Assembly: GCA_963758295.1 (NCBI GenBank)
Contig: CAVWUU010000004.1
Coordinates: 448,001 to 512,000 of the forward strand
Reading direction: 5' to 3'
DNA from: Candidatus Eremiobacteria bacterium
GTDB lineage: Bacteria > Vulcanimicrobiota > Vulcanimicrobiia > Vulcanimicrobiales > Vulcanimicrobiaceae
DNA: 64,000 bases
A program made the translations under genes and the position numbers. The notes under the pieces were generated by a model that worked only from the letters and a program-made list of their open reading frames with translations, searched no databases and had not been told where the DNA came from. Every line of letters begins with the position of its first letter. Position 1 is the first letter of the stretch. Positions 1-64,000 of this stretch are shown in pieces.

Positions 1-68
1 GTTTGCTTGGAAGGACTCCGGCCGCTGCCTGCGCGGAGTTCCCAGGACGCGATTACGGAGGAAAATCA

Positions 69-536
69 ATGCCCTCAAACGCTAAAGCGGTCCCCGAAGG
101 TTACCACAGCGTAACACCTTACCTCATCGTTCGCGGCGGCAACGATGCCATCGACTTTTATACGAAAGTGTTCGGTGCTCGCGAACGTATGCGATTCCCG
201 GGTGAAAACGGCAAAGTCGGACATAGCGAACTCGAAATCGGCGACTCCGTCATCATGCTCGCCGATGAATCGCCCGAGATGGGCGCGCGCAGTCCGCAAA
301 CCGTGGGAGGTACTCCCGTTGGTTTAGCAGTCTACGTTCCCGACGTCGACGCGGTCGTCGAGCAAGCCGTAGCGGGCGGCGCAAAATTACGTTCGCCGGT
401 CGAAGACAAGTTCTACGGCGATCGCAGCGGCACGATCGAAGATCCGTTCGGGCATGTCTGGTACGTTATGACGCACGTCGAAGACGTCTCCCCCGACGAA
501 ATGGAACGCCGCATGAAATCCGGCGTCAACGCTTAG
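69..536 (+). CDS. VOC/glyoxalase (PhnB-like) family protein
   Basis: PEGYHSVTPYL...FYTKVFGA...DKFYGDRSGTIEDPFGHVW motifs; GGAGG RBS upstream of ATG at 69. Confidence 0.9.
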   Translation: MPSNAKAVPEGYHSVTPYLIVRGGNDAIDFYTKVFGARERMRFPGENGKVGHSELEIGDSVIMLADESPEMGARSPQTVGGTPVGLAVYVPDVDAVVEQAVAGGAKLRSPVEDKFYGDRSGTIEDPFGHVWYVMTHVEDVSPDEMERRMKSGVNA

Positions 537-552
537 CTCTCGATGCACAAGA

Positions 553-583
553 AAAAGAGCCCGGCGAAAAGCCGGGCTCTTTT
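553..583. terminator. Bidirectional intrinsic terminator between the VOC gene and rpsM
   Basis: AAAAGAGCCCGGC-gaaaa-GCCGGGCTCTTTT perfect hairpin flanked by A and T tracts, between convergent genes. Confidence 0.9.
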
Positions 584-607
584 GATAAGCGGACGCCGGT
601 AAAGACG

Positions 608-991
608 TTACTTCTTGGCGACCTTCTTCTTGCCGGCCACCGTGCGTTTGGGACCCTTGCGGGTGCGCGCATTCGTCTTCGTGCGCTGGCCGCGAACCGG
701 AAGGCCACGGCGATGACGCAGGCCACGGTAGCAGCCGATATCCATCAGGCGCTTGATGTTGCCCTGAACTTCACGACGCAGATCGCCTTCAACGCGGAGT
801 TGAAGCTGGTCGATGCCGTCGCGGATCTTCTTTTCGTCGTCTTCGGTCATCTCTTTGACGCGAAGGTCCGGAGAAATGCCCGCGCGTTCCAGCAGCTTCT
901 TCGCCGTTGCCGGTCCGATGCCGTAGATGTACTGCAGAGCGATTTCGATGCGCTTTTCGCGCGGAAGATCGATACCCGAGATACGTGCCAT
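608..991 (-). CDS. rpsM: 30S ribosomal protein uS13
   Basis: [10 protein letters not shown]...[26 protein letters not shown]. Confidence 0.99.
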
Positions 992-1016
992 TATTATCTT
1001 ATAACTTTCCTTATAA

Positions 1017-1035
1017 TCCTGAGCCTGTCGAAGGA
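1017..1035. repeat. REP-like hairpin copy (TCCTGAGCCTGTCGAAGGA)
   Basis: Identical to the copy at 24873-24891; lies between rpmJ and rpsM. Confidence 0.85.
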
Positions 1036-1038
1036 CGT

Positions 1039-1155
1039 TTAACCCTGGACCTGTTTGTGCTTCGCGTTAACGTCGCAGATCACGCGCACCTTGCCGTGGC
1101 GGCGAATGACTTTGCAGCTTTCGCAGATTTTCTTGACGGAGGGACGTACTTTCAT
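1039..1155 (-). CDS. rpmJ: 50S ribosomal protein bL36, zinc-binding type (not in ORF track)
   Basis: Manual translation [38 protein letters not shown]. Confidence 0.98.
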
Positions 1156-1175
1156 TTCCTACTTTTCCTCTTTAG

Positions 1176-1223
1176 CCCTGAGCTTGTCGAAGGGTCCTTT
1201 TTAACCCTGAGCCCGTCGAAGGG
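1176..1223. repeat. Two tandem REP-like hairpin copies (CCCTGAGCTTGTCGAAGGG, CCCTGAGCCCGTCGAAGGG)
   Basis: Copies at 1176-1194 and 1205-1223 between map and rpmJ. Confidence 0.85.
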
Positions 1224-1297
1224 CGTTAACGTTTTGCACTTACAGGCGTTGCTTCACTAAATAATTCTGCCGGTTCCTAAGCCGCGAACGTCGCGTC

Positions 1298-2101
1298 TTA
1301 AGCTACGGCTTCTTCTTTCGGCCGGTAACGCTCGACGTCCGGATGTTCGCCGAACTTCCGCAGCGTCAAAATCTTCGGGCCGTCGTCCGTAACGGCGATC
1401 GTGTGCTCGAAGTGCGCTGCGAGTTTACCATCTGCCGTGACAACTGTCCAGCCGTCCTTGAGGATTTCGACCCGATAATCGCCTTCAGTGATCATGGGCT
1501 CGATTGCTATGACCAGTCCCGGGCGCAAAATCATGCCCGCTCCCGGCTTCCCGTAGTTGGGAACCTGGGGCTCCTCGTGCATCGCCGTGCCCACCCCATG
1601 TCCGACCAGCTCGCGAACCACGCCGTAGCCGGCAGCTTCGGCGTGCTTTTGGACTGCGGCGCCGATGTCGCCCAGGTGGTTGCCCTTTTGCATCTGCGCG
1701 ATGCCGAACATCAGGGACTCCTGGGTTACTTCCAGCAAGCGGCGGGCATTGGCCGAGATGTTCCCCACCGGCACGGTGACGGCACTGTCGCTCACATAGC
1801 CCTCAAACGTCGTGCCGATGTCGATGGAGAGCAAATCGCCCTCGCGCAATACGTAGTCGCCCGGAATCCCGTGTACGACTTCGTCGTTCACGGAAGCGCA
1901 GATAGAAGCCGGATAGTCGTGGTAACCCTTGAAGGTCGGGATGCCGCCCAGCTCGCGAATGCCCTTTTCGGCCATTTCGTCGAGGTAACGCGTGGTGACG
2001 CCCGGCCGCACGGCCTGCATCAGATCCGTGAGCACCTTCGAGGTGATCTTCCCGCTGCGGCGCATCGTTTCGATTTCGCGCGCAGATTTCAAGGTAACCA
2101 T
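1298..2101 (-). CDS. map: Type I methionine aminopeptidase
   Basis: SVNDEVVHGIP, GHGVG..MHEEP, AHFEHT motifs. Confidence 0.98.
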   Translation of the reverse strand: MVTLKSAREIETMRRSGKITSKVLTDLMQAVRPGVTTRYLDEMAEKGIRELGGIPTFKGYHDYPASICASVNDEVVHGIPGDYVLREGDLLSIDIGTTFEGYVSDSAVTVPVGNISANARRLLEVTQESLMFGIAQMQKGNHLGDIGAAVQKHAEAAGYGVVRELVGHGVGTAMHEEPQVPNYGKPGAGMILRPGLVIAIEPMITEGDYRVEILKDGWTVVTADGKLAAHFEHTIAVTDDGPKILTLRKFGEHPDVERYRPKEEAVA

Positions 2102-2104
2102 AAT

Positions 2105-2758
2105 TTAATGCGCGTGCTCCGCGCCGATGGCGTGCAACAGATGATGCGCTACGGCCTCCACCGGCTGCGTAGCATCGAGCGTTTCGAGGCGTCCCGAACG
2201 ATCGTAGAAATCGACGAGCGGCATCGTTTGCGCTTCAAAAACGTCTAGACGCTTCTGAATCGTATCCGGTTTGTCGTCGTCCCGCTGAACCAGCGGTCCG
2301 CCGTCTTCGTCGTCGATGCCGGCGGCTTGCGGCGGATTGAACTTCTCGTGGTAGACGCGTCCCGAACGCGGATTAGTCCAGCGTCCCAGGAGGCGTTCTT
2401 CCAAGAGCGGGCGATCGATTTGGAAGTAGATCGCGTGCGGTAATCCGCGACCGCGCGCTTGCAGCAGCGCATCAAGCGCCTCCGCTTGCGCAACGGTGCG
2501 CGGAAAACCATCGAAGAGCACCGCAGCGTCGTCGCGCAGTTCGCCTTCGACCATCTTGATGATCAAGGCGTCGGGAACCAGTTCGCCGCGCTCCATGTAG
2601 CCTTGCGCCGCTTGGCCGAGTTCCGTTCCGCGGTTGCGATGGTCACGCAACAGGTCGCCGGTCGAGATCTGCCTGTACCCGAAGCGGGCCCGCAAAATCT
2701 GAGCCTGCGTTCCTTTGCCCGCACCGGGGCCACCGAGCAGAACGACGTCGACGGTCAT
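2105..2758 (-). CDS. adk: Adenylate kinase
   Basis: GGPGAGKGTQA P-loop, STGDLLR, DGFPRT. Confidence 0.98.
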   Translation of the reverse strand: MTVDVVLLGGPGAGKGTQAQILRARFGYRQISTGDLLRDHRNRGTELGQAAQGYMERGELVPDALIIKMVEGELRDDAAVLFDGFPRTVAQAEALDALLQARGRGLPHAIYFQIDRPLLEERLLGRWTNPRSGRVYHEKFNPPQAAGIDDEDGGPLVQRDDDKPDTIQKRLDVFEAQTMPLVDFYDRSGRLETLDATQPVEAVAHHLLHAIGAEHAH

Positions 2759-4053
2759 TAGCGCTTGATGAACCCGCGGTAGTCGCGCATCGCAAGACGC
2801 GCTTCAATTTGCGTGATCGTGTCGAGCGCGACACCGACGACGATGAGGAGCGACGTCGAACCGAGGTAAAACGTCGTCACCGAAAGTCCGCGTTGCAGTG
2901 CGCCCGGCAGAACCGCAAGCACGCCAAGGAAGAGCGCCGAGAACACCGTGAGGCGCATAAGGATCTTGTTGAGGTAGGCCACCGTCGGTTCGCCCGGACG
3001 GATGCCCGGAATGAACGCGCCGGTCTTCTTCAGGTTGTCCGCCACGTCTTTCGTGTTGATCACGATCGAGCTATAGAAGAACGTGAAGACTACTACCAAG
3101 ATGAAGTAGACCAAGTTGTACAGGATGCCGTTCGGGCTGAAATAGACGTTCAAGGCCGTCGAGATCGAGCCAACGATGCCCGTGGCGTTCCCGCCGCGGT
3201 TGAACCACGACAGCGCTTGCTGCGGCAGCAGCAGGATCGAAATCGCGAAGATGATCGAGATAACGCCTGCGTTGTTCAGACGCAGCGGAATGTACGTCGA
3301 GCGGCCGGCAAACATCTTGCGGCCCACCACGCGGCGCGCTTGTTGCACGGGTACGCGACGCTGGCCTTGGTACATGAAGATGATGCCGACGATGATGATC
3401 AACGCGAAGACGATGTACAGCACCAGGTTCAGCAACGATTCGCTGCCGCTCGATGCCGACGAATACGTCTGCGCGAGATACGTCGGGTAGCGCAAAACGA
3501 TACCGATGAAAATGATCAGCGAGACGCCGTTGCCGATGCCTTTGTCGCTGATCTGTTCGCCGAGCCACATCAGGAACAGCGTACCGGCAACCATCGCTAG
3601 AATCGCGAAGAGCATATAGCCGATGCCCTGATCGTAGAACACGCCCGCGCCGCGCATGGCGTTGGCCATGAACGTCGCCTGGAGCAATGCCAAAACGATC
3701 GTAAGCCAGCGGGTGTACTGGCTGATTTTTTTACGGCCTTCCTCGCCGCCTTTCTTCGCCAACTCTTCGAGCTGCGGCAACACGACGGTCATCAATTGCA
3801 TGATGATCGAAGCGTTAATGTAGGGCGTGATGCCCATCGCAATGATCGAGAGTTTCTGAAGAGCGCCGCCCGAGAGGAAGCCCAGCAAGTTATAGAACGC
3901 GCCGCTTTGGAGCACGTGTTGCCACGCCTGTTCGTTCACGTTCGGCAGCTGCACGTGGATCATGAACACGAACCACGCGAAGGCGAAGAAAACGAAACCG
4001 ACGCGCTTGCGGATTTCCGGCACCAACAGTGCCGCGCGCAGATTATCGAACAC
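2758..4053 (-). CDS. secY: Preprotein translocase subunit SecY
   Basis: GITPYINASIIMQL, GIGNGVSLIIF, IPGIRPG. Confidence 0.99.
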   Translation of the reverse strand: MFDNLRAALLVPEIRKRVGFVFFAFAWFVFMIHVQLPNVNEQAWQHVLQSGAFYNLLGFLSGGALQKLSIIAMGITPYINASIIMQLMTVVLPQLEELAKKGGEEGRKKISQYTRWLTIVLALLQATFMANAMRGAGVFYDQGIGYMLFAILAMVAGTLFLMWLGEQISDKGIGNGVSLIIFIGIVLRYPTYLAQTYSSASSGSESLLNLVLYIVFALIIIVGIIFMYQGQRRVPVQQARRVVGRKMFAGRSTYIPLRLNNAGVISIIFAISILLLPQQALSWFNRGGNATGIVGSISTALNVYFSPNGILYNLVYFILVVVFTFFYSSIVINTKDVADNLKKTGAFIPGIRPGEPTVAYLNKILMRLTVFSALFLGVLAVLPGALQRGLSVTTFYLGSTSLLIVVGVALDTITQIEARLAMRDYRGFIKR

Positions 4054-4056
4054 CGA

Positions 4057-4620
4057 TTATGCTTCTTCTTCGGGGATCTGTGCGCCGGCGGCCGTCAGCG
4101 CTTCACGAGCGCTGCTCGAGAAGACCACGTCGCGGAACTTTAAGCCGCTGGGCAGCGTCTTACCGGTTTTCGACCCGCCAAGGATCTTCACGCCGTCTTC
4201 CAGCGACTTCAGAATGCCGTGCTCTTTGAGCGACTGGGGCGATACTTCGATCGAACTGTCCCAGGTCGCGAGCTGATGCAGATTCACTACCGCGTAACGC
4301 GTCATGAAGTGGCCGGTGTCGCGGCCCTTCTGCGAATAACCGCGTGCGTGCGGAAGGCGCCGCGCCCACGGCGTTTGACCGCCTTCGAATGCGGGTCCCT
4401 TACCACCGCCGGAGCGTACGGTCTGACCCTTGCCGCCTTCGCCGCCGGTTTTGACCATGCCCGAACCGTGTCCGCGGCCGATGCGTTGGCGCTTCGGCCA
4501 GCTGCCCTTGGCGGGCTTGAGCGAGCCAAGGCTGAGTCCATTCGATGCAGCTGCGGCTGCCGGAGCTGCCTTCGCGCTGGACTTTGCGCTAGCAGCTTTC
4601 TTCGTCTTCGTTTCTGCCAT
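4057..4620 (-). CDS. rplO: 50S ribosomal protein uL15 with Ala/Lys-rich N-terminal extension
   Basis: GRGHGSG...KGQTVRSG...FEGGQTP. Confidence 0.95.
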   Translation of the reverse strand: MAETKTKKAASAKSSAKAAPAAAAASNGLSLGSLKPAKGSWPKRQRIGRGHGSGMVKTGGEGGKGQTVRSGGGKGPAFEGGQTPWARRLPHARGYSQKGRDTGHFMTRYAVVNLHQLATWDSSIEVSPQSLKEHGILKSLEDGVKILGGSKTGKTLPSGLKFRDVVFSSSAREALTAAGAQIPEEEA

Positions 4621-4651
4621 TTTACTTTCTCAAATCGAGGAAATGTTTACA

Positions 4652-4773
4652 GTCTTGTCATCCCGAGTTTGTCTTGTCATCCCGAGCTTGTCTTGTCATC
4701 CTGAGCTTGTCGAAGGACCGTGCATACCAGCTTAGCTGAGATGCGCTTCTGGTTCGACAGGCACACCAATGAC
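4652..4773. repeat. REP/REPIN-like element with three tandem 19-bp units and a degenerate inverted copy
   Basis: GTCTTGTCATCCYGAGYTT x3 (4652-4708) then GTCGAAGGA, followed by GCTGAGATGCGC-N6-TTCGACAGGCACACCAATGAC. Confidence 0.85.
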
Positions 4774-4778
4774 GATTT

Positions 4779-5291
4779 TTAAGCTGCGAAGATCTCTTTG
4801 ACGGTCTTGCCGCGGAGTGACGCGACTTGTTCGGCCGTCTTGAGGGAGCGCAGGCCTTCGATGGTAGCCCGCACGACGTTGATCGGATTGTTCGTTCCGA
4901 GCGACTTCGTGAGGATGTCATGGATGCCGGCGAGTTCCAGCACCGCACGCATCGAGCCGCCGGCGATAACACCGGTACCCGGTGCAGCGGGCTTCAGGAG
5001 CACGCTGGCCGAGCCGACGATCAGACGCACTTCGTGCGGAATCGTCTTATCGACCATCGGAACCGTGACGAGGTTCTTCTTCGCCTGTTCCACGGCTTTG
5101 CGGATCGCTTCGGGAACTTCGCCCGCTTTGCCGATGGCGAAGCCGACTTTGCCCTTGCGATCGCCGACGACGACGAGCGCACTGAAGCTGAAGCGCTTAC
5201 CGCCCTTGACGACCTTCGCAACGCGGTTCACGCGCACGACGGTCTCTTCGAATCCACTGTTGTCGCGTTCGCGACCACCACGATAGTTCAT
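4779..5291 (-). CDS. rpsE: 30S ribosomal protein uS5
   Basis: [22 protein letters not shown]. Confidence 0.99.
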
Positions 5292-5656
5292 TAGAAGTTC
5301 AGCCCCGCTTCACGCGCCGCATCAGCCAATGCTTGCACGCGTCCGTGATATTTGTATCCGCCGCGATCGAACACGACGTCAGTGATTCCGGCAGCCTTCG
5401 CTTTGGCGGCAATTGCCGAACCAACCGCTTTGGCTGCGTCGGTGTTGGTGTTGGACTCGAGCGAATCCGCTACCGACTTGTCGCGCGTCGAAACGGCGGC
5501 AAGCGTGTGACCCTTGCTGTCGTCGATCACGGTTGCATAGATGTGATGCAGCGTGCGACGGATCATGAGACGCGGGCAATCGCCCGTCCCGGAAAGCTTT
5601 TTGCGCAGGCGCTGATGGCGCGAGCGACGGGTATCCGCCTTGGAAACGCGCGCCAT
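5291..5656 (-). CDS. rplR: 50S ribosomal protein uL18
   Basis: [28 protein letters not shown]. Confidence 0.99.
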
Positions 5657-6207
5657 TACTTCTTGCCTGCCTTTCCGGCCTTACCGAGTTTCTTCTTGAT
5701 GACTTCGCCTTCGTAACGAACGCCTTTGCCCTTATACGGCTCGGGTGCGCGCAACGAGCGAATCTTCGCAGCGACTTGACCAACTTGTTGCTTGTCGATG
5801 CCGTCTACGTGAATCTTGTTCGTGCCTTCGACGGAGAGCGTGATGCCCTGCGGCGGATCGAACACGACCGGATGCGAGTATCCCAGGGTGAGATTGAGTT
5901 TTTCGCCCGCCTTAGCGGCACGATAACCAACGCCTTGAATCTCGAGGCTCTTACGGAAGCCCTTGCTGACGCCTTCCACCATATTGGCGATGAGCGTACG
6001 CGTGAGTCCGTGCGCGGAACGCGCCGGCTTCGCATCGTTCTTACGCTCGACGACAACCTTGCCGTCTTCGAGTTTTACGTCGACGACTTGCGAAAGGATG
6101 TGCTGGCGCAGCTCGCCTTTGGGACCTTTGACGGCTACTTCACCGTCGGCGATTTGGATGTCGACGCCGTTCGGAACGGCGACCGGTAATTTACCAATAC
6201 GTGACAT
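5656..6207 (-). CDS. rplF: 50S ribosomal protein uL6
   Basis: MSRIGKLP...[11 protein letters not shown]. Confidence 0.99.
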
Positions 6208-6216
6208 TTACAGCAC

Positions 6217-6618
6217 CTACCAAACGTACGCCAGGACTTCGCCGCCGACGCCGAGCTTTTTCGCCCGTTTGCCCGACATGATGCCTTGCGACGTGGAAAT
6301 GATAACCAGGCCAAGACCGCCGAGCACGCGCGGGATCTCGGTCTTGCCCGTGTACACGCGCAAGCCGGGACGCGAAATGCGGCGCAGGCCGGTGATGATC
6401 TTTTCTTTCTCCGGACCGTACTTGAGACGGACGCGAAGCGTTCCTTGCGGACCTTCGTTCAGACGCTGGACATCCTCGATGAAGCCTTCATCTTTGAGGA
6501 TCAACGCGATTGCCTGTTTCACGCGCGAAGCGGGAATGTCGACCGACTTGTGGTTGGCCGTATTCGCGTTGCGGATGCGCGTTAGGAGATCTGCGACGGG
6601 ATCGGTGATTGCAGCCAT
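6217..6618 (-). CDS. rpsH: 30S ribosomal protein uS8
   Basis: [13 protein letters not shown]...[10 protein letters not shown]. Confidence 0.99.
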
Positions 6619-6638
6619 TTCTTACTCTCTAATCTCCG

Positions 6639-6824
6639 TTACCACGAGGCCTTGGTGACGCCCGGAACAACGCCCTTGTGCGCGTTCTCGCGGAAGCAAA
6701 TGCGGCACATGGCGAACTTGCGTAGATAGCCGCGCGGGCGTCCGCACAACTTGCAACGGTTGTGCTGGCGCACGCCGAATTTCGGCGAACGGTTCGCTTT
6801 AACGATCATGCTCGTTTTTGCCAT
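6639..6824 (-). CDS. rpsN: 30S ribosomal protein uS14, type Z (61 aa, CxxC motifs)
   Basis: [25 protein letters not shown]. Confidence 0.99.
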
Positions 6825-7378
6825 TATGCATTGCCTTTCCGAAGCGGCAGACCCATGGCGGTCAGGAACTCCGAAGCTTCTTCGTCCGACTTCGCCGTCG
6901 TAACGATGGTGATGTCCATGCCGCGCGCCTTGTCGACCTTATCGAAGTTGATCTCCGGGAAGACAAGCTGCTCGCGCAGGCCAAGATTGTAGTTGCCGCG
7001 ACCGTCGAACGACTTCGGCGGGAGGCCGCGGAAGTCGCGGATACGCGGCAGCACGACGTTGAAGAGCTTGTCCAGGAACACGTACATACGCTCGCCACGC
7101 AGGGTGACCTTGGCGCCGATGTTCATGCCTTCGCGCAGCTTGAACGCTGCGATCGACTTCTTCGCTTTGGTAATGATCGGCTTCTGACCGGTGATGGCCA
7201 CGAGCTCGCTGACCGCTGCATCGAGGGCCTTCGAGTTTGTGATCGCTTCACCGACCGACATGTTGATGACAACCTTCTCCAGCTTCGGGATCTGGTTGAC
7301 GTTGCCGTACGAGAACTTGTCCTGCAGTTGCTTGCGGACTTCGCCCGAGTACTTTTCTTTCAAACGCGTCGTCGCCAC
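6824..7378 (-). CDS. rplE: 50S ribosomal protein uL5
   Basis: ITGQKP...[10 protein letters not shown]...FDGRGNY. Confidence 0.99.
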
Positions 7379-7380
7379 GG

Positions 7381-7731
7381 TTATGCTCCCTTCGCCGAGT
7401 CACGCGCCGGCTCGCCGCACTTCACGCACACCCGGTGCGCAACGCCGTCGGCCGTGCGTCCGCGCTTCAGGCGCGTCGGCACTTTGCACTTTTCGCACAC
7501 GTACTGCAGCGCCGAGATCGGAAGCGGAGCTTCTTTTTCGATGATGCCGCCGGTCTGCTGCGACGACATGTTGCCGCCTTGCTGACCCTGCTTTGTGTGA
7601 CGTTTAACGATGTTCAGGCCTTCGACCGTCGCCTTGCCGGCTGCCGGGAACACGGCCTTCACCACGCCGCGCTTGCCTTTCTCGCGGCCGCGGCGAATCA
7701 TCACCGTATCGCCTTTAACGATTTGCGCCAT
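7381..7731 (-). CDS. rplX: 50S ribosomal protein uL24
   Basis: Start [10 protein letters not shown] at 7731; KOW motif, [10 protein letters not shown]. Confidence 0.97.
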
Positions 7732-7733
7732 AG

Positions 7734-8111
7734 TTAGAGAACCTCCGGGGCCAGCGAGGCGATCTTCAGGAACCCGCGGTCGCGCAGTTCGCGCATAACC
7801 GGTCCGAAGACGCGCGTGCCGCGCGGATCGAGGTTGTCCTTGTCGCCCTTGATGATGACGCATGCGTTGTCGTCGCTACGAACCACGCTGCCGTCGGCGC
7901 GACGGATCGGTGCCGAGGTGCGGACGATCACCGCTTTGACGACTTGGCCCTTTTTTACGGCCGCGCCCGGGATCGCGCTCTTCACGGTACCGACGACAAT
8001 GTCGCCGACGTGTGCGTAGTTGTGACGGCTGCCGCCGCTGATGTGGATCACCAGCAGCTCGCGAGCGCCTGAATTATCAGCGACTTTGAGTCGCGTTTCT
8101 TGTTGAATCAT
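7734..8111 (-). CDS. rplN: 50S ribosomal protein uL14
   Basis: [16 protein letters not shown]...SLAPEVL. Confidence 0.99.
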
Positions 8112-8114
8112 GAC

Positions 8115-8429
8115 TTACTTCGCACGCTCCACGACTTCGACCAAGCGCCAGCGCTTGTCGCGCGAGAGCGGCCGGCATTCCATAATGCGAACGATATCGC
8201 CGATCTTGGCTTCGTTCTGCTCGTCATGGGCCTTGAAGCGCGTGGACTTACGAACGATCTTGCCGTAAACACCGTGCGGAACGCGCGTTTCCGTGACGAC
8301 GACGATCGTCTTGTCCATCTTATTCGAGGCAACGCGGCCTTGTTTTACGCGGCGCCCTTCGACACGGCCTTTGGCCTCGCTCAGGACAGGCTGCTCATGT
8401 TCGGTTGTCGTTTGGTTATGCTGCTCCAT
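8115..8429 (-). CDS. rpsQ: 30S ribosomal protein uS17
   Basis: KMDKTIVV...KAHDE...ECRPLS. Confidence 0.98.
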
Positions 8430-8637
8430 GCTGCTCCTCGCCCATGCGCTTCTCCGAAATTACGGTTTGAATCTTTGCGTAAGCGCGACGCATTTCTTTG
8501 ATCTTGCTGAAATCGGTGAGGTGTCCGGTACGCAGCGCAAAGCGCAGGTTGAACAGCTCCGATTTCGTGTCTTTGGCCTTCTGCTGCAATTCTGCAACGG
8601 TCAAGCCGCGCAAGTCGTTTAGCTCAGCCTTTTTCAT
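8416..8637 (-). CDS. rpmC: 50S ribosomal protein uL29
   Basis: ELFNLRF; position between rplP and rpsQ. Confidence 0.96.
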
Positions 8638-9053
8638 GCCGTGGCCTCCTCGCGAGCGACGACTTTGGTTCCGATCGGCAGTTTTGCAGCGGCCAGACGC
8701 AGCGCTTCTTTTGCAACGTCGGGAGCAACGCCGGAGAGTTCGAACAGGATGCGGCCCGGGCGCACGACGGCGACCCAGAACTCGGGATTCCCTTTACCGG
8801 CACCCATGCGGACTTCAGCAGGCTTCTTGGTGACCGGTTTGTCCGGGAATACCTTGATCCAGACTTTACCGCCGCGTTTGATGTGACGCGTCATGGCAAT
8901 ACGCGCCGCTTCGATCTGACGGTTCGTCATCCAGCACGGCTCCATGGCCTGCAGACCGAACTCGCCGAACGTCAGCGTGCTGCCGCGCAGCGCGCGCCCG
9001 GTCATGCGACCGCGCTGCACTTTGCGCCATTTAACTCGCTTAGGCGTCAACAT
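8634..9053 (-). CDS. rplP: 50S ribosomal protein uL16
   Basis: [13 protein letters not shown]...[12 protein letters not shown]. Confidence 0.99.
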
Positions 9054-9055
9054 TG

Positions 9056-9931
9056 TTATTCAGCACTCCCTTCGGCCGCCGGTGTCTCCGCCGGTGCAGT
9101 GGCCGCTTCGTTTACGATAGCATCGGCATCGGGCGTCACTTCCGTGGCGCTCGGCGGTGTCTGTGCGGGGCGCGGGGCTCCGCCGCCACCAGGGCCGCGT
9201 CCACGTCCGCCACCACCGCCGCCGCGTCCACCGCGGTCGCGACGATCGCGGAAGCCGCCGCCTTGGCGGTCGTTGCGGTCGACGGTGTTGGTGTTGCGCG
9301 GTTGATCCGGCAGCACTTCACCGCGATAGATCCACACTTTCACGCCGATGCGTCCGAACGTCGTGAACGCTTCGACGTGAGCGTAATCGATGTCGGCGCG
9401 CAGCGTGTGCAACGGCACTTTGCCGTCGGCGTTACGCTCGGTGCGCGCGATTTCAGCGCCGCCGAGACGGCCCGAAACTTGCACCTTCACACCGCGAGCG
9501 CCGGCCTTCATGGTACGCATGATGGCCTGCTTCATTGCGCGGCGGAACGCGATGCGCTTCTCGAGCTGATCGACGATGTTCTGACCGACGAGACGGGCAT
9601 CCAGTTCGGGATGTTTGATCTCCATCACGTTGACCTGAACGTTCTTGCCGGTGAGCTTTTCGAGATTCTTGCGAATGTCTTCGATCCCAACGCCGCGCTT
9701 GCCAATGATGATGCCCGGCTTCGCGGTGTTTACGATGACGCGCGCTTGATTGGCACGACGCTCGATTTCGATCTTGCTGATCGCCGCCGAACGCATCCAC
9801 TTGTTAAAGAACTGGCGGATCTTTACGTCTTCGTGCAGCCAATCGATGTAATGCTTTTTCTCGAACCAGCGGCTGTCCCACGTACGCGTGATGCCCAGAC
9901 GAAGGCCGACCGGATGTATCTTCTGTCCCAT
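9056..9931 (-). CDS. rpsC: 30S ribosomal protein uS3 with RGG-rich C-terminal tail
   Basis: [13 protein letters not shown]...[14 protein letters not shown]. Confidence 0.99.
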
Positions 9932-9934
9932 AAA

Positions 9935-10423
9935 TTAAGCGGTAGCCTCCGCGGTTTTAGCAGTACGCTTGGTGGTCGCAGCCTGCGGCGCGCGACGCGT
10001 CGAACGCGCAACATTGACGCTGGCTCCCGGGCGCGCTTTGCGCTTCTTCTGCGGAGGCGTTTCGCTCACGACAACCGTCACGTGCGAAAGACGCTTGCGC
10101 TTGAAGTACGCGCGGCCTTGAGCACGCGGATCCAGGCGTTTGGTGAAACGGCCACCAGGGCCGCCATCGACGGTAATGCGCGTGATGTAGAGTTCGTCGG
10201 TGTTCATGTCGTGGTTGTTGCCGGCGTTGGCGACGGCGCTGCGCACGAGCTTCTCGATCGGTTCCGACGCGTAGACGCCCGCGAACTGAAGCATCACGAG
10301 CGCTTCGCTCACGCGCTTGCCGCGAATTGCATCCGCAACGCGGCGGAGCTTGCGCGGGCCCATGCGCACGAATTTGAGATGCGCGACGGCTTGTTGCGCC
10401 GGAAGAGTTTGATTCTCAGCCAT
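9935..10423 (-). CDS. rplV: 50S ribosomal protein uL22 with basic C-terminal extension
   Basis: PRKLRRVAD...SAVANA...PRAQGRA. Confidence 0.98.
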   Translation of the reverse strand: MAENQTLPAQQAVAHLKFVRMGPRKLRRVADAIRGKRVSEALVMLQFAGVYASEPIEKLVRSAVANAGNNHDMNTDELYITRITVDGGPGGRFTKRLDPRAQGRAYFKRKRLSHVTVVVSETPPQKKRKARPGASVNVARSTRRAPQAATTKRTAKTAEATA

Positions 10424-10698
10424 TACTTCACACCAGCCTTATCGCCACCGTGACCGCGGAAGTGGCGCGTGGGCGCGAACTCACCGAGCTTGTGACCGAC
10501 CATGTTTTCCGTGACGTAAACCGGAACGTGCGCCTTGCCGTTGTGCACGCCGATCGTGTGACCAACCATCGACGGAACGATCGTCGACGCGCGGCTCCAC
10601 GTCTTGATAACGCGCTTGTCGCGCGTCTCATTCATTTTCTCGACCTTCTTCAGAAGGTGGTCCGCGACGAACGGACCTTTTTTGAGACTACGACCCAT
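10423..10698 (-). CDS. rpsS: 30S ribosomal protein uS19
   Basis: RSLKKGPF...[11 protein letters not shown]. Confidence 0.99.
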
Positions 10699-11528
10699 TA
10701 CTTGGAACCTCGCTTACGAACGATCATCTTCGACGTCTGCTTGTTGCGACGGCGCGTCTTCTTGCCCATCGTCATCTGACCCCACGGCGTCGTGGGCGGA
10801 CGGCCCGACGTCGAACGCGCTTCACCACCACCGTGCGGGTGGTCGACCGGGTTCATTGCGATACCGCGAACCGACGGACGCTTACCGAGATGGCGCGAGC
10901 GGCCGGCTTTACCGATGACTTGGTTTTCGTGCTCGACGTTGCCGAGCTGGCCGACAGTTGCGCGACAATTGATGTGAATGCGACGGACTTCGCCCGACGG
11001 CATACGCACCTGCGAGTACTCATCTTCCTTCGCCATCAGCTGCGCCGAAACGCCCGCCGAGCGCACGAGCTTGCCGCCCTGACCGACGCGCAGCTCGATG
11101 TTGTGGATGACGGTACCAACCGGAATGTTCTTGATCGGGAGGCAGTTGCCGGGTTTGATGTCGGCACCCGCGCCCGATTCCACCATGTCGCCGACCTTCA
11201 GGCCGAGCGGCGCGAGGATGTAGCGCTTCTCGCCGTCTTTATAGTGCAGCAGGGCAATGCGCGCCGAGCGGTTCGGATCGTACTCGACCGTCGCAACCTT
11301 GGCGGGGATTCCGTCTTTGGTACGCTTGAAATCGATGATGCGATACTGCTTGCGCGTGCCGCCGCCTTTGTGACGGACGGTGATGTGACCGTTGTTGTTG
11401 CGGCCCGAATGCTTCTTACGAACTTCGAGAAGCGACTTCTCCGGCTCGACTTTCGAGATGTCGGAGAAATCCATCGTCGTGATGAAACGACGGCCCGGGC
11501 TGGTCGGACGATATTTTTTAACCGGCAT
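10698..11528 (-). CDS. rplB: 50S ribosomal protein uL2
   Basis: [13 protein letters not shown]...[13 protein letters not shown]. Confidence 0.99.
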
Positions 11529-11530
11529 GT

Positions 11531-11839
11531 TTATTGCTCGAAATAATTGACGCCGCCGAGCTCGATTTTCTGACCCGGCTTGATGGTGACAACGGCCTTC
11601 TTGAAGTCGCTCTGCTTGCCGCTCGTGCGAACGCCGCGGCGCGCAAAGTTGCGACTCTTACCGCGAACGTTAACGGTCGTAACCTTGAGCACGTTCACGC
11701 CGAAGATCTCTTCGATCGCATGACGTATTTGCGTCTTGGTGGCTTCCGGGTGCACGACGAACGTGTACTGTTGCTCGAGAGCCGAGGCCATCGACTTCTC
11801 GGTGATGCGCGGCGAGATGATTACGTCGCGAGCGTCCAT
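11531..11839 (-). CDS. rplW: 50S ribosomal protein uL23
   Basis: PRITEKS...[11 protein letters not shown]...KKAVVT. Confidence 0.98.
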
Positions 11840-12495
11840 TACTTGCTGCTCCCGTTGCCGTACGAAGCGCCGATCGTTTCGTAAGCGGCAGTCGTGAAGA
11901 TGATGCGCTGGAAGCGCAGCACGTCTTTGACGTCGAGCGCGTTCGTGTTGGTGACGTCAACCTTCGAGAGGTTGGCGGCAACGCGATGAATCGCTTCGGC
12001 GCTTGCTTCGTTGTGGCCGAGGACGACGAGCGTCGACGGACCCTTCTTCGCATCTTTCGCGCTGCCGAAAATCAGCTTAGCGAAATCTGCGGTCTTCGTG
12101 ATCGAGAAATTGCCGGCGTCGAGCACGCTAACCGCGCCCGAGCGGAACCGGTCGGACAGCGCAGCGATGAACGCGAGCTTGCGCTCTTTCTTGTTCAGAT
12201 CGCTGACGTACGAGCGCGGCTGCGGACCCCAAACGACGCCGCCATGGCGCCACTGCGGCGAACGGATCGAACCCTGACGGGCACGGCCGGTTCCCTTTTG
12301 CTTCCACGGCTTGCGACCACCGCCGGCGACTTCGTCGCGCTTCTTCGTCGACGCAGTGCCCGCACGCGGGTTCGCGAGTTCACGGTAGACGGCACGGAAA
12401 ATCGTGTGCGCCTTCGTGCTGTAATCTTTATCGAAGATCTCCGGCGTTTGCACGTCGCGGACGACCTTGCCATTCGTATCGATAACGCTCGGCAT
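11839..12495 (-). CDS. rplD: 50S ribosomal protein uL4
   Basis: KPWKQKGTGRARQGSIRSPQWRHGG. Confidence 0.99.
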   Translation of the reverse strand: MPSVIDTNGKVVRDVQTPEIFDKDYSTKAHTIFRAVYRELANPRAGTASTKKRDEVAGGGRKPWKQKGTGRARQGSIRSPQWRHGGVVWGPQPRSYVSDLNKKERKLAFIAALSDRFRSGAVSVLDAGNFSITKTADFAKLIFGSAKDAKKGPSTLVVLGHNEASAEAIHRVAANLSKVDVTNTNALDVKDVLRFQRIIFTTAAYETIGASYGNGSSK

Positions 12496-12498
12496 CGT

Positions 12499-13137
12499 TT
12501 AGGCCTCCACTGCCTTCTTGGCCTTGACGCTCGAGCGCACAACGACCAGGGCATTCTTCGGACCCGGAACCGGACCGCGAACGAGCAGCAGATTGCGCTC
12601 GGCGTCCGCACGGATCACTTCAAGATTCTGATGCGTCGCGCGATCGACACCGTAGTGTCCAGGACGACGGCTGCCTTTGACCGTGCGTCCGGCGTTCGTG
12701 TCGCCGTTGGACGCCGGTTGGCGATGGATCATCGAGCCGTGGCTCGCGCCGCCGCCCGAGAAATTGTGACGTTTGATGCCGCCGGCGAAGCCGTGGCCTT
12801 TGGTGATGCCGACGATGTCGACGCGATCGCCCGGTTGGAAACCGGCGACCGTTACCGTTTGACCGGCTTCAACGCCGTCAATGCCGTCGCGGAACTCGCG
12901 CACGAAGCGGGTCGCTCCGACGCCGAGCTTTTTGAAATGTCCGGCAAGGGCACGCGTTACGTGGTTCTTCTTGACCGCGCCGAAACCGAGAGCCACGGAA
13001 TCATATCCGTGCTTCTCTTTCGTGCGGCGTTCCACGACCGTACAGGGACCGGCTTCGATCACCGTGACCGGTACGTACCGGCCATCCTCGGTGAACACGC
13101 TCGTCATCCCAACCTTGCGGCCAAGGATATTCTTCAT
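12499..13137 (-). CDS. rplC: 50S ribosomal protein uL3
   Basis: LGRKVGMT...TKGHGFAGGIKRHNF. Confidence 0.99.
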   Translation of the reverse strand: MKNILGRKVGMTSVFTEDGRYVPVTVIEAGPCTVVERRTKEKHGYDSVALGFGAVKKNHVTRALAGHFKKLGVGATRFVREFRDGIDGVEAGQTVTVAGFQPGDRVDIVGITKGHGFAGGIKRHNFSGGGASHGSMIHRQPASNGDTNAGRTVKGSRRPGHYGVDRATHQNLEVIRADAERNLLLVRGPVPGPKNALVVVRSSVKAKKAVEA

Positions 13138-13244
13138 TTAGATCCTCGTCCTAGAGTTGCGCGGTACACGGGCCCTAGCGTACTGCTTAATTTTTTTGCC
13201 GGCACGCGGAAAGACCCGCGGACCAGCTGGACCACAACCTGGGC

Positions 13245-13273
13245 AGTTTATCAATTGCCGCAATCCGAGTCAA
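13245..13273 (-). promoter_or_regulatory. Sigma70-type promoter for the rplC-rpsM operon
   Basis: Minus strand TTGACT-N17-TAAACT with a TGn extension before the -10. Confidence 0.75.
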
Positions 13274-13349
13274 CCCCATTGGTCCTTCGGCTTTGGCGCC
13301 CGACGCTCCGATGCGCAGCCGAAGCCGAATGCGCGGGAACGATGGGATC

Positions 13350-14927
13350 ATGCGTTTCGCCGCTGCCGCGATACTGGGACTTCTCCTCACGGCGTGCGGT
13401 GGCGCGCCCCACAGCGATCGACCGTTCCGGATCGTCCAAACCCAAGACCTTCAGACCCTGAACCCGATCTACGTCTCCGGCGTCGGCGCCCAAGGGCTAG
13501 CCGCGCTGCTCTTTTCCTATTTAGTGAAGATCGACGACCGGGGCCGGCTCGTTCCGGACGTTGCCCTCGCGGTTCCGACATTGCAAAACGGCGGCATTAG
13601 CGCCGACGGGCTCACCGTCACCTACCATCTTCGGCGCGGCGTGCGCTTCTCGGACGGGTCGCCGCTGAGCGCCAAGGATGTGGCCGGAACAATCGCCCGG
13701 CTGGCCGCCGGCGATAGCGACGCACCGACGAGGATCGGGTTCGATGATATCCGCAGCGTCGAAACCCCATCGGCATTAACGGTGCGCGTGCGGCTGAAGC
13801 GGCCGTACGCACCAATCGTTCTTTATGTGTGCGGGCCGGGAAACGCGGTACCGATTTTACCTGCTCATCTGCTGCCGCCCACCCACCGCATGGCGAATCT
13901 CCCATTCAGCTCGGCGCCGGTCGGGTCTGGCCCGTACGTCGTACAGCGCTGGGAGCGGGGCGATCGCCTTGAGCTTCGCGCGAACCCGCGCTACTTTCGC
14001 GGCAAACCGCGCATCGAGCGAATCGATCTCCTTTTCTCGCCCACGTCGACCACCGCCATCCAGCTGCTGCGGACGCACGAAGCCGACGCATACCTCAATG
14101 CCGACGACTCCCAGTACACAACGTTGCGCGCAATGCGTCTGCGAGTCGATCGCGTGCCGATCGATGGTACGGGCGCGCTGATTTTCAACACGCAAGACCG
14201 CACGCTGCGCGACCCGCGCGTTCGCCGCGCGTTTGCGCTCGCGATAAACGCGCCGGCTCTCGTCCAAAGGATGCTGCTCGGACAGCGCGCCTCGAACCCC
14301 GGACGCGGCATGTTCGGTTGGGCGTACGATGAGCGCGCGTTCGCGATGCCGCCGTACGAGCCGCAACGAGCGGCCGCGCTGCTCACGCAAGCGGGATGGA
14401 TGCCCGGCCTCGACCGGATTCGTCAACGCTCCGGCGAGCGGCTCACGCTTGATTTGATCGTTCGAAGCGACAAGCCGAGCGGCGTCGAGCTCGCGACGGA
14501 AATTCAAGCCTACGAACGCGCGGCCGGCATCGACGTCTCCATTCGGCGGTTTCCAATTGCATCGATGGTCGCGCCTTCAGGCCCGTTGTATTCAGGAAAC
14601 TATGCCGTCGCGTTCTTCCCGTTCATCGGCGGGTTCGATCCGGACGTGACGGATCAGTTTGCCTGCGATCGCATTCCACCGCGCGGATTCAACAAACCGC
14701 GTTATTGCAATCCCCGCTTAGATCCGATCATGCGCCAAGCCGCAACGACGTACGACATAAGCAAACGCGCTGCGCTCTATCGCGCGATTCAGAAGACGCT
14801 TGCCCGCGATTTGCCGATCGACACGCTCTATCAAGCGGTATCGATAAACGCGTTTCCCGCTGCGCTCAAAGGCCAGACAACCGCGATCACGACACCCCTA
14901 TGGAATGTCGCCGCTTGGCATTTCTAA
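13350..14927 (+). CDS. ABC transporter family 5 (peptide-type) substrate-binding lipoprotein, orphan
   Basis: Lipobox LLTAC; GISADGLTVTYHLRRGVRFSDG; PVGSGPY. Confidence 0.9.
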   Translation: MRFAAAAILGLLLTACGGAPHSDRPFRIVQTQDLQTLNPIYVSGVGAQGLAALLFSYLVKIDDRGRLVPDVALAVPTLQNGGISADGLTVTYHLRRGVRFSDGSPLSAKDVAGTIARLAAGDSDAPTRIGFDDIRSVETPSALTVRVRLKRPYAPIVLYVCGPGNAVPILPAHLLPPTHRMANLPFSSAPVGSGPYVVQRWERGDRLELRANPRYFRGKPRIERIDLLFSPTSTTAIQLLRTHEADAYLNADDSQYTTLRAMRLRVDRVPIDGTGALIFNTQDRTLRDPRVRRAFALAINAPALVQRMLLGQRASNPGRGMFGWAYDERAFAMPPYEPQRAAALLTQAGWMPGLDRIRQRSGERLTLDLIVRSDKPSGVELATEIQAYERAAGIDVSIRRFPIASMVAPSGPLYSGNYAVAFFPFIGGFDPDVTDQFACDRIPPRGFNKPRYCNPRLDPIMRQAATTYDISKRAALYRAIQKTLARDLPIDTLYQAVSINAFPAALKGQTTAITTPLWNVAAWHF

Positions 14928-16519
14928 CGGCGCAGGCCCGGAACGCGCAATCGCCGGACGCGTCCACGGTGGCGCTCGGCGTGAAGGCCCTTTTCCCAGG
15001 CGGATAAGAAATCGTCGAAATAGACCGTGCCGATCCAGTGTTCGCCGTCGTCGATCACCGCGAGCACCCGCGTGCCTCGCTCGGCCATCACGTCGGCCGC
15101 GGAACGCACGCGATCGCCGGCGTGCACCCCATGCTCGGGCTGAACGCCTTCGGGGAGGCGCATAATTTCCCGGACCGGAATCAACTCGAGGGGATGCACC
15201 GAATATTCCCGGGCAACGTGCATGCCGCGACGCGCAAGTTTTTCGGTGAGAATCGAGCGCGGGACAAAAATGACGGTAAACGCGGTCGCTGCTATGCAGC
15301 CGATAAAGACCTCTGGCGCGAGGTTCCACGCGTGCGTCGTTTCGAGTGCGAAGAGCGTGCCCATGAACGGCGAACGCATCGTCCCGCCCATGAGAGCGGC
15401 CATTCCGACGATCGCCCATGTCGAAGCATCGTGCATTGGAAGAAGCGGCGCGAGCAACGTTCCGAGAGCAGCGCCGATCATCAGCAACGGCGCTAGCACG
15501 CCCCCCGACGTTCCGGACGACAAACTCAAAATCCAAATGACGATCTTCATGACGATGATCGCCGCGACGACACCGATGGCAAGCTTGGCGTTGACCATAC
15601 CGCCGATCGTCGGATAGCCCACCCCCAAGGCTGCCGGTACGAACCAGCCGCCGATGCCGACGAAAAGACCACCGATCGCGGGCCACCACATCCAGTGCAC
15701 GGGCAGCTTGGCGTAGAGATCTTCCGTGATATACACGAGGCGCGTCATAACGAGCGATACGACGCCGCCGCAAAGTCCAACAAAAGCGGCTGGAATGATT
15801 GCAGCGACTGCAACGTCGTGCGGAACGGCAAGTACGAAGGGCGGCGCCGTGCCGATCAACACCGTGCGCATCAGTTCCGCAACGAACGCTGCGACGGCGA
15901 CGGGAATGAAGCTGCGTGGCCGCCATTCGAACAACAGCAGTTCGACCGCAATCAGAACCGAGGCGATCGGCGCACCAAAGGTTGCGGCCATTCCGCCTGC
16001 CGCGCCCGCCACGAGCAGCGTGCGGCGTTCCATTGACGACAGCTTCAAAAATTGTGCGATGAGCGATCCGCAGGCGCCACCCGTCATGATGATTGGACCT
16101 TCAGCGCCGAATGGACTCCCGGTTCCGATCGTTATCGCCGAGGCCAGCGGTTTCCAAAACGCAACGCGCGCTTGAATGATGCTGTCGCGCTCGAGAATCG
16201 ATTGAATTGCTTCGGGAATCCCATGGCCGCGAATCTTGTCGCTCCCGAATCGCGCGATTAGACCGACGAGAATGCCGCCGATAGCGGGAATCGCGATCGC
16301 GATCGGTCCCCAGTGACGCGGGTCGGGCTGAGTCAGCGTAGCGCCGAACGTGCCAAAATAGGCGACGTGGGTGATGAACCCAATGAGCACGAGCAGCACC
16401 TTGGCCAAGCAAGCGGCGATAACGCCGATCCCGGCCGCATATGCTACGAGCCGGTAGAGGCGCTTGGGATCGGTCGAAAAATCGCTGCTTGCTTGGGGAC
16501 GCACCATAACGGCCACCAT
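14924..16519 (-). CDS. ClC chloride channel/antiporter with C-terminal CBS-like region
   Basis: GHGIPE, FGAEGP, GAAGGMAATFGAP, GTSGGVLAP motifs. Confidence 0.92.
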   Translation of the reverse strand: MVAVMVRPQASSDFSTDPKRLYRLVAYAAGIGVIAACLAKVLLVLIGFITHVAYFGTFGATLTQPDPRHWGPIAIAIPAIGGILVGLIARFGSDKIRGHGIPEAIQSILERDSIIQARVAFWKPLASAITIGTGSPFGAEGPIIMTGGACGSLIAQFLKLSSMERRTLLVAGAAGGMAATFGAPIASVLIAVELLLFEWRPRSFIPVAVAAFVAELMRTVLIGTAPPFVLAVPHDVAVAAIIPAAFVGLCGGVVSLVMTRLVYITEDLYAKLPVHWMWWPAIGGLFVGIGGWFVPAALGVGYPTIGGMVNAKLAIGVVAAIIVMKIVIWILSLSSGTSGGVLAPLLMIGAALGTLLAPLLPMHDASTWAIVGMAALMGGTMRSPFMGTLFALETTHAWNLAPEVFIGCIAATAFTVIFVPRSILTEKLARRGMHVAREYSVHPLELIPVREIMRLPEGVQPEHGVHAGDRVRSAADVMAERGTRVLAVIDDGEHWIGTVYFDDFLSAWEKGLHAERHRGRVRRLRVPGLRR

Positions 16520-16566
16520 CGTATCCGCGGTCGTTTATTCACGCAGGTGGTTTTGTCGGGTCCTCT

Positions 16567-17757
16567 CTACGTGAAAGCCGCGATTCCCGTGATCTGCTGG
16601 CCAATTACCAGCGTGTGAACTTCGCTTGTGCCTTCGTAGGTAAGGACGGATTCGAGGTTGTTCATGTGGCGGATAACCGGATACTCCAGCGTCACGCCGT
16701 TCGCGCCGAGAATCGTTCGCGCTTCGCGGCAAATTGCCAAGGCTTCGCGCACGTTGTTCAGTTTACCAAAGCTCACTTGCGATGGGTGTAGCGTACCGTT
16801 ATCTTTCATGCGCCCCAAATGCAATGCGACGAGTGTGCCCTTGTTCAGTTCAAGCAGCATATTCACAAGCTTTTCTTGCGTGATTTGAAAACCGCCGATG
16901 GGGCGGTCGAATTGCACGCGCGTCTTGGAGTATTCGAGCGCGCTTTCGTAACACGCGCGCGCGGCGCCCATGGCGCCCCAAATGATACCGTAGCGTGCTT
17001 CGTTCAAACATGCGAGCGGGCCGCGTAGGCCTTCAGCCTTCGGCAGCTGCGCGCTGGACGGTAAACGCACGTCTTGAAGAATGAGTTCGCTCGTGATCGA
17101 CGCGCGCAACGAAATTTTCTTGTGGATGTTCGTCGCACTGAAGCCCGGCGTCTCGGCCGGAACGAGGAACCCGCGAATACCATCGTCGGTGTTCGCCCAC
17201 ACGATAGCAACATCCGAGATCGAACCGTTGGTAATCCACATCTTCGTGCCGTTAAGCACCCAGTCGTCGCCGTCGCGACGCGCAAACGTTCGCATTCCCC
17301 CTGGGTTGCTGCCGAAATCCGGTTCGGTTAACCCGAAACAGCCGATGGCTTCGCCGCGCGCCATGCGCGGCAGCCACTCTTGTTTCTGTTCTTCGCTGCC
17401 CCAGCGGTAGATCGCGTACATCGCAAGCGATCCTTGCACCGACGCGAAGCTGCGCACGCCGGCATCGCCCGCTTCGAGTTCGAGGCACGCAATGCCATAG
17501 GCGACGGCGCTTGCGCCGGGACAGTCATAGCCCTGCAGATGCATCCCGAGCAATCCCAGCCGGCCGAGCTCGCGCCCCAATTCGCGCGGCAGTATGCCTT
17601 CTTCGAACCAATCTGCGACATTCGGCAACACGCGGTCCCGAACGAAACTGCGAACCGTCTCGCGGATCATGCGTTCCTCGTCGGAAAGCAGCGCGTCGAC
17701 GCCGATAAAATCAATGGCGTCCGGCGGAGCGGCGGGTTTGCTTTGCGTCGTGGTCAT
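16567..17757 (-). CDS. Acyl-CoA dehydrogenase, glutaryl-CoA dehydrogenase-like
   Basis: [37 protein letters not shown]. Confidence 0.9.
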
Positions 17758-18734
17758 CTGTTTACGGCACTCATATCGGGGTAGCGCTGCCCAGCGGCAG
17801 CGTTGGGTGGAAAGACGCGGTCCAGTTCACGCATTTCCACGTCGGAAAGCGCAACGTCGAGCGCAGCGACGTTTTCTTCAAGGTACTTTACACGTTTCGT
17901 GCCGGGAATCGGCACGACGTCATCGCCTCGATGCAGCAGCCACGCAAGCGCGAGTTGCGATGGCGTGCAGCTTTTTTGGTGGGCCAGCCTCTTCACGTGT
18001 TGCACCAGATCGAGATTCTTCTCGAAATTCCCGCCTTGAAAGCGCGGGTTGTGCCTGCGAAAGTCGTCGTGCGCAAAATCGTCGGGCGACTCGATCGCTC
18101 CGGTCAAGAAACCCCGTCCAAGCGGCGAGTATGCAACGATACCGATGCCGTGACGCCGCGCCGCGTCGAGCTGGCCGTTCTCTTCCAAATCGCGCGACCA
18201 GAGCGACCACTCGTTTTGGAGCGCGGTAATTTTATGCACTTGCACCGCTCGCTCGATGCTTTGGGAACTTGCCTCGGAAAGGCCGAGATGCCGCACCTTG
18301 CCCGCGTGCACGAGTTCTGCCATCGCGCCGACGGTTTCTTCGATCGGCGTTTGCGGATCGACGCGATGCTGATAGTAAAGGTCGATATGGTCGACGCCGA
18401 GGCGCTCCAATGAAGCGTCGCAGGCCTTTTTCACGTAATCGGGGTGCCCGCTGATAGAGCGGCTGCCGCCTGCGTCGCGCACGATGCCGAACTTCGTTGC
18501 AAGAAAGACCCGATCGCGTCGATCGGCAATGGCTTTCCCGACGAGTTCCTCGTTGCGCCCCGTACCGTACATATCAGCGGTGTCCAGCAGCGTGATGCCG
18601 AGCTCGAGCGCGCGATGAATCGTGCGGATAGACTCGGCGTCGTCACCGCTGCCGTAGAATTCGGACATCCCCATGCAGCCCAGTCCCAGCGCTGAAACTT
18701 GCGGACCGCGGGATCCCAAACGACGTTGTTGCAT
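17754..18734 (-). CDS. Aldo/keto reductase
   Basis: [34 protein letters not shown]. Confidence 0.95.
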
Positions 18735-18768
18735 GCGAGTACCTTACTTAGGGAACCGCGCTCGGGCG

Positions 18769-19194
18769 CTAGCGCTTTAGAACGCGGGTCAGCTTATCGA
18801 AGAGCGCTTCGGTCGAACGTTCGAACGAGTCTTCCAGACGGCGCCACAGCAGACGCCCGTCCGTGTCGGTAAGGGTTCCCTCGATGCGGTATTCCACCAC
18901 GGTCAACTTGCCGTCGGCCGAGAGATAGAACCCATGGCTTCCATCGACGCCATCGTTGAGGATCCGCCACACAATGCGCTCCTCCGGTACAACCTCTGCC
19001 AGCATGGCATGGATGCCGAGGTGCCACTCTTCGGTGCGGTCCGGCGTAAGCGGTCCCGGCGACCGCATAAACGGCTGCGATGCGAACGGCCAAATTTGGT
19101 CGCCGGACGTCCCCATCTCTTCGAGCAAATGAAAAATCCGGCGTTTCGTACCGTGGAACGTCCGGGACCGCGATTCGCGAAGCTCGATAGGCAT
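18769..19194 (-). CDS. Hypothetical protein, possibly SRPBCC/START-like fold
   Basis: 141-aa ORF; VVPEERIVW...G.HGF...terminal helix pattern resembles SRPBCC. Confidence 0.6.
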   Translation of the reverse strand: MPIELRESRSRTFHGTKRRIFHLLEEMGTSGDQIWPFASQPFMRSPGPLTPDRTEEWHLGIHAMLAEVVPEERIVWRILNDGVDGSHGFYLSADGKLTVVEYRIEGTLTDTDGRLLWRRLEDSFERSTEALFDKLTRVLKR

Positions 19195-19244
19195 GCTCGC
19201 TCGTTCGCGGACCTGGCGCCTAGGTCATTGTGCTGGCACTGCCC

Positions 19245-19989
19245 TTACGAGCGATCTCCTAAAAACGCTTGCGTCTGCCACCGGAACCGTACGCTTCCAC
19301 GACAACTCCAGGTTTCGAAGAGCGCGCTCAGTTCTACGATCAAGTTCTCGTGTTGAGGGCCCGCGCGCGGAAGATATGATGCGGAACGTGCGAATCCCAA
19401 AAGCGCATCGCTTGTTAACGGCTGCTCGTGCGTGACGACGATCGTTCGAACGTCGTTCCATCCCGCATCGGTCAGATCGTTTACCACGGTATTCATACGC
19501 CGGCTGCGATCGATGTTTCCGCCGCTCGCGTCGTAGCGATCGACGATCGCTTCGAACGCTCCGGTAAACGGATCGTTTCGATCGCGGTGATTCCAAACGG
19601 CGGCGAAACGCGCGCGCGGTTTTGCAATACGAAGCGCTTCGCACATTACCGCCGGCGGATCGAACCAGTGATAGGCTTGAAATGCCGAAACGATATCGAT
19701 GCTCGCATGCGGTAGGGTCGTTGCTTCGGCAGTTGCATCAATGGCGCGAACGCGATCTGATACGGAGATCGATTCACGCATCGGTGAGTTTGGTTCGATT
19801 GCGTAAACGAAGGCACCGGCATCTGCGAGCAACGCTGCCGAGATGCCGGTGCCGCGCGCCTAGATCCGCGACGCAAGGACCTTCGAAGCCATCGAGAATC
19901 GCTGCGATGATTTCGCCCGGATAAGACGGCCGGTATGCCGCGTAGTCATTCGCGCGATCGCTAAAGCGTTGCGTCGAATCGTTCGTTAT
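19245..19989 (-). CDS. Class I SAM-dependent methyltransferase, frameshifted near 19855
   Basis: N-terminus STQRFSDRANDYAAYRPSYP...ADLGA joins GTGISAALLADAG...QAYHWFD after removing one base; only an ATA start is visible. Confidence 0.8.
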
Positions 19990-20222
19990 ATTCTCGGTCC
20001 CGCTTCCCGATCGGCAAGCTTGCCCAAATTTTGGACAACGACGATCGCGATGATCGTGACGATGATGGCATAGACGAGTTCAGCCCAAATGCCGCTGCCC
20101 GACTTGAGGAAAAGTGCGATGAGGTCGCTGATGAACTTATTCCAAGCGCCGGCTGCGATAAAGCCGAAAGCTACGGTGGCGAGCGCGATCATGGTCCCCA
20201 GGTAAGTGGGTTTAACTTCCAT
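19986..20222 (-). CDS. Small two-TM membrane protein (DUF5654-like)
   Basis: LATVAFGFIAAGAWN...YAIIVTIIAI; AAGGAG RBS. Confidence 0.75.
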   Translation of the reverse strand: MEVKPTYLGTMIALATVAFGFIAAGAWNKFISDLIALFLKSGSGIWAELVYAIIVTIIAIVVVQNLGKLADREAGPRI

Positions 20223-20328
20223 GGTGTTCTCCTTTGTACAGTGACTAGCGGAAAACAAGAACTAGGCTGGTCCTTCTACAGCATTCGGCACCTTCCCAGG
20301 TGCGCCACCTACCCGGACTCACAAAAGA

Positions 20329-20359
20329 AAAAGCCCGAAGCAAAGCGCTTCGGGCTTTT
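20329..20359. terminator. Intrinsic terminator after rpsJ
   Basis: AAAAGCCCGAAGC-aaagc-GCTTCGGGCTTTT. Confidence 0.9.
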
Positions 20360-20377
20360 CAACACTGATTGCTGTTA

Positions 20378-20686
20378 TTAGGCCTTGAGTTCGATGTCGA
20401 CGCCGGCCGGCAGGTCGAGATGCATCAGAGCATCCATCGTCTTCGGCGACGCTTGCAGGATATCGATGAGGCGCTTGTGGGTGCGCATTTCGAAGTGCTC
20501 GCGCGACTTCTTATCGTTGTTCGTCGAACGCTGTACGCAGAACCGATTGATCTCGGTGGGCAGCGGAACGGGACCGCTCACGAACGCGCCGGTACGCTTC
20601 GCCGTTTCGACGATGCGCTCGGCGGATTGGTCGAGCACTTTATGATCAAACGCTTTCAAGCGAATGCGAATCTTCTGCTTTGACAT
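20378..20686 (-). CDS. rpsJ: 30S ribosomal protein uS10
   Basis: [15 protein letters not shown]...GPVPLPT...[10 protein letters not shown]. Confidence 0.99.
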
Positions 20687-20753
20687 CTCTATCCTGTAAT
20701 TTCTGTTTTCAAAGAACGAACTCAAAGATGTCCCGGAGGACACATCAGCGGCC

Positions 20754-20782
20754 ATCCTATCATGGCGCCGGTTTTCTGTCTA
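20754..20782 (-). promoter_or_regulatory. Sigma70-type promoter for rpsJ
   Basis: Minus strand TAGACA-N17-TAGGAT with TGn extension. Confidence 0.65.
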
Positions 20783-20789
20783 TGCCATC

Positions 20790-20828
20790 GCTGAGATGCG
20801 CCTGCCCTTCGACAAGCTCAGGATGACA
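20790..20828. repeat. REP-like copy between tuf and rpsJ
   Basis: GCTGAGATGCGC-N6-TTCGACAAGCTCAGGATGACA; shares its flank with the element at 4735-4773. Confidence 0.85.
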
Positions 20829-20850
20829 GGGTGGGGCCGGAGCCCCACCC
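20829..20850 (-). terminator. GC-rich hairpin after tuf (terminator or stabiliser; no clear U tract)
   Basis: GGGTGGGGC-cgga-GCCCCACCC. Confidence 0.6.
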
Positions 20851-20865
20851 CCGTTGTGGATCTGG

Positions 20866-22065
<1,200 letters not shown>

Positions 22066-22261
22066 TTTCTACTTTTTGTTCCTCATTAGACCCGTCGATT
22101 GACTCGACGGCTATCGCTAGTTGTTTTTTACGATCCTCGTAGCTGTTGCCGTCGAGGTAGGAGATAAGCCGCCCGCGGCTTATCTCTCGAAATTACCGAC
22201 CCGGCAATTTCCGGAACCGACGTGAGTCCGCTCCGTCGGATTGGCGCGGGCGCCAATCCTG

Positions 22262-24372
22262 TTATGCGGGAGTCGCTTTCTTGCCGGCCGATTTGGCGAT
22301 GATTTCCTCTTCGACCGATTTCGGAGCTTTCTCGTAGTGAGAGAACTCCATCGTGTACGTTGCACGGCCTTGCGTCGCAGAACGCATATCCGTCGCGTAA
22401 CCGAACATTTCCGAAAGCGGCACGTTCGCGAGAATCACTTGTGCACCGCCCGGCGCCTCTTCCGTCGCTTGGATCATCCCGCGACGGCGGTTGAGGTCGC
22501 CCGTGATAGCGCCCATGTAGTCTTTGGGCGTCGTCACTTCGACTTTCATGATGGGCTCGAGCAAAATCGGGCCCGCTGCGCGGTTGGCTTCTTTCCAGCC
22601 CATCGACGCAGCAATCTTGAACGCCATTTCCGACGAGTCGACATCGTGGTACGAACCGTCGAACGCCGTAGCCTTGAAATCGAGAACCGGGAATCCGGCG
22701 AGCACGCCGTTTTGCGACGATTCTTCGATGCCTTGCTGAACGGCCTTGGAGTATTCTTTGGGAACCGCGCCGCCGACGATCTTCCATTCGAACTGGAAAC
22801 CGCTGCCCGGCTCGAGCGGCTCAACGCGGATCCACACGTCACCGAACTGACCCTTACCGCCGGACTGCCGGACAAATTTGCCCTGCTTCTCCACGGTCTT
22901 GGTGATGGCTTCTTTGTACGCGACCTGCGGTTTACCGACGTTGGCTTCGACTTTAAATTCGCGACGCAGACGGTCGACGATGATTTCCAAGATGAAGCTC
23001 GCCCATACCGCCGATGATCGTTTGCTGCGTCTCTTCATCGGTGCGCATACGGAAGGTCGGATCTTCCTGCGCGAGTCGCGCAAGGCCCTTACCGAGCTGA
23101 TCCTGGTCGGCCTTCGACTTAGGCTCGATAGCCTGGAAGATGACCGGTTCGGGGAACGTGATCGACTCGAGGACGATCGGCGTCTTTTCATCGCACAGGG
23201 TGTCGCCGGTGCGCGTGTCGGCTAGACCGACTGCGGCGGCGATATCGCCTGCACCGATCGAATCGATGTCTTCGCGATGGTTCGCGTGCATACGGAGGAT
23301 GCGGCCGATGCGTTCTTTCTTGCCCGAACGCGAATTATAAACGTAGCTGCCCTTCTCGAGCGTGCCCGAGTAAACGCGGAAGTACGTCAAGTTGCCGTAC
23401 GGATCGGTCGCAATCTTGAACGCGAGAGCCGAGAACGGTTCTTTGTCATCGGGCTTGCGCACGATTTCGGCATCGTCGTGCTTCGGATCCGTTCCGACGA
23501 TCGGCTTGGCGTCGAGCGGCGACGGCAGGTACTCGACGATGGCGTCGAGCAGCGGCTGCACGCCCTTGTTCTTGAAGGCTGAACCACAGAGCATCGGAAG
23601 CACCGTGCCGGCAATCGTCGCTTTCCGCAACGCCGCTTGCATGCGCTCGACCGGGAGCTCTTCGCCGCCGAAGAACATCTCCAGCAACTCGTCGTCTTGC
23701 TCGGCGATGGCTTCGACCAACTGTTGGCGCCACTTATCGGCAATCGTCTTGAGTTCGCCGTCGGCATCCGTAACGGGTTCCAGCGATGACGTCGAACCGA
23801 GGTCGTCGGTGTAAACGATCTTCTTCATCGTGAAGAGGTCGACGACGCCTCGGAAGTTGTCTTCCGCGCCGATCGGCACCTGAATCGGAACTGCGCGCGC
23901 GCCGAGACGTTCGCGAATTTTGTCCACGACGTTAAAGAAATCGGCGCCCATGCGGTCCATCTTGTTCACGAAGATGATCCGGGGGACTTTGTACTTGTTG
24001 GCCTGTCGCCAAACGGTTTCCGACTGCGGCTGCACTGCGGCCACCGAATCGAAAAGCGCGACCAAACCGTCGAGCACGCGCAGCGAACGTTCGACTTCGA
24101 CCGTGAAGTCCACGTGGCCAGGCGTATCGATAATGTTGATCCGGTGTTCCCGCCAGGTAGCGGCGGTAGCGGCGGACGTAATCGTGATGCCGCGCTCCTG
24201 CTCCTGGACCATCCAGTCCATCGTCGCGGCGCCGTCGTGAACTTCGCCGATTTTATGGACGCGGCCCGTGTAGAACAGGATGCGTTCGGTGCAGGTGGTC
24301 TTACCGGCATCGATGTGTGCAGCGATGCCGATGTTACGCGTACGTTCGAGCGGAAAATTCTCTTGCAGCCAT
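22262..24372 (-). CDS. fusA: Elongation factor G, with two apparent +1 frameshifts (about 24355 and 22990)
   Basis: [26 protein letters not shown]...[14 protein letters not shown]...; pieces lie in ORFs 22953-24500 and 22262-23191. Confidence 0.97.
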
Positions 24373-24375
24373 TGG

Positions 24376-24846
24376 TTACCAGCGGTAGTGGGCAAAGGCT
24401 TTATTGGCCTCGGCCATTTTATGGGTGTCTTCGCGCTTCTTGATCGTCGCGCCGGTGTTGTTCGACGCATCGAGCAGCTCGCCGGCGAGCTTTTCTTCAA
24501 ACGAACGGCCGCCGCGCGCGCGAGCGTAACCGATCAGCCAACGCATGCCCATAGCCTGACGGCGGTCCGGACGGACTTCCATCGGCACCTGGTAGGTGGC
24601 ACCGCCGACGCGGCGCGGTCGGACTTCGACCAGCGGCATCGCATTGGAAAGCGCCTGCTGGAAGACCTCGTACGGATCGCGACCCGTCTTTTCGGCAATA
24701 ATGTCGAGCGCGCCGTACGTGACTTGCTCGGCGGTCGACTTCTTGCCCGCGAGCATCACCTTGTTGATGAAACGCGCGAGAATCTTCGAGTTGTACTTCC
24801 CATCGGGCAGAATCTGCCGCTTCGGGGCCGGACCTTTACGTGGCAT
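24376..24846 (-). CDS. rpsG: 30S ribosomal protein uS7
   Basis: [11 protein letters not shown]...[13 protein letters not shown]. Confidence 0.99.
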
Positions 24847-24872
24847 GGATTTTTCTTACTGTTCCTTTTTAG

Positions 24873-24891
24873 TCCTGAGCCTGTCGAAGGA
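24873..24891. repeat. REP-like hairpin directly after the rpsL stop codon
   Basis: TCCTGAGCCTGTCGAAGGA. Confidence 0.85.
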
Positions 24892-25332
24892 TTACTTCTT
24901 CGTGGAGCGCTTGGCGCCGTACTTCGAGCGGCCTTGTTTGCGGTTTGCGGTGCCGGCCGTATCGAGCGTGCCGCGGATGATGTGGTAGCGAACGCCCGGG
25001 AGATCTTTCACACGGCCGCCGCGGACAAGCACAACGGAGTGCTCCTGCAGGTTGTGGCCGATGCCGGGAATGTACGCCGTCACTTCTTCGCCGTTGGTCA
25101 AACGGACGCGCGCAACTTTGCGCAGTGCCGAGTTCGGCTTCTTGGGCGTGACCGTCTTCACTTGCGTGCAGACGCCACGGCGCTGCGGATTGCCCGCGAC
25201 TTCAAATTGACGCGTCGGAAGATCCGGATGGCCCGGCTTGGGTCCGGTGAGAATCACGCGAAACGCGCGAGTCTTGACCTTCTTCTCGGTCTTGGCCCGG
25301 CCCTTACGCACGAGCTGATTAATCGTTGGCAC
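24892..25332 (-). CDS. rpsL: 30S ribosomal protein uS12
   Basis: [11 protein letters not shown]...[12 protein letters not shown]. Confidence 0.99.
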
Positions 25333-25404
25333 TAGCGCTCCCCAGAGATTGCTTTACAACACACACAAAGTCGGCCGCACCTGCGGGTGGGCCTGAACTA
25401 CGGC

Positions 25405-25433
25405 AGTATAGCAAGGAGGATGGGCTGCGTCAA
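25405..25433 (-). promoter_or_regulatory. Sigma70-type promoter of the str operon
   Basis: Minus strand TTGACG-N17-TATACT with TGn extension. Confidence 0.85.
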
Positions 25434-26107
25434 CGACTAGGGGTGGGACGCTTGATGAGCACGACGCCGCTCCAAATCGTCCATAAAACGTAGAGCAAGA
25501 GAGCAATTAGAACGATCCCGGCGTTCGGACGCAGCGGTCCATCTTTAAAGAAGATCGAGAGCGTCGAAATTGCCAGCAGGGCAGCCGTCAGGTAGCCGAA
25601 CCAGGAAAAGAAGCGCGGAAAACTGTGGTGACGCAGGGCACTATAGCTTGCGGCGTACGTGTAGATGGCAAGCGGCGCGAACAGGAGCACGCCCGAAAGG
25701 GCGAACGCGTCGTAGAGCACGCGAATCTCTGCGCCTGATAGCTCGGGCGCCCGGTAACCGAGCACGGCTTGAAAGAACGCGTTAAGCAGAGCGAACGCCG
25801 CGGCGATGACCCCCGCGATCATAAAATAGGTGCCGAGGCCCTCGTTTTGGCCGGGCGCGGCCATGAGATGCGTTCGCAGTCCAACGATGTACCACAGGAA
25901 GAACGAAAGACCCGGAAACGAGAGCCAGGCCGCAAACAACAGTGCGCTTTCGTGCTGGGTTACCCAAGCTGCGATGTCGACGGGTGCCGCGTTGATCGGC
26001 GGCGGACTGCCGGGCAGCAAGCCGGCGATGAGCACAACGATGATATACGCGATTGCCGCCCACCCGGCGGAGTGCTCGGCCCGGACGTCACCCTCAGCAG
26101 CGTTCAT
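25430..26107 (-). CDS. Integral membrane protein (about 6 TM), unknown function
   Basis: Hydrophobic 225-aa ORF directly downstream of the GntR gene. Confidence 0.75.
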   Translation of the reverse strand: MNAAEGDVRAEHSAGWAAIAYIIVVLIAGLLPGSPPPINAAPVDIAAWVTQHESALLFAAWLSFPGLSFFLWYIVGLRTHLMAAPGQNEGLGTYFMIAGVIAAAFALLNAFFQAVLGYRAPELSGAEIRVLYDAFALSGVLLFAPLAIYTYAASYSALRHHSFPRFFSWFGYLTAALLAISTLSIFFKDGPLRPNAGIVLIALLLYVLWTIWSGVVLIKRPTPSR

Positions 26108-26113
26108 ATACTG

Positions 26114-26497
26114 CTACTTTTGTGTGACGCGTGAAAGTTCCGCCGCGATCTCGCCGCTAGTGTAGCCGCGATGTCGCAAACCTTCCACAAAACGAGCGAC
26201 CGCGTCGGCGAGCGCCGTCGTACGCGTCCGGCGATCGGAAGCCGGGACGCGTCGCGCCACGCGGGTTCCGCGGCGCCCTTCGCTTACGAGCCAGCCGTTG
26301 TTTTGCAAATCGGCATACGCACGCGCCACGGTATTAGGCGCCACGCCGAGGTCGCCGGCGAGTTGACGCACCGTGGGTAGCGGTGCATCGGGCGTCAACT
26401 CGCCGCGCTCGATCGCCGCGCGCACCTGCTCGAAGATCTGCACGTACGGCGCCGTTTCGAGATTCGGATCGACCGCAATGAGCGGATCCGGCGTCAT
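26114..26497 (-). CDS. GntR family regulator, short YtrA-like subfamily
   Basis: PYVQI...LPTVRQLAGDLGVAPNTVARAY..L...GRRGT; 127 aa with a short C-terminus. Confidence 0.92.
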   Translation of the reverse strand: MTPDPLIAVDPNLETAPYVQIFEQVRAAIERGELTPDAPLPTVRQLAGDLGVAPNTVARAYADLQNNGWLVSEGRRGTRVARRVPASDRRTRTTALADAVARFVEGLRHRGYTSGEIAAELSRVTQK

Positions 26498-27288
26498 TGC
26501 GTTCGGAGATCCAGCACGGGCCGGCGCCACTCCGGCAAAGCACAGCCGAAAAGGAATGCGCACGACAAGAAATTGCATGCGAGCCAGGTCAACGGCTGCC
26601 AAACGGTGCTCGGCGCAATGCCGTTGGCAGCCAACGAGAAGAGTTCACCCGGCAGCAGGTAGGCTCCATAAAGCATGTACAGCGCGCGGCAGCGCCGGAC
26701 GCATTCGTCAACCGCTGCTTCAAGCGGCAAATCTTCGCCGGTTAGAATTGCCGGCATCGAAGCACTTGCTAGGGCCGCAGCGACGATACCGACAGACGCC
26801 AAGGATACGAGCCACGACGAAACACGCAGCGCCGGAACGGTGGAATAGACGATTGGCGTAAGGCTCGCAAGCGCGGCAAGCGCATACCAAAGGGGCTTGA
26901 TAACGGCTGGTTTGGCAGTCAGGCTCGCGACGCGCAACGTGGGCATGTTGCCGGTTCTCAAATAAGCGAAGCAGAGGGCCGCGGAACTGGCGCACATCGC
27001 TAAACGGAATGCGATGATCGGAACCAGCAGCCGCAATGCAGTGCACAGACTCAAGATGAACATCATGCCGCTCAACACGAGCGCTATTGACGGTGAAAAG
27101 CCCTCAATTTCGCGGCGGCGGTCGAGTACAATTTCGAGCCGCGAGCGGTTCGCCTTATCGCGCAGCTCCTTTGCGAACCAAATCGCCGGGTCGCCGATCC
27201 TGTTTCGAAAGATCAGAAAGACGCCGCCATAGCTCAGGAGGCCGATGGTAACGAGCCAATATCCGAATGTACTGTAAGATCCGCTCAT
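26494..27288 (-). CDS. Membrane protein of unknown function (paralog B)
   Basis: Start MSGSYST at 27288; multiple TM segments; ATGA overlap with GntR. Confidence 0.75.
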   Translation of the reverse strand: MSGSYSTFGYWLVTIGLLSYGGVFLIFRNRIGDPAIWFAKELRDKANRSRLEIVLDRRREIEGFSPSIALVLSGMMFILSLCTALRLLVPIIAFRLAMCASSAALCFAYLRTGNMPTLRVASLTAKPAVIKPLWYALAALASLTPIVYSTVPALRVSSWLVSLASVGIVAAALASASMPAILTGEDLPLEAAVDECVRRCRALYMLYGAYLLPGELFSLAANGIAPSTVWQPLTWLACNFLSCAFLFGCALPEWRRPVLDLRTQ

Positions 27289-27290
27289 TG

Positions 27291-28106
27291 TTAAACGGTC
27301 GCGTGCCATTGCGTTTTGCGCAGCGACGGAATGGCGCCCAGAAACATAAAAGCGTACCAGCACCCGTATGCGAGGAAGAACGCACCGGACCATGCGTAGG
27401 CAAAGGATTGATAGAAGCTCTGGACCGCGGCGGCCGTCCCCATTCCGAAGAACACGAACGGAACGGTATACGCGTAGATCAACATCGTAGCGACGCGGCC
27501 GCTGCGCAGCCGTTCGTCAACCAAGACTTCCAATTCCGCGTCGTCGCCGGGAAGAATCGATGCCATGCCGGCGATACGAATCGATATCACGACGATCGTA
27601 ATCGACGAGAGCGAAACCAGGATCGCTGCAACGCGAAGACCCGGCAAGCCTATAAATACGAGCGGCAACAACGAGGCGATCGCGGCACATCCGTACCAAA
27701 GACCGTGGACCGCTGAGAGCGCGGATCGCGGTACCAGGCTTGCGGCTCGACGGACGTTGGTGTTTCGCATCCGGAGGAACGCGATGCCAAGCGTAATCGC
27801 GATAATCAAACAGAGATTCGCGTACGAGATCACCGGCAAAATGAGGTGAAAAGCCGTCGCAATACCGAGCACGATCGCCACGCCGCCGATGATCCAATAT
27901 CCGGCGCGCGGAAAGGCTTCGATACGCCGCCGCTTCTCCAAAATCGCTTGAATGCGTAGCCCTACCTCTGCGTCTCTTAAATCGCGTTTGAAAAAACATT
28001 TCGTATCGACCATTTTGTCGGTACGAACCAGCGTCAGGATGCCGAAGCCGATCATAAACGCGCTGATATACCACTGCGCAAACAGGTTTGCAAAATGAGC
28101 GTGCAT
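27291..28106 (-). CDS. Membrane protein of unknown function (paralog A)
   Basis: 271-aa hydrophobic ORF, visibly similar to 26494-27288. Confidence 0.78.
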   Translation of the reverse strand: MHAHFANLFAQWYISAFMIGFGILTLVRTDKMVDTKCFFKRDLRDAEVGLRIQAILEKRRRIEAFPRAGYWIIGGVAIVLGIATAFHLILPVISYANLCLIIAITLGIAFLRMRNTNVRRAASLVPRSALSAVHGLWYGCAAIASLLPLVFIGLPGLRVAAILVSLSSITIVVISIRIAGMASILPGDDAELEVLVDERLRSGRVATMLIYAYTVPFVFFGMGTAAAVQSFYQSFAYAWSGAFFLAYGCWYAFMFLGAIPSLRKTQWHATV

Positions 28107-28126
28107 GTTGGTCCAGTCTCGGAAGT

Positions 28127-28167
28127 ATTGTATTAGCAGCTTAATACAATTCCCGCTTTTGTGTCAA
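28127..28167 (-). promoter_or_regulatory. YtrA-type operator palindrome overlapping a sigma70 promoter
   Basis: ATTGTATTA-N6-TAATACAAT at 28127-28150; minus strand TTGACA-N18-TAAGCT. Confidence 0.8.
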
Positions 28168-28214
28168 TAGGTTGAGACAAAGTGATTGCGGCCCGGATTC
28201 ACGTGATACGACGG

Positions 28215-28236
28215 CCTTCGACAGGCTCAGGATGAC
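28215..28236. repeat. REP-like copy upstream of the acyltransferase
   Basis: CCTTCGACAGGCTCAGGATGAC. Confidence 0.85.
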
Positions 28237-28265
28237 GGAGGGAAGGCGACGAACGGGCACAGCGG

Positions 28266-29414
28266 ATGAAGGATCGGCTGGGCGTTTTGGACGGGCTGCG
28301 CGGGATCGCGGTGCTGCTCGTACTGTGGTATCACCTTTGGGAAATTTCTTGGCTGCCTGCGCCGTGGCATCAGTATTTTCAATTCATCCCGGAAACGGGC
28401 TTCATCGGCGTCCATCTCTTCTTCTTTCTCAGCGGCTTCGTGATTACGTATCCGTTCTTGCGGGCGCTGGAGCGCGGACAACCGTTGCCGGCGTGGGCGC
28501 ACTTTGCGTGGCGCCGATTCATGAAGATCGTCCCGTCCTACGTGCTTTCGATAATCGTTGCCTACGCCATCGGCTATGCCGCGCTGCAGCGGGCCAATGC
28601 GCTGCCATGGCAAGAACTCATCACGCATTTGCTCTTCATTCACACGTGGTGGTCCGGCACGTACGGCTCTATCAACGGCGTGCTCTGGACACTCGCAGTC
28701 GAAGTCGAATTTTACCTTTGTTTTCCGCTCGTGTGGTGGTGTTTCCGACGGCAGCCGTGGATAACGGCCTTTGCAATGTTCGCCGTCGCTTTCGCGTGGC
28801 GCGCGCTTTTGCAGCAATGTTGCTATGCAACCATTTTTCCGCAATGGGCCGAGAACTTACCCGGATATCTCGATATCTTTGCGAGCGGGATGCTTTCCGC
28901 GTACCTCTTCGTGCGGTTCGGTCATCGCGTGCGCGAGTCTCGCGGGCGTTTCGCCGCTCCGCTCGTTGCCATTGCGGGGATCGTGCTGGCCGCGGCAATG
29001 TTACACAACATGTACGAATTCCGTCACGTCGATCAATGGCAAGTCGTATGGCAGGTGAAATGGCGTGGGCTCTTCGGGATTGCCTTCGGGACGATAACCG
29101 TCGCATCACTATGCGCGCCCCGCTGGTGGGAACTTTTGCTTGCGAATGCCCCGCTGCGTTTTCTCGCCGTCATTTCCTACAATCTCTATCTCTACCACCA
29201 GCTGATCGCGCGGGAACTGCTCCGATTCCACATTCCGGCTTATCGGGGCGATCCACATGCCGACCCGGCCTGGCAGCTGCAGTACACGATCGTGACCGTC
29301 GTCGTTACGATCGCCGAAGCGGCACTCGTAACCTATTTCTTTGAACGGCCGCTCTTGAAAGTTCGCGAACCGCGTCACCTCCAGCGTGCTTTCGGGCACT
29401 CGCAATCTATGTGA
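28266..29414 (+). CDS. Acyltransferase family 3 (OafA-like)
   Basis: LDGLRGIAVLLVLWYH, GVHLFFFLSGF, WTLAVEVEFY, ISYNLYLYH. Confidence 0.93.
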   Translation: MKDRLGVLDGLRGIAVLLVLWYHLWEISWLPAPWHQYFQFIPETGFIGVHLFFFLSGFVITYPFLRALERGQPLPAWAHFAWRRFMKIVPSYVLSIIVAYAIGYAALQRANALPWQELITHLLFIHTWWSGTYGSINGVLWTLAVEVEFYLCFPLVWWCFRRQPWITAFAMFAVAFAWRALLQQCCYATIFPQWAENLPGYLDIFASGMLSAYLFVRFGHRVRESRGRFAAPLVAIAGIVLAAAMLHNMYEFRHVDQWQVVWQVKWRGLFGIAFGTITVASLCAPRWWELLLANAPLRFLAVISYNLYLYHQLIARELLRFHIPAYRGDPHADPAWQLQYTIVTVVVTIAEAALVTYFFERPLLKVREPRHLQRAFGHSQSM

Positions 29415-29857
29415 AGCAGGGAGAGCGTGCCGAAAGCCTACTTGAAGTCGTAGTAGCCGGCGCCATCGTGGCCGTCACGCTCGGCGCGCTCTTGAGTGGA
29501 ACGTTCGCCGCTGCGCATCGATTCGGTCCGGACCTCGTCCACGAGTCGCTCCGGCGCTACGCCGATCAAGAGTTACACGTTGGCGCCGACCTCCTGAAAT
29601 ACCAAGGCGCGTCGCTCCCGCCGGCAAGCATTGAGACGTCGATTCCGATGCCGGGTTCATCGCCGCTGAACGCGCGCGTAACCCTCGCCGTTTCTCCGTT
29701 GCCGTTCGGAGCGACGGCGATCGCCGTAACCGCACAGAGCGATGACAACTCGCGCGAGAACGTGACCGTGCAGAATGTCATCGAACGCCCTGCGCCGCTT
29801 CCATCTTCGACCGTTCAGTCGGGGCTTTTCGTTCCCGCCCCGGTGGGCGCGCAATAG
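29411..29857 (+). CDS. Pseudopilin/minor-pilin-like protein
   Basis: N-terminus ERA-ESLLEVVVAGAIVAV resembles the prepilin motif with E at +5. Confidence 0.6.
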   Translation: MKQGERAESLLEVVVAGAIVAVTLGALLSGTFAAAHRFGPDLVHESLRRYADQELHVGADLLKYQGASLPPASIETSIPMPGSSPLNARVTLAVSPLPFGATAIAVTAQSDDNSRENVTVQNVIERPAPLPSSTVQSGLFVPAPVGAQ

Positions 29858-30543
29858 TGCTGCTGCGCGCGATGTTTCTTCTGCTCTTCGTCACGATGTT
29901 GAGCGAGACGCTCGTGCATGGGGCGGCGGCCCTTGCGCGAAGCGCGCTGCACCACCGGGCGCTCGACGCGGCTCGAACGGAACTCGCCTCTGCCGTTTCC
30001 TTCGAGCGAGATGCAATTGCAAATGCCGTGCAACAAGGCCGCAATCCGCAAACGTTGCCCGCGCCTTCGGCTTCGCCGGCCTGCGTATTGAGCGATGCGA
30101 ACGGCTGCCAGCTCTCGGCGCAAACGCAAGTCGCAATGGCGCCCGCCTCGGCGGCCGCGACGCCGGCGGCTTGCCGAGACTCGAATTGCACGATCTATTT
30201 GCAAGGAAACGATAGCGTCACGGAAGGACGCGCCACGGTGAATTTTCACGTCAGCGTCTTCGCGCCCGACGGTACGGCAGTCGCATTGCGTGACTCGACC
30301 ATGGTCTATCGAACTTTTGGGACGCCGCCGTATGCAGCACCGGCCGGTTTGCTCGATGCATCCGTAAGCGGCAACGTAACCTCAGGCGTGGGGGACGACG
30401 GCGGAGCAAGCGGCAACGCCGCTACGCTCGTAAACGTAGAATACGTAAACGCCTTGAACCCGTTCTCAACGCCGGTTCCCGGGAACGTGTGGCGGCCTCG
30501 GATCGAAAATCCCGCGGCCGCCGCAAGCGCTTGGGATTACTGA
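29857..30543 (+). CDS. Membrane-anchored exported protein, possibly PilX-like
   Basis: N-terminal TM, helical region, two Cys pairs (C..C), coupled to the pseudopilin-like gene. Confidence 0.5.
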   Translation: MLLRAMFLLLFVTMLSETLVHGAAALARSALHHRALDAARTELASAVSFERDAIANAVQQGRNPQTLPAPSASPACVLSDANGCQLSAQTQVAMAPASAAATPAACRDSNCTIYLQGNDSVTEGRATVNFHVSVFAPDGTAVALRDSTMVYRTFGTPPYAAPAGLLDASVSGNVTSGVGDDGGASGNAATLVNVEYVNALNPFSTPVPGNVWRPRIENPAAAASAWDY

Positions 30544-30935
30544 ACCGGCGTGAGCTGCGACCCGAAGAACCGCGTCGTTAAATCCGCGATAAACGGCAGG
30601 CGCACTTCTTTCCCTTGGAAGGCGGTAATCCAGGTGTAAAGCCACGCAACGAGGGCTAGGATACCGATCAGCATCGAGACGATCATCATGATCGGAATCA
30701 ACACCCAGAGATGCGCTACGCCAAGGAACATGTCGATGATATCGATAGCTATCCAGGCGACGATCCACGTGCCCCAAAGAGTGATAGATTGCGCGGCGGC
30801 CCACTTCACGAAGTGATTCGTTCCGCCGCCAACGAGCATGATGATCCCGCCGATCAGCCCGAGCAAATACGCTAAGCCGGCCGCAAGATTGGGTTCCAAA
30901 CCAAATGGCGTGTCCTTCGGAGGCTGACTAACCAT
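30537..30935 (-). CDS. Small membrane protein (DUF4870-like)
   Basis: GLEPNLAAGLAYLLG...FVKWAAAQS...AFQGKEVRLPFI. Confidence 0.8.
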   Translation of the reverse strand: MVSQPPKDTPFGLEPNLAAGLAYLLGLIGGIIMLVGGGTNHFVKWAAAQSITLWGTWIVAWIAIDIIDMFLGVAHLWVLIPIMMIVSMLIGILALVAWLYTWITAFQGKEVRLPFIADLTTRFFGSQLTPVQ

Positions 30936-31023
30936 TACAGACCCTTTCGTTGACCTTGGTCACAGTTTTCTGCTTGCCTGCGACGTTCGTCGTGGCCGGG
31001 GTGTGCTACTTCCGTCTTAAGAC

Positions 31024-31809
31024 CTAGTTCGCAAACCGCTCTACCGCCTGAGCCACCTCACCGGGCGCCTCGATCGGCAAATTGTGCCCGGCGTTGCGCA
31101 ATAGCACGAAGAGCGCGCCCGGGATCGCCTCGGCCACATAACGCCTGATGCCCGCCGGCGCTGCTATCGGATCTTTGGCCCCGGCAATCGCTAGCGTCGG
31201 GACGTCGATCGATGAAACGCGGTCCTGAACGTCGATGCCGCGTCCGCGGTCATACCATCCGATCCAGTGCTCGTACTGGGCGACCAAAGCGTCGTCCACC
31301 ATGCGCTCCATCGCCTCGGCTCCCGGCTCACGCGTCATGGCCGCACGTTGAAAGCGCTCGATCCGTTCCCGCGATCCGTACGCTTCGATCGTCATCTGGC
31401 GATGTTTTTCCGGAAATCGCGTTGCCTTCGCGACACCCGGCGCGACAAGAATCAACCGCGAAAGGTTCGGCGGCCGTTCACTCGCGATAAACTGCGCGAG
31501 CTTTCCTCCCATGGAATGCGCGACGACGGTGACCGGACCGTCGATCTGCTCGAGCGCCGCGCGCAAATCCGACGCGTAACCTTCCAAATCGTGGCCGTGC
31601 GCCGGACGATCTGAGAGTCCGCATCCGCGAAAATCCAGGAGATCGAGCGTGTACCTTTCGGGCGATAGCAGTTCTGCAACGCCGTACCACATGCGTCGCG
31701 AGCTGATCCATCCGTGCGCAAAAAGCACGTGATGCGCGCCGTTTCCCCGGCGCTCGACGCACAACTGAATACCGTCGTTTTCGATGAAGCGCCGCACGGG
31801 GTGGTCCAT
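31024..31809 (-). CDS. Alpha/beta hydrolase
   Basis: HGW, DFRGCGLS, AHSMGG nucleophile elbow, AGH. Confidence 0.93.
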   Translation of the reverse strand: MDHPVRRFIENDGIQLCVERRGNGAHHVLFAHGWISSRRMWYGVAELLSPERYTLDLLDFRGCGLSDRPAHGHDLEGYASDLRAALEQIDGPVTVVAHSMGGKLAQFIASERPPNLSRLILVAPGVAKATRFPEKHRQMTIEAYGSRERIERFQRAAMTREPGAEAMERMVDDALVAQYEHWIGWYDRGRGIDVQDRVSSIDVPTLAIAGAKDPIAAPAGIRRYVAEAIPGALFVLLRNAGHNLPIEAPGEVAQAVERFAN

Positions 31810-31894
31810 AGCTCGGCGAAGGTGCGCCGAATCACCCGCGCTTGCCTTCCGCGCAAGAGGCGCAGCGCGCTGCCGATAAGAAAGGCGAGCTGCA

Positions 31895-32089
31895 ATGGGT
31901 AAACGTGCATGGTACTTGCTGCTCGTGTTGCCGTTTATAGGTACGCTCGTGCCGCAGATTTATAACCGGCCCGAGCCGCCGCTTTTCGGCCTGCCGTTCT
32001 TCTATTGGTACCAGCTCTTATGGGTCATCGTGACCTCGGTGCTGCTTGGCGTCGTACTCATCGCGACGCGAGATCCGAAAGATGTCTAG
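31895..32089 (+). CDS. DUF3311 small membrane subunit
   Basis: YNRPEPPLFGLPFFYWYQLLW, upstream of an SSS symporter. Confidence 0.88.
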   Translation: MGKRAWYLLLVLPFIGTLVPQIYNRPEPPLFGLPFFYWYQLLWVIVTSVLLGVVLIATRDPKDV

Positions 32090-33557
32090 CGGCACGATTA
32101 TTCTGATCGTTCTCGTCGCCGCCGTTACGGTGATGGGTTTTCTTGCAGCGCGCTGGGGCACAACCGGAAAGCTTAGTACGCTCGACGATTGGGCGTTAGG
32201 CGGCCGGCGCTTCGGTACGGTTGTTTCATGGTTTCTGCTCGGCGGTGATTTGTACACTGCGTACACATTTATCGCCGTGCCTGCGCTGGTTTACGGCGTT
32301 GGTGCGCTCGGCTTCTTTGCGGTTCCGTACGCGACTATTGCTTACCCGGTGGCGTTCGTTGTGCTGAGCCGCTTCTACGCAGTTGCGCGCGAGCGAGGCT
32401 ACGTCACTTCGGCCGATTTCGTCCGCGAACGATTCGGCAGCCGTACCTTAGAGATCGCCGTCGCAATCACCGGCGTCCTTGCGGCCATGCCATACATTGC
32501 GCTGCAGCTCGACGGCATGCAAGCGGTGTTCGCGCAAATCGGCGGCATCTTTTCCGGTGGCGGCGGCCTCGCCGCGCTCGCCATTTCATTCGTGCTGCTT
32601 GCGGCTTATACGTACACGAGCGGTCTGCGCGCACCCGCGATGATCGCCTTCGTTAAGGATGCGCTGATCTACGTTACCGTTATTGCGGCGATCGTCGTGA
32701 TTCCGGCTAAGCTCGGCGGATGGGCGCACATTTTTAGCGTGTCACAAGCGGCGCTCGCAGCAAAACCGAAGCCGGGCAACATTCTGCTCTCGCCTTCGCA
32801 ATATTTTGCGTATGCCACGATGGCGTTCGGCTCGTCGCTGTCGCTTTTCATCTACCCGCATTCCATCACGAGCATTCTGGCGGCAAAGAGCCGCGCTGTA
32901 ATCCGGCGAAATGCCGCGCTGCTTCCGGTGTATTCGTTGCTGCTGGGATTCTTGGCTCTGCTCGGGTACTGCGGCCTCGCGGCCGGTATCAAGACGACCA
33001 GTTCAAGCTCGGTGGTACCAATTTTGATCGCGCGATTCTTTCCCGACTGGTTCGCGGGCGTGGCGCAAGCAGCGATTGTAATTGGCGCATTGGTTCCGGC
33101 CGCCATTATGGCCATCGGCTCCGCGAATCTTTTTGCGAGTAACATTTTCAACCAGTACACCGTCGATCGCCGAAGCGGCGAAACACGAACTGCAAAGCTT
33201 TTGACGCTCGCATTTTGCGCGGTGGCCTTGCTAATCGTCTTGTTCGTCCCGGTTCAGTACGCCATTTACTTCCAGCTCCTCGGCGGCGCGTGGATGTTGC
33301 AAGTGTTTCCATCGTTTGTCTTCGGGTTGTATACGCGCTGGTTCAATCGCCGCGCATTACTCGCCGGTTGGTTCTGCGGGATGGCGGCGGCAACGCTTAT
33401 GGCTGTATCGACCGGATTCAATCCCAATATCACGGCGCATGCCGGCGGTTTTACCGTCACAGGCTTTATCGCGCTCTACGCGCTCGCAATCAATCTCGCA
33501 ATTTCCGCAATCGGGACGCTCGCGTTAGGTGGCAATCGTGAAGTTCGTCAATCCTGA
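32082..33557 (+). CDS. Sodium:solute symporter (MctP-like monocarboxylate permease)
   Basis: WALGGRRFG...WFLLGGDLYTAYTF...MPYIALQL. Confidence 0.9.
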   Translation: MSSGTIILIVLVAAVTVMGFLAARWGTTGKLSTLDDWALGGRRFGTVVSWFLLGGDLYTAYTFIAVPALVYGVGALGFFAVPYATIAYPVAFVVLSRFYAVARERGYVTSADFVRERFGSRTLEIAVAITGVLAAMPYIALQLDGMQAVFAQIGGIFSGGGGLAALAISFVLLAAYTYTSGLRAPAMIAFVKDALIYVTVIAAIVVIPAKLGGWAHIFSVSQAALAAKPKPGNILLSPSQYFAYATMAFGSSLSLFIYPHSITSILAAKSRAVIRRNAALLPVYSLLLGFLALLGYCGLAAGIKTTSSSSVVPILIARFFPDWFAGVAQAAIVIGALVPAAIMAIGSANLFASNIFNQYTVDRRSGETRTAKLLTLAFCAVALLIVLFVPVQYAIYFQLLGGAWMLQVFPSFVFGLYTRWFNRRALLAGWFCGMAAATLMAVSTGFNPNITAHAGGFTVTGFIALYALAINLAISAIGTLALGGNREVRQS

Positions 33558-33927
33558 ATCTTGGCCGCGCCCCAAAGGCTACTCAAACGGCGTCCTTGCC
33601 GAAGGGCGCTTCTTGGCGATCGCGGGGCAGATCGGCTGGAACGAACGCGGGGAATTCGTCTCCGGCGATTTTGTTGCACAAGCAAGACAGGCGCTGCGCA
33701 ACATCGTTGCCATCCTGACGACCGCAGGCGCTGCGCCGGAACACGTCGTGCGCATGACGTGGTACGTCACCGACAAACGACAATATCTCGCTGCATCGCC
33801 GGACTTAGGTAGAATGTATCGCGAAGTGTTCGGAGCGCACTACCCCGCGATGACACTCGTCGTGGTCGCAGGTCTCCTTGAAGACCGGGCCGTGGTGGAA
33901 ATCGAGGCGACTGCCGTTCTGCCGTAA
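33529..33927 (+). CDS. RidA/YjgF family protein of the type found in abm clusters
   Basis: PKGYSNG...AGQIGW...YPAMTLV.V..L....VEIEATAV. Confidence 0.9.
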   Translation: MAIVKFVNPESWPRPKGYSNGVLAEGRFLAIAGQIGWNERGEFVSGDFVAQARQALRNIVAILTTAGAAPEHVVRMTWYVTDKRQYLAASPDLGRMYREVFGAHYPAMTLVVVAGLLEDRAVVEIEATAVLP

Positions 33928-33931
33928 GATC

Positions 33932-34735
33932 TCACGCGTGCGTGCGGTTTAGTCTGTCGCCGAATTCGAGCAAAAGTGGTTCACCCGAGTCCGACATGAA
34001 CGCAATCGGCAGGCCTTGGGCCACGCCCGGGTCGGCGAAGGCCGTTTTCTGCGCGTGGATGTGAAGATGCGATTGCGACGTGTTGCCGGAGTTCCCGCAA
34101 AGGGCGATTTCGTCGCCCGCTGACACAGGCGCGCCGGGGCGAACGCAAATGGAACCTCGCTTCAAATGCGCGAGAATGATGTAGCCGCGCGGCGTTTCGA
34201 TGGATACATAGTTGCCGAAGGGACGTCTTCTTTCGCGGTGCTTTGCGGTGGGCGCCGCATCGTCATAGCGGTCTTCCACGTGCGCGATCATTCCGCGGCA
34301 AGGCGCAAGGATGGGCTGTTCCCAGGACGGTCCTTCGTCGTTGAGAAAGTCGTAAGCGAAGTATTGATCGATGACGACCTGATGGTGATTGTGGCGCGGG
34401 TCCGGTCCCCCGGCGACAACCCGCCATCGTCCGTTGAACGGGGGTTGCAACACGATTGCATCAGCGGCCCGGGCGATCCAGCGCGTTGCGTCGTTCTGCC
34501 GGTCGATCCACGCCCACACGCCAATGGCAATCGCGCCTATGAAAGCAGCGCAGTAAGCGAAGAACCTTGCTTGGGGATAAACCACGTCCGCAAAGCCGCC
34601 TATGACGGCAACAAAGATCGTCCCCCAAAGCGCCCGCTGCTGCACTGACCCGAAGCGCACAACCAAGCTGACGGCGATTACGCTCGCGATGTAAAGGACG
34701 AAAACGCCCCAAACGACGCTATTCGACAGATGCAC
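33932..34735 (-). CDS. Membrane-anchored M23 family metallopeptidase
   Basis: HH...YD, GNYVSI...AHL, GNSGNTSQSHLHIH; three N-terminal TM segments. Confidence 0.85.
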   Translation of the reverse strand: MHLSNSVVWGVFVLYIASVIAVSLVVRFGSVQQRALWGTIFVAVIGGFADVVYPQARFFAYCAAFIGAIAIGVWAWIDRQNDATRWIARAADAIVLQPPFNGRWRVVAGGPDPRHNHHQVVIDQYFAYDFLNDEGPSWEQPILAPCRGMIAHVEDRYDDAAPTAKHRERRRPFGNYVSIETPRGYIILAHLKRGSICVRPGAPVSAGDEIALCGNSGNTSQSHLHIHAQKTAFADPGVAQGLPIAFMSDSGEPLLLEFGDRLNRTHA

Positions 34736-36344
34736 GTTGGCGAAGTTTAAAGCGCTGCACCTTACCCGTTTCGGTGCGCGGAAGCTCCGCGACGAATTCG
34801 ATTTCCCGCGGTGCCTTGAACGGTGCGATGATCCGCTTGCAGTGTTCGCGTAGCTCTTCGGATTTGGGATCACCGGCGAGCGCCGCATTAACGAGAACCA
34901 CGTAGGCTTTTACGATGTGGGTATCGTGCTGCGGATCCGGTTTCGCCACGACGGCGCATTCGCGAACCTCGGCATGCGTAAGCAGTGCCTGCTCGACTTC
35001 CGGACCGGAAATATTGTAGCCGGCCGAAACAATCATGTCGTCCGTGCGCGCGACGTAGTAAAAATACCCTTCTTCATCCATCCGATACGCATCACCCGGA
35101 TAGTTCCAACCGCTCCGGACGTAAGAAGATTGTCGGGCATCGTCAAGATACTTACAGCCCGTCGGGCCCCTAACGGCCAAACGGCCGACCTCACCGAAGG
35201 GCAATGTATTTCCGTCGTCGTCATGAATTTCAGCGTAATACCCGGGAACGGCGCGCCCGGTGGAACCGGCCTTCACCTCGTCGACGTCACTTCCGATGAA
35301 GATGTGCAGCATTTCGGTGCTTCCGATGCCATCGATGATCTTTATACCGGTCGCGTCGTGAAAGGCTTCCCACACCGGTTTCGGTAGCGTCTCCCCTGCG
35401 GAGACGCACGTATGCAGCGTCGACACATCGTATTTCGACGCTAGCGTCGCGATCGTCCGGTACGCAATCGGCGCGGTAAAAACGGTGGTGACGCCGAACT
35501 CCGCAATATTCCGCAACAGCTCTTCCGGGCCGGCTTTTTCGAGCAACAGCGTCGCAGCACCGGCATGAAGCGGAAAGAGCAGCAGGCCGCCCAAGCCGAA
35601 CGTAAACGCGAGCGGCGGACTGCCGCAGAACAAGTCATCGTGTTTCGGCTTGAGCACGCGCTTGCCGAACGTATCGCACGTAGCCAAGATGTCACGATGG
35701 AAGTGCATCGCGGCTTTCGGCGTGCCGGTCGTGCCCGACGTGAACGCGATAATGGCGACGTCTTGCGCGCCCGTCTGCACGCTCTCGAAGTGCGACGGTT
35801 TAGACGCCATCCGTGTCTCCAAACCATCTGCCGCATCGCTTCGAAAATGAACGGTCGCGATATCGACGTTGCCCGAGCAGGCCATGCCTAATTCGTCTGA
35901 CAGACGCGCGTCGCAAAGCGCGACGGTCACTTTTGCTTTCTCGATCATATGCCGCAATTCGTTCGCCCGATAGAGCGGCATGGTGGTAACGGCAACAGCG
36001 CCGGCTTTGAGCACGGCGAACCAGCACGCTGCCAGCATCGGCGAATTCGCGCCGCGAAGCAGAACCCGTGCTCCGGGAACGACGCCAAGGTCTTCTACAA
36101 GAACGCCGGCAATGCGATTCGAGGTCTCATACAGATCCTGATAAGTCCAATCGATGCCGCCCGGTGCCACGATACACCGGCGAGCGCCGTTGCCTTCGTG
36201 CACGTGACGGTCGAGCAGCCATTGCGCAGCGTTCAACTTATCCGAATAGTGGAGGTCGGGCAGATCGAACAGAAACTCGGGCATTGACTCCGCCGGGGGT
36301 AAGTGCTCCTCCGCGAAGCGGTCGACGTGTCCGCTAAACGCCAC
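34719..36344 (-). CDS. 2-aminobenzoate/benzoate-CoA ligase (AbmG-like)
   Basis: [41 protein letters not shown]. Confidence 0.88.
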
Positions 36345-37497
36345 GTTGCTCCTCCAATGTCTGCCGAGCAATGACGAGTTCTTGAATTTCGCTTGCGCCT
36401 TCGTATATGCGAAGAGCGCGTACGTCGCGATAGAGCCGCTCGACGACCTCGCCTCGCGTCACGCCCCGGCCTCCGAAGAGCTGCACCGCCCGGTCGCAAA
36501 TGCGGCCTGCGGTTTCCGTAGCAAAAAGCTTCGCCATCGCCGCTTCACGAGTGATTCGCGCCGCGCCGGTATCTTTTTGCCAGGCCGCCCGATAAACGAG
36601 CAGCGCACTCGCATCGATGCCCGTCGCCATCTTCGCAATCGCCGCTTGCGTCAGTTGGAGCGCCGCGAGCGGCGCGCCGAACAGCGTGCGACTTGCGGTG
36701 TGCTCGAGCGTTTCTTTCATCGCGCGGCGGGCAAAGCCGAGCGCTGCGGCGCCGACCGTACTGCGAAAGACATCTAAGGTAGCCATGGCGATCTTGAATC
36801 CTTGCCCCTCGTCGCCAAGCCGTTGGGTCTTTGGAATTCGGCAATTGCTAAACCGAAGCGTTCCGAGCGGATGCGGCGAGATAGTGTCGATGCGATCGAC
36901 CACTTCGAGGCCCGGATGATATGCGTCGACGACGAAGGCACTCAGGCCCCGCGCGCCTTCCGGTGACGTCCGCGCGAACACGACGTAGAAATCGGCAATT
37001 CCGGCATTTGAAATCCACGTCTTGTCGCCGTCAAGCACGTAGGCGTCGGCGTCGGCTTTCGCCGTCATCGCTAGAGCGGCAACATCGGAGCCGGCCTCGC
37101 GCTCCGAGAGCGCAAACGCCGCAATCGCATCGCCGGCAGCGACTGCCGGCAGGTACTGCGCTTTCATCTCGCTGGACCCAAAGAGCGTAATTGCGCCGCT
37201 TCCAAGGCCTTGCATCGCAAATGCAAAGTCGGCCAGCGCCGAACGATAGGCGAGTGTTTCACGCGCCAAGCACAACGTGCGAACGTCAAGCGTATCGCGC
37301 AAACCGCCATACGCCTTGGGGATACATGCCCGCAGCCAGCCGCCGTCGCCCAGCTCGCGCACCCAAGTTTGGGTGCTGCTATCGGCGTCTTCTTCGTCGT
37401 CGGAGACGGTCGTGCGATTCGTCCAGGCGTCGAGCGAAACCGCGAACTCACGGTGTTCCGGGCCGAAGAACGGCCACGCTAAATCCCGTTCGTTCAT
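36334..37497 (-). CDS. Acyl-CoA dehydrogenase (AbmD-like)
   Basis: [34 protein letters not shown]. Confidence 0.9.
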
Positions 37498-37501
37498 CCT
37501 T

Positions 37502-38290
37502 CTAGTTCCCTTCGAACCGCGGCTCTTGTTTTGCGACGAACGCTTCGTACGCGCGGCGGAAGTCTTGCGTCTCCATGCATACTGCCTGCGCTTGCGCCTC
37601 GGCATCGATCGCTGCGTCGAGCGGCATCGCCCATTCTTCGTGCAGCATCTTCTTCGTCATCGCATGGGCAAACGTGGGTCCGTGCGCCAAAGTCCTGGCC
37701 ATCTCGACGGCCCGATACTTCACGTCCCCGGGATCGCAAAGATCGTTGTAAAAGCCCCAGTCGAACGCTTGCGTTCCGCTCATCACGCGGCCCGTATACA
37801 GCAGTTCCGACGCGCGCCCGAGCCCAATGATTCGCGGCAACATCGCGCACGCGCCCATATCGCAGCCGGCTAGACCCACACGCACGAAAAGAAACGCCAC
37901 CTTGGAACGCGCCGTTCCGAAACGCAGATCCGACGCCATGGCGAGGATCGCTCCTGCACCCCCGCACACCCCGTCGACCGAGGCGACAATGGGTTGCGGT
38001 GCAGCGCGCATCGCCTTCACTAAATCGCCCGTCATTTGCGTGAACTCGCGCAGCTGGTCCGCGGTGCTTTCGGTGAGCGGGCCAATGATGTCCCGCACGT
38101 CGCCGCCGGAGCAAAAATTCTCCCCTTCGCCGGCGAGGACGACGGCTTTAATGTCGTCGCGAGCGTGCAAAGCCCGGAACCAATCGCGCAATTCGGCGTA
38201 GAGCTCGAACGTGAGAGGGTTCTTTCGTTCGGGCCGATCCAACGTTACCGTCGCGACGCGATCGGCAATCTCGTAGTGAGCTTTCGTCAT
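37502..38290 (-). CDS. Enoyl-CoA hydratase family protein (AbmC-like)
   Basis: [28 protein letters not shown]. Confidence 0.9.
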
Positions 38291-38296
38291 AGGACG

Positions 38297-38719
38297 CTAT
38301 CGAATCTGGAACGGAAGATCTTCTTCCGTTTCTGCGCCGGCGGTATTTCGCGCAATCACGCGCAAATCGTAACCCCTAATGAAGATCGAGGGCAGATCGA
38401 AGACGTCGACTCTAAAGGCGAAGTGCCCGAAATCGCGGCGTCGCGCATTGATCGAAAAGAGATTGTTTCTTACCTCTACGCTCGCGACGTTGGTGCTGGT
38501 ATCGATCTTTCCTTCCCAAGTGCTTGCACGTCTTACGTCGAGCGAATTAAACCACATCGCCTGAATCTTCGGTGCCGCCGCATTCGGAAGCGCGAGCGCA
38601 CGAACCGCCGGTACGGGCCTTCCAACCCGCGCATTTGGGGGCGGCGGTGGAGCACCGGAGCTGCATGCGCCAAGAGCACCGGCAAGAACGAGCAAAAGCA
38701 CGCGCGGCCATCGATTCAT
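38297..38719 (-). CDS. Hypothetical lipoprotein
   Basis: MNRWPRVLLLVLAGALGAC lipobox, Pro-rich linker, beta-rich domain. Confidence 0.7.
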   Translation of the reverse strand: MNRWPRVLLLVLAGALGACSSGAPPPPPNARVGRPVPAVRALALPNAAAPKIQAMWFNSLDVRRASTWEGKIDTSTNVASVEVRNNLFSINARRRDFGHFAFRVDVFDLPSIFIRGYDLRVIARNTAGAETEEDLPFQIR

Positions 38720-38805
38720 TAGGAGAAATGGTCGGCAGCGCGGCTGGGCGATTCCTGCCTCCCGCGAACAGGGCGCCCACAAAGCATGCTCGTATGGCAC
38801 GCACC

Positions 38806-39822
38806 ATGACGCGACTTGCTTCCCGCAGCTTAGCGTTCGACTACGCCGTGGGCATCTGCAGCGTCTGGATTTCCGCCGGATTTTTCCTCGATGCGTGGGC
38901 GCACGGCCACGTTCCGGTCGAATCGTTTTTCACGCCGTATCACGGCGTCTTCTACTCGGGCATGCTCGCGATGGTGGCGGTACTTGCCGCCTTCTGGCTG
39001 CGTCATCGTGCCCTACCTCCCGGCTACCGCTTCGCCCTGCTCGGCATTCCGGTCTTTCTTCTTGCGGGAATCGGAGACATGTGTTGGCATCTTTTGCTTG
39101 GGATCGAAGAAGGCGTCGACGCACTGTTGAGCCCAACGCATCAATGTCTCGGCCTGGGAATTTTCATCCTCGCGTCCGGTCCGATTCGCTCGGTCATCCA
39201 CGACCGCTTGAACTCGACGACGTTCGGCAAGCAGTTTCCGCTCGTCTTGGGCCTTTCCACGTGGCTCATCCTCGTGCATTTCGGAACCGCGTACGCCTTC
39301 GATCCCGGAGCGGGACGAACGAACGCGCCCCCCGTTGCCGACGCGATGTCGCAGCAATATCTCACGGCGCTCGCGATCGGCTATTACAAAATTTCCATCG
39401 GCGTACTCATCGCCATCTTTCAAGCCATCATGATGACCGCGTTTGCCCTGTGGACGGTCGGCCGGATCCGCCTGCGCCCGGGCTGTTTCACGCTGTTCTA
39501 TCTGATCGGCAACGTCCCGGCCGCTGCGGCATTCACAAATCACACACCGCTGCTCGGCGTAACGCTAGTGCAGTCGCTGGCAGCGGGCATTGTCGCCGAC
39601 TGGCTTGTCTCGCGCTATGACGTGCAACCGGAACTTCCGAAATGGTACCGGATCTTTGCCGTTGCCGTTCCTCTCGCATACATGGGAGCCTATTTGCTGG
39701 GAACGTTGAGTGCCGACGGCCTATGGTGGGATTGGAATGAGGCACTCGGCGCTTGGATGTGGTGCGGCGTCGTGGGCTTCGCTTTAAGTTTGATTGGGAC
39801 GGCTCGCCGAACGCCGGCATGA
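38806..39822 (+). CDS. Polytopic membrane protein with conserved-looking His/Asp motifs
   Basis: DAWAH...ESFFTPYH...GDMCWH...SPTH; ATGA overlap with the next gene. Confidence 0.75.
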   Translation: MTRLASRSLAFDYAVGICSVWISAGFFLDAWAHGHVPVESFFTPYHGVFYSGMLAMVAVLAAFWLRHRALPPGYRFALLGIPVFLLAGIGDMCWHLLLGIEEGVDALLSPTHQCLGLGIFILASGPIRSVIHDRLNSTTFGKQFPLVLGLSTWLILVHFGTAYAFDPGAGRTNAPPVADAMSQQYLTALAIGYYKISIGVLIAIFQAIMMTAFALWTVGRIRLRPGCFTLFYLIGNVPAAAAFTNHTPLLGVTLVQSLAAGIVADWLVSRYDVQPELPKWYRIFAVAVPLAYMGAYLLGTLSADGLWWDWNEALGAWMWCGVVGFALSLIGTARRTPA

Positions 39823-41345
39823 TCCAGCTGCTCGTCGCGCTCGGCACGCTTGCGCTGCACGTTGCTACGGCGTGGCGTTACGGCTATTTCCGCGACGAAC
39901 TGTACTTCATCGCATGTTCCAAACATCTCACGTGGGGGTACGTCGATCAGCCGCCGCTTGTGGCGGTTGCCGCGCTGCTTGCCGCACCGTTCCACTACGA
40001 TTTGATCGCGCTGCGATTATTGCCCGCTATCGCCGCGGCGCTGACGCCGGTCATCGGCATGCAGATTGTAAAAGAGCTCGGCGGAGGGAAATTCGCGCAG
40101 CTCCTCGCCGGCGTTTCGATCGCCCTCCTGCCCGCGTATTTGCTCCTTGGGAACGTGCTTACGACGACGTCTTTCGAGGGACTGTCGTGGACGCTCGCGA
40201 TCTGGTGCGTGATAAGGATCGTTTGCGCTGAAGATCGCGGGAGGTCGTTTTGGTGGATCGCCGTTGGCGTCGCGGTTGCTTTCGGTCTTTACGGGAAATA
40301 CTCGATGGGACTCTTAGTCGTTGCGTTACTTGGCGGGCTCCTTGCGATGCCGCAGCGCCGATTACTATTCGGTTGGCACTTGGCGCTTGCGGCTTTGATT
40401 GTGTTTGCATTGATCGCGCCGAATCTTTTTTGGCAGGCGCGGCACGGGTGGCCCTTCTTCGAAGTCCTTCAAGGTGATGCTGCGCATAGGCATGCTTTTA
40501 ACACCGGCCTTACGCTTGAGTATCAAAGTTTCTTTCCGAACTTCATCGCTTTCGCGGGGGAACAGCTGCTGTATACCAACCCGATTGCGGTTCCGGTATG
40601 GATAGCGGGCCTGGTTGCGCCGTTCGCATGGCGCAATTTGCGCGATCTGCGATTCCTTAGCATCGCTTACTTCGCGCTTTTCTTGCTCGCGGTACTGCTC
40701 GAAGCCAAAGGGTACTACATCATCGGGATTTACGGCGCGCTACTCGCGACGGGCGCCGTGGCCGTGGAGCGAGCGGCTGCGAGACTTCGTTGGTCTCTCC
40801 TTGCAGCGATTGCCGCCGTTGCCGTTGTAACGCTGCCGCTTTCGATTCCCGTATTGTCTTTGCGGCAGTTCATCGGTTACAGCGCGGCGCTCGGAATGAC
40901 GGGCCGAAACGGCGAACCGGCTCGCCTCGTACAGCCGCTCTATGCCGAAGAATTCGGATGGGACCGCCTCGCGCGAGATGTGGCATCGTTTTACAACGCG
41001 CTTGCGCCCGGGACGCGCGGCCTTACGGCAATCTACGCCGATACTTATGCCGACGCGGGCGCCATCGATTTTTTCGGTCCGAGATACCATTTACCGCCGG
41101 CAATCGGCAGCCAAAACACCTATTGGCTTTGGGGTCCACGCGGATACGACGGAAAGACGCTAATAGCCATCGGTGCAACTCGTATCGGTTTATTGCGCAA
41201 ATACTATCGAAGCGTGCAGCTGATCCGAACTTCCAACGAACCGCTCAAGTGGGCCGTCGAGGGACCATCACCCATTTATCTGTGTAGCGATCCCATCATG
41301 CCGTTCGACCGCATTTGGCAACAATTACGTTGGTACGGTGCCTAA
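39819..41345 (+). CDS. GT-C glycosyltransferase (ArnT/family 39-like)
   Basis: YGYFRDELYF...WGYVDQPPL; GKY; PNLFWQ. Confidence 0.88.
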   Translation: MIQLLVALGTLALHVATAWRYGYFRDELYFIACSKHLTWGYVDQPPLVAVAALLAAPFHYDLIALRLLPAIAAALTPVIGMQIVKELGGGKFAQLLAGVSIALLPAYLLLGNVLTTTSFEGLSWTLAIWCVIRIVCAEDRGRSFWWIAVGVAVAFGLYGKYSMGLLVVALLGGLLAMPQRRLLFGWHLALAALIVFALIAPNLFWQARHGWPFFEVLQGDAAHRHAFNTGLTLEYQSFFPNFIAFAGEQLLYTNPIAVPVWIAGLVAPFAWRNLRDLRFLSIAYFALFLLAVLLEAKGYYIIGIYGALLATGAVAVERAAARLRWSLLAAIAAVAVVTLPLSIPVLSLRQFIGYSAALGMTGRNGEPARLVQPLYAEEFGWDRLARDVASFYNALAPGTRGLTAIYADTYADAGAIDFFGPRYHLPPAIGSQNTYWLWGPRGYDGKTLIAIGATRIGLLRKYYRSVQLIRTSNEPLKWAVEGPSPIYLCSDPIMPFDRIWQQLRWYGA

Positions 41346-41376
41346 CTGGGTGTTTAGGAACGCCGCAAAGGTGACA

Positions 41377-42123
41377 TTAAGCGACGGCTAAGCCTGGAAC
41401 GACGAGCGAAACACCGTTGCGGGTGCCGCAGATAAGGTCCAGTGCGGCGCCGGCGACTTCTTCTACGGTCGCCAAGCGACCACCGGGATTCATTTCTGCT
41501 AGAGTTGAGCGCGCCTGTTCTTCGGTTGCGCCGGTGTGCTTGCAAATTTTGTCGATCGCCTGATGCATCATGTCGGTTTCCGTGTAGCCAGGGCAAATGG
41601 CATTCGCGGTGATTCCGTTTTCCGCGAATTCCGCCGCGAGCGCGCGGGTTAAGCCGATGACGCCGTGCTTACTTGCGGTATAGGCGCAAATGTACGGAGC
41701 GCCCATCAATCCCGCAATGCTCGCGACGTTGAGGATGCGTCCCCATTTCCCGGCGAGCATGTCAGCTGCGGCAAGCCGCGAGCACAAAAACGCGCCGGTC
41801 ATATTCGTTGCGACGATCTTGTCCCACAATTCCTTTGACGTGCGAAGAAGCGGCGCCGAATCCGAGATGCCGGAGTTGTTGACAAGAATCTCAACGGGGC
41901 CATTGATTTTGCGGCACGCATTAAATGCTTCTTGAACCTGCCCTTCGTCCGTTACGTCGGCCGCGGCGGTGACGCATCCTTCGCGTACGCCCGGATGGCG
42001 GCTGATGATGCTGACCCGCGCGCCGTGTGCCGCCAAGGCGTCGGCGATGCCCCGTCCGATTCCGCGCGCGCCACCCGTGACGACGGCGTGTTTGCCGTTC
42101 AGAACCGAAGCATCAAATGGCAT
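41377..42123 (-). CDS. Short-chain dehydrogenase/reductase (AbmB-like)
   Basis: [17 protein letters not shown]. Confidence 0.92.
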
Positions 42124-44443
42124 GCGAAGCCTCCTGCGCGCGAGCGATCAACCGTTCCAACTGCGATTTGCCGGGTAGATACTGGACGGGCCATTCTGCG
42201 CCGGAATACCCCAGTTGCGCAGCGGCATGAAGCGTCCAGGCGGGATCCGCTAAATGCGGCCTTCCAAGCGCAACGAGATCGGCGCGGCCGGCCGCAACGA
42301 TGGCATTGACCTGATCCGGCTCCGTGACGTTGCCGACGGCCATCGTCGCCATTCCCGTTTCGTTTCGAATCCGGTCGGCATACGGCGTTTGAAACATGCG
42401 TCCGTACACAGGTTTGGCGCCCGGATGGGTTTGGCCGGTCGAGACGTCGATCAAATCGGCGCCCGCGTCGCGGAATGCACGCGCAATCTGCACTGCGTCC
42501 TCGCCCGTGATGCCGCCCTCATACCAATCGGTCGCGGAAATGCGTACGGACATCGGGCGGTCGTCAGGCCAGATTGCGCGCATCGAGGCAAAGATTTCGA
42601 GCGGGTAGCGCAAGCGATTCTCGAGCGAACCGCCGTACTCGTCGGTTCGCTGATTGCTGAGCGGAGTAATGAAACTGGAGAGCAGATAGCCGTGCGCGCA
42701 GTGCAGTTCGAGCATGTCAAAACCGGCTTCGATTGCCATGCGCGTAGCGCGTTCGAACTCGGCACGTATTTTCTGCATTTCTTCGCGATCGAGTTCGCGT
42801 GGAATTTGGTTTGCGGGTGAATAGGGCACGGCCGACGGGCCGACGACGTCCCAATTGCCCGCCGCAAGCGGCTCGTCCATGCCCTCCCACATCAGGCGCG
42901 TGGAGCCTTTGCGTCCGGAGTGACCGAGCTGGAGGCAAATTTTCGCGCCGCTCCAGTCGTGCACGAAGTCAACGAGGCGCTTGAAAGCCGGAACATGTTC
43001 GGGAAGGTACATGCCGCAACAGCCTGGGGAGATGCGGCCCTCACGCGAGACGCACGTCATCTCCGTAAATACCAAACCAGCACCGCCAAGCGCGCGCGCG
43101 CCGAGATGTACGAGATGGAAATCGTTGGGCATACCGTCGACCGCGCTGTACATGTCCATGGGCGACACCACAACGCGGTTGCGCAAGACGAGCCGGCGCA
43201 AGCGGAGTGAAGTGAACATTGGCGGGACCGGCGCTTCGAGCGTCATCTCGCCGTTGGCGCGCGCGGCGGCATGGGCCCGCTGCGCGAACCATTCCTCCAT
43301 CCGTTCGACGTATATACTATCGCGCAACCTCAGGTTCTCGTGACCGATCCGCTGGCTGCGGGTCAGCAAGCTGTACGCAAACTGCTCGGGCGGCAGCACA
43401 GCATAGCGTGCGACGTTCTCGAACCATTCAGTCGAATTGCGCGCCGCGTTTTGGAGCTTCAGCACCTCGATTTTGCGAGCGGCCTCATATTCGCGCATTG
43501 CAAGCGCTACGTCGCCTTCGCGGCCGAGCGCCTCAACGAGGGCGATCGCATCTTCGAGCGCTAGCTTGGTTCCCGAGCCAACCGAAAAGTGCGCGGTGTG
43601 CGCGGCATCACCAATCAGGACCACGTTCTCATGCACCCACGAGTCGTTGCTCACGCGCGTGAAGTTGATCCAGTCCCGCCCTCGCAAGTGCGCGCTATTG
43701 GCCATAAGGCCGTGGCCTTTTAGGTACGGCGCGAATAAACGCTCGCAAAAGTCGATGGTCTCGCTGGTGTCCGCTTTGTCCAGCCCGTGCGCGAGCCACG
43801 TTTCTTCGCGGCATTCAACGATGAACGTGCTCGTGGTTTCGTCGAAGCGATACGCATGCACCGCGAACCAGCCGAACTCCGTCTGTTCGAAAATGAAGGT
43901 AAAAGCGTCGAGCGGCAAGGTGGTGCCGAGCCAGACAAACCGGCAAATCCGGCGATCGAGATTTGGCTTGAACGCGTCCGCGTACGCCGCCCGGATGCGG
44001 CTGTTGATGCCGTCGCTCGCAATAAGCAGGTCGCTCTCCTCGCGGTACGCCGCCACGTTTTCGACGTCCGTTTCAAACGCGAGGTTGACACCCAGTTCTT
44101 CGGCGCGGTCTTGCAGAATGTTCAGCAGCCGCTTGCGCGCGATGCCCGAAAACCCATGACCGCCTGAAATCGTCTTGGTGTCCTTGAAGTTGATCTCGAT
44201 ATCGTCCCAATGTGCGAACGACGACGTGATCGCCTCGTGCGTCGGCGCGTCGGCGGCGCGTAGCTTGTCGAGCGTCGCATCCGAAAAGACAACACCCCAC
44301 CCAAACGTGTCGTGCGGGCGATTGCGCTCGGCCACGGTCACGTCCCAATGCGGAAAGCGCTGTTTCGCAAGGATTGCCGTATACAGTCCTGCGGGTCCGC
44401 CTCCGACACAAGTTACGCGCAGCGGCGCCGACGTCGTCTTCAT
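42113..44443 (-). CDS. abmA: Bifunctional anthraniloyl-CoA monooxygenase/reductase or salicylyl-CoA 5-hydroxylase (FAD monooxygenase + OYE domain)
   Basis: [39 protein letters not shown]-terminal [10 protein letters not shown]. Confidence 0.88.
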
Positions 44444-44483
44444 CTCGGTCTAGAATAATCCAAAATCTGCGGGGCGCCTCTTT

Positions 44484-45257
44484 TCACAAGTCGCCGTCAT
44501 ACTCGACGACGAGCGGCGCATGGTCGGAAAAGCGTTCTTCCCGGTACACGTACGCGTCGCGGATACGCGGCCGCAGGTCGGGCGTAACGAGCTGGTAGTC
44601 AATACGCCACCCGCGATCTTTCTCGAACGCCTGCTGGAAGTTGGACCACCACGTGTAGATGCCGGGCTCCGGACGAACCTGGCGCATTGCATCGATCCAG
44701 CCGCTCGAGAGCACGCGTTCCATCCACGCGCGCTCCTGTGGAAGAAATCCGGTGACGCGAATCGCCGCTTTCGGGTTGAAGACGTCGATCTCCCGATGGG
44801 CGACGTTGTAATCGCCGCACAGGATGCGGCTCTTGCTCTCTCTCTTGGCTCGTGTAAGCCACGCCTCGAAGAGATCGAGAAAGTTTTCTTTCCAGCGCTG
44901 GCGCTCGAGTCCCATCGTGCCGGAAGGCACGTAGAGCGATCCGATGGCCAGCGACCCGAACTCGATTTCTACGTAGCGGCCTTCCGCGTCATACTGCGGC
45001 CAGCCGAAACCAACGTTCGTGCGATCGGGCTGCCGTTTACTATAGATTCCGACGCCGCTGTAGCCCTTACGCTCTGCATCGGAAAAGACCGAAAAGTACG
45101 GCGAAAGATGTTCCGCGTCGAAAGGCACTTGGTACTCTTGCGCTTTGGTCTCCTGTAGACAGATAACGTCCGGATCGACGCGCGAAAGCCAGCCGAAGAG
45201 CCCTTTGCGCGAGGCCGAACGGATCCCGTTGCAGTTGAGCGAGACGACGCGGATCAG
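44484..45257 (-). CDS. xth: Exodeoxyribonuclease III / AP endonuclease
   Basis: Upstream extension LIRVVSLNCNGIR...CLQETK; GDYNVAH, GWRIDY, SDHAP. Confidence 0.92.
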   Translation of the reverse strand: MIRVVSLNCNGIRSASRKGLFGWLSRVDPDVICLQETKAQEYQVPFDAEHLSPYFSVFSDAERKGYSGVGIYSKRQPDRTNVGFGWPQYDAEGRYVEIEFGSLAIGSLYVPSGTMGLERQRWKENFLDLFEAWLTRAKRESKSRILCGDYNVAHREIDVFNPKAAIRVTGFLPQERAWMERVLSSGWIDAMRQVRPEPGIYTWWSNFQQAFEKDRGWRIDYQLVTPDLRPRIRDAYVYREERFSDHAPLVVEYDGDL

Positions 45258-45925
45258 AGGCCGTTCCGCTTACGAGCCATCAGCAGGCCGTCGCCGATCG
45301 AGAGCAGCGTCGCGTCAACGCGTGTATCGTTGGCGGCCTTGGTGTTGATCGCGCGCAGCGCGGCAGTGTCTTCGTCGTTGTCCTTGTCATCCACCACGGC
45401 GCCGCTCCAGAGCACGTTGTCGATTAGCATCAGGCCGTTCGGCCGAAGCAAACGCAACGCATATTCGTAGTAGTTGTCGACATTGGGTTTATCGGCGTCG
45501 ATGAACGCGATATCAAACGGTGCGCACTCGTCGACCGCGAGACGTTCGAGCGTTTCGAGTGCGGGCGCTATTCGCAAGTCGATCTTTTCTTCGACGCCCG
45601 CTTGGCGCCAATATCGGCGGGCTACGGCGGTATAATCGTTACTGACGTCGCACGCCACGACTTGGGCGTTCGCCGGCATTGCGAGCGCCATTGCGAGCGA
45701 ACTGTAGCCGGTGAATACGCCGATTTCCAGGTATCGCTGCGCCGGCAGCAAACGCGCAAGCAACTGCATGAACTGTCCCTGGTCGGGACCGATCTGCATC
45801 TGCGCGTTCGGCATGGCCGCCGTTTCTTCTCTCAGCGCTCGAAGCGCCGGATGTTCGTCGACCACCATCGTGTCGACGATATATTTCTGAACCTTCGCGT
45901 CCATGAACGCGCTTCGTGCTGTCAT
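45254..45925 (-). CDS. Caffeoyl-CoA-type O-methyltransferase
   Basis: LEIGVFTGYS, FIDADK, IDNVLWSG. Confidence 0.9.
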   Translation of the reverse strand: MTARSAFMDAKVQKYIVDTMVVDEHPALRALREETAAMPNAQMQIGPDQGQFMQLLARLLPAQRYLEIGVFTGYSSLAMALAMPANAQVVACDVSNDYTAVARRYWRQAGVEEKIDLRIAPALETLERLAVDECAPFDIAFIDADKPNVDNYYEYALRLLRPNGLMLIDNVLWSGAVVDDKDNDEDTAALRAINTKAANDTRVDATLLSIGDGLLMARKRNGL

Positions 45926-47440
45926 GCAAGTACCGCCATATCTGCAACGATCGCGGCAGCCGCGCGTTTTCCGGGAAAGCCGCTTACGCAGCCCCCGGGA
46001 TGCGCGCCCGAACCGCAGAGGTATAAGCCGGCGACCGGCGTTCGCGTCGCGAACCGGTCCTCGTAAATCTGCCCCGGCAGCAGCTCGCCGTGAAAAATGT
46101 GGCCACCGATCAACCCGATGCGTGATTCGAGATCGCGCGCGGAAAGAATTTGACGCGCTTCGATGGCGTTAGGTAAATTCGGCGCGTGCCGGCCGAGCAT
46201 ATCGACGATCTTGTCGGCGGCGCGCTCCTTTGCGCCGTTGCTCCATCCATCCACGCGATCGTACGGAAAGTACTGCGCGAAAATCGACAGGATGTGTTTG
46301 CCGTTTGGCGCGAGCGTCGGGTCCGTCGGCGTTTGTAAGAAACATTCGATCAGCGGCTCCCGGCTTTCGCCGTGTGCGACGGCATCTTCGTATGCGTCCT
46401 GAAGATAGTCGATCGAAGGTGCTAGGTGAATCGTCGCCTTGTGATGCGGCTGCAGCGTTTGTTCCGGGGCGGGCCGTGAAATTCGGAAGCTCGCCCAGCG
46501 CAAGGTTGAGTTTCAAGCACGGACCGTTGGTCTTCCACTCCCGTACTTTATCCGCGAACGCGCCGTCGAGCACGCCTCCGTCGAGCAGGTTCAGAAAAGT
46601 AATGCGCGGATGGGCGTTAGACGCTACGGCTCGCGCGGCAATATCTCGTCCGTCTTCGAGCAGGACGCCCGTCACCCGGCGGTCATAGGTTAGAATTCGC
46701 TCGACACGGGCGTCGGAAAAGATCTGCGCGCCGTACCTTTGCGCGGCCGACGCCAACGCTTGAGCGATGGAGCCCATTCCACCGCGGACGTATCCCCACG
46801 CGCCCTGTTCGCCCATGGCGCGGCCGGCATTATGATGCGCGAGCACGTACCCCGTTCCGCGGTTGCGCGGACCCAAGTAGGTTCCCACTAAGCCGTCGTT
46901 CACGAGACCCGCTTGTAAAACGGGCGTCCTAACGTACCGCTCTACGAGTTCGGCGGCCGACCCCTCGAGCATCGCACGCGTTTCATCGTCGAAGCCGTCG
47001 AAGCGCGGTTCTTCATCGGAAAACGTGTCAAAGAGCGCGCGTCCTAATCGCGCGACGCGTTCTTCGAAGCCATTGAAGCCCGCGACGTCGCGAACGTCGA
47101 ACCGCGAAATTTCCGCAGCGTCGTTTTCGTCGCTTACGCCGAGCAACATCGAGCGCCCATCGAGCAACGGCGTGAATTCCCACGGAAGCTTTCGATAGGC
47201 GTCGTAGCCGTGCGACCGTAACTCTAGCGTGTCGATCAGCCACGGATCGAGCAGGCTTACGACGTACGAGGCAGCCGATACCGTATATCCCGGCCAAACA
47301 TCGCGTTCGCTCACCGACGCCCCGCCTATGCGATCCCTGCACTCGAAGACGGCAACGCGCAACCCGCTCTTGGCCAGCAACGCCGCACAGGCAAGACCGT
47401 TATGACCGGCGCCGACGACCGCTACGTCGAAGGTATCCAT
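45922..47440 (-). CDS. Phytoene desaturase-like FAD oxidoreductase, frameshifted near 46460
   Basis: GAGHNGL dinucleotide fold; C-terminal GGHIFHG...LYLCGSGAHPGGCVSG in the next frame. Confidence 0.85.
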
Positions 47441-47473
47441 GGGCTTGTTGTACGAACTGCGTCTAGCACATTC

Positions 47474-47662
47474 ATGCAACGGCGAAATCGAATCATCTTA
47501 GCCGCCATCCCGCTTGCAGCGCTAAGTATTGCCGTGCCCTTCGTCAATAGAGTCGAGCCCAGGATCCTTGGACTGCCGTTCCTGTTGGCGTGGATTGCCT
47601 TCTGGGTCTGCTTGACGCCCTTTTTCATTTGGCAGATCGGCCGCACCGAGGGCCGCTGGTGA
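47474..47662 (+). CDS. DUF3311 small membrane subunit (second copy)
   Basis: PFVNRVEPRILGLPFLLAW. Confidence 0.85.
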   Translation: MQRRNRIILAAIPLAALSIAVPFVNRVEPRILGLPFLLAWIAFWVCLTPFFIWQIGRTEGRW

Positions 47663-49126
47663 GCTCCATCAGCTCGCTCGGCGTCATCGCGACGATCGTT
47701 ATAGGAACGGTCCTATTCGCGCTCTTGAATGTCCGGCGCGTTCGCATGTCGCCGCAGGAGTACATTGTCGGCGGCCGTGGGTTCGGCTCGGTATTTCTGT
47801 GGGTGCTTCTGGCCGGCGAGATCTATACGAGCTTTACGTTCCTTGGTGCGGCCGGATGGACGTACAGTTTCGGTGCGCCGGCATTTTACATTATGGCCTA
47901 CGGCACAGTGGGCTACGTTCTCGGATATTTCTTGGTGCCGGCGATTTGGCGCGTCGGGAAAGAACGTGGGCTTCTCACGGCCCCGGATTTCTTCGCATCG
48001 GTTTATAAAAGCAAACAGTTGGGCGTGCTGGTCGCCGCAATTCAGTGCGTCGCGGTCATTCCGTACGTCACGTTGCAGTTGAGCGGTTTGCAACTCTTTC
48101 TTACGATTGGCGGGTACGGGAAGATAAATGCGCAAGCCGGCGCGGTGCGTCAGTTTTCTTATAATCATCGCGTTCGTTTACCTTACGGGCTTGCGTGGAA
48201 CGGCGTGGGCCAGCATCGTCAAAGACGCGCTCGTGATCGGCGCACTGCTCTTCGTCGGGCTGGCGATTCCCATTCACTTTTTCGGCTCGCCCGCCGGCAT
48301 GTTCGATCAGCTGCTGCGCGCGCATCCGGCGGCTCTTACGCTTCAATCGGTTACCGGTACGCGAGGCGCCGTTTGGTTCGTTTCAACGGTGCTGTTAACC
48401 GGAATAGGTTTCTACATGGGACCGCATTCGTTCGCAGCGATTTACAGCGCCAAAGACGATACGGCCCTGCGTCGCAACGCGATGTTCTTGCCGGTTTACC
48501 AGCTCGCAATGTTGCTCGTCTTCTTCGCCGGGTTCAGCGCGCTGCTCATCGTTCCGGGCCTGAAAGGTCCCGGCGCCGATCAGTCATTCATGCTGGTGGT
48601 GCAACGCTACTACCCCGCGTGGGTTCTCGGCTTCGTTGCAGCTGCCGGTTCCCTGTGCGCGCTCGTTCCGTCCACGGCGCTGCTGCTCAGCTCGGCCAGC
48701 ATCATGTCGAAAAATATCTTCGGCGATTGCTTCGGAATGGGGCTCGACGATCGCGGACGCGTGGCCATCACGCGCTCGATGGTGCTGGTGATAGGACTGC
48801 TTTCACTAGCCCTGTGGCTTGCGTTCAAAACAACGCTCGTTGAACTGCTGCTGCTCTTTTATAACGGCATCTCGCAGTTTGCGCCTGGTGTAATTCTCGC
48901 GTTCTTGTGGAAGCGGACCACGGCGTGGGGCGTTGGGTGCGGCATCGTAGCCGGCGTAACGCTCGCCCTTTACCTGGCCGCTACGAACGCCGCGCCATTG
49001 GGTTTGAACGCCGGGTTCGTCGGCTTGTGCTTGAACGTCATCGTGCTCGCGTGCGTGTCGCTATTCGAAAAAGAAAAGAGCCCATCGCTCGACGGACTCT
49101 TGCTTCGACAAGCCGGGGATGACTAA
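47659..49126 (+). CDS. Sodium:solute symporter, frameshifted near 48140
   Basis: VGGRGFG...LAGEIYTSFTFLG...PYVTLQL, continued in ORF 48128-49126. Confidence 0.87.
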
Positions 49127-49129
49127 AAG

Positions 49130-49456
49130 CTACCGATAGCTGGCGCGCGACTGGAAACAGTCTCGGCAGTAGACCGGTTTGTCGCCGCGAGGATTGAACG
49201 GCACTTCCGCGGTGTTTCCGCATTGGCTGCACGTTGCTTGGAACATCTCACGCGGGCGGCTCGCACCACGCTCGGCGTCTCCGCCGCCACCGCCGTTCCC
49301 GTTTTGCGATCGCATCGCTTTGCGGGCGTTACGGCAATCGGGACAACGGTTGGGCTTATTCTGGAAGCCTTTTTGCTCGTAAAAGCGTTGTTCGCCCGAA
49401 CTGAACACAAATTGGCGTCCGCAATCAACACAGTTAAGCATTTCATCTACGTACAC
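49130..49456 (-). CDS. Zinc-ribbon protein with a CxxC-x17-CxxC C-terminal domain
   Basis: CVDCG..F.F..GEQ.FY..KGF.N.P.RCPDCR and CSQCG...VPFNP....PVYCRDCF. Confidence 0.92.
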   Translation of the reverse strand: MYVDEMLNCVDCGRQFVFSSGEQRFYEQKGFQNKPNRCPDCRNARKAMRSQNGNGGGGGDAERGASRPREMFQATCSQCGNTAEVPFNPRGDKPVYCRDCFQSRASYR

Positions 49457-49551
49457 GGAACGAGAAACTCCTCAAGATTACGTGGTTGCCGGGGACGACT
49501 CTAGTTGAAACGATCCGGTACGTCTGGGAAACCACGCAATAACGTTAATGG

Positions 49552-49983
49552 TTAGCTGTAACGCTTCGATCCGACAATGGAATCGAAAACTTCTTCGAAG
49601 ATGTACAAAGGTCCAATAAGGAGATACACCAGGTTCTCTAAGAACTTGGGTTTTGTGCCTTCCAAACGGTGACCGGCCAACTGGAAAACCCATCCGAGGA
49701 TAAAGGCCCCAAGATTCGCCTGCCACGGTAATCGAATCGCGACCGCATAGAGAATCGCGAAAACGATCAGTGAGAGCAGGGCTCCGCGTAGATCGAGCGC
49801 GGCGTAATAGATGAGGACGGCGATCGCGGCCACAACCGCGAGGTCGACCGGGCCAAGCCGCACGAGCGACATGAGTCCCAAAATCCCCAGCACGATCGAC
49901 GGTATTCCGAACGCATGGCAAAGCCGATTGCGGCGGTCCGAATGGTAGGCACCGTATTCCGAAAAAAGCTCCGACTTGTTCAT
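49552..49983 (-). CDS. DUF962/Mpo1-like membrane protein
   Basis: YGAYH...NRLCHAFGIP...GWVFQLAGH.LEG.KP. Confidence 0.88.
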   Translation of the reverse strand: MNKSELFSEYGAYHSDRRNRLCHAFGIPSIVLGILGLMSLVRLGPVDLAVVAAIAVLIYYAALDLRGALLSLIVFAILYAVAIRLPWQANLGAFILGWVFQLAGHRLEGTKPKFLENLVYLLIGPLYIFEEVFDSIVGSKRYS

Positions 49984-50086
49984 TCCTGGACTACCTTGCA
50001 AGAACGTGTGCGGGCATCTGCGACTCGTGCGACTTAAGTCCCTGCCCGACGGGGTCCACGTGCGCAAATACAGAATTGCGAGATCC

Positions 50087-51265
50087 ATGACTGCGAGCAT
50101 CACTATTCCTCAGCGGCTGGTAGATGACGTCGTGCTGATCCGGCGCGATTTGCACATGCATCCGGAGCTCGGCTTCGAGGAACACCGGACCGCGGGAATC
50201 GTCGCCGACCGTTTGCGCATGCTCGGCTTCGACGTGCACGAAGGCGTTGGCCGCACCGGAGTCGTCGGAGTGATGCGCGGCACACGTCCGGGCCGCACGA
50301 TCATGCTGCGTGCCGACATGGACGCCTTGCCGATCCTCGAGGAACGCGATCACTCCTACCGCTCGCAGGCCGACGGACGGATGCATGCTTGCGGCCACGA
50401 CGGTCACGTGGCTATTCTGCTCGGCGCGGCGGCCCTAATCGCCGATCGCAAAGGCGATCTCGCGGGCACGGTTTGTCTCGTTTTCCAGCCGGCCGAAGAA
50501 GGCTTGGGCGGCGCGAAAAAGATGATCGAAGATGGGCTCTTCGAGCGGTTTTCCATCGAGCGCGCGTACGGGTTGCATCTCTCGACGAAGTACGCCACGG
50601 GCGTGCTCGGCTTCCGCGAAGGCCCGATGTACGCATCGAGCGATTCCATCGAAATTGAAGTGCTCGGTGTCGGCGGTCATGGTTCCGCTCCGCACGATGC
50701 GGTCGACCCCATCTACACCGCGGCGAATTTCATTACATCGGTGCAGCAAATCGTGTCGCGCCAAGTCGATCCGCTGGAGCCGGCCGTCGTAACAGTCGGC
50801 GCCATCAACGGCGGCACGGTGCACAATGTGATTCCCCGTACCTGCAAGATGCTAGGGACGGTTCGCGCTTTCTCCGACGAAGTTCGCGAAGCGATGCCCG
50901 ACCGTATCGAACGCGTCTTGCGTTCTTGCTGCGATGCTTCCGGCGCTTCGTACAACTTTGAGTACCTGTGGCGCTATCCGGTAACCGCGAACGATGCGCA
51001 ACAGACGCAATTCGCGCGTGCGCTTGCGGCAAAGATCGCCGGTGATTCGATGGTCGTCGATGCCGCCATGCTGATGGGGGCCGAAGACTTCTCCTTCTAC
51101 GCCCAGCGCGTGCCGTCGTGCTTTTACACGCTCGGCTGCAGCGGTGATGAAGAAACCAGCTATCCGCACCACTCGAGCCTTTTCGATATCGACGAAGGCG
51201 CGTTACCGAACGGCGTAGCTATGATGACGGCGTTGGCCTTCGACGCACCGCGCAACGCCCCGTGA
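50087..51265 (+). CDS. M20 family amidohydrolase
   Basis: LRADMDALP, MHACGHDGH, FQPAEEG, GAEDF. Confidence 0.95.
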   Translation: MTASITIPQRLVDDVVLIRRDLHMHPELGFEEHRTAGIVADRLRMLGFDVHEGVGRTGVVGVMRGTRPGRTIMLRADMDALPILEERDHSYRSQADGRMHACGHDGHVAILLGAAALIADRKGDLAGTVCLVFQPAEEGLGGAKKMIEDGLFERFSIERAYGLHLSTKYATGVLGFREGPMYASSDSIEIEVLGVGGHGSAPHDAVDPIYTAANFITSVQQIVSRQVDPLEPAVVTVGAINGGTVHNVIPRTCKMLGTVRAFSDEVREAMPDRIERVLRSCCDASGASYNFEYLWRYPVTANDAQQTQFARALAAKIAGDSMVVDAAMLMGAEDFSFYAQRVPSCFYTLGCSGDEETSYPHHSSLFDIDEGALPNGVAMMTALAFDAPRNAP

Positions 51266-51798
51266 GCGAAGAGTTCGACACGCCGCCGATTCCGGCCGTC
51301 ATCGAACCCTCAGGTCTAAACGACTATTTCGAAGTGATGACGCGCGCCGTTTTCCAGGCCGGCGTTAGCTGGGCGCAAATCGCCAAACGGTGGAATAGTT
51401 ACGGGCGGGCATTCGACAATTTCGATGTCGTGCGAGTTGCCGCATACGATTCCATGGAGGTCGAGCGCGTGCTGGCCGAGCCGGGCATTTTGAGGATGCG
51501 CCGGAAAGTCGATGCAACGATTGCCAACGCTGCGGCGCTTATAAAAGTACAAACCGACTTTGGGTCCTTTCACGATTACGTCGCGTCTTTTGATACGTAT
51601 GAAGCGCTTGCAAAAGACGTAAAGCGGCGCTTTAAATTCATGGGCGACATGAACGTTTGGTATCTGCTCTTCCGCGTCGGGGAACCGGTTCCGCGATTGG
51701 AACCGTGGCTCGCCACGATCGATGGCGAGCACCCGCGTATGCGTGAAATGGTCGAGGCTGCGCGCGCGTCCGGACGTTCGTCCGAACGCGCGCAGTAG
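51262..51798 (+). CDS. DNA-3-methyladenine glycosylase I-like protein
   Basis: FQAGVSW...AFDNFD...KVDATIANA...KRRFKFMG. Confidence 0.8.
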   Translation: MSEEFDTPPIPAVIEPSGLNDYFEVMTRAVFQAGVSWAQIAKRWNSYGRAFDNFDVVRVAAYDSMEVERVLAEPGILRMRRKVDATIANAAALIKVQTDFGSFHDYVASFDTYEALAKDVKRRFKFMGDMNVWYLLFRVGEPVPRLEPWLATIDGEHPRMREMVEAARASGRSSERAQ

Positions 51799-51802
51799 CT
51801 TC

Positions 51803-54800
51803 TTACGGCTCGGGTGACGGACTTGCGACGGGTGCAGCGGCCGGCGGCCGTTGGGGACGAACGATGTACAAGCCGAGCGCCTTCGCGTAGTTGACTTCGG
51901 GTGTCATGTAACCGTCGTAGCCGCGTTTGAGCAGGTCGTCCGGCGCTGCTGCCGCGACGCGGCCGCACATCAACAACGCGCCAACCATCGCCGGATCGCC
52001 CGGTACCAGTTCGTAGAACACGTTTCCGCCCTTCGCTTGGTGCGACGAGACCGTCCAGAGCGACGGTTTTACACCATTCGCAAAATAATTTTGCAATTGC
52101 GCGAGGCCTTGGGTAGCCATGTTGCGCAGGTCCGGCGTACAGGTGTCGGCCGCGGTGCGTACTTGGAACGGCTTCGACGGCGGTGACGAAGGCAATGCGT
52201 AGACGCGGAAGCTTTCCTGGCCGGCTTGCGCCTGACGGAACATTACGTAGAGACCGGTTTCCGGCATGAACGTGATTTGCGGTGCGGCAAAGACGCCGTT
52301 CTGCGGCGCGTAAAGGTGCCGCGAGGTGAGATCATCGGGCTGCGCCATGTGCATGGAGAAGCAACCGATGTACGCGCGCATTGCCGTATTACCGCGACCG
52401 TTGCCGCGCGCAGTGCCTGCATTTGAGCCACGTGCAGACGGCGACGGGCTTGGTGCAGCCGCCTGTTCCGACGCGAGGCGTGCCTGCGGCAGCGCGCCCA
52501 GTTTCGGCACGATGGTCAATGCATACGTCGAACCCATGCCGTGATACGTCACCGTCGCATCATCGAGTTGCGGCGACGGCATCGAAGAGGGATAGCCCGC
52601 CGCCGTCTTCGACGCTTCGATTTGAGTTTGATAGGCTTTCAGTTCGCCGGAGATCTTTTGCGCGACGGCCTGAGCGTCGCTCGTGCACAGTTGCGACGCG
52701 GTGTTCACATCGAACGGCGCAGCGGGCGGCGCTGAAGGGAGCGGCTGCAGCAAGTTGCGGAATCCGCCTCCGCGGCCGTTTCCGCCGCCGCCGCCCGGAC
52801 CACCCGGTCCGCCGGGGGCTTCCGGCCCGCCGCGACCGCCGAAGCCGCGTTCGCCGCGGCCAATCGACGGCATCGACGGTTGCGAGAGCGTCTGCGCACC
52901 GGATCCGAACTTCAAGGAATAGGTGAACGGAATAGGTACGCGGCGTGAGCGGACGAGCGACGGTTGCGATGGTCGTGCCGTTCGCCGTGTAGTACGGCAG
53001 CGAGTTCGCGGGACTCGCGAAGATGCCGCCGTAGGCATTCGTGATATTACTCGCGGCGATTGTAAGCGTTCCCTTAGTTAAGTTGCGCGCTTACGCCCGC
53101 ATCGAAAGTGGTGTACGCAGGCAAATTGTTGGGGTTGTTCTTCGCGGTAAATTGGGCGTCGGCGAGCCACTCCAGCATCGAGTGCGGCGATTTGTAGTCC
53201 AGCACTAAACCGGCCTTTTGCATGGGCACGTTCGGCAACTGTTGGCCCGAGATCGTGATGGAGTACGGATTGTCGATGCGCGGATCGTTGGAGATTGCTT
53301 TAGAGATGTTGACGTTGTAATACGGCTGTACGACGAGGTTACCGAACGTCAGGAACCCGCCGATCGACCCGCCCTCGTACATCCGCCGAACGTTGCCCAC
53401 GGGCGAACTGAAGTACAGCTGGCTTGCGTTGAACGGCGTTGCGGCCGAAGCGCCGCATCCGGCCGGCGAGTCGTAAAGCGCTTGCACCTGCCCCAGATAC
53501 GAGGGAGAAATCGTCCCGTTTGCCACGAGCGCGGTGCCGTTGACCTGGACCGGCAGAACGACGCCGTTTTGCGTTTGGCGATACAACTGGAAGTTCAAGT
53601 TTCCGCCGTGGAACGAGCGGGTGTAGCCGACGCGCTCGGAAACCGACGAACTGCCTTCGGGCTCGTCGCCGGGCGCGTTTCCGTATGCCACGTTCCCGTT
53701 GCAATCGAAGCGCAGTGAGGCAGGGTCGGTAAGAATCGTCGAACGGCTCGGCGAGGCAGCGACGCCGCCCAACGAATAGGATCCGGTAAACGCGTCGACG
53801 TTCGTCGGGCGCCATGCTGCGCCCAAGCTTCCGAGCACGCTCGACTGCGATCCCGTCGCGCGGCTTGCGCCGAAGGATTCGCTCAGCGTGAGCTTGTCGT
53901 TCGAATGCACGCTGTCGGTGACTTGCAGCGCGGAGTAGTTCGTGTTCTGCAAACCGGTATAGTAGGGGCGCGCCGAATCGACGAGCGGAGTTGTCGTAAG
54001 GTCGCTCCAGGTTCCGTAACTCTGGATAGAAATCGTGTGCCGCTCGCGCGCCGGCAGCGTGGCGTTCACCGTGAAGCCGTGCGAAGCAGAGTCAGTCGAG
54101 TAGCCGATCGGCGAAGCCTCGCCGTTCACGAAACGGTTCAATTCATCTTGGAGGTTGCTGAAGACATCGGAGTACACTGATGCCTGAATCGTCGTTTCGC
54201 CGACGAGCGCATTGTCCATGAGCGAGTACATTTGCATGTTGCCGTTCGTCGTGTTGTTCGGACCGTATCCGCAAGGCAGCTCGCCGGTAATGCGCAGGCA
54301 GACAAGGTTCGTCGAACGGTTGGAGTCCATGAACGTGCCGGTCAGCGTTTGTGAATCGCTGAACTGATAGCGTAGTTTGGCGAGATTGCCGTAGATCTTC
54401 GAATCGCCGTTGTGCGAATAGTCCAGGCCGCTGGCGTCGGCATACGTCTCGCCGTCCACGAAGCTGGGATTTGCGCGGTAGGTCGTTTGCGCGGCAATGC
54501 CGAGCTTCCCGACCGATCCGCTTTCGGCCACCGAGTAGTTGTTACGGCCGTTGCTTCCTACCGAGACGGAGTCGGTCGAGAGCCAGCTCAGCGTTGGCTG
54601 GATCGTCGAGAAGTTCACGCCGCCGCCGAGGCCGCCGAGTTGCGGTCCGTTGTGTACCGATGCGCCGCTGAAAAGATCGGTGGCGAAGGAGCCGAGATTG
54701 CCGGCGGAACCAGGGGCATTCAGCGGAATGCCGTCCAGCGTCAACTGGGTTTGGCTCGCATCGTGGCCTTCGAGCGACACGGTTTGCGTCGCGTCGCTAT

Positions 54801-55293
54801 CATCGCTCGACGTAGAAACGGAAACGCCGGAAAGTTTATTCAGTGCGTCGGACAGATCGTTCGAAAGTTTGCGTTGCGCAGAATCGGGGCCGATTGACGA
54901 GGTTGAGATGACGGCCGAGGAACGCGCGACGACGGTCCCGATCACTTTCAAACTCGTGGACAACGCAAGTGACACGTTCACGGTGACGTAGCGGCCGTTC
55001 ACCACCTCGAAAGGCACCGACGTTACTAGCTGGTAACCGCTCTTCGCAATGCGCGCGCGATAGATGCCGTCCGGAACGTCGGTAAAGAGCACCTGTCCGT
55101 TTTGGCGCGTCAACTCACTCGTAATAACGGGGCCGTCCAAGACGACGCGAGCTAGATCGATCGGTAGTTTTGCCGACTCGTCCGTGACGACGATTCGAAT
55201 CTGTCCGCTGTCGCTTTGCGCCCATCCCGGCGACGGGAGGATCGTGAGCGCCACAAATATGGAAAAAAGAGCTGCGAAGGTTCGACGCACCAT
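51803..55293 (-). CDS. TonB-dependent-receptor-like outer-membrane protein with a long C-terminal extension, split by two apparent frameshifts (about 53079 and 52927)
   Basis: Signal peptide, carboxypeptidase-regulatory-like N domain, plug-like LSGVSV...TLDGIPL, late barrel motifs LPAYTTFDAGV and PRTYSVTYSLKFG after correction. Confidence 0.75.
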
Positions 55294-55317
55294 GGTTTTA
55301 GATTTTCACTTGCCCGG

Positions 55318-55335
55318 CTGATAAAAAGCTGAATT
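55318..55335 (-). promoter_or_regulatory. OmpR-family direct-repeat site upstream of the receptor gene
   Basis: Minus strand AATTCAG-cttt-TTATCAG, 11-bp period. Confidence 0.55.
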
Positions 55336-55337
55336 CC

Positions 55338-56746
55338 TTACAAGGTAATCGTTACGGTCGTTCCGCGCGCGGGAGCGCTCGACAAGCGGATCGTTCCGCC
55401 GGCCCTTTCCACGGCTCGCTTGCTATTGCGAGTCCCAGGCCGCTCCCAGCAATTTCGCCGCGCTGATCGCCGCGATAGAAACGTTCGAACGCGTGCAGTT
55501 GTTCCGACTCGGTCATCCCGGGACCCTCGTCGGCGACCGTAATGGTGGTATGGCCGGCGTTCGCGCCTGCCGCCAAGTGAATGGGTGCCTCCGGCGCATA
55601 TTTCAAGGCATTTTCGACGATGTTCCAAATGGCGTCGCCTAGCTCAACGCGGTCGCCGACGATCGATCTTACGCCATCGACGCTGTAGTCGACGATCCTG
55701 GCTGTCGTCAAGGCGTTTTGCCGCATCGACCTGACTGCGAAGCAGCTCCGACAAATCGATCGTTTCCACGCGAGGAGGCGTGTCCGAATCGAGCCGTGCC
55801 AAGCGCATGAGCCGGTCGATGAGCGTCCGCATGTGTTCTTTCTCGAACGCCATGGTGGCGAGAATCTGACGCGCTATCGTCGGCTCCTCGATTGCGCCCC
55901 GACGCAACACGTCGATGTAGCCGCCGATTACGGTAAGCGGCGTACGAAGTTCGTGTCCCGCATCGGCGACGAATTGCCGCATGCGTTCTTCCGTCCGCTG
56001 CCGTTCGCCATGGCCCCTGCGACGTTTGCTGCAGCGTCGTTATAGGCGGCGGTCAGGGTGCCGATTTCGTCGCCGCCCGGCGCCAAAAAGCGTCGCTGCG
56101 TAAAGTCGCCTTCCGCAAGCGCGCGAAGCGCGTCGGTGACGTCGGCGATTGGGCGCAGGGCCTGGCGCGCGAAAAAGCGCCCGATGAACCAGGAAAGCAC
56201 GATCGAAATTACCGCGAGCGTAACGACGACGCGCCAATACGGTAAGAGCGAAACGAGCAACAGCGGCAACGAAGGTGAGAACGCGACAAAACCGCCGTCC
56301 ACCGCCGTGAGCGCAAACGGCTCCGCGGGCCCGATGGCACGATAACCGCCCGGATGCTGCATCTCCATTGCTTCGCCTAACCGGCTCGTGGGTTCGGGCG
56401 GCGGCAACTCTTCTTTGCCGCTTAGCACAGCATTCAGAACGGGTGGACGAAGCGTCTTATCGCCGGCCAAAAAGCGTCCGCGCTTGTCGAATACCGCGAC
56501 GCGCAAACCGATGCCGCTCAGAGCGTTGACGATTTCCGGCGCGGCTTGCTGGAGCGAGAGCCCCTCGGCTTTGTACTGCTCGGTGAGTATGCGCGCTTCT
56601 TCGTGCTTTGCGATAACGATGTCGCTCGTAAAGTTCGTCAGTTCCATGACGAGCGCGATGCTCGAGGCGAGAATGACGAGCAGAATCGTAATACCAAGAA
56701 GCGTCGCGTACAACCACGACAGCCGGGATGCGAGAGATTGCTTCAT
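55338..56746 (-). CDS. HAMP-containing sensor histidine kinase, with three apparent frameshifts
   Basis: Two TM, HAMP (DEIGTL), ADAGHELRTPL, NIVENALKY, DEGPG, GSGLGLAI spread over ORFs 55928-56746, 55644-55982, 55352-55726 and 55338-55628. Confidence 0.88.
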
Positions 56747-56749
56747 GCG

Positions 56750-57438
56750 TTACTGCGAAAGCCCGTAACCGACGCCGCGAACCGTGCGGATGAAAGAGCC
56801 GGGTTCGCCGGGCCGGTCGATCTTCGAACGCAAGTACGAGATATACGTTTCGACGATGTTCGGGCCGCCTTCGAAATCGTGACCCCATACGATCTCGAGC
56901 AGATGATCTTTGCTGAAGACGCGCCGCGGCTCGCGCATGAAACACCGAAAGCAAATCGAACTCTCGCTGCGTCAGATCGATTGATTCTTTGCCTCGCCAG
57001 GCTTCGCGCGTGGACGGGTTCACGGACACATCGTGCCAGCGAACGATATTTTCTTCGATGAGTTGCGGGCGCCGCAGCTTGGCTTGCAAGCGTGCAATGA
57101 GCTCTTCGAACACAAACGGCTTCACCAAATAGTCGTCTGCGCCGGCGCTCAAACTCGCAACTTTTCCTTCGGTATCGCCCTTGGCGGTTAGCATGAGGAT
57201 CGGCGCTTGCGTGAGTTCGCGGAGCTTTGGCAGCAACGTAATACCGTCGATTTTCGGCATCATGATGTCGAGAACGATCACTTCGGGATCGAAGCGACTG
57301 TACGAGGTCCAGCGCCGCACTACCGTCGGCGGCCGTCTCGACTTGATAGCCTTCGCGAGAAAGCCCCAGTTGGAGCATTTCGCGAATCATGCGGTCGTCG
57401 TCGATCACGGCGACACGAGCGTTGAACATACCGAGCAT
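56750..57438 (-). CDS. OmpR/PhoB-family response regulator, with two apparent frameshifts
   Basis: VIDDD, LDIMMP, ADDYLVKPF, LTQREFDLL, VETYISYLRSKI...TVRGVGY. Confidence 0.9.
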
Positions 57439-57465
57439 TTCTACGGCATATCATCGCGCCTACCC

Positions 57466-57483
57466 CTGAAAGGCAACTGAAAG
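57466..57483 (-). promoter_or_regulatory. OmpR-family direct-repeat autoregulatory site
   Basis: Minus strand CTTTCAG-ttgc-CTTTCAG, 11-bp period, 27 nt upstream of the regulator ATG. Confidence 0.65.
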
Positions 57484-57486
57484 AAA

Positions 57487-57942
57487 TCAAGCGGCGTGCA
57501 GTGGTGAATGCCAGCGGCGATATGTTCCTCCGGAGATGAGCGCCGCTTGACGGATCGCTTCTAAGGGGTGGGAAATGAGCGTCACGCCCGAGCGGCGCAA
57601 TCCGGCGACAAGGACGTCATCCGGGAACCACCGCGCGAACAAGTGCACTTCCGCCGTACCTGCCGCCTCGGCTAGAAGGGCGAGGACGTCGGCGAGGCTG
57701 CATTCGACCCGGGTGAGGAGCCGCTCGACGACTTCAGTGCGGAATCGCGGGCCGTTCCACCCGGCCGCCATGACGAGGACCTTCGAAAGATCCGCTGCCT
57801 CCGTCGACTCGAAGTCGACGAGAGCCGCTTTTACGTTGGCCGCGATCAGCGGATCGGTCTGCGCGTGCAGCGTAGCCCCTGCGATCGTTGCGTGCGGGCC
57901 GGCCGTGAGGAGGGCGCCGGAACCGATGACGTAGTCGTTCAT
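57487..57942 (-). CDS. Hypothetical protein
   Basis: 151-aa ORF with normal codon usage; no motif recognised. Confidence 0.65.
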   Translation of the reverse strand: MNDYVIGSGALLTAGPHATIAGATLHAQTDPLIAANVKAALVDFESTEAADLSKVLVMAAGWNGPRFRTEVVERLLTRVECSLADVLALLAEAAGTAEVHLFARWFPDDVLVAGLRRSGVTLISHPLEAIRQAALISGGTYRRWHSPLHAA

Positions 57943-57985
57943 GCCCTTAGGATCGCACCGGCGAATGCCAACTGCATGGCATTCA

Positions 57986-58016
57986 AAAATAAAGAGGCGC
58001 CGCTAATCGGCGCCTC
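57986..58016 (-). terminator. Intrinsic terminator after the HD-GYP gene
   Basis: Minus strand GAGGCGCCG-attag-CGGCGCCTC followed by TTTATTTTT. Confidence 0.85.
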
Positions 58017-58058
58017 CGCCCACACCCGGTCGCGGGTTTTTCCCTCGAGCGCCGGACG

Positions 58059-59045
58059 TTACGCCGAGGAAAGGTGAAGGTTCGCGTGCGACACGATCGG
58101 CGTTCGCTTTGCGAACATGCCAAGCATCGCGTCGACGACGTCGGGATCCCATTGACGGCCGCGGCCCGCTTCGAGAATCGCAAGCGCTTGCCGCGGAGGG
58201 ATCGGATTGCGGTACGGACGCTCGCTGATCATCGCGTGGAACGCGTCGGCCACGGCCACGATGCGGGCTTCGAGCGGGATGCTCGTGCCGGCCAAGCCGT
58301 CGGGATAGCCGGCACCGTCGTACCGCTCGTGGTGAGCACGAACGATGAGCGAGCAGCGTTGCAGCGTCGGAATTTGATTGAGCACTCGTGCGCCGGCAGC
58401 GGCGTGTTCCCGCATGATGTCCCACTCGTCGGGGGTCAGCGGCCCGTTCTTCAGCAGAATGGAATCGGGCGTCGAAATCTTGCCGATGTCGTGCAGCAGG
58501 GCGCAGAGCGAGATGAACTCGGCCATCTCTTCATGGCATCCCATGGCGAGAGCAAGGCGGCGCGCCCATTCGGCGGTCGCTTTGGAGTGACAGCACGTCC
58601 CATGATCGCGTTCGGACAACATGGCGAGCAGGGCGTTTGTACTTTCGGAATAGCCCGCTTCCCCATGCTCTTCCACTTCGGCGCCGAGGGCGCCGCGCTC
58701 GATTTCCCGTACGAGGACGTCTAGAAACGCCAGCAGGCGACCGTGTTCGACGTCGAACGGCGCGGCCGCAAGAGCGATCGCGTGGACGGCGGCGGCGGAC
58801 ACATCGATAACGCCGGCCTTCCCTAGGGCGGCGGTTTCGCGTTCAGACCAGCTCAGCAAACCGACTGGCTTCGCCAGAGTAAGAGACAGACAAAGCCGGT
58901 CCAGCAAGACTTCTAAGACTTGCTCCGTGCGGCGGTGGCTGGCAAGCGAGGACAAGGTAACGTGCTCGAACGCTTTATGCGCGAGCGCAGAGAGATCTTG
59001 CCCAAGAGCGGCTCCCAGAGCCGAAAGCGTACGAACCGAGGACAT
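58059..59045 (-). CDS. HD-GYP domain protein (predicted cyclic dinucleotide phosphodiesterase) with an unrecognised helical N domain
   Basis: ALLHDIGK, HHERYDGAGYPDGL, VADAFHAM...RPY; likely start MSSVRT at 59045. Confidence 0.92.
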   Translation of the reverse strand: MSSVRTLSALGAALGQDLSALAHKAFEHVTLSSLASHRRTEQVLEVLLDRLCLSLTLAKPVGLLSWSERETAALGKAGVIDVSAAAVHAIALAAAPFDVEHGRLLAFLDVLVREIERGALGAEVEEHGEAGYSESTNALLAMLSERDHGTCCHSKATAEWARRLALAMGCHEEMAEFISLCALLHDIGKISTPDSILLKNGPLTPDEWDIMREHAAAGARVLNQIPTLQRCSLIVRAHHERYDGAGYPDGLAGTSIPLEARIVAVADAFHAMISERPYRNPIPPRQALAILEAGRGRQWDPDVVDAMLGMFAKRTPIVSHANLHLSSA

Positions 59046-59077
59046 TGATGGATACCGAAAGCGAAAAGCTGCTCGGG

Positions 59078-59146
59078 TTAGCCCATTCCGGTCGGGGGAT
59101 AGTTGCACGCGACGACAAAGGCGGCGATGGCGAGAAGGGTGATCAT
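59078..59146 (-). CDS. Unannotated 22-aa peptide MITLLAIAAFVVACNYPPTGMG
   Basis: Manual translation; GAGGA RBS 12 nt upstream; mostly G/C-ending codons; hydrophobic N-half. Confidence 0.7.
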   Translation of the reverse strand: MITLLAIAAFVVACNYPPTGMG

Positions 59147-59187
59147 GTAATTTGGGCTTCCTCAATAAAAACGAGTTGTCTGCCCAA

Positions 59188-59234
59188 AAGATAGCCTAGG
59201 CCAATCGGCCCGGTCCCTACTTAGTTTTAAGTAG
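59188..59234 (-). promoter_or_regulatory. Palindromic operator and activator-dependent promoter for the peptide/HD-GYP unit
   Basis: CTACTTA-N4-TAAGTAG at 59217-59234, then 23 nt, then a TATCTT -10 (59188-59193); no consensus -35. Confidence 0.7.
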
Positions 59235-59240
59235 AGCCGT

Positions 59241-61874
59241 TTACAGCGCGTCCTCCAAGTACCCCATGCGCCGTGCGGTCGCTATTGCTTCCGCTCTACC
59301 GTGACAGCCGAGCTTCTCTATCAGGTTTTGAATATGGGTCTGAACCGTATAAACGCTACGCTCCATCTCGGCTGCTATATCCTTGGTCGTTAAGCCGCTC
59401 GCCAAAGAGCGAATGATGCGGAGTTCCGAGGGTGTTAGCTTGATGAAGACCTCTTGGGTGTGCGACGACTCGACGTACGTGGCGCTCGCCCGCAGATAGC
59501 GCCCGTAGTTTCCGAAGCCGAAGCTTTCGAGAGCCGCGATTCGCAACGCGATATCGTCCGGCACGTAAGACGCGCTCTTCGCCGCGCGTGACAACTGCTC
59601 GACCGCCTCTCGCATGCATACCATCGCTTCGGTAGAGCAGATCGGCGGCCGCTTCAAGATTCGCTGCGCTGCCGTGTGGCGGCCGCTAAGGGCTTCCGCC
59701 ATCGCGCTCAGCAGCAACGCCGCTTCGTAAACGGCGCTGCCGTATTCCCCCGGTGAACCCGAGGGCAGCTTGTCGAGGACGCCTTCCACGGCCTCGGCGC
59801 TCTCCTTAGCTTTGGAGTTCAGGGCCAGGCACAAGGCGCGGAATGCCGCGGTCGCGGCACGATCGGCGGCATGCGCCGACCGTTCTTGGACGATGCCGAA
59901 GAGACGCGCGGCCTCCGCAAACTCTCCGTTCCACGCATGACGGTGGGCTTGGCTCGCCATGACGTATGGTGCGCGCATGGTGTCGCTCGGCCGGAGATCC
60001 GCCAGCTGACGCTCGATTTGGAGCGAGCGCTCGGCATTGCCGCGCTTGATTTCTTGCGCGAGCATTTGCAGGAGCGAGATCTGCAAATCAAAGTAATCGC
60101 CGGCTTTCGTAGCGGCGGCCGCTGCCTGCTGCGAATACCATGAAGCTAGGCTCGTATCGCCGTCGCCGAGCGCCGCACACGCGGAGAGCGCCTGATACGC
60201 GCGCGAGGCGAGACTCCAGAGGCCGCTCGACGACGCGAGCTCCGCGGCTTTTTCTTGATAGCTCTTCGCACGATCGATATCGCCGCTCTCCTGGCGCGCG
60301 AGGCCGATACGTTGCAAGAGTTTGGCGAGCAGCGGAACCTCGATCACGTCGTCGAGCGATCCCTCCACGACGGTGATGTTTGCGGCCGCGCGCTGAACGT
60401 CGCCCGTGCGCACCGCAAAGACCGCGAGCATTGCGCGCGCTTCCAGTTTCGTTGTATCAGGCGCGTCGCTTTCGAGCAGCGAAAGGAGCAGCTCGTTCGG
60501 ATCGCGTCCCTGATTGACCAAGAACATCGCGAGCCGCAAAACCAGGTCTGCGCGAACTCGCGGATCGCCGCCCAAGCGAATAGCACGCTGCAGATGACGT
60601 TCGCCGGAATCGTAGCGGCCGGCTGCGATTTCGAGGATTCCTTTGAGGCCGTTCAAGATCGCTTCGCGCGCGTGCATCGGCGGCGGAATCGCTTCCAACG
60701 CACGCGTCACGACGTCGCCATGCCCCTGCGTAATCAGATACATGCCGTGCGCGAGCAATAGCTGGACCATGTGTTCCGGGCTGCCGGCATCGACGAAAAG
60801 ATTCAGCGCCGCATCGAAGTCGCCGCGCTTCTGCAGCACGGCGCCGAGCGTTACCCGGCGTTCGAGCGCTACGCGCTTTCCTTGCAACGCCAATTGGTGC
60901 TGGACGAATTCACGGAACAGATCGTGCAGGCGATACCCGGCGGCGTGCTCGTGAATGAATGCAACGCGTTGACGCAAATCTTCGATCATCGCAGCGGCTC
61001 GATCGAAGCCCGCCTCGGTCATCACGTCGACGTTGATCTCGGAAAGCAGCGAAGCGCTCTCGATAAAGCAGCGTTCTTCTTCATTCAGCGTCGCGTAGAC
61101 TTGCTCGGCGAGATAACGGTAGATCATCTCGCGCGTCATCGTCGAGATGTTGCGCAGATCGATCGAACGCGTCGACGAACGCAGGGCGAAACTGATTGCC
61201 GTCGCCCAGCCGTCGGTCAAATGCAGAAGATCGTAAAGCTCTTCGTCTCGCACGCCCAGGCGGAACGTGCGCGCGGCTTCTTTCGCCTCGTCGACGGAAA
61301 ACTTCAGGTCGTGTTCGTCGATGGCAAGGTCGCTATCGCCATACGCGAGCCAGGTGCCGATCGGGAGACCGAGCGTCGAGCGCGACGCAATGATCCATTG
61401 CACGCGCCCCTTCGTGCGTTCGATGAGCGCGCTCAAGAAACGCGTCACTTCGCGGTCTTCTTGCGCCACGTGCAAATCGTCGATGGCGATGACGCCTCGA
61501 TATGACTTCACGTGGGAGTGCATCCAAAGGGCCAGGTCCGCGCCGGGATTGGCAGATCCGGCGTTCTTCTCGTAGGCGCCCGGCAACGTGGCGCGCGCGT
61601 CGGGAGCGATTTCGATCAGCGCGTCGGCGAAGCCGCGCAAAAAGCCGAGCAGTGCCCCGTGGTCGCTTCTCACGTCAAAGCGAACGCACGACTCCTTGCT
61701 TGCCTCCAAGAATTGAGCTAACGCCACCGACTTGCCGTATCCGGCAGGCGCTACGATCAGCACGACACGCTGCATTGCTGCAGACGCGATCCGATCGATT
61801 ACGCGACGGCGCACGATCGGTACAAAAACTCCGCCGGTCTCTATGGTGCCGTCGGAGCGAACGGGCCGGATCAT
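59241..61874 (-). CDS. MalT-like STAND ATPase with helical-repeat sensor region and C-terminal LuxR HTH
   Basis: APAGYGKS Walker A, IAIDDLH Walker B, TDGW, YRLHDLFREF, LTPSELRII..LASG.TTKDIA...TVQTH..N...KLG. Confidence 0.93.
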   Translation of the reverse strand: MIRPVRSDGTIETGGVFVPIVRRRVIDRIASAAMQRVVLIVAPAGYGKSVALAQFLEASKESCVRFDVRSDHGALLGFLRGFADALIEIAPDARATLPGAYEKNAGSANPGADLALWMHSHVKSYRGVIAIDDLHVAQEDREVTRFLSALIERTKGRVQWIIASRSTLGLPIGTWLAYGDSDLAIDEHDLKFSVDEAKEAARTFRLGVRDEELYDLLHLTDGWATAISFALRSSTRSIDLRNISTMTREMIYRYLAEQVYATLNEEERCFIESASLLSEINVDVMTEAGFDRAAAMIEDLRQRVAFIHEHAAGYRLHDLFREFVQHQLALQGKRVALERRVTLGAVLQKRGDFDAALNLFVDAGSPEHMVQLLLAHGMYLITQGHGDVVTRALEAIPPPMHAREAILNGLKGILEIAAGRYDSGERHLQRAIRLGGDPRVRADLVLRLAMFLVNQGRDPNELLLSLLESDAPDTTKLEARAMLAVFAVRTGDVQRAAANITVVEGSLDDVIEVPLLAKLLQRIGLARQESGDIDRAKSYQEKAAELASSSGLWSLASRAYQALSACAALGDGDTSLASWYSQQAAAAATKAGDYFDLQISLLQMLAQEIKRGNAERSLQIERQLADLRPSDTMRAPYVMASQAHRHAWNGEFAEAARLFGIVQERSAHAADRAATAAFRALCLALNSKAKESAEAVEGVLDKLPSGSPGEYGSAVYEAALLLSAMAEALSGRHTAAQRILKRPPICSTEAMVCMREAVEQLSRAAKSASYVPDDIALRIAALESFGFGNYGRYLRASATYVESSHTQEVFIKLTPSELRIIRSLASGLTTKDIAAEMERSVYTVQTHIQNLIEKLGCHGRAEAIATARRMGYLEDAL

Positions 61875-61918
61875 CGAGGGTCTATGCGCTCCTGGGGAAT
61901 CCGGAAGGGCTTTGGGAC

Positions 61919-62251
61919 CTAGGCAAGAGTATCGAGCGGCGCACGATACTCGTCTTCGCCCTCATAATACCCTATTAGCTGCTCCTCGAGAAAGAGCATG
62001 TGCAACTGCCGGTCCAAACGAGCGTATGCCTCGGCGTTTTCAGAGCGGAAGCTCTCCCAAGCGGCCCGGTCTTCCCACACGTCGACGGTGAGGTAGATTG
62101 CGGGATCGCGCCTATGGCGGAATAACCGCGTCCTCACGTAGCCCGGTGATTGCCCGAACAGCTGGGCGAATGGGCCGCCGCTGCCATACGCATGTTCGAA
62201 GGCGCGTGCCTGGGACTGGTGCACGCGGTAGCGGTAAAACACCTCGATCAT
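61919..62251 (-). CDS. Antibiotic biosynthesis monooxygenase-like protein
   Basis: FEHAYG...PGY..T.L...YLTVDVWE ferredoxin-like pattern. Confidence 0.78.
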   Translation of the reverse strand: MIEVFYRYRVHQSQARAFEHAYGSGGPFAQLFGQSPGYVRTRLFRHRRDPAIYLTVDVWEDRAAWESFRSENAEAYARLDRQLHMLFLEEQLIGYYEGEDEYRAPLDTLA

Positions 62252-64000
62252 CGGCGATCTGCCTCGCCGGCTTGTCCCGGCGCTCCTCGATGCACCGTCG
62301 ATGTCAAAAGCGAAGGCAGCTTCGCGGCGCGCACTTCCTGGTCCAGGGCCTTAACGCGCTGAGCGAATGACGCATACTGCGAGAGCCGGTCTTGCGTTAG
62401 CCGCAGCAGAGCAGCGTCTTCGCCGAGCTGCGCCTGCGTGGGCGGCGCATTGGAATCGAAGTACGTGTCGATCTGGGTTTGCAGCCGTTCGCGCAAGACG
62501 TCGGGCAAGAAGTCGTTGTCCTGATCGTTCAGCGGGTTCGACGTAAACGCCGGAATCAGGGCTCCTGCGGCATCACCGAGTTGCCGGACGTTGGACGCCA
62601 GATCGGCGTGCCCGTCTTTCGCGAGCGCGGCTGCTCGAAGCGGCGCTTCTTGCCTTACCGTGCTCAAGCCGTTGAGCGCGTCGTCAACTTTCGTAAAGGC
62701 ACCGATCAAACGCTCGATCCGCGCGCTGCGCTGAGCCAATTCTTGCGTGCTGTAATGCGTGCGCGTGTCTTGCCGCACGATGATGGGACGCTCGTACGTC
62801 TTTCCGTCTACGTGCAAACGCGCAACGTACCGGCCCGGAACGACGGGTGCGCCGCCGTCGAACGTGCCGCGATTCCAGCGCGGTGCAAACGTCCACTCGT
62901 GCGCGTTTTCCTTCGAGAGGTCCCACGCATAGCGATTCAAGCCCGCCTTATTCTCCACGGTTGCGGTGCGTACGACGTGGCCCGAAGCATCGAGGATGTC
63001 GATGGTCGGAACGATCTTTGCCGGCTTCTCCAAATAGTAAGAAATGAGTGCGCCGTACTCCGGCGCTTCGCCGTCGGGCCTCGTGCCGGAGTAGTTGAAT
63101 AGATTCCACTGCACGGCATCGCGGACCGGAAACAAATACGTTCCTGCGCTGCGAGCCCGCGACAACTGCTGAAGCTGCGTCGCATCGTCGAGCACCCATA
63201 TACCGCGTCCGTGAGTGGCAAGGAGCAGATCGTTCGTATCCGGCTGCAGCGCGATATCCCGCACGGAAACCGGCGGCAAGTTCGACGAAATGCGCTCCCA
63301 CGCCGCGCCGTCATTCCAGGACGCCCACAGCGAGCGTTCCAATCCCAAGTAAAGCACATGCGGCGTCTTTGGATCGGCGAGAATGCTGCGCGCTTCGTCG
63401 TCTTGCGGAAGGCCGGACGCGATTGGGCTCCAATGCGCGCCGAAATCGCGCGTTACGAAAACGTACGGCGTGCGATCTCCCACCATATGGCGGTCGTAAA
63501 CCGCATACGCGACGCCGGCATCGGTTTGCGACGGACTAATCGACGCAAATCTTCCGTACGGCTCGATCCCTTTGGGCGTAACGTTCGTCCAGTGTGCTCC
63601 GCCGTCACGCGTGAGCTGCACCACTCCGTCATCGGTGCCGATCCAAATTTCGCCGCGCCGCGCGTGCGACGGGGCCACGGCCAGAATCGTATCGCTCGTT
63701 TCGGCGCCCGTGCCGTCGAGCGTGATGCCGCCGGTGACCACTTCGTGCGCCGGCACGTTCAGGGTAAGATCGGGGCTAAGCTGCTTCCAGTGCAAGCCGC
63801 GGTCGCGCGTTGCGAAGAGGACGTTGCCCGCCGTGTACGTCACCGAAGGATCGAATGGATCGAAAGCTATCGGCGTTTCCCAGTTGAAGCGATACCTCAA
63901 GTCCTTGGGATCGATGACGTTTTGGTCGCGCATATACGGCGCGACCTCGCGGGTTTCTCCCGTCCGGAAGTTGTGAATCGTTAGGTCTCCCGCGAAGTTG
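62248..64000 (-). CDS. VPS10/BNR-repeat beta-propeller glycosyl-hydrolase-like protein (5' end outside window)
   Basis: Repeated TRD.G.HW Asp boxes, YRFNWETP, ATHGRGIWVLDD. Confidence 0.85.
   Translation of the reverse strand, partial: NFAGDLTIHNFRTGETREVAPYMRDQNVIDPKDLRYRFNWETPIAFDPFDPSVTYTAGNVLFATRDRGLHWKQLSPDLTLNVPAHEVVTGGITLDGTGAETSDTILAVAPSHARRGEIWIGTDDGVVQLTRDGGAHWTNVTPKGIEPYGRFASISPSQTDAGVAYAVYDRHMVGDRTPYVFVTRDFGAHWSPIASGLPQDDEARSILADPKTPHVLYLGLERSLWASWNDGAAWERISSNLPPVSVRDIALQPDTNDLLLATHGRGIWVLDDATQLQQLSRARSAGTYLFPVRDAVQWNLFNYSGTRPDGEAPEYGALISYYLEKPAKIVPTIDILDASGHVVRTATVENKAGLNRYAWDLSKENAHEWTFAPRWNRGTFDGGAPVVPGRYVARLHVDGKTYERPIIVRQDTRTHYSTQELAQRSARIERLIGAFTKVDDALNGLSTVRQEAPLRAAALAKDGHADLASNVRQLGDAAGALIPAFTSNPLNDQDNDFLPDVLRERLQTQIDTYFDSNAPPTQAQLGEDAALLRLTQDRLSQYASFAQRVKALDQEVRAAKLPSLLTSTVHRGAPGQAGEADRR

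Follow-up and report, generated by a model that had tools for sequence, protein, structure and literature searches.

A conserved gene module that has the features of a peptide-signalling circuit was found on the minus strand of a 64,000-nt stretch of DNA (hereafter the window) from an uncultured soil bacterium of the Eremiobacterota. Judged from sequence, its four-part arrangement is kept among relatives and is not due to chance. The order along the strand is regulator, palindrome, promoter, small ORF, HD-GYP gene, and terminator, with 94 nt between the regulator stop (59241) and the small-ORF start (59146). We interpret it, with a confidence slightly short of even, as a dedicated peptide-signalling module, in which an RRNPP-like autoinduction loop would be built on a MalT-like receptor and would have cyclic-dinucleotide hydrolysis as its output. 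A sequence-only reading of this DNA had proposed such a loop, made up of a MalT-like regulator, a perfect palindrome, a promoter, an unannotated peptide ORF with its own ribosome-binding site, an HD-GYP gene, and a terminator. All six elements were located on the minus strand just where it had placed them (Table 1), and its autoinduction interpretation is supported computationally by the conserved layout, covariation in the sensor groove, and a co-fold with controls. Each computational check that it had suggested turned out in its favour, and no outcome that it had named as a refutation appeared.

Table 1 Features of the module, with positions counted from the first letter of the window
Feature	Position	Strand	Basis
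877-aa STAND (MalT-like) NTPase with helical-repeat sensor and C-terminal LuxR/GerE HTH	59241..61874	-	Pfam, NCBIfam, PDB matches, AF2
Perfect 7-4-7 palindrome CTACTTA-AAAC-TAAGTAG, proposed LuxR HTH operator	59217..59234	.	Uniqueness, conservation, helix tracking, fixed spacing
Activator-type promoter: weak -35-like GGGACC (59217..59212), 18-nt spacer, -10 TATCTT (59193..59188)	59188..59217	-	Sequence, conservation
Shine-Dalgarno-like GAGGAAG of the small ORF	59157..59163	-	Sequence; relatives
22-aa small ORF MITLLAIAAFVVACNYPPTGMG, proposed pro-peptide or ligand (ATG 59146, stop ends 59078)	59078..59146 (stop included)	-	Translation, conservation, pN/pS, co-fold
328-aa HD-GYP phosphodiesterase with family-specific helical N-domain (aa 1-120)	58059..59045	-	Pfam, AF2 fold matches
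Intrinsic terminator closing the small-ORF/HD-GYP operon	57984..58017	-	10-bp stem, 8 GC pairs

Conservation of the module within one family

The sample comprised 401 genomes of the phylum, namely the genome under study, 296 others of its family (f1), and 104 from 20 other families. The N-terminal domain of the HD-GYP protein occurred once per genome in 84 of them, all from family f1 (the genome under study and 83 of the 296), and in none of the 104 genomes from the 20 other families. Loci from 81 species-level genomes, all of them Baltobacteraceae-type MAGs from a single Eremiobacterota family, were compared. From regulator through palindrome, promoter, and small ORF to HD-GYP gene, the order was the same in 81/81 loci, with the LuxR C-terminus always 125-330 nt upstream of the HD-GYP gene on the same strand, and the whole neighbourhood was syntenic across the family. 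The expectation that orthologous regulators would be accompanied by a small ORF and a CTAC..GTAG-type palindrome was borne out: the palindrome was present in all 81 loci, as was a small ORF (20-45 aa, hydrophobic N-half, Pro/Gly tail), which was intact in 80 and frameshifted in one. As genomic background, the genome under study encodes ~10 full Opp-type binding proteins and M50 site-2 proteases and gives ~17 GGDEF matches.

The regulator and its proposed operator

The regulator matches P-loop models (AAA_22/AAA_16/nSTAND, Pfam) at residues 24-165 and carries a GerE/LuxR HTH at residues 813-866 (E 4.5e-13, Pfam). Among 35 regulator sequences, neither the Walker A motif APAGYGKS (42-49) nor the DD of IAIDDLH (132-133) varies. 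In the AF2 model (pLDDT 84.6), residues 333-806 form all-helical repeats; the top fold matches are 6mfv (STAND+TPR) and 8bob, and TPR superhelices and the PH0952 TPR sensor are also among the matches. Searches by sequence against the PDB matched the MalT NOD (8bob, 1.8e-12), GerE, and the PH0952 TPR sensor, and the regulator profile weakly matched the TPR regulator chain 5dbk (5e-4), which we take to be NprR. TPR_2 scored 27.6 bits against a Pfam cut-off of 27, and the remaining TPR models fell under their cut-offs. The NCBIfam MalT model aligned to residues 20-431 (7e-40), but its 136.8 bits were far under the cut-off of 537, and assignment as a MalT orthologue was rejected.

The palindrome is the sole site with two or fewer mismatches in the 3.03-Mb assembly, and in the window there was one site with three or fewer mismatches compared with 0.18 expected from shuffles. 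The regulon appears to be limited to a single operon, that of the small ORF and the HD-GYP gene, as the only operator-bearing target. The palindrome is centred ~44 bp upstream of the predicted start site. GGGACC, 18 nt upstream of the -10, is a poor -35, and a consensus scanner found no sigma-70-type promoter in 57900..59400, which agrees with the earlier description of a -10 without a consensus -35. In 80/80 aligned loci the -10 fits TAnnnT and lies 22 or 23 nt from the palindrome. Across the aligned loci, changes in the half-sites are symmetric and follow the LuxR recognition helix. The two arms are complementary at positions 2, 3, 5, and 7 (74-78 of 78 loci), with symmetric double changes from C:G (48 loci) to G:C (11) and from T:A (62) to C:G (13). 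At arm position 5, C:G accompanies a recognition-helix Lys in 13/14 loci, and T accompanies a Gln in 57/58. We have high, though not complete, confidence that the regulator acts on this operon via the palindrome.

The palindrome might instead bind no protein and only form a hairpin or terminator at the 3' end of the regulator mRNA, since it begins 6-25 nt past the regulator stop codon in most loci. The palindrome and its flanks fold as RNA with an energy of -15.3 kcal/mol (z -3.4), and some function as a hairpin at the end of this mRNA is conceivable. However, no U-tract follows the palindrome, and complementarity at arm position 6/13 holds in just 32 of 78 loci, where the mismatches T/C (25) and G/A (14) recur in fixed form, which is unexpected for a selected stem. 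The constant spacing to the -10 and the half-sites that follow the recognition helix also argue against a hairpin alone, which we consider improbable; the hairpin and operator roles are not mutually exclusive and could coexist.

The small ORF and the HD-GYP gene

The small ORF encodes 22 aa in the window and 20-45 aa in 79 relatives, and an RBS-like motif precedes its start in 75 of the 81 loci. It is coding, with a pN/pS of ~0.4 (head 0.38, tail 0.41; 8 close pairs); nine synonymous changes and one non-synonymous change separate the window from its closest relative. The peptide has an uncharged hydrophobic N-terminal part followed by a Pro/Gly tail. Among relatives, the N-terminus follows the pattern M-[ILV]-T-hydrophobic, Pro occurs within the last 10 residues of 77/79 standard peptides, a lipobox-like xxxC is present in 16/79 main-group peptides, and in one genus the N-terminal part has two to three acidic residues. 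All 81 peptides are distinct, and their 8-residue tails are distinct in 77/81.

The HD-GYP gene follows the small ORF with a gap of -13 to +58 nt among the loci, the two ORFs overlapping in some. Its true start is probably ATG 59045, which gives 328 aa; an alternative 368-aa ORF that starts at TTG 59165 overlaps the small ORF in a different frame. The protein scored 143.9 bits with HD_5 (cut-off 27.2, E 5.2e-42, Pfam) and has the HD and HHERYDGAGYP motifs, with H185-D186 and H238-P248 invariant in 26 sequences. The AF2 model (pLDDT 78.8) matches the folds of PmGH (4mcw), PA4781 (4r8z), DvhD (9rbz), and V-cGAP3 (5z7c), among which are enzymes for c-di-GMP and for cGAMP. The protein is like known HD-GYP phosphodiesterases in catalytic domain, motifs, and fold, but where those usually have a REC, PAS, or GAF input domain it has a helical 120-aa N-domain without a Pfam family (best E 0.09). 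As the putative output, c-di-GMP or a cyclic dinucleotide related to it would be hydrolysed, and the enzyme appears to be regulated at transcription, through the peptide circuit. The terminator consists of GGAGGCGCC-loop-GGCGCCTC and a T-run, its stem being followed by TTATTTTT.

Predicted binding of the peptide by the sensor

Sensor residues 331-800 were co-folded with the 22-aa peptide, with our own alignments supplied. The ipSAE values were 0.65, 0.72, and 0.64, whereas the best of three controls reached 0.02. In the calibration of the tool itself, this mark was reached by 116/157 solved complexes and 2/215 mismatched pairs, a scale outside which the present pair falls (chain shorter than 30 residues, own alignments). 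The partner pLDDT was 51-57, and at least 55% of the contacts were common to the runs. In the predicted complex, tail residues 12-22 contact every second helix between regulator residues 450 and 675, which places the tail in the sensor groove.

Co-variation of tail and sensor, for which the sequence-only reading had proposed a test, was seen at the predicted groove positions and in the groove-lining helices. With regulator divergence removed, the predicted contact positions covaried with the tail (mean partial r 0.139, n=25, vs 0.016, n=191; p=7.6e-5; 0/500 permutations), which may not be independent of the co-fold because that was given the same two alignments and may itself have used this inter-chain signal. 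No excess covariation was found with the peptide head, the HD-GYP N-domain, the HD-GYP catalytic domain, or the HTH. Groove-side helices, as defined from the monomer model, gave 0.085 compared with 0.010 for other helices (p=0.001). At the level of whole domains, where the test was not discriminating, the sensor showed no enrichment of tail-covarying positions (15% lay above the 90th percentile vs 14% in the NOD and 12% in the HD-GYP N-domain), and the mean r with the tail was 0.055 for the HD-GYP N-domain and 0.049 for the sensor. The contact residues were no more conserved than the remaining groove span. The sensor diverges fast despite alike tails, with p-distances of 0.42 between regulators with DMPPTGN and DMPPTGD tails and 0.47-0.55 among those with PGPxxG tails. 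The co-fold and the covariation point to peptide-sensor binding, and the tail is probably the ligand of the regulator in this model, a reading that we favour by a modest degree.

Possible export of the peptide and the proposed circuit

Sister cassettes with the same operator-promoter layout (family f2 and G022) encode small proteins with lipoprotein-type signal peptides. The family f2 proteins end in GG[LM]PPN[LH], and the G022 protein has two copies of DASSPLFAA. Tandem tail copies were also found in G011 (three of DAPSPGF, followed by R or K) and in G335 (three of SVVPVGGA), the latter a variant without any hydrophobic part. These signal peptides and tandem tails therefore suggest an exported, processed peptide. 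A canonical Sec signal is not evident in the standard peptides because none of the 79 contains K or R and a basic N-region is thus missing. From the sister cassettes we infer secretion, after which re-uptake would be needed, and the peptide may act after export, as a quorum or autocrine signal, at chances just under one in two. In the genome under study, a paralogous cassette adjoins a subtilase with five copies of DAATALPG.

The architecture, the coding small ORF, the fixed operator-promoter geometry, and the helix/half-site covariation are established by sequence comparison, and the following mechanism is proposed. The small ORF would yield a pro-peptide whose C-terminal ~8-11 residues (here ..VACNYPPTGMG) are the signal, and its uncharged hydrophobic N-terminal part would serve export or processing. 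The tail would sit in the groove on the concave side of the helical-repeat sensor, where the bound ligand, by analogy with MalT, would license ATP-dependent oligomerisation. A LuxR HTH dimer on the palindrome, overlapping the weak -35, would then presumably activate rather than repress the small-ORF/HD-GYP operon. Peptide production would rise by positive feedback, and the HD-GYP enzyme would hydrolyse c-di-GMP or a cyclic dinucleotide related to it.

Other roles of the peptide can be envisaged. It might never leave the cell and act as a cytoplasmic co-activator or anti-activator of the STAND sensor, in a cell-autonomous bistable switch or self-limiting loop. Such an internal ligand would share the binding evidence of the co-fold and covariation, and it would suit the missing secretion signal, the acidic or amphipathic N-terminal part in one genus, and the family-wide synteny, in which no exporter or peptidase specifically linked to the module was found. 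However, family f2 and G022 place a lipoprotein-type signal peptide before the same kind of tail, removing the peptide from the cytoplasm, the G011 tandem tails with their basic residues resemble a processed precursor, and 77 distinct tails in 81 species suit private signals better than an internal co-factor. We regard this alternative as unlikely. A little less likely still is a membrane-associated or soluble micro-protein that anchors or modulates the HD-GYP protein via its N-domain, unrelated to the regulator sensor. The two genes are co-transcribed, the N-domain is as lineage-restricted as the peptide, and tail covariation is alike for N-domain and sensor at the domain level, but the hydrophobic stretch is only ~11-16 residues, is broken by Asp/Glu in one genus, and is absent in G335. 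Moreover, G022 and family f2 keep a small ORF with a Pro-rich tail beside an unrelated HD-GYP N-domain, and the sensor co-fold stood clear of its controls.

It is very improbable that the ORF is a regulatory leader, in which Pro-Pro-x-Gly near the stop would stall ribosomes or couple translation to tune the HD-GYP gene and the peptide itself would be functionless. PP does occur within the last 10 residues of 53/79 peptides, and the HD-GYP start is close by or overlapped. Yet 26/79 peptides have no PP, the conserved N-terminus would be unneeded for stalling, the leader RNA is structurally unremarkable (z +1.5) and has no Rfam match, and the tandem repeats and signal peptides of the sister cassettes would be senseless for a leader.

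Comparison with known systems

According to PMC10075063, the five-criterion RRNPP signature is a propeptide of 10-100 aa and a receptor of 250-500 aa with peptide-binding TPRs, encoded by adjacent genes (-60 to 400 bp); propeptides are secreted via Sec (basic N-region and hydrophobic core) or PptAB (SHP type), and intragenic duplication of the mature part is remarked there. The present module resembles RRNPP systems (Rap, Rgg, NprR, PlcR, PrgX, and especially Rgg with short hydrophobic peptides) in that a cytoplasmic receptor with helical repeats, probably of the TPR type, is itself the transcription factor. It adjoins a small pro-peptide gene (~20-50 aa), the signal of which would be formed by the last 4-10 residues. 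Predicted groove binding, proposed autoinduction of the peptide gene, and a duplicated mature part are further likenesses, and the 22-aa propeptide and the 94-nt distance, in the same order at 81/81 loci, fall within the signature. In contrast, the receptor of 877 aa exceeds the 250-500 aa of the signature and is a STAND NTPase with a C-terminal LuxR HTH rather than a protein with an N-terminal Cro/C1-type HTH, the peptide lacks a basic N-region, the host belongs to the Eremiobacterota rather than the Firmicutes, and an HD-GYP output lies in the same operon.

With MalT and other LAL regulators, the protein shares the NOD, arm, helical-repeat sensor, and LuxR HTH, a sequence and fold match to the MalT NOD (8bob), and an activator site that overlaps a weak -35. 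MalT binds arrays of asymmetric boxes, whereas one inverted repeat serves as the operator here. A gene-encoded peptide, not maltotriose, is the proposed ligand, and the regulon appears to be one operon and not a maltotriose/maltose regulon. Other comparable systems are the enterococcal pheromones derived from lipoprotein signals and the peptides processed by PptAB/Eep. The pro-peptide here is likewise signal-peptide-like, with true lipoprotein-type signals in the sister cassettes, but its conserved, co-folding part follows the Cys/Asp position and is not inside the signal peptide. We know of no PptAB or Eep dependence for this system.

Tentatively, and at somewhat less than even chances, the STAND/LuxR regulators of Eremiobacterota may be independently evolved intracellular receptors of peptide pheromones, each with a linked species-specific (sometimes multi-copy) pro-peptide, a co-evolving operator, and an HD-GYP output. 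If so, the paralogous cassettes (family f2, G022, G011, and the subtilase-adjacent paralogue of the same genome) would count as additional channels within that signalling family. Sensing of a tiny species-specific peptide by such a regulator would add a new type to bacterial peptide signalling, and it would mean peptide quorum sensing outside the Firmicutes, built on an NLR-like ATPase switch and coupling cell-cell signalling directly to cyclic-dinucleotide turnover.

Layout of the locus and neighbouring genes

The sequence-only reading had placed a regulator gene, a palindrome, a promoter lacking a consensus -35, a peptide ORF, an HD-GYP gene and a terminator in a row. This layout was borne out, with every element at its reported place and all of them on the minus strand of the window, which is part of contig 4 in an assembly of 6 contigs. 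The NCBIfam MalT model aligned to residues 20-431 of the regulator with a score far under the cut-off, and a consensus scanner reported no sigma-70 promoter in the region. The palindrome was the sole site of its kind in the 3.03-Mb assembly, even with two mismatches allowed. An Rfam search of window positions 57900..59400 gave no match.

Table. Elements of the module and other genes of the window, in window coordinates
Feature	Position	Strand	Description
Regulator ORF	61874..59241	-	877 aa; P-loop/STAND N-terminal, TPR middle, GerE/LuxR HTH at 813-866
Perfect inverted repeat	59234..59217	-	CTACTTA-AAAC-TAAGTAG, six bases past regulator stop codon
Promoter		-	Poor -35 GGGACC, 18-nt spacer, TATCTT at 59193..59188
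Small ORF	59146..59078	-	22 codons, MITLLAIAAFVVACNYPPTGMG; GAGGAAG upstream of start
HD-GYP gene	59045..58059	-	328 aa; HD_5 5e-42; starts 33 nt past small ORF
Intrinsic terminator	3' of HD-GYP gene	-	Strong
ABM gene	61919..62251	-	110 aa, antibiotic biosynthesis monooxygenase-like; 44 nt upstream of regulator, same strand
151-aa ORF	57487..57942	-	Right behind terminator; no Pfam family
Response-regulator gene	56457..57438	-	Downstream of module; split by frameshift
Opp-type (SBP_bac_5) binding-protein gene	13293..14927	+	One of ~10 in genome (own-genome C4:461593-462636)

The neighbourhood was dropped as a functional clue because the ABM gene, the 151-aa ORF, the response-regulator gene and a HAMP kinase gene are syntenic across the whole family. 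Among 40 related loci, the ABM gene was syntenic in 28 and the 151-aa ORF was kept at the same position in 33 (49-93% identity). Within the split response-regulator gene, receiver-domain positions 1-41 lie in the ORF at 56743..57438 and positions 39-110 in the ORF at 56457..57320, and relatives matched the pieces in differing relative frames. The frameshift is either an assembly indel or the mark of a pseudogene; indel errors are suggested by a completeness of 82% in an assembly of just 6 contigs. The Opp-type gene shows no clear connection with the module.

Distribution and conserved architecture

Of 401 genomes sampled from the phylum, 84 contained the N-terminal domain of the HD-GYP protein (aa 1-135), with a single match in each. 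All carriers belong to one family, f1 (our genome and 83 of 296 others), and the domain was absent from the 104 sampled genomes of 20 other families. Public contigs with the same domain were nearly all labelled as Candidatus Eremiobacterota or Vulcanimicrobiota MAGs, including Baltobacteraceae, Aquilonibacter and Tyrphobacter. Five contigs with the cassette, which is specific to Eremiobacterota, (L113, L121, L129, L130, L144) titled Alphaproteobacteria, Acidiferrales, Acidoferrum or Verrucomicrobiia are probably mislabelled bins.

A set of 81 loci was derived from the 84 genomes. G355 (contig edge), G193 (unpublished) and the weak matches of G259 and G261 (E near 1e-3) were left out, G370 was lost because its N-domain was unrecovered by tblastn, and two genus mates were added. 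It should be noted that locus L005 comes from an unpublished genome (G004), and it is never the sole basis of a claim. A LuxR C-terminus is encoded upstream, in the same orientation, in 81/81 loci. The scan downstream of orthologous regulators, proposed as a check on the peptide gene, found a small ORF in the gap before the HD-GYP gene throughout: 79 standard, one repeat variant (G335) and one frameshifted (G251). The last has its N-part (MLTVLIVAA..) and the stretch ..LVACDMPPQGA in different frames, through either a sequencing error or decay of the copy. The aligned intergenic order is AAACGG, palindrome, RGAC-type -35, TAnnnT, GGAGG-like RBS and ATG. The -10 hexamer reads TAnnnT in 80/80 aligned loci, at 22 nt (38 loci) or 23 nt (42 loci) from the palindrome. 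The module is real, conserved and lineage-specific.

The small ORF and its peptide

In eight close pairs (12 were chosen, and four were left out for differing peptide lengths), the small ORF gave a pN/pS of 0.38 for its head and 0.41 for the final 8 codons. Nine synonymous changes and one non-synonymous change separate the window from its nearest relative. On this substitution pattern, we regard the small ORF as a gene. The 79 standard peptides are 20-45 aa long (median 23), start with M-[ILV]-T in 52 cases and contain neither K nor R. Pro occurs within the last ten residues in 77 and PP in 53, and 58 end in Gly. Genus g46 has His-rich peptides of 36-45 aa that carry an extra ALPG[LM] unit. 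All 81 peptides are distinct, with 77 distinct 8-residue tails, and each species has essentially its own tail; even in a very close pair (NOD distance 0.015), DLTPTVD has changed to DLQANSE. Pfam/NCBIfam searches with the peptides returned no family, and the fold of the leader RNA was unremarkable.

The palindrome as a putative operator

Palindromes of the CTAC..GTAG type, which the earlier reading expected beside orthologous regulators, proved to be conserved with symmetric changes. Complementarity holds for arm pairs 2, 3, 5 and 7 in 74-78 of 78 loci, and double changes preserve the symmetry at arm pairs 4 (C:G in 48 loci, G:C in 11) and 5 (T:A in 62, C:G in 13). The half-site also tracks the LuxR recognition helix. 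Loci whose helix has Gln before the last position carry T at arm position 5 in 57/58 cases and those with Lys carry C in 13/14. In addition, a Thr-to-Ala change at helix position 2 accompanies C-to-G at arm position 4. Because the loci are related, all these patterns reflect few independent events (perhaps 3-5). By these correspondences, the palindrome behaves as the operator of the regulator.

The same sequence may have a second role as a 3' hairpin, since palindrome and flanks fold as RNA at -15.3 kcal/mol. The fold is without a U-tract, and arm pair 6 is complementary in only 32/78 loci, with recurrent and fixed mismatches that speak against selection for an RNA stem.

Regulator, HD-GYP enzyme and predicted peptide binding

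The regulator model, a confident one (pLDDT 84.6), comprises an alpha/beta NOD, a long alpha-solenoid and an HTH. Its best fold matches were 6mfv (a STAND protein with a TPR sensor), 8bob (MalT NOD), Avs3 and Apaf-1. The HD-GYP model (pLDDT 78.8) matched PmGH, PA4781, DvhD and a cGAMP-specific enzyme, and its N-terminal helical bundle matched no Pfam/NCBIfam family. We infer both the direction of regulation and the substrate of the enzyme. Divergence rates differed strongly among domains, with mean p-distances over 35 orthologues of 0.25 (NOD), 0.59 (arm), 0.56 (sensor) and 0.37 (HTH) for the regulator, and 0.41 (N-domain) and 0.24 (catalytic domain) for the HD-GYP protein.

Sensor residues 331-800 were co-folded with the 22-aa peptide, each as a 35-row alignment, a check that came out in favour of the pairing (scores 0.65, 0.72 and 0.64, against 0.02 for the best of three controls). 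The mark used was reached by 116/157 solved complexes and 2/215 mismatched pairs, a calibration outside which our input lies, with a chain of <30 residues and custom alignments. The runs had at least 55% of their contacts in common, with a partner pLDDT of 51-57. The model supports, rather than shows, binding of the peptide by the sensor. Confident contacts join peptide residues 12-22 to every second helix between sensor residues 450 and 675, the usual geometry of a peptide in a TPR groove as far as the model goes. The contact residues include (near-)invariant ones (N454, R522, R558, S641, D671) as well as some of the most variable positions. Variable positions of the groove are, for example, 485, 521, 529 and 561. 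The mean conservation of the contact residues does not exceed that of their surroundings, and for this lack of enrichment contact-residue conservation was rejected as evidence.

The proposed covariation of tail and sensor held at the predicted contacts and groove-side helices but not at the level of the whole domain, where tail-covarying positions were not enriched. With regulator divergence regressed out first, variable contact positions covaried with the tail (mean partial r 0.139, n=25, against 0.016, n=191; p=7.6e-5), made up 11 of the top 25 tail-covarying positions, and showed a difference reached by 0/500 label permutations. No such excess was found for the peptide head (p=0.72), the HD-GYP N-domain (0.57), its catalytic domain (0.65) or the HTH (1.0). 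This test may be partly circular, because the co-fold saw the same two alignments. In a less dependent version based only on the monomer model, groove-side helices covaried with the tail (0.085, against 0.010 for alternate helices; p=0.001, at most to be doubled because the helix set was picked from the co-fold) and not with the head (p=0.74). In close pairs, the sensor diverges even where tails stay alike. Whole-domain Mantel-type correlations, of which tail against arm (0.51) and against sensor (0.49) were the best, were rejected as evidence because arm and sensor both evolve fast and saturate together. Overall, we lean moderately towards binding of the peptide by the sensor.

Proposed export and sister cassettes

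Unlike Sec signals, the peptide of the window has no basic N-region. No exporter linked to the module was found in the neighbourhoods of related loci. Paralogous STAND/LuxR regulators (29-36% identical to the paralogue query; 1-6 matches per genome) occur in f1 and one further family of its order, and many of them lie upstream of HD-GYP genes. In family f2 (four genomes), an ORF of 49-51 aa with the pattern MTR-hydrophobic-LGLAAC-SGGG...GG[LM]PPN[LH] lies behind the palindrome CTACCnAATTTnGGTAG and a promoter of the same layout. By the usual consensus, this reads as a lipoprotein-type signal with a Pro-Pro tail of the same kind behind it. In genome G022, the regulator has 879 aa (34% identity along the whole protein); behind it come a 66-aa ORF, which has a lipoprotein-type signal and two copies of DASSPLFAA, and then an HD-GYP gene with an unrelated N-domain. 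The G011 peptide (L166) has a hydrophobic N-part and three copies of DAPSPGF, each followed by R or K, and the G335 variant (L085) has three copies of SVVPVGGA without a hydrophobic part.

Such signal peptides and tandem tails are what would be expected of exported, processed precursors, and neither a membrane micro-protein nor a translational leader, as which the small ORF might otherwise be explained, fits them easily. Intragenic duplication is described as frequent among RRNPP pro-peptides (PMC10075063). Our genome also encodes ~10 full Opp-type binding proteins, M50 proteases and ~17 GGDEF matches; being generic, these show only that the needed background exists. From the sister cassettes, we infer that the peptide of the module may leave the cell.

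A paralogous regulator in our own genome (L022, 33% identical, 880 aa) was rejected as a second module, having no small ORF, palindrome or HD-GYP gene downstream. Four nt past its stop codon begins a 413-aa protein (L022 4064..5305, contig 3) that combines a lipoprotein-type signal with DAATALPG repeated five times in tandem and a subtilase domain (Peptidase_S8, 1.5e-6); it may be a further repeat-peptide precursor fused to its protease. Four other STAND paralogues (L162, L164, L167 and L175, from G018, G014, G009 and G006) are without a detectable LuxR HTH. They end <=50 nt from the open frame of an HD-GYP gene or run into it, and no small ORF separates the two. They represent a different coupling of STAND and HD-GYP, possibly a protein-protein one.

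Relation to known systems and implications

The autoinduction loop of the sequence-only reading, in which a STAND-class receptor would sense a secreted peptide and induce more peptide plus a second-messenger phosphodiesterase, withstood each computational check proposed for it; export, binding, direction of regulation and substrate stay conditional parts of that loop. The module would work like RRNPP systems but falls outside that class on receptor size and architecture, and RRNPP is a Firmicutes class whereas the module lies outside Firmicutes. The regulator is of the MalT/LAL STAND type, yet it is no MalT orthologue, and the proposed ligand class is new for such a regulator. To our knowledge, gene-encoded peptide pheromones with cytoplasmic repeat-domain receptors have so far come from Firmicutes (RRNPP) only, and we know of no ligands for most MalT/LAL-type STAND regulators. 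Neither a peptide-sensing STAND/LuxR regulator nor such a module turned up in full-text literature searches. One preprint raises, as speculation only, the idea that mycobacterial LuxR proteins with TPRs could bind peptides after their uptake (10.1101/2024.03.06.583649).

If the circuit is as proposed, the peptide would be the first cognate peptide ligand of a bacterial STAND transcription factor, and the family would offer a natural panel of ~80 receptor/peptide/operator triplets for specificity studies, with all parts small enough for a heterologous reporter. For the Eremiobacterota, which were represented solely by MAGs in the searches made, it would open a first way into cell-cell signalling and the control of c-di-GMP.

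Follow-up and report, generated by a model that had tools for sequence, protein, structure and literature searches.

The micro-ORF and its reading frame

The window analyzed here is a stretch of 64,000 nucleotides from a Candidatus Eremiobacteria bacterium. On its minus strand, between the gene of a MalT-like regulator and that of an HD-GYP phosphodiesterase, lies an open frame of only 22 codons. This locus raises the question of whether so short a frame is a gene and, if so, what its peptide does for the genes around it. The features discussed are listed in Table 1.

Table 1. Features of the micro-ORF locus in the window
Feature	Coordinates	Strand	Remarks
MalT-like STAND regulator, 877 aa	59241..61874	minus	C-terminal LuxR/GerE HTH; directly upstream of the micro-ORF
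18-bp A/T-rich palindrome CTACTTAAAACTAAGTAG	59217..59234		putative operator of the MalT-like regulator
-10-like hexamer TATCTT	59188..59193	minus	23 nt after the palindrome
Shine-Dalgarno-like GAGGAAG	59157..59163	minus	13 nt before the micro-ORF ATG
Micro-ORF, 22 codons + TAA	59078..59146	minus	uncharged hydrophobic head (M-I-T...), Cys14, Pro/Gly tail
Imperfect hairpin without T-run	59055..59076	minus	starts 2 nt after the micro-ORF stop
Spurious 40-codon N-terminal extension of HD-GYP from TTG 59165	59046..59165	minus	from the mechanical ORF list
HD-GYP phosphodiesterase, 328 aa from ATG 59045	58059..59045	minus	N-terminal four-helix bundle + HD-GYP domain
Conserved 151-aa protein, third cistron	57487..57942	minus	without known family

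The initial annotation had described the frame correctly. It runs from ATG (59146..59144) to TAA (59080..59078), and its translation consists of 13 mostly hydrophobic residues, Cys14 and the tail NYPPTGMG. The segment VVAC matches the lipobox pattern, and the peptide has neither Lys nor Arg. The listed HD-GYP ORF overruns the micro-ORF in a different frame, because the distance between 59146 and 59045 is 101, which is not a multiple of 3. In the stop-to-stop frame the ATG is the sole start codon and is preceded by five non-start codons. At 60% G+C an open frame of 22 codons could in itself arise by chance; for a frame of 24 codons, the median length of the family, the chance figure estimated from base composition is about 0.46. 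It is comparative evidence, and not the length of the open frame, that makes the micro-ORF more than a chance occurrence.

Conservation and selection

Of 89 related loci from 25 genera, 86 have an intact counterpart of the micro-ORF directly 5' of their HD-GYP orthologue. In the remaining three loci it is frameshifted twice and absent once. In a further genus (g87) it is present in all 19 sampled loci. All of the loci that bear it belong to the Vulcanimicrobiota/Eremiobacterota. A profile constructed from 42 of the peptides has matches in 66 of the 89 loci at E<0.05, including 24 that were not seeds. All of these matches are on the sense strand, directly 5' of HD-GYP, and the best match elsewhere among 5604 six-frame segments has an E-value of 0.96. 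In the window's own genome the micro-ORF is a single copy without paralogues (HMM E 6.7e-9, next match 0.18).

The substitution pattern was compared in 11 independent pairs. The pN/pS ratio is 0.37 in the frame of the micro-ORF, compared with 1.05 and 1.98 in the two other frames, and the differences per codon position are 39/22/71, a pattern that indicates coding in that frame only. Synonymous substitutions and conservation of the frame in relatives had been named at the outset among the checks on this ORF, and both come out in its favor. The comparison points to a micro-protein under selection at the amino-acid level, and it is almost certain that the micro-ORF is a real coding gene. The alternative of a chance ORF was rejected on the profile search, the frame-specific substitution pattern and the own-genome search. 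A separate set of 18 pairs, selected on the identity of their HD-GYP proteins, gave pN/pS values of 0.59 (head of the peptide), 0.49 (its tail) and 0.10 (HD-GYP). By this measure the micro-peptide evolves 5-6 times faster than the enzyme.

Judged by these comparisons, this is a micro-gene that gene callers have missed and that has been kept throughout a family of soil bacteria. Genes of fewer than 30 codons are never called in such metagenome-derived genomes. The finding adds a well-supported, family-wide micro-gene to the Vulcanimicrobiota/Eremiobacterota, a phylum known almost solely from metagenomes.

The peptide family

The 86 orthologous peptides range in size from 20 to 45 residues with a median of 24, and 79 of the micro-ORFs begin with ATG. 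The common form is an uncharged hydrophobic head followed by a Pro/Gly tail, [MLIV]-P-[PSA]-x-G-x. Lys or Arg occurs in only one peptide, where it falls within the first seven residues. At least one Pro is found among the last eight residues in 83 peptides, at least two in 69, and the pair PP in 57. The C-terminal residue is Gly in 62 of the 86, and Thr occupies position 3 in 58. Cys is present in 42 peptides and absent from 44, and the lipobox pattern occurs in 11. TGA ends only 3 of the 86 micro-ORFs; among 1953 long open frames of the window's own genome it ends 754.

In the peptide of the window 16 residues precede the first Pro, which is short for a full bilayer span; longer stretches are found at other loci. 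The hydrophobic head has been lost in genus g61 (L079, L086), and in L079 the tail-like unit is present in three tandem copies. A search of 65 peptides against Pfam and NCBIfam gave no family, only scattered single-member matches with E-values of at least 0.003. When an alignment of the long-variant peptides was used to search a protein database, 18 proteins were found, of which three are named 'hypothetical protein', 15 are nameless and none has a Pfam domain.

The HD-GYP gene and the third cistron

The downstream gene matches Pfam HD_5 with an E-value of 6.3e-42, and Foldseek matches are 4mcw, 4r8z and 9rbz. The motifs H185-D186, H214, H238-H239-E240 and G246-Y247-P248 are invariant among 33 orthologues. 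With both the metal-binding HD and the GYP motifs in the domain, the protein is predicted to be an HD-GYP c-di-GMP phosphodiesterase. The AF2 model (pLDDT 85) has helices at residues 7-26, 39-57, 63-93 and 101-120, and we are confident that the N-domain, as modeled, is a soluble bundle of four helices and has no membrane segment.

The suspicion that HD-GYP had been drawn over the micro-ORF spuriously is upheld, since the orthologues align from Met 59045 as residue 1. Their open frames are only 330-340 residues long for a match of 328, and in relatives the open frame 5' of the conserved Met ranges from 2 to about 100 codons. Over the micro-ORF region pN/pS is at least 1 in both of the frames other than that of the micro-ORF. 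As read from these alignments, the start of HD-GYP is ATG 59045 and the extension from TTG 59165 is an artefact of the ORF caller, which corrects the start of this neighboring gene.

Among the 36 loci whose flank is long enough, 35 have the gene of the 151-residue protein 3' of HD-GYP. The protein has no Pfam or NCBIfam family. Its AF2 model has an alpha/beta fold (pLDDT 87.7, pTM 0.83) with no convincing relative in the PDB (Foldseek E at least 0.028; VIA top Z 5.3). N-domains of Xaa-Pro peptidases appear several times among the weak structural rows, but their Z of 3.3-3.9 is in the noise range. In the neighborhood within the window no exporter, peptidase, maturase or immunity gene was found.

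The regulator and its putative operator

Of the 89 loci, 88 have an orthologue of the regulator upstream of the micro-ORF. In the window its Pfam matches are GerE at residues 813-866, AAA_22/AAA_16 at the N-terminus, and TPR. The NCBIfam MalT model NF003420 matches residues 20-431 with an E-value of 7.1e-40, at 136.8 bits against an equivalog cut-off of 537, and the MalT structure 8bob matches with an E-value of 4.8e-8. It is important to compare this system with MalT of E. coli. Both have a STAND NTPase, a helical-repeat sensor and an activating LuxR HTH, and in both a dedicated operator precedes the operon. However, the score here is below the equivalog cut-off, the operon begins with a micro-ORF, and it concerns c-di-GMP turnover and not sugar use.

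In an alignment of the 86 loci, identity in the columns of the palindrome is about 60-99%. At the loci for which the inverted-repeat search selected it, its 3' end is 61-76 nt ahead of the micro-ORF ATG. Bases 4-6 of the half-site co-vary with the recognition helix of the HTH: QTH..QN occurs with CT[TG] in 38 of 40 cases and QAH..QN with GT[TG] in 15 of 17, and the rarer helices QVH..KN and QTH..KH occur with CCT (4 of 5) and CC[CG] (5 of 5), respectively. This co-variation constitutes a testable specificity code.

A block TAT(C/G)NT is conserved in the alignment 22-24 nt after the palindrome. From the position of the -10-like hexamer, the center of the palindrome would be near -44 relative to the putative start site, which would lie at about 59181. 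A generic promoter and terminator scan of 58800-59500 gave nothing, and no full sigma-70 promoter was found there, as is expected of an activator-dependent promoter without a -35 element. In view of the co-variation and the position of the palindrome, this site is most likely where the adjacent MalT-like regulator acts to turn the operon on. The regulator with its co-evolving operator, the micro-ORF, the four-helix-bundle HD-GYP and the 151-residue protein form a compact module, previously undescribed, whose four parts tie some input to c-di-GMP turnover.

Translation signals and RNA structure

A Shine-Dalgarno-like element was defined as at least 4 nt of AGGAGG at a spacing of 4-13. Of 77 loci scored, 60 have it before the micro-ORF and 17 before HD-GYP; the value for random positions is 0.10. 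Before HD-GYP it is rarest at short gaps, with one case among 20 for gaps of 5-20 nt. The gap between the micro-ORF and HD-GYP ranges from -14 to 57 nt, so that the two genes are close together or overlap. The presence of the element on the micro-ORF, and mostly not on HD-GYP, points to translational coupling, which we consider probable. The proposal in the initial annotation of a leader controlling HD-GYP translation survives in this part, as the asymmetry and the short or overlapping gaps fit coupling; regulated stalling is unsupported.

The hairpin of the window has an MFE of -9.2 kcal/mol with a z of -0.2 and hence is not significant alone, and the single-sequence folds are mostly not significant. 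At the same site the relatives have different sequences that are also able to pair. Hairpins start 1-6 nt past the micro-ORF stop. They occur in 18 of 60 loci compared with 10.3 in shuffles, and terminator-like hairpins between the micro-ORF and HD-GYP in 6 of 60 compared with 0.6. RNAalifold gave no consensus structure for the interval between the two genes, and Rfam gave no match over 58700-59500, including no antisense RNA family.

Possible function of the peptide

The reading that we prefer, tentatively and at somewhat less than even confidence, is that the micro-ORF is the coupled first cistron of an operon and that its peptide is a small partner acting in trans in association with the membrane. 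The operon would consist of the micro-ORF, HD-GYP and the gene of the 151-residue protein, in this order, and would be activated by the MalT-like STAND/LuxR regulator from the palindrome just 5' of it. Ribosomes would load at the Shine-Dalgarno element of the micro-ORF, and those terminating on it would serve the HD-GYP cistron by coupling or by re-initiation across the gap. The product of 20-45 residues, with its hydrophobic N-terminal stretch and helix-breaking Pro/Gly tail, would remain unlipidated. It would most likely partition into the membrane and work in trans with proteins from the same operon; it might, for instance, tether the cytoplasmic four-helix-bundle HD-GYP or tune it.

Small single-helix membrane proteins are known to modulate larger signaling proteins, as in the pairs MgrB-PhoQ and Prli42-stressosome. 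Like these, the peptide is under 50 residues long, has one hydrophobic stretch, escaped annotation and is encoded with or near its putative target, a signaling protein. There is no sequence relation to them, however. Basic residues are virtually absent here, the hydrophobic stretch is unusually short, the Pro/Gly C-terminus is conserved, and the partner is putative. Some of the observations count against a membrane partner: at 16 residues, the hydrophobic stretch of the window's peptide is short for crossing a bilayer, the head is lost in genus g61, and the peptide evolves faster than HD-GYP. In two pairs of loci (L008/L065 and L030/L032) quite different peptides lie beside HD-GYP N-domains that are 98-99% identical, which argues against a tight sequence-specific interface at this domain. 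The distance test given below, in which the peptides follow the regulator's sensor domain and not this N-domain, counts against it as well, though weakly. The terminator-like hairpins fit differential expression better than a 1:1 stoichiometry. The role of the peptide as a trans-acting membrane partner falls a little short of an even chance. If the peptide partners the phosphodiesterase or signals the regulator, this would be a new control of second-messenger levels.

The second of these possibilities is a peptide signal. The micro-ORF would encode a leaderless pre-peptide. After release, the peptide or its Pro/Gly tail would be detected by the regulator through its TPR-like sensor. The regulator would then activate the promoter of the peptide and HD-GYP, linking cell density to c-di-GMP breakdown. 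We regard this reading as rather unlikely. Its more specific form is unlikely, namely a linear, unmodified autoinducer whose Pro/Gly tail is read by a MalT-type STAND sensor, giving a quorum-sensing loop wired to c-di-GMP degradation. If correct, it would represent peptide quorum sensing analogous but unrelated to RRNPPA in a diderm, mostly uncultured phylum.

The gene order of regulator, operator and small ORF, with the ORF leading the regulated operon, is in favor of a signal. In the streptococcal SHP and ComS (XIP) pheromone systems with Rgg/ComR, and in those of the PapR-PlcR type (RRNPPA), a tiny ORF likewise adjoins the gene of a repeat-domain transcription factor, the palindromic site of the factor is 5' of the ORF, and gene callers miss the ORF. 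According to the available text of PMC9765709, RRNPPA propeptide genes adjoin the receptor gene, as the micro-ORF does here in 88 of 89 loci; the mature peptide is C-terminal, as is the functional part of SHP and ComS, and multi-copy propeptides occur, which the triple tail-like unit of L079 resembles. In size, and in the missing classical signal peptide, the micro-ORF product resembles precursors such as SHP (22-23 residues) and S. mutans ComS (17 residues), the range being 17-32 codons in Table 1 of PMC5167397. Within one genus the tails diverge fast while neighboring genes are still 93-98% identical (L030/L032). Peptide distance correlates with the distance of the regulator's sensor domain when HD-GYP is controlled for (partial Mantel r 0.18, permutation p 0.015), a weak correlation confounded by relatedness, as kin are not independent; the same test against the HD-GYP N-domain, with the same weakness and confounding, gives r 0.06 and p 0.25. 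Terminator-like hairpins after the ORF would yield an excess of peptide transcript.

However, the best family of the regulator is MalT. No RRNPPA family (Rap/Rgg/NprR/PlcR/PrgX/AimR) is among its Pfam and NCBIfam matches, and its STAND NTPase and sensor are followed by a C-terminal GerE HTH of the LuxR type, while RRNPPA proteins have a TPR-type domain and, at the N-terminus, an HTH or a 3-helix bundle. The host phylum, a non-Firmicute, is reported as diderm in the available text of PMC6664022, unlike the hosts of the SHP/ComS systems. The peptide has an uncharged head and a polar Pro/Gly tail, and SHP, as far as the source text describes it, is the reverse, with a basic head and a hydrophobic tail. 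The absence of exporter, peptidase and maturase genes nearby within the window is a further point against a signal. The pN/pS of the tail, 0.49 overall, indicates that selection is not diversifying. The probable translational linkage of the micro-ORF to the downstream enzyme, a point of difference from the SHP, ComS and RRNPPA propeptide genes, would be unexpected for a signal gene. Among the literature matches listed, nothing was found on a peptide-sensing MalT-type regulator, and no paper was found that joins Eremiobacterota and HD-GYP.

A leader acting mainly in cis is fairly unlikely as well. Translation of the micro-ORF would set HD-GYP expression and the peptide itself would have no job. 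Ribosomes could pause on the Pro-Pro/Gly tail, in an EF-P- or Pro/Gly-dependent way, or on the stop codon, with an effect through ribosome delivery, opening of the downstream hairpin or terminator attenuation. The lack of a Shine-Dalgarno element on HD-GYP in 60 of 77 loci and the short or overlapping gaps agree with this. The Pro content of the tail is suggestive only (57 of the 86 peptides have PP there and 69 at least two Pro). The hairpins just past the stop and the excess of terminator-like ones over shuffles also agree, but they are not universal and have neither a consensus structure nor an Rfam match. The rarity of TGA suggests selection on how termination proceeds. However, where the last residue is Gly, avoiding TGA may instead favor efficient release. 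An ORF that served purely for ribosome delivery would need no uncharged head, no Thr3 and no amino-acid constraint over its full length.

It is also important to compare the peptide with the monitoring-substrate arrest peptides SecM, MifM, VemP and ApcA/ApdA/ApdP (RAPP-type C-termini), which share with it a hydrophobic N-terminal segment and a conserved Pro-containing C-terminal motif. Their ORFs are placed before a downstream gene whose translation they could control, as the available texts of PMC10951233, PMC10987492 and PMC7897499 describe. In the available text of PMC7897499 the downstream genes are sec or yidC genes; here it is HD-GYP. Force-sensing arrest peptides have, in the same text, 80-200 residues, and their arrest site is more than 40 residues beyond the topogenic signal. 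The present peptides have only 20-45, the hydrophobic stretch abuts the tail, and Arg is absent. A chain of this length would still be within the exit tunnel when translation ends.

Other roles in trans are quite unlikely. The peptide is hydrophobic and very short, and might be a membrane-active, toxin-like product, a substrate or cofactor of the 151-residue protein, or a RiPP precursor with unlinked maturation enzymes. The 151-residue partner has no known fold, and weak rows for Xaa-Pro peptidase N-domains beside a Pro-rich tail are intriguing, but these rows are far below a trustworthy Z. The neighborhood has no maturase, exporter or immunity gene, and no antisense RNA family was matched.

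The tiny lipopeptide and the Cys-cyclised peptide suggested in the initial annotation do not hold up; the released peptide also suggested there may exist. Processing of VVAC by Lgt and LspA to a lipidated C-NYPPTGMG is very improbable, even though VVAC itself fits [LVI][ASTVI][GAS]C and the genome encodes both Lgt (PF01790, E 1.1e-57) and LspA (PF01252, E 4.2e-33). The lipobox Cys is not invariant, the positively charged n-region is missing, and the close relatives L003, L009 and L011 have no Cys at all. The family-wide counts of Cys, lipobox and basic residues refute lipidation as a property of the family, and those of Cys speak against cyclisation; judged by these sequences, the micro-peptide is very probably not a lipoprotein. 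Lipoprotein signal peptides in long open frames of the same genome, among the weak matches listed, have in several of those shown a basic residue ahead of the hydrophobic stretch, and they continue into long mature proteins.

Results and Discussion

The micro-ORF of the window comprises 22 minus-strand codons from ATG to TAA, and its translation is the 22-residue peptide given in the initial annotation. The mechanical ORF list includes it at min_aa 20. In this list the HD-GYP frame is open back to TTG at 59165 and overlies the micro-ORF out of frame, so that an ORF track would conceal the micro-ORF, as that annotation described. Orthologues from genomes of the same genus and the same family align from query residue 1-4 of the protein starting at the ATG at 59045 and have M-S-x-V-R-T-L in common at their aligned N-termini, and in many cases their open frames span no more than 330-340 codons, compared with a match of 328 residues. 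The 40-codon HD-GYP extension to 59165 is thus artefactual, and the micro-ORF stands 32 nt before the HD-GYP start, within the 5' region of that gene. A Shine-Dalgarno-like GAGGAAG is located 13 nt 5' of the micro-ORF ATG. A lone open frame of 22 codons is unremarkable at 60% G+C, and the case for it therefore rests on comparison with relatives.

Positions of the features of the locus in the window
Feature	Position	Strand
MalT-like regulator	59241..61874	-
Palindrome, putative operator	59234..59217	
Micro-ORF (ATG at 59146, TAA ending 59078)	59146..59078	-
Hairpin after the micro-ORF stop	59076..59055	
HD-GYP gene	58059..59045	-
151-aa protein gene	57487..57942	-
OmpR-type response regulator and HAMP histidine kinase, together	55352-57438	-
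Split response regulator, REC	56743-57438	-
Split response regulator, rest	56457-57320, 56750-56938	-
Split HAMP histidine kinase	55928-56746 and 55352-55726	-

Of the 385 genomes in the class, 91 have one orthologue apiece of the HD-GYP N-terminal domain (135 aa); they belong to a single family and cover 25 of 89 genera. Relatives matching the full HD-GYP profile occur in 207/348 genomes of the family; both tallies include further unpublished genomes, none of which is in the alignments used for folding. Upstream DNA was obtained for 89 of the 91 loci, leaving out one contig that ends 10 nt upstream and one unpublished genome. Intact ORFs, 20-45 codons long with a median of 24, stop near the estimated start of HD-GYP in 86 of these 89 loci, and their ends range from a 14 nt overlap with that start to 57 nt upstream of it. 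The unpublished genome G004 (locus L005) is counted here and in the peptide statistics. The micro-ORF is split by a frameshift in two loci (L051, L092). The sole locus without it is L097 of genome G282, where the HD-GYP orthologue lies directly 3' of another HD-GYP-type gene in tandem and only 644 nt upstream are available.

When searched with a profile of 42 clear peptides, the 5604 six-frame segments of these loci gave matches in 66 loci at E<0.05, 24 of them non-seeds; these matches are all on the sense strand directly 5' of HD-GYP, and the best match elsewhere has E 0.96. In the whole genome of the window the micro-ORF is the sole match (E 6.7e-9; next 0.18). Public records that are named and share this arrangement are all labelled Vulcanimicrobiota, Eremiobacterota or Baltobacteraceae, except for a few MAG bins with other labels. 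In genus g87, all 19 sampled loci have a hydrophobic ORF ending in P-[PSA]-x-G-x, with its stop 5-27 nt 5' of the HD-GYP start; from translations with Lys-Glu-(Pro), and Val just before the hydrophobic stretch, these ORFs apparently start at GTG. None of the 91 genomes of g44, the largest genus of the family, matches the HD-GYP orthologue profile at E<=1e-50, and the module seems to be absent from that whole genus.

Among 11 independent pairs of equal length, pN/pS is 0.37 in the micro-ORF frame versus 1.05 and 1.98 in the shifted frames, and third codon positions take 71 of 132 differences. The micro-ORF is intact in the window and 95% identical to its counterpart in L002, the closest relative; nine codons differ, with 9.0 synonymous and 1.0 non-synonymous changes (NG86). 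When 18 independent pairs are selected by their HD-GYP identity, pN/pS is 0.59 for the hydrophobic head and 0.49 for the tail, compared with 0.10 for the start of HD-GYP. These substitution patterns indicate that the micro-ORF is coding and is constrained in composition and pattern more than in exact sequence. Both the conserved frame and the preference for synonymous changes in this frame only bear out the initial proposal of a hidden coding ORF.

Searches of Pfam and NCBIfam gave no family for the peptides. The start codon is ATG in 79/86, position 2 holds L, I, V or F in 71/86 and position 3 holds Thr in 58/86, and Lys or Arg occurs anywhere in only one. The last eight residues contain at least one Pro in 83 of the 86 and Pro-Pro in 57, and the final residue is Gly in 62. 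The stops are TAA (44), TAG (39) and TGA (3); TGA thus almost never ends the micro-ORF, yet it ends 754/1953 (39%) of long open frames in the genome of the window. A longer subgroup of 35-45 residues (L054, L056-L058, L060-L063, L006, L059, L047) is rich in His and carries A-L-P-G as an internal motif ahead of the usual S-P-P-x-x-V-G end. Variants of at least 36 residues are long enough to occur in public protein sets; three of these entries have a source name, 'hypothetical protein' in each case, the others are unnamed, and none has a Pfam domain. In genus g61 the head is lost in L079 (G247), which has three tandem tail-like units (S-V-V-P-V-G-G-A), and in L086 (G248), whose peptide is degenerate and Gly-rich; both HD-GYP genes have their own Shine-Dalgarno.

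In 88/89 loci the gene directly upstream encodes a MalT-like STAND regulator whose C-terminal HTH is of the LuxR type (Pfam; NF003420; 8bob). The stop of this gene is followed by an 18-bp A/T-rich palindrome, which aligns in all 86 loci, and a conserved TAT(C/G)NT is found 22-24 nt 3' of the palindrome. If this hexamer is the -10 element, the centre of the palindrome would lie near -44, as with class II activators. The half-site varies in step with the recognition helix in the adjacent regulator, and a change in one half-site is matched in the other, which is good evidence that the regulator binds the palindrome and controls the micro-ORF as its first gene.

Recognition helix and half-site bases 4-6 (7/85 helices unusable because of a wrong frame; kin in the counts are non-independent)
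Helix	Bases 4-6	Loci
Q-T-H..Q-N	CT[TG]	38/40
Q-A-H..Q-N	GT[TG]	15/17
Q-V-H..K-N	CCT	4/5
Q-T-H..K-H	CC[CG]	5/5

Of the 77 scored loci, 60 have a Shine-Dalgarno-like element in front of the micro-ORF and just 17 have one in front of HD-GYP (random positions 0.10; nine loci had no start codon meeting the rule). For HD-GYP it is rarest at short gaps: 1/20 at 5-20 nt, 9/40 at 20-40 nt and 7/16 at 40-80 nt. In several loci the micro-ORF stop overlaps or abuts the HD-GYP start. From this asymmetry and the short or overlapping gaps we infer translational coupling or re-initiation.

The confident HD-GYP model (pLDDT 85) consists of an N-terminal four-helix bundle and an HD-GYP domain, matches 4mcw, 4r8z and 9rbz, and has no membrane segment. 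The gene is followed by that of the 151-aa protein, the conserved third cistron of the operon, in 35/36 loci with enough flank. This protein belongs to no known family; its model is a confident alpha/beta fold (pLDDT 87.7, pTM 0.83), and structure searches gave no convincing solved relative. Several of the weak matches come from the N-terminal domains of Xaa-Pro peptidases, at Z 3.3-3.9.

The simplest fit is a hydrophobic micro-protein that would be produced in step with HD-GYP and act in trans. This trans-acting partner with coupling is proposed tentatively, at somewhat less than an even chance. The peptides differ between pairs whose HD-GYP N-domains are 98-99% identical, and any interface with HD-GYP must therefore be generic.

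It is unlikely that the peptide is a signal for the regulator. The order of regulator, operator and small ORF would suit such a role, as would the fast turnover of tails within a genus, the triple-tail variant and a peptide size like that of SHP and ComS, as given in Table 1 of PMC5167397 and in PMC9765709. Peptide and sensor distances also show a weak partial correlation (r 0.18, p 0.015; for the HD-GYP N-domain r 0.06, p 0.25). However, the regulator here is MalT-like and not an RRNPPA protein; moreover, the ORF is probably coupled to the gene of an enzyme, export genes are not linked to the locus, and PMC6664022 reports the phylum as diderm.

A mainly cis-acting leader also has a low probability. 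The initial annotation suggested control of HD-GYP translation; the Shine-Dalgarno asymmetry fits this as coupling. A force-sensing arrest peptide is excluded by length, with 20-45 codons here against the 80-200 aa given in PMC7897499, where over 40 residues separate the signal from the arrest site. An ORF serving purely for ribosome delivery would leave the uncharged hydrophobic head, Thr3 and the amino-acid-level constraint unexplained. Some lineages have hairpins that begin 1-6 nt past the stop; terminator-like hairpins with a T-run are found in 6/60 loci versus 0.6 ± 0.8 in shuffles, and perfect stems of at least 5 bp in 18/60 versus 10.3 ± 2.8. The hairpin of the window lacks a T-run and has an unremarkable energy, and no consensus RNA structure emerged between the micro-ORF and HD-GYP.

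Other roles are more doubtful still. The lipobox and lipopeptide idea of the initial annotation is very improbable, although the organism encodes Lgt and LspA: the defining Cys is present in only 42/86 peptides and the lipobox pattern in 11/86, with no basic n-region and no mature protein after it; the small probability that remains is shared with absence of function. As a family property the lipobox is coincidental, because small residues (A, C, G, S) merely close the hydrophobic stretch.

The wider neighbourhood in the window contains no exporter, peptidase or maturase. The assembly has frameshifts in genes near the micro-ORF. The downstream OmpR-type response regulator and HAMP histidine kinase are split over several frames and are either pseudogenes or the result of assembly indel errors (6 contigs, 82% completeness). 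Encoded in the neighbourhood are an ABM monooxygenase-domain protein, a two-component pair, a TonB-dependent receptor and a protein that matches Sortilin-Vps10 and FlgD Ig-like weakly.
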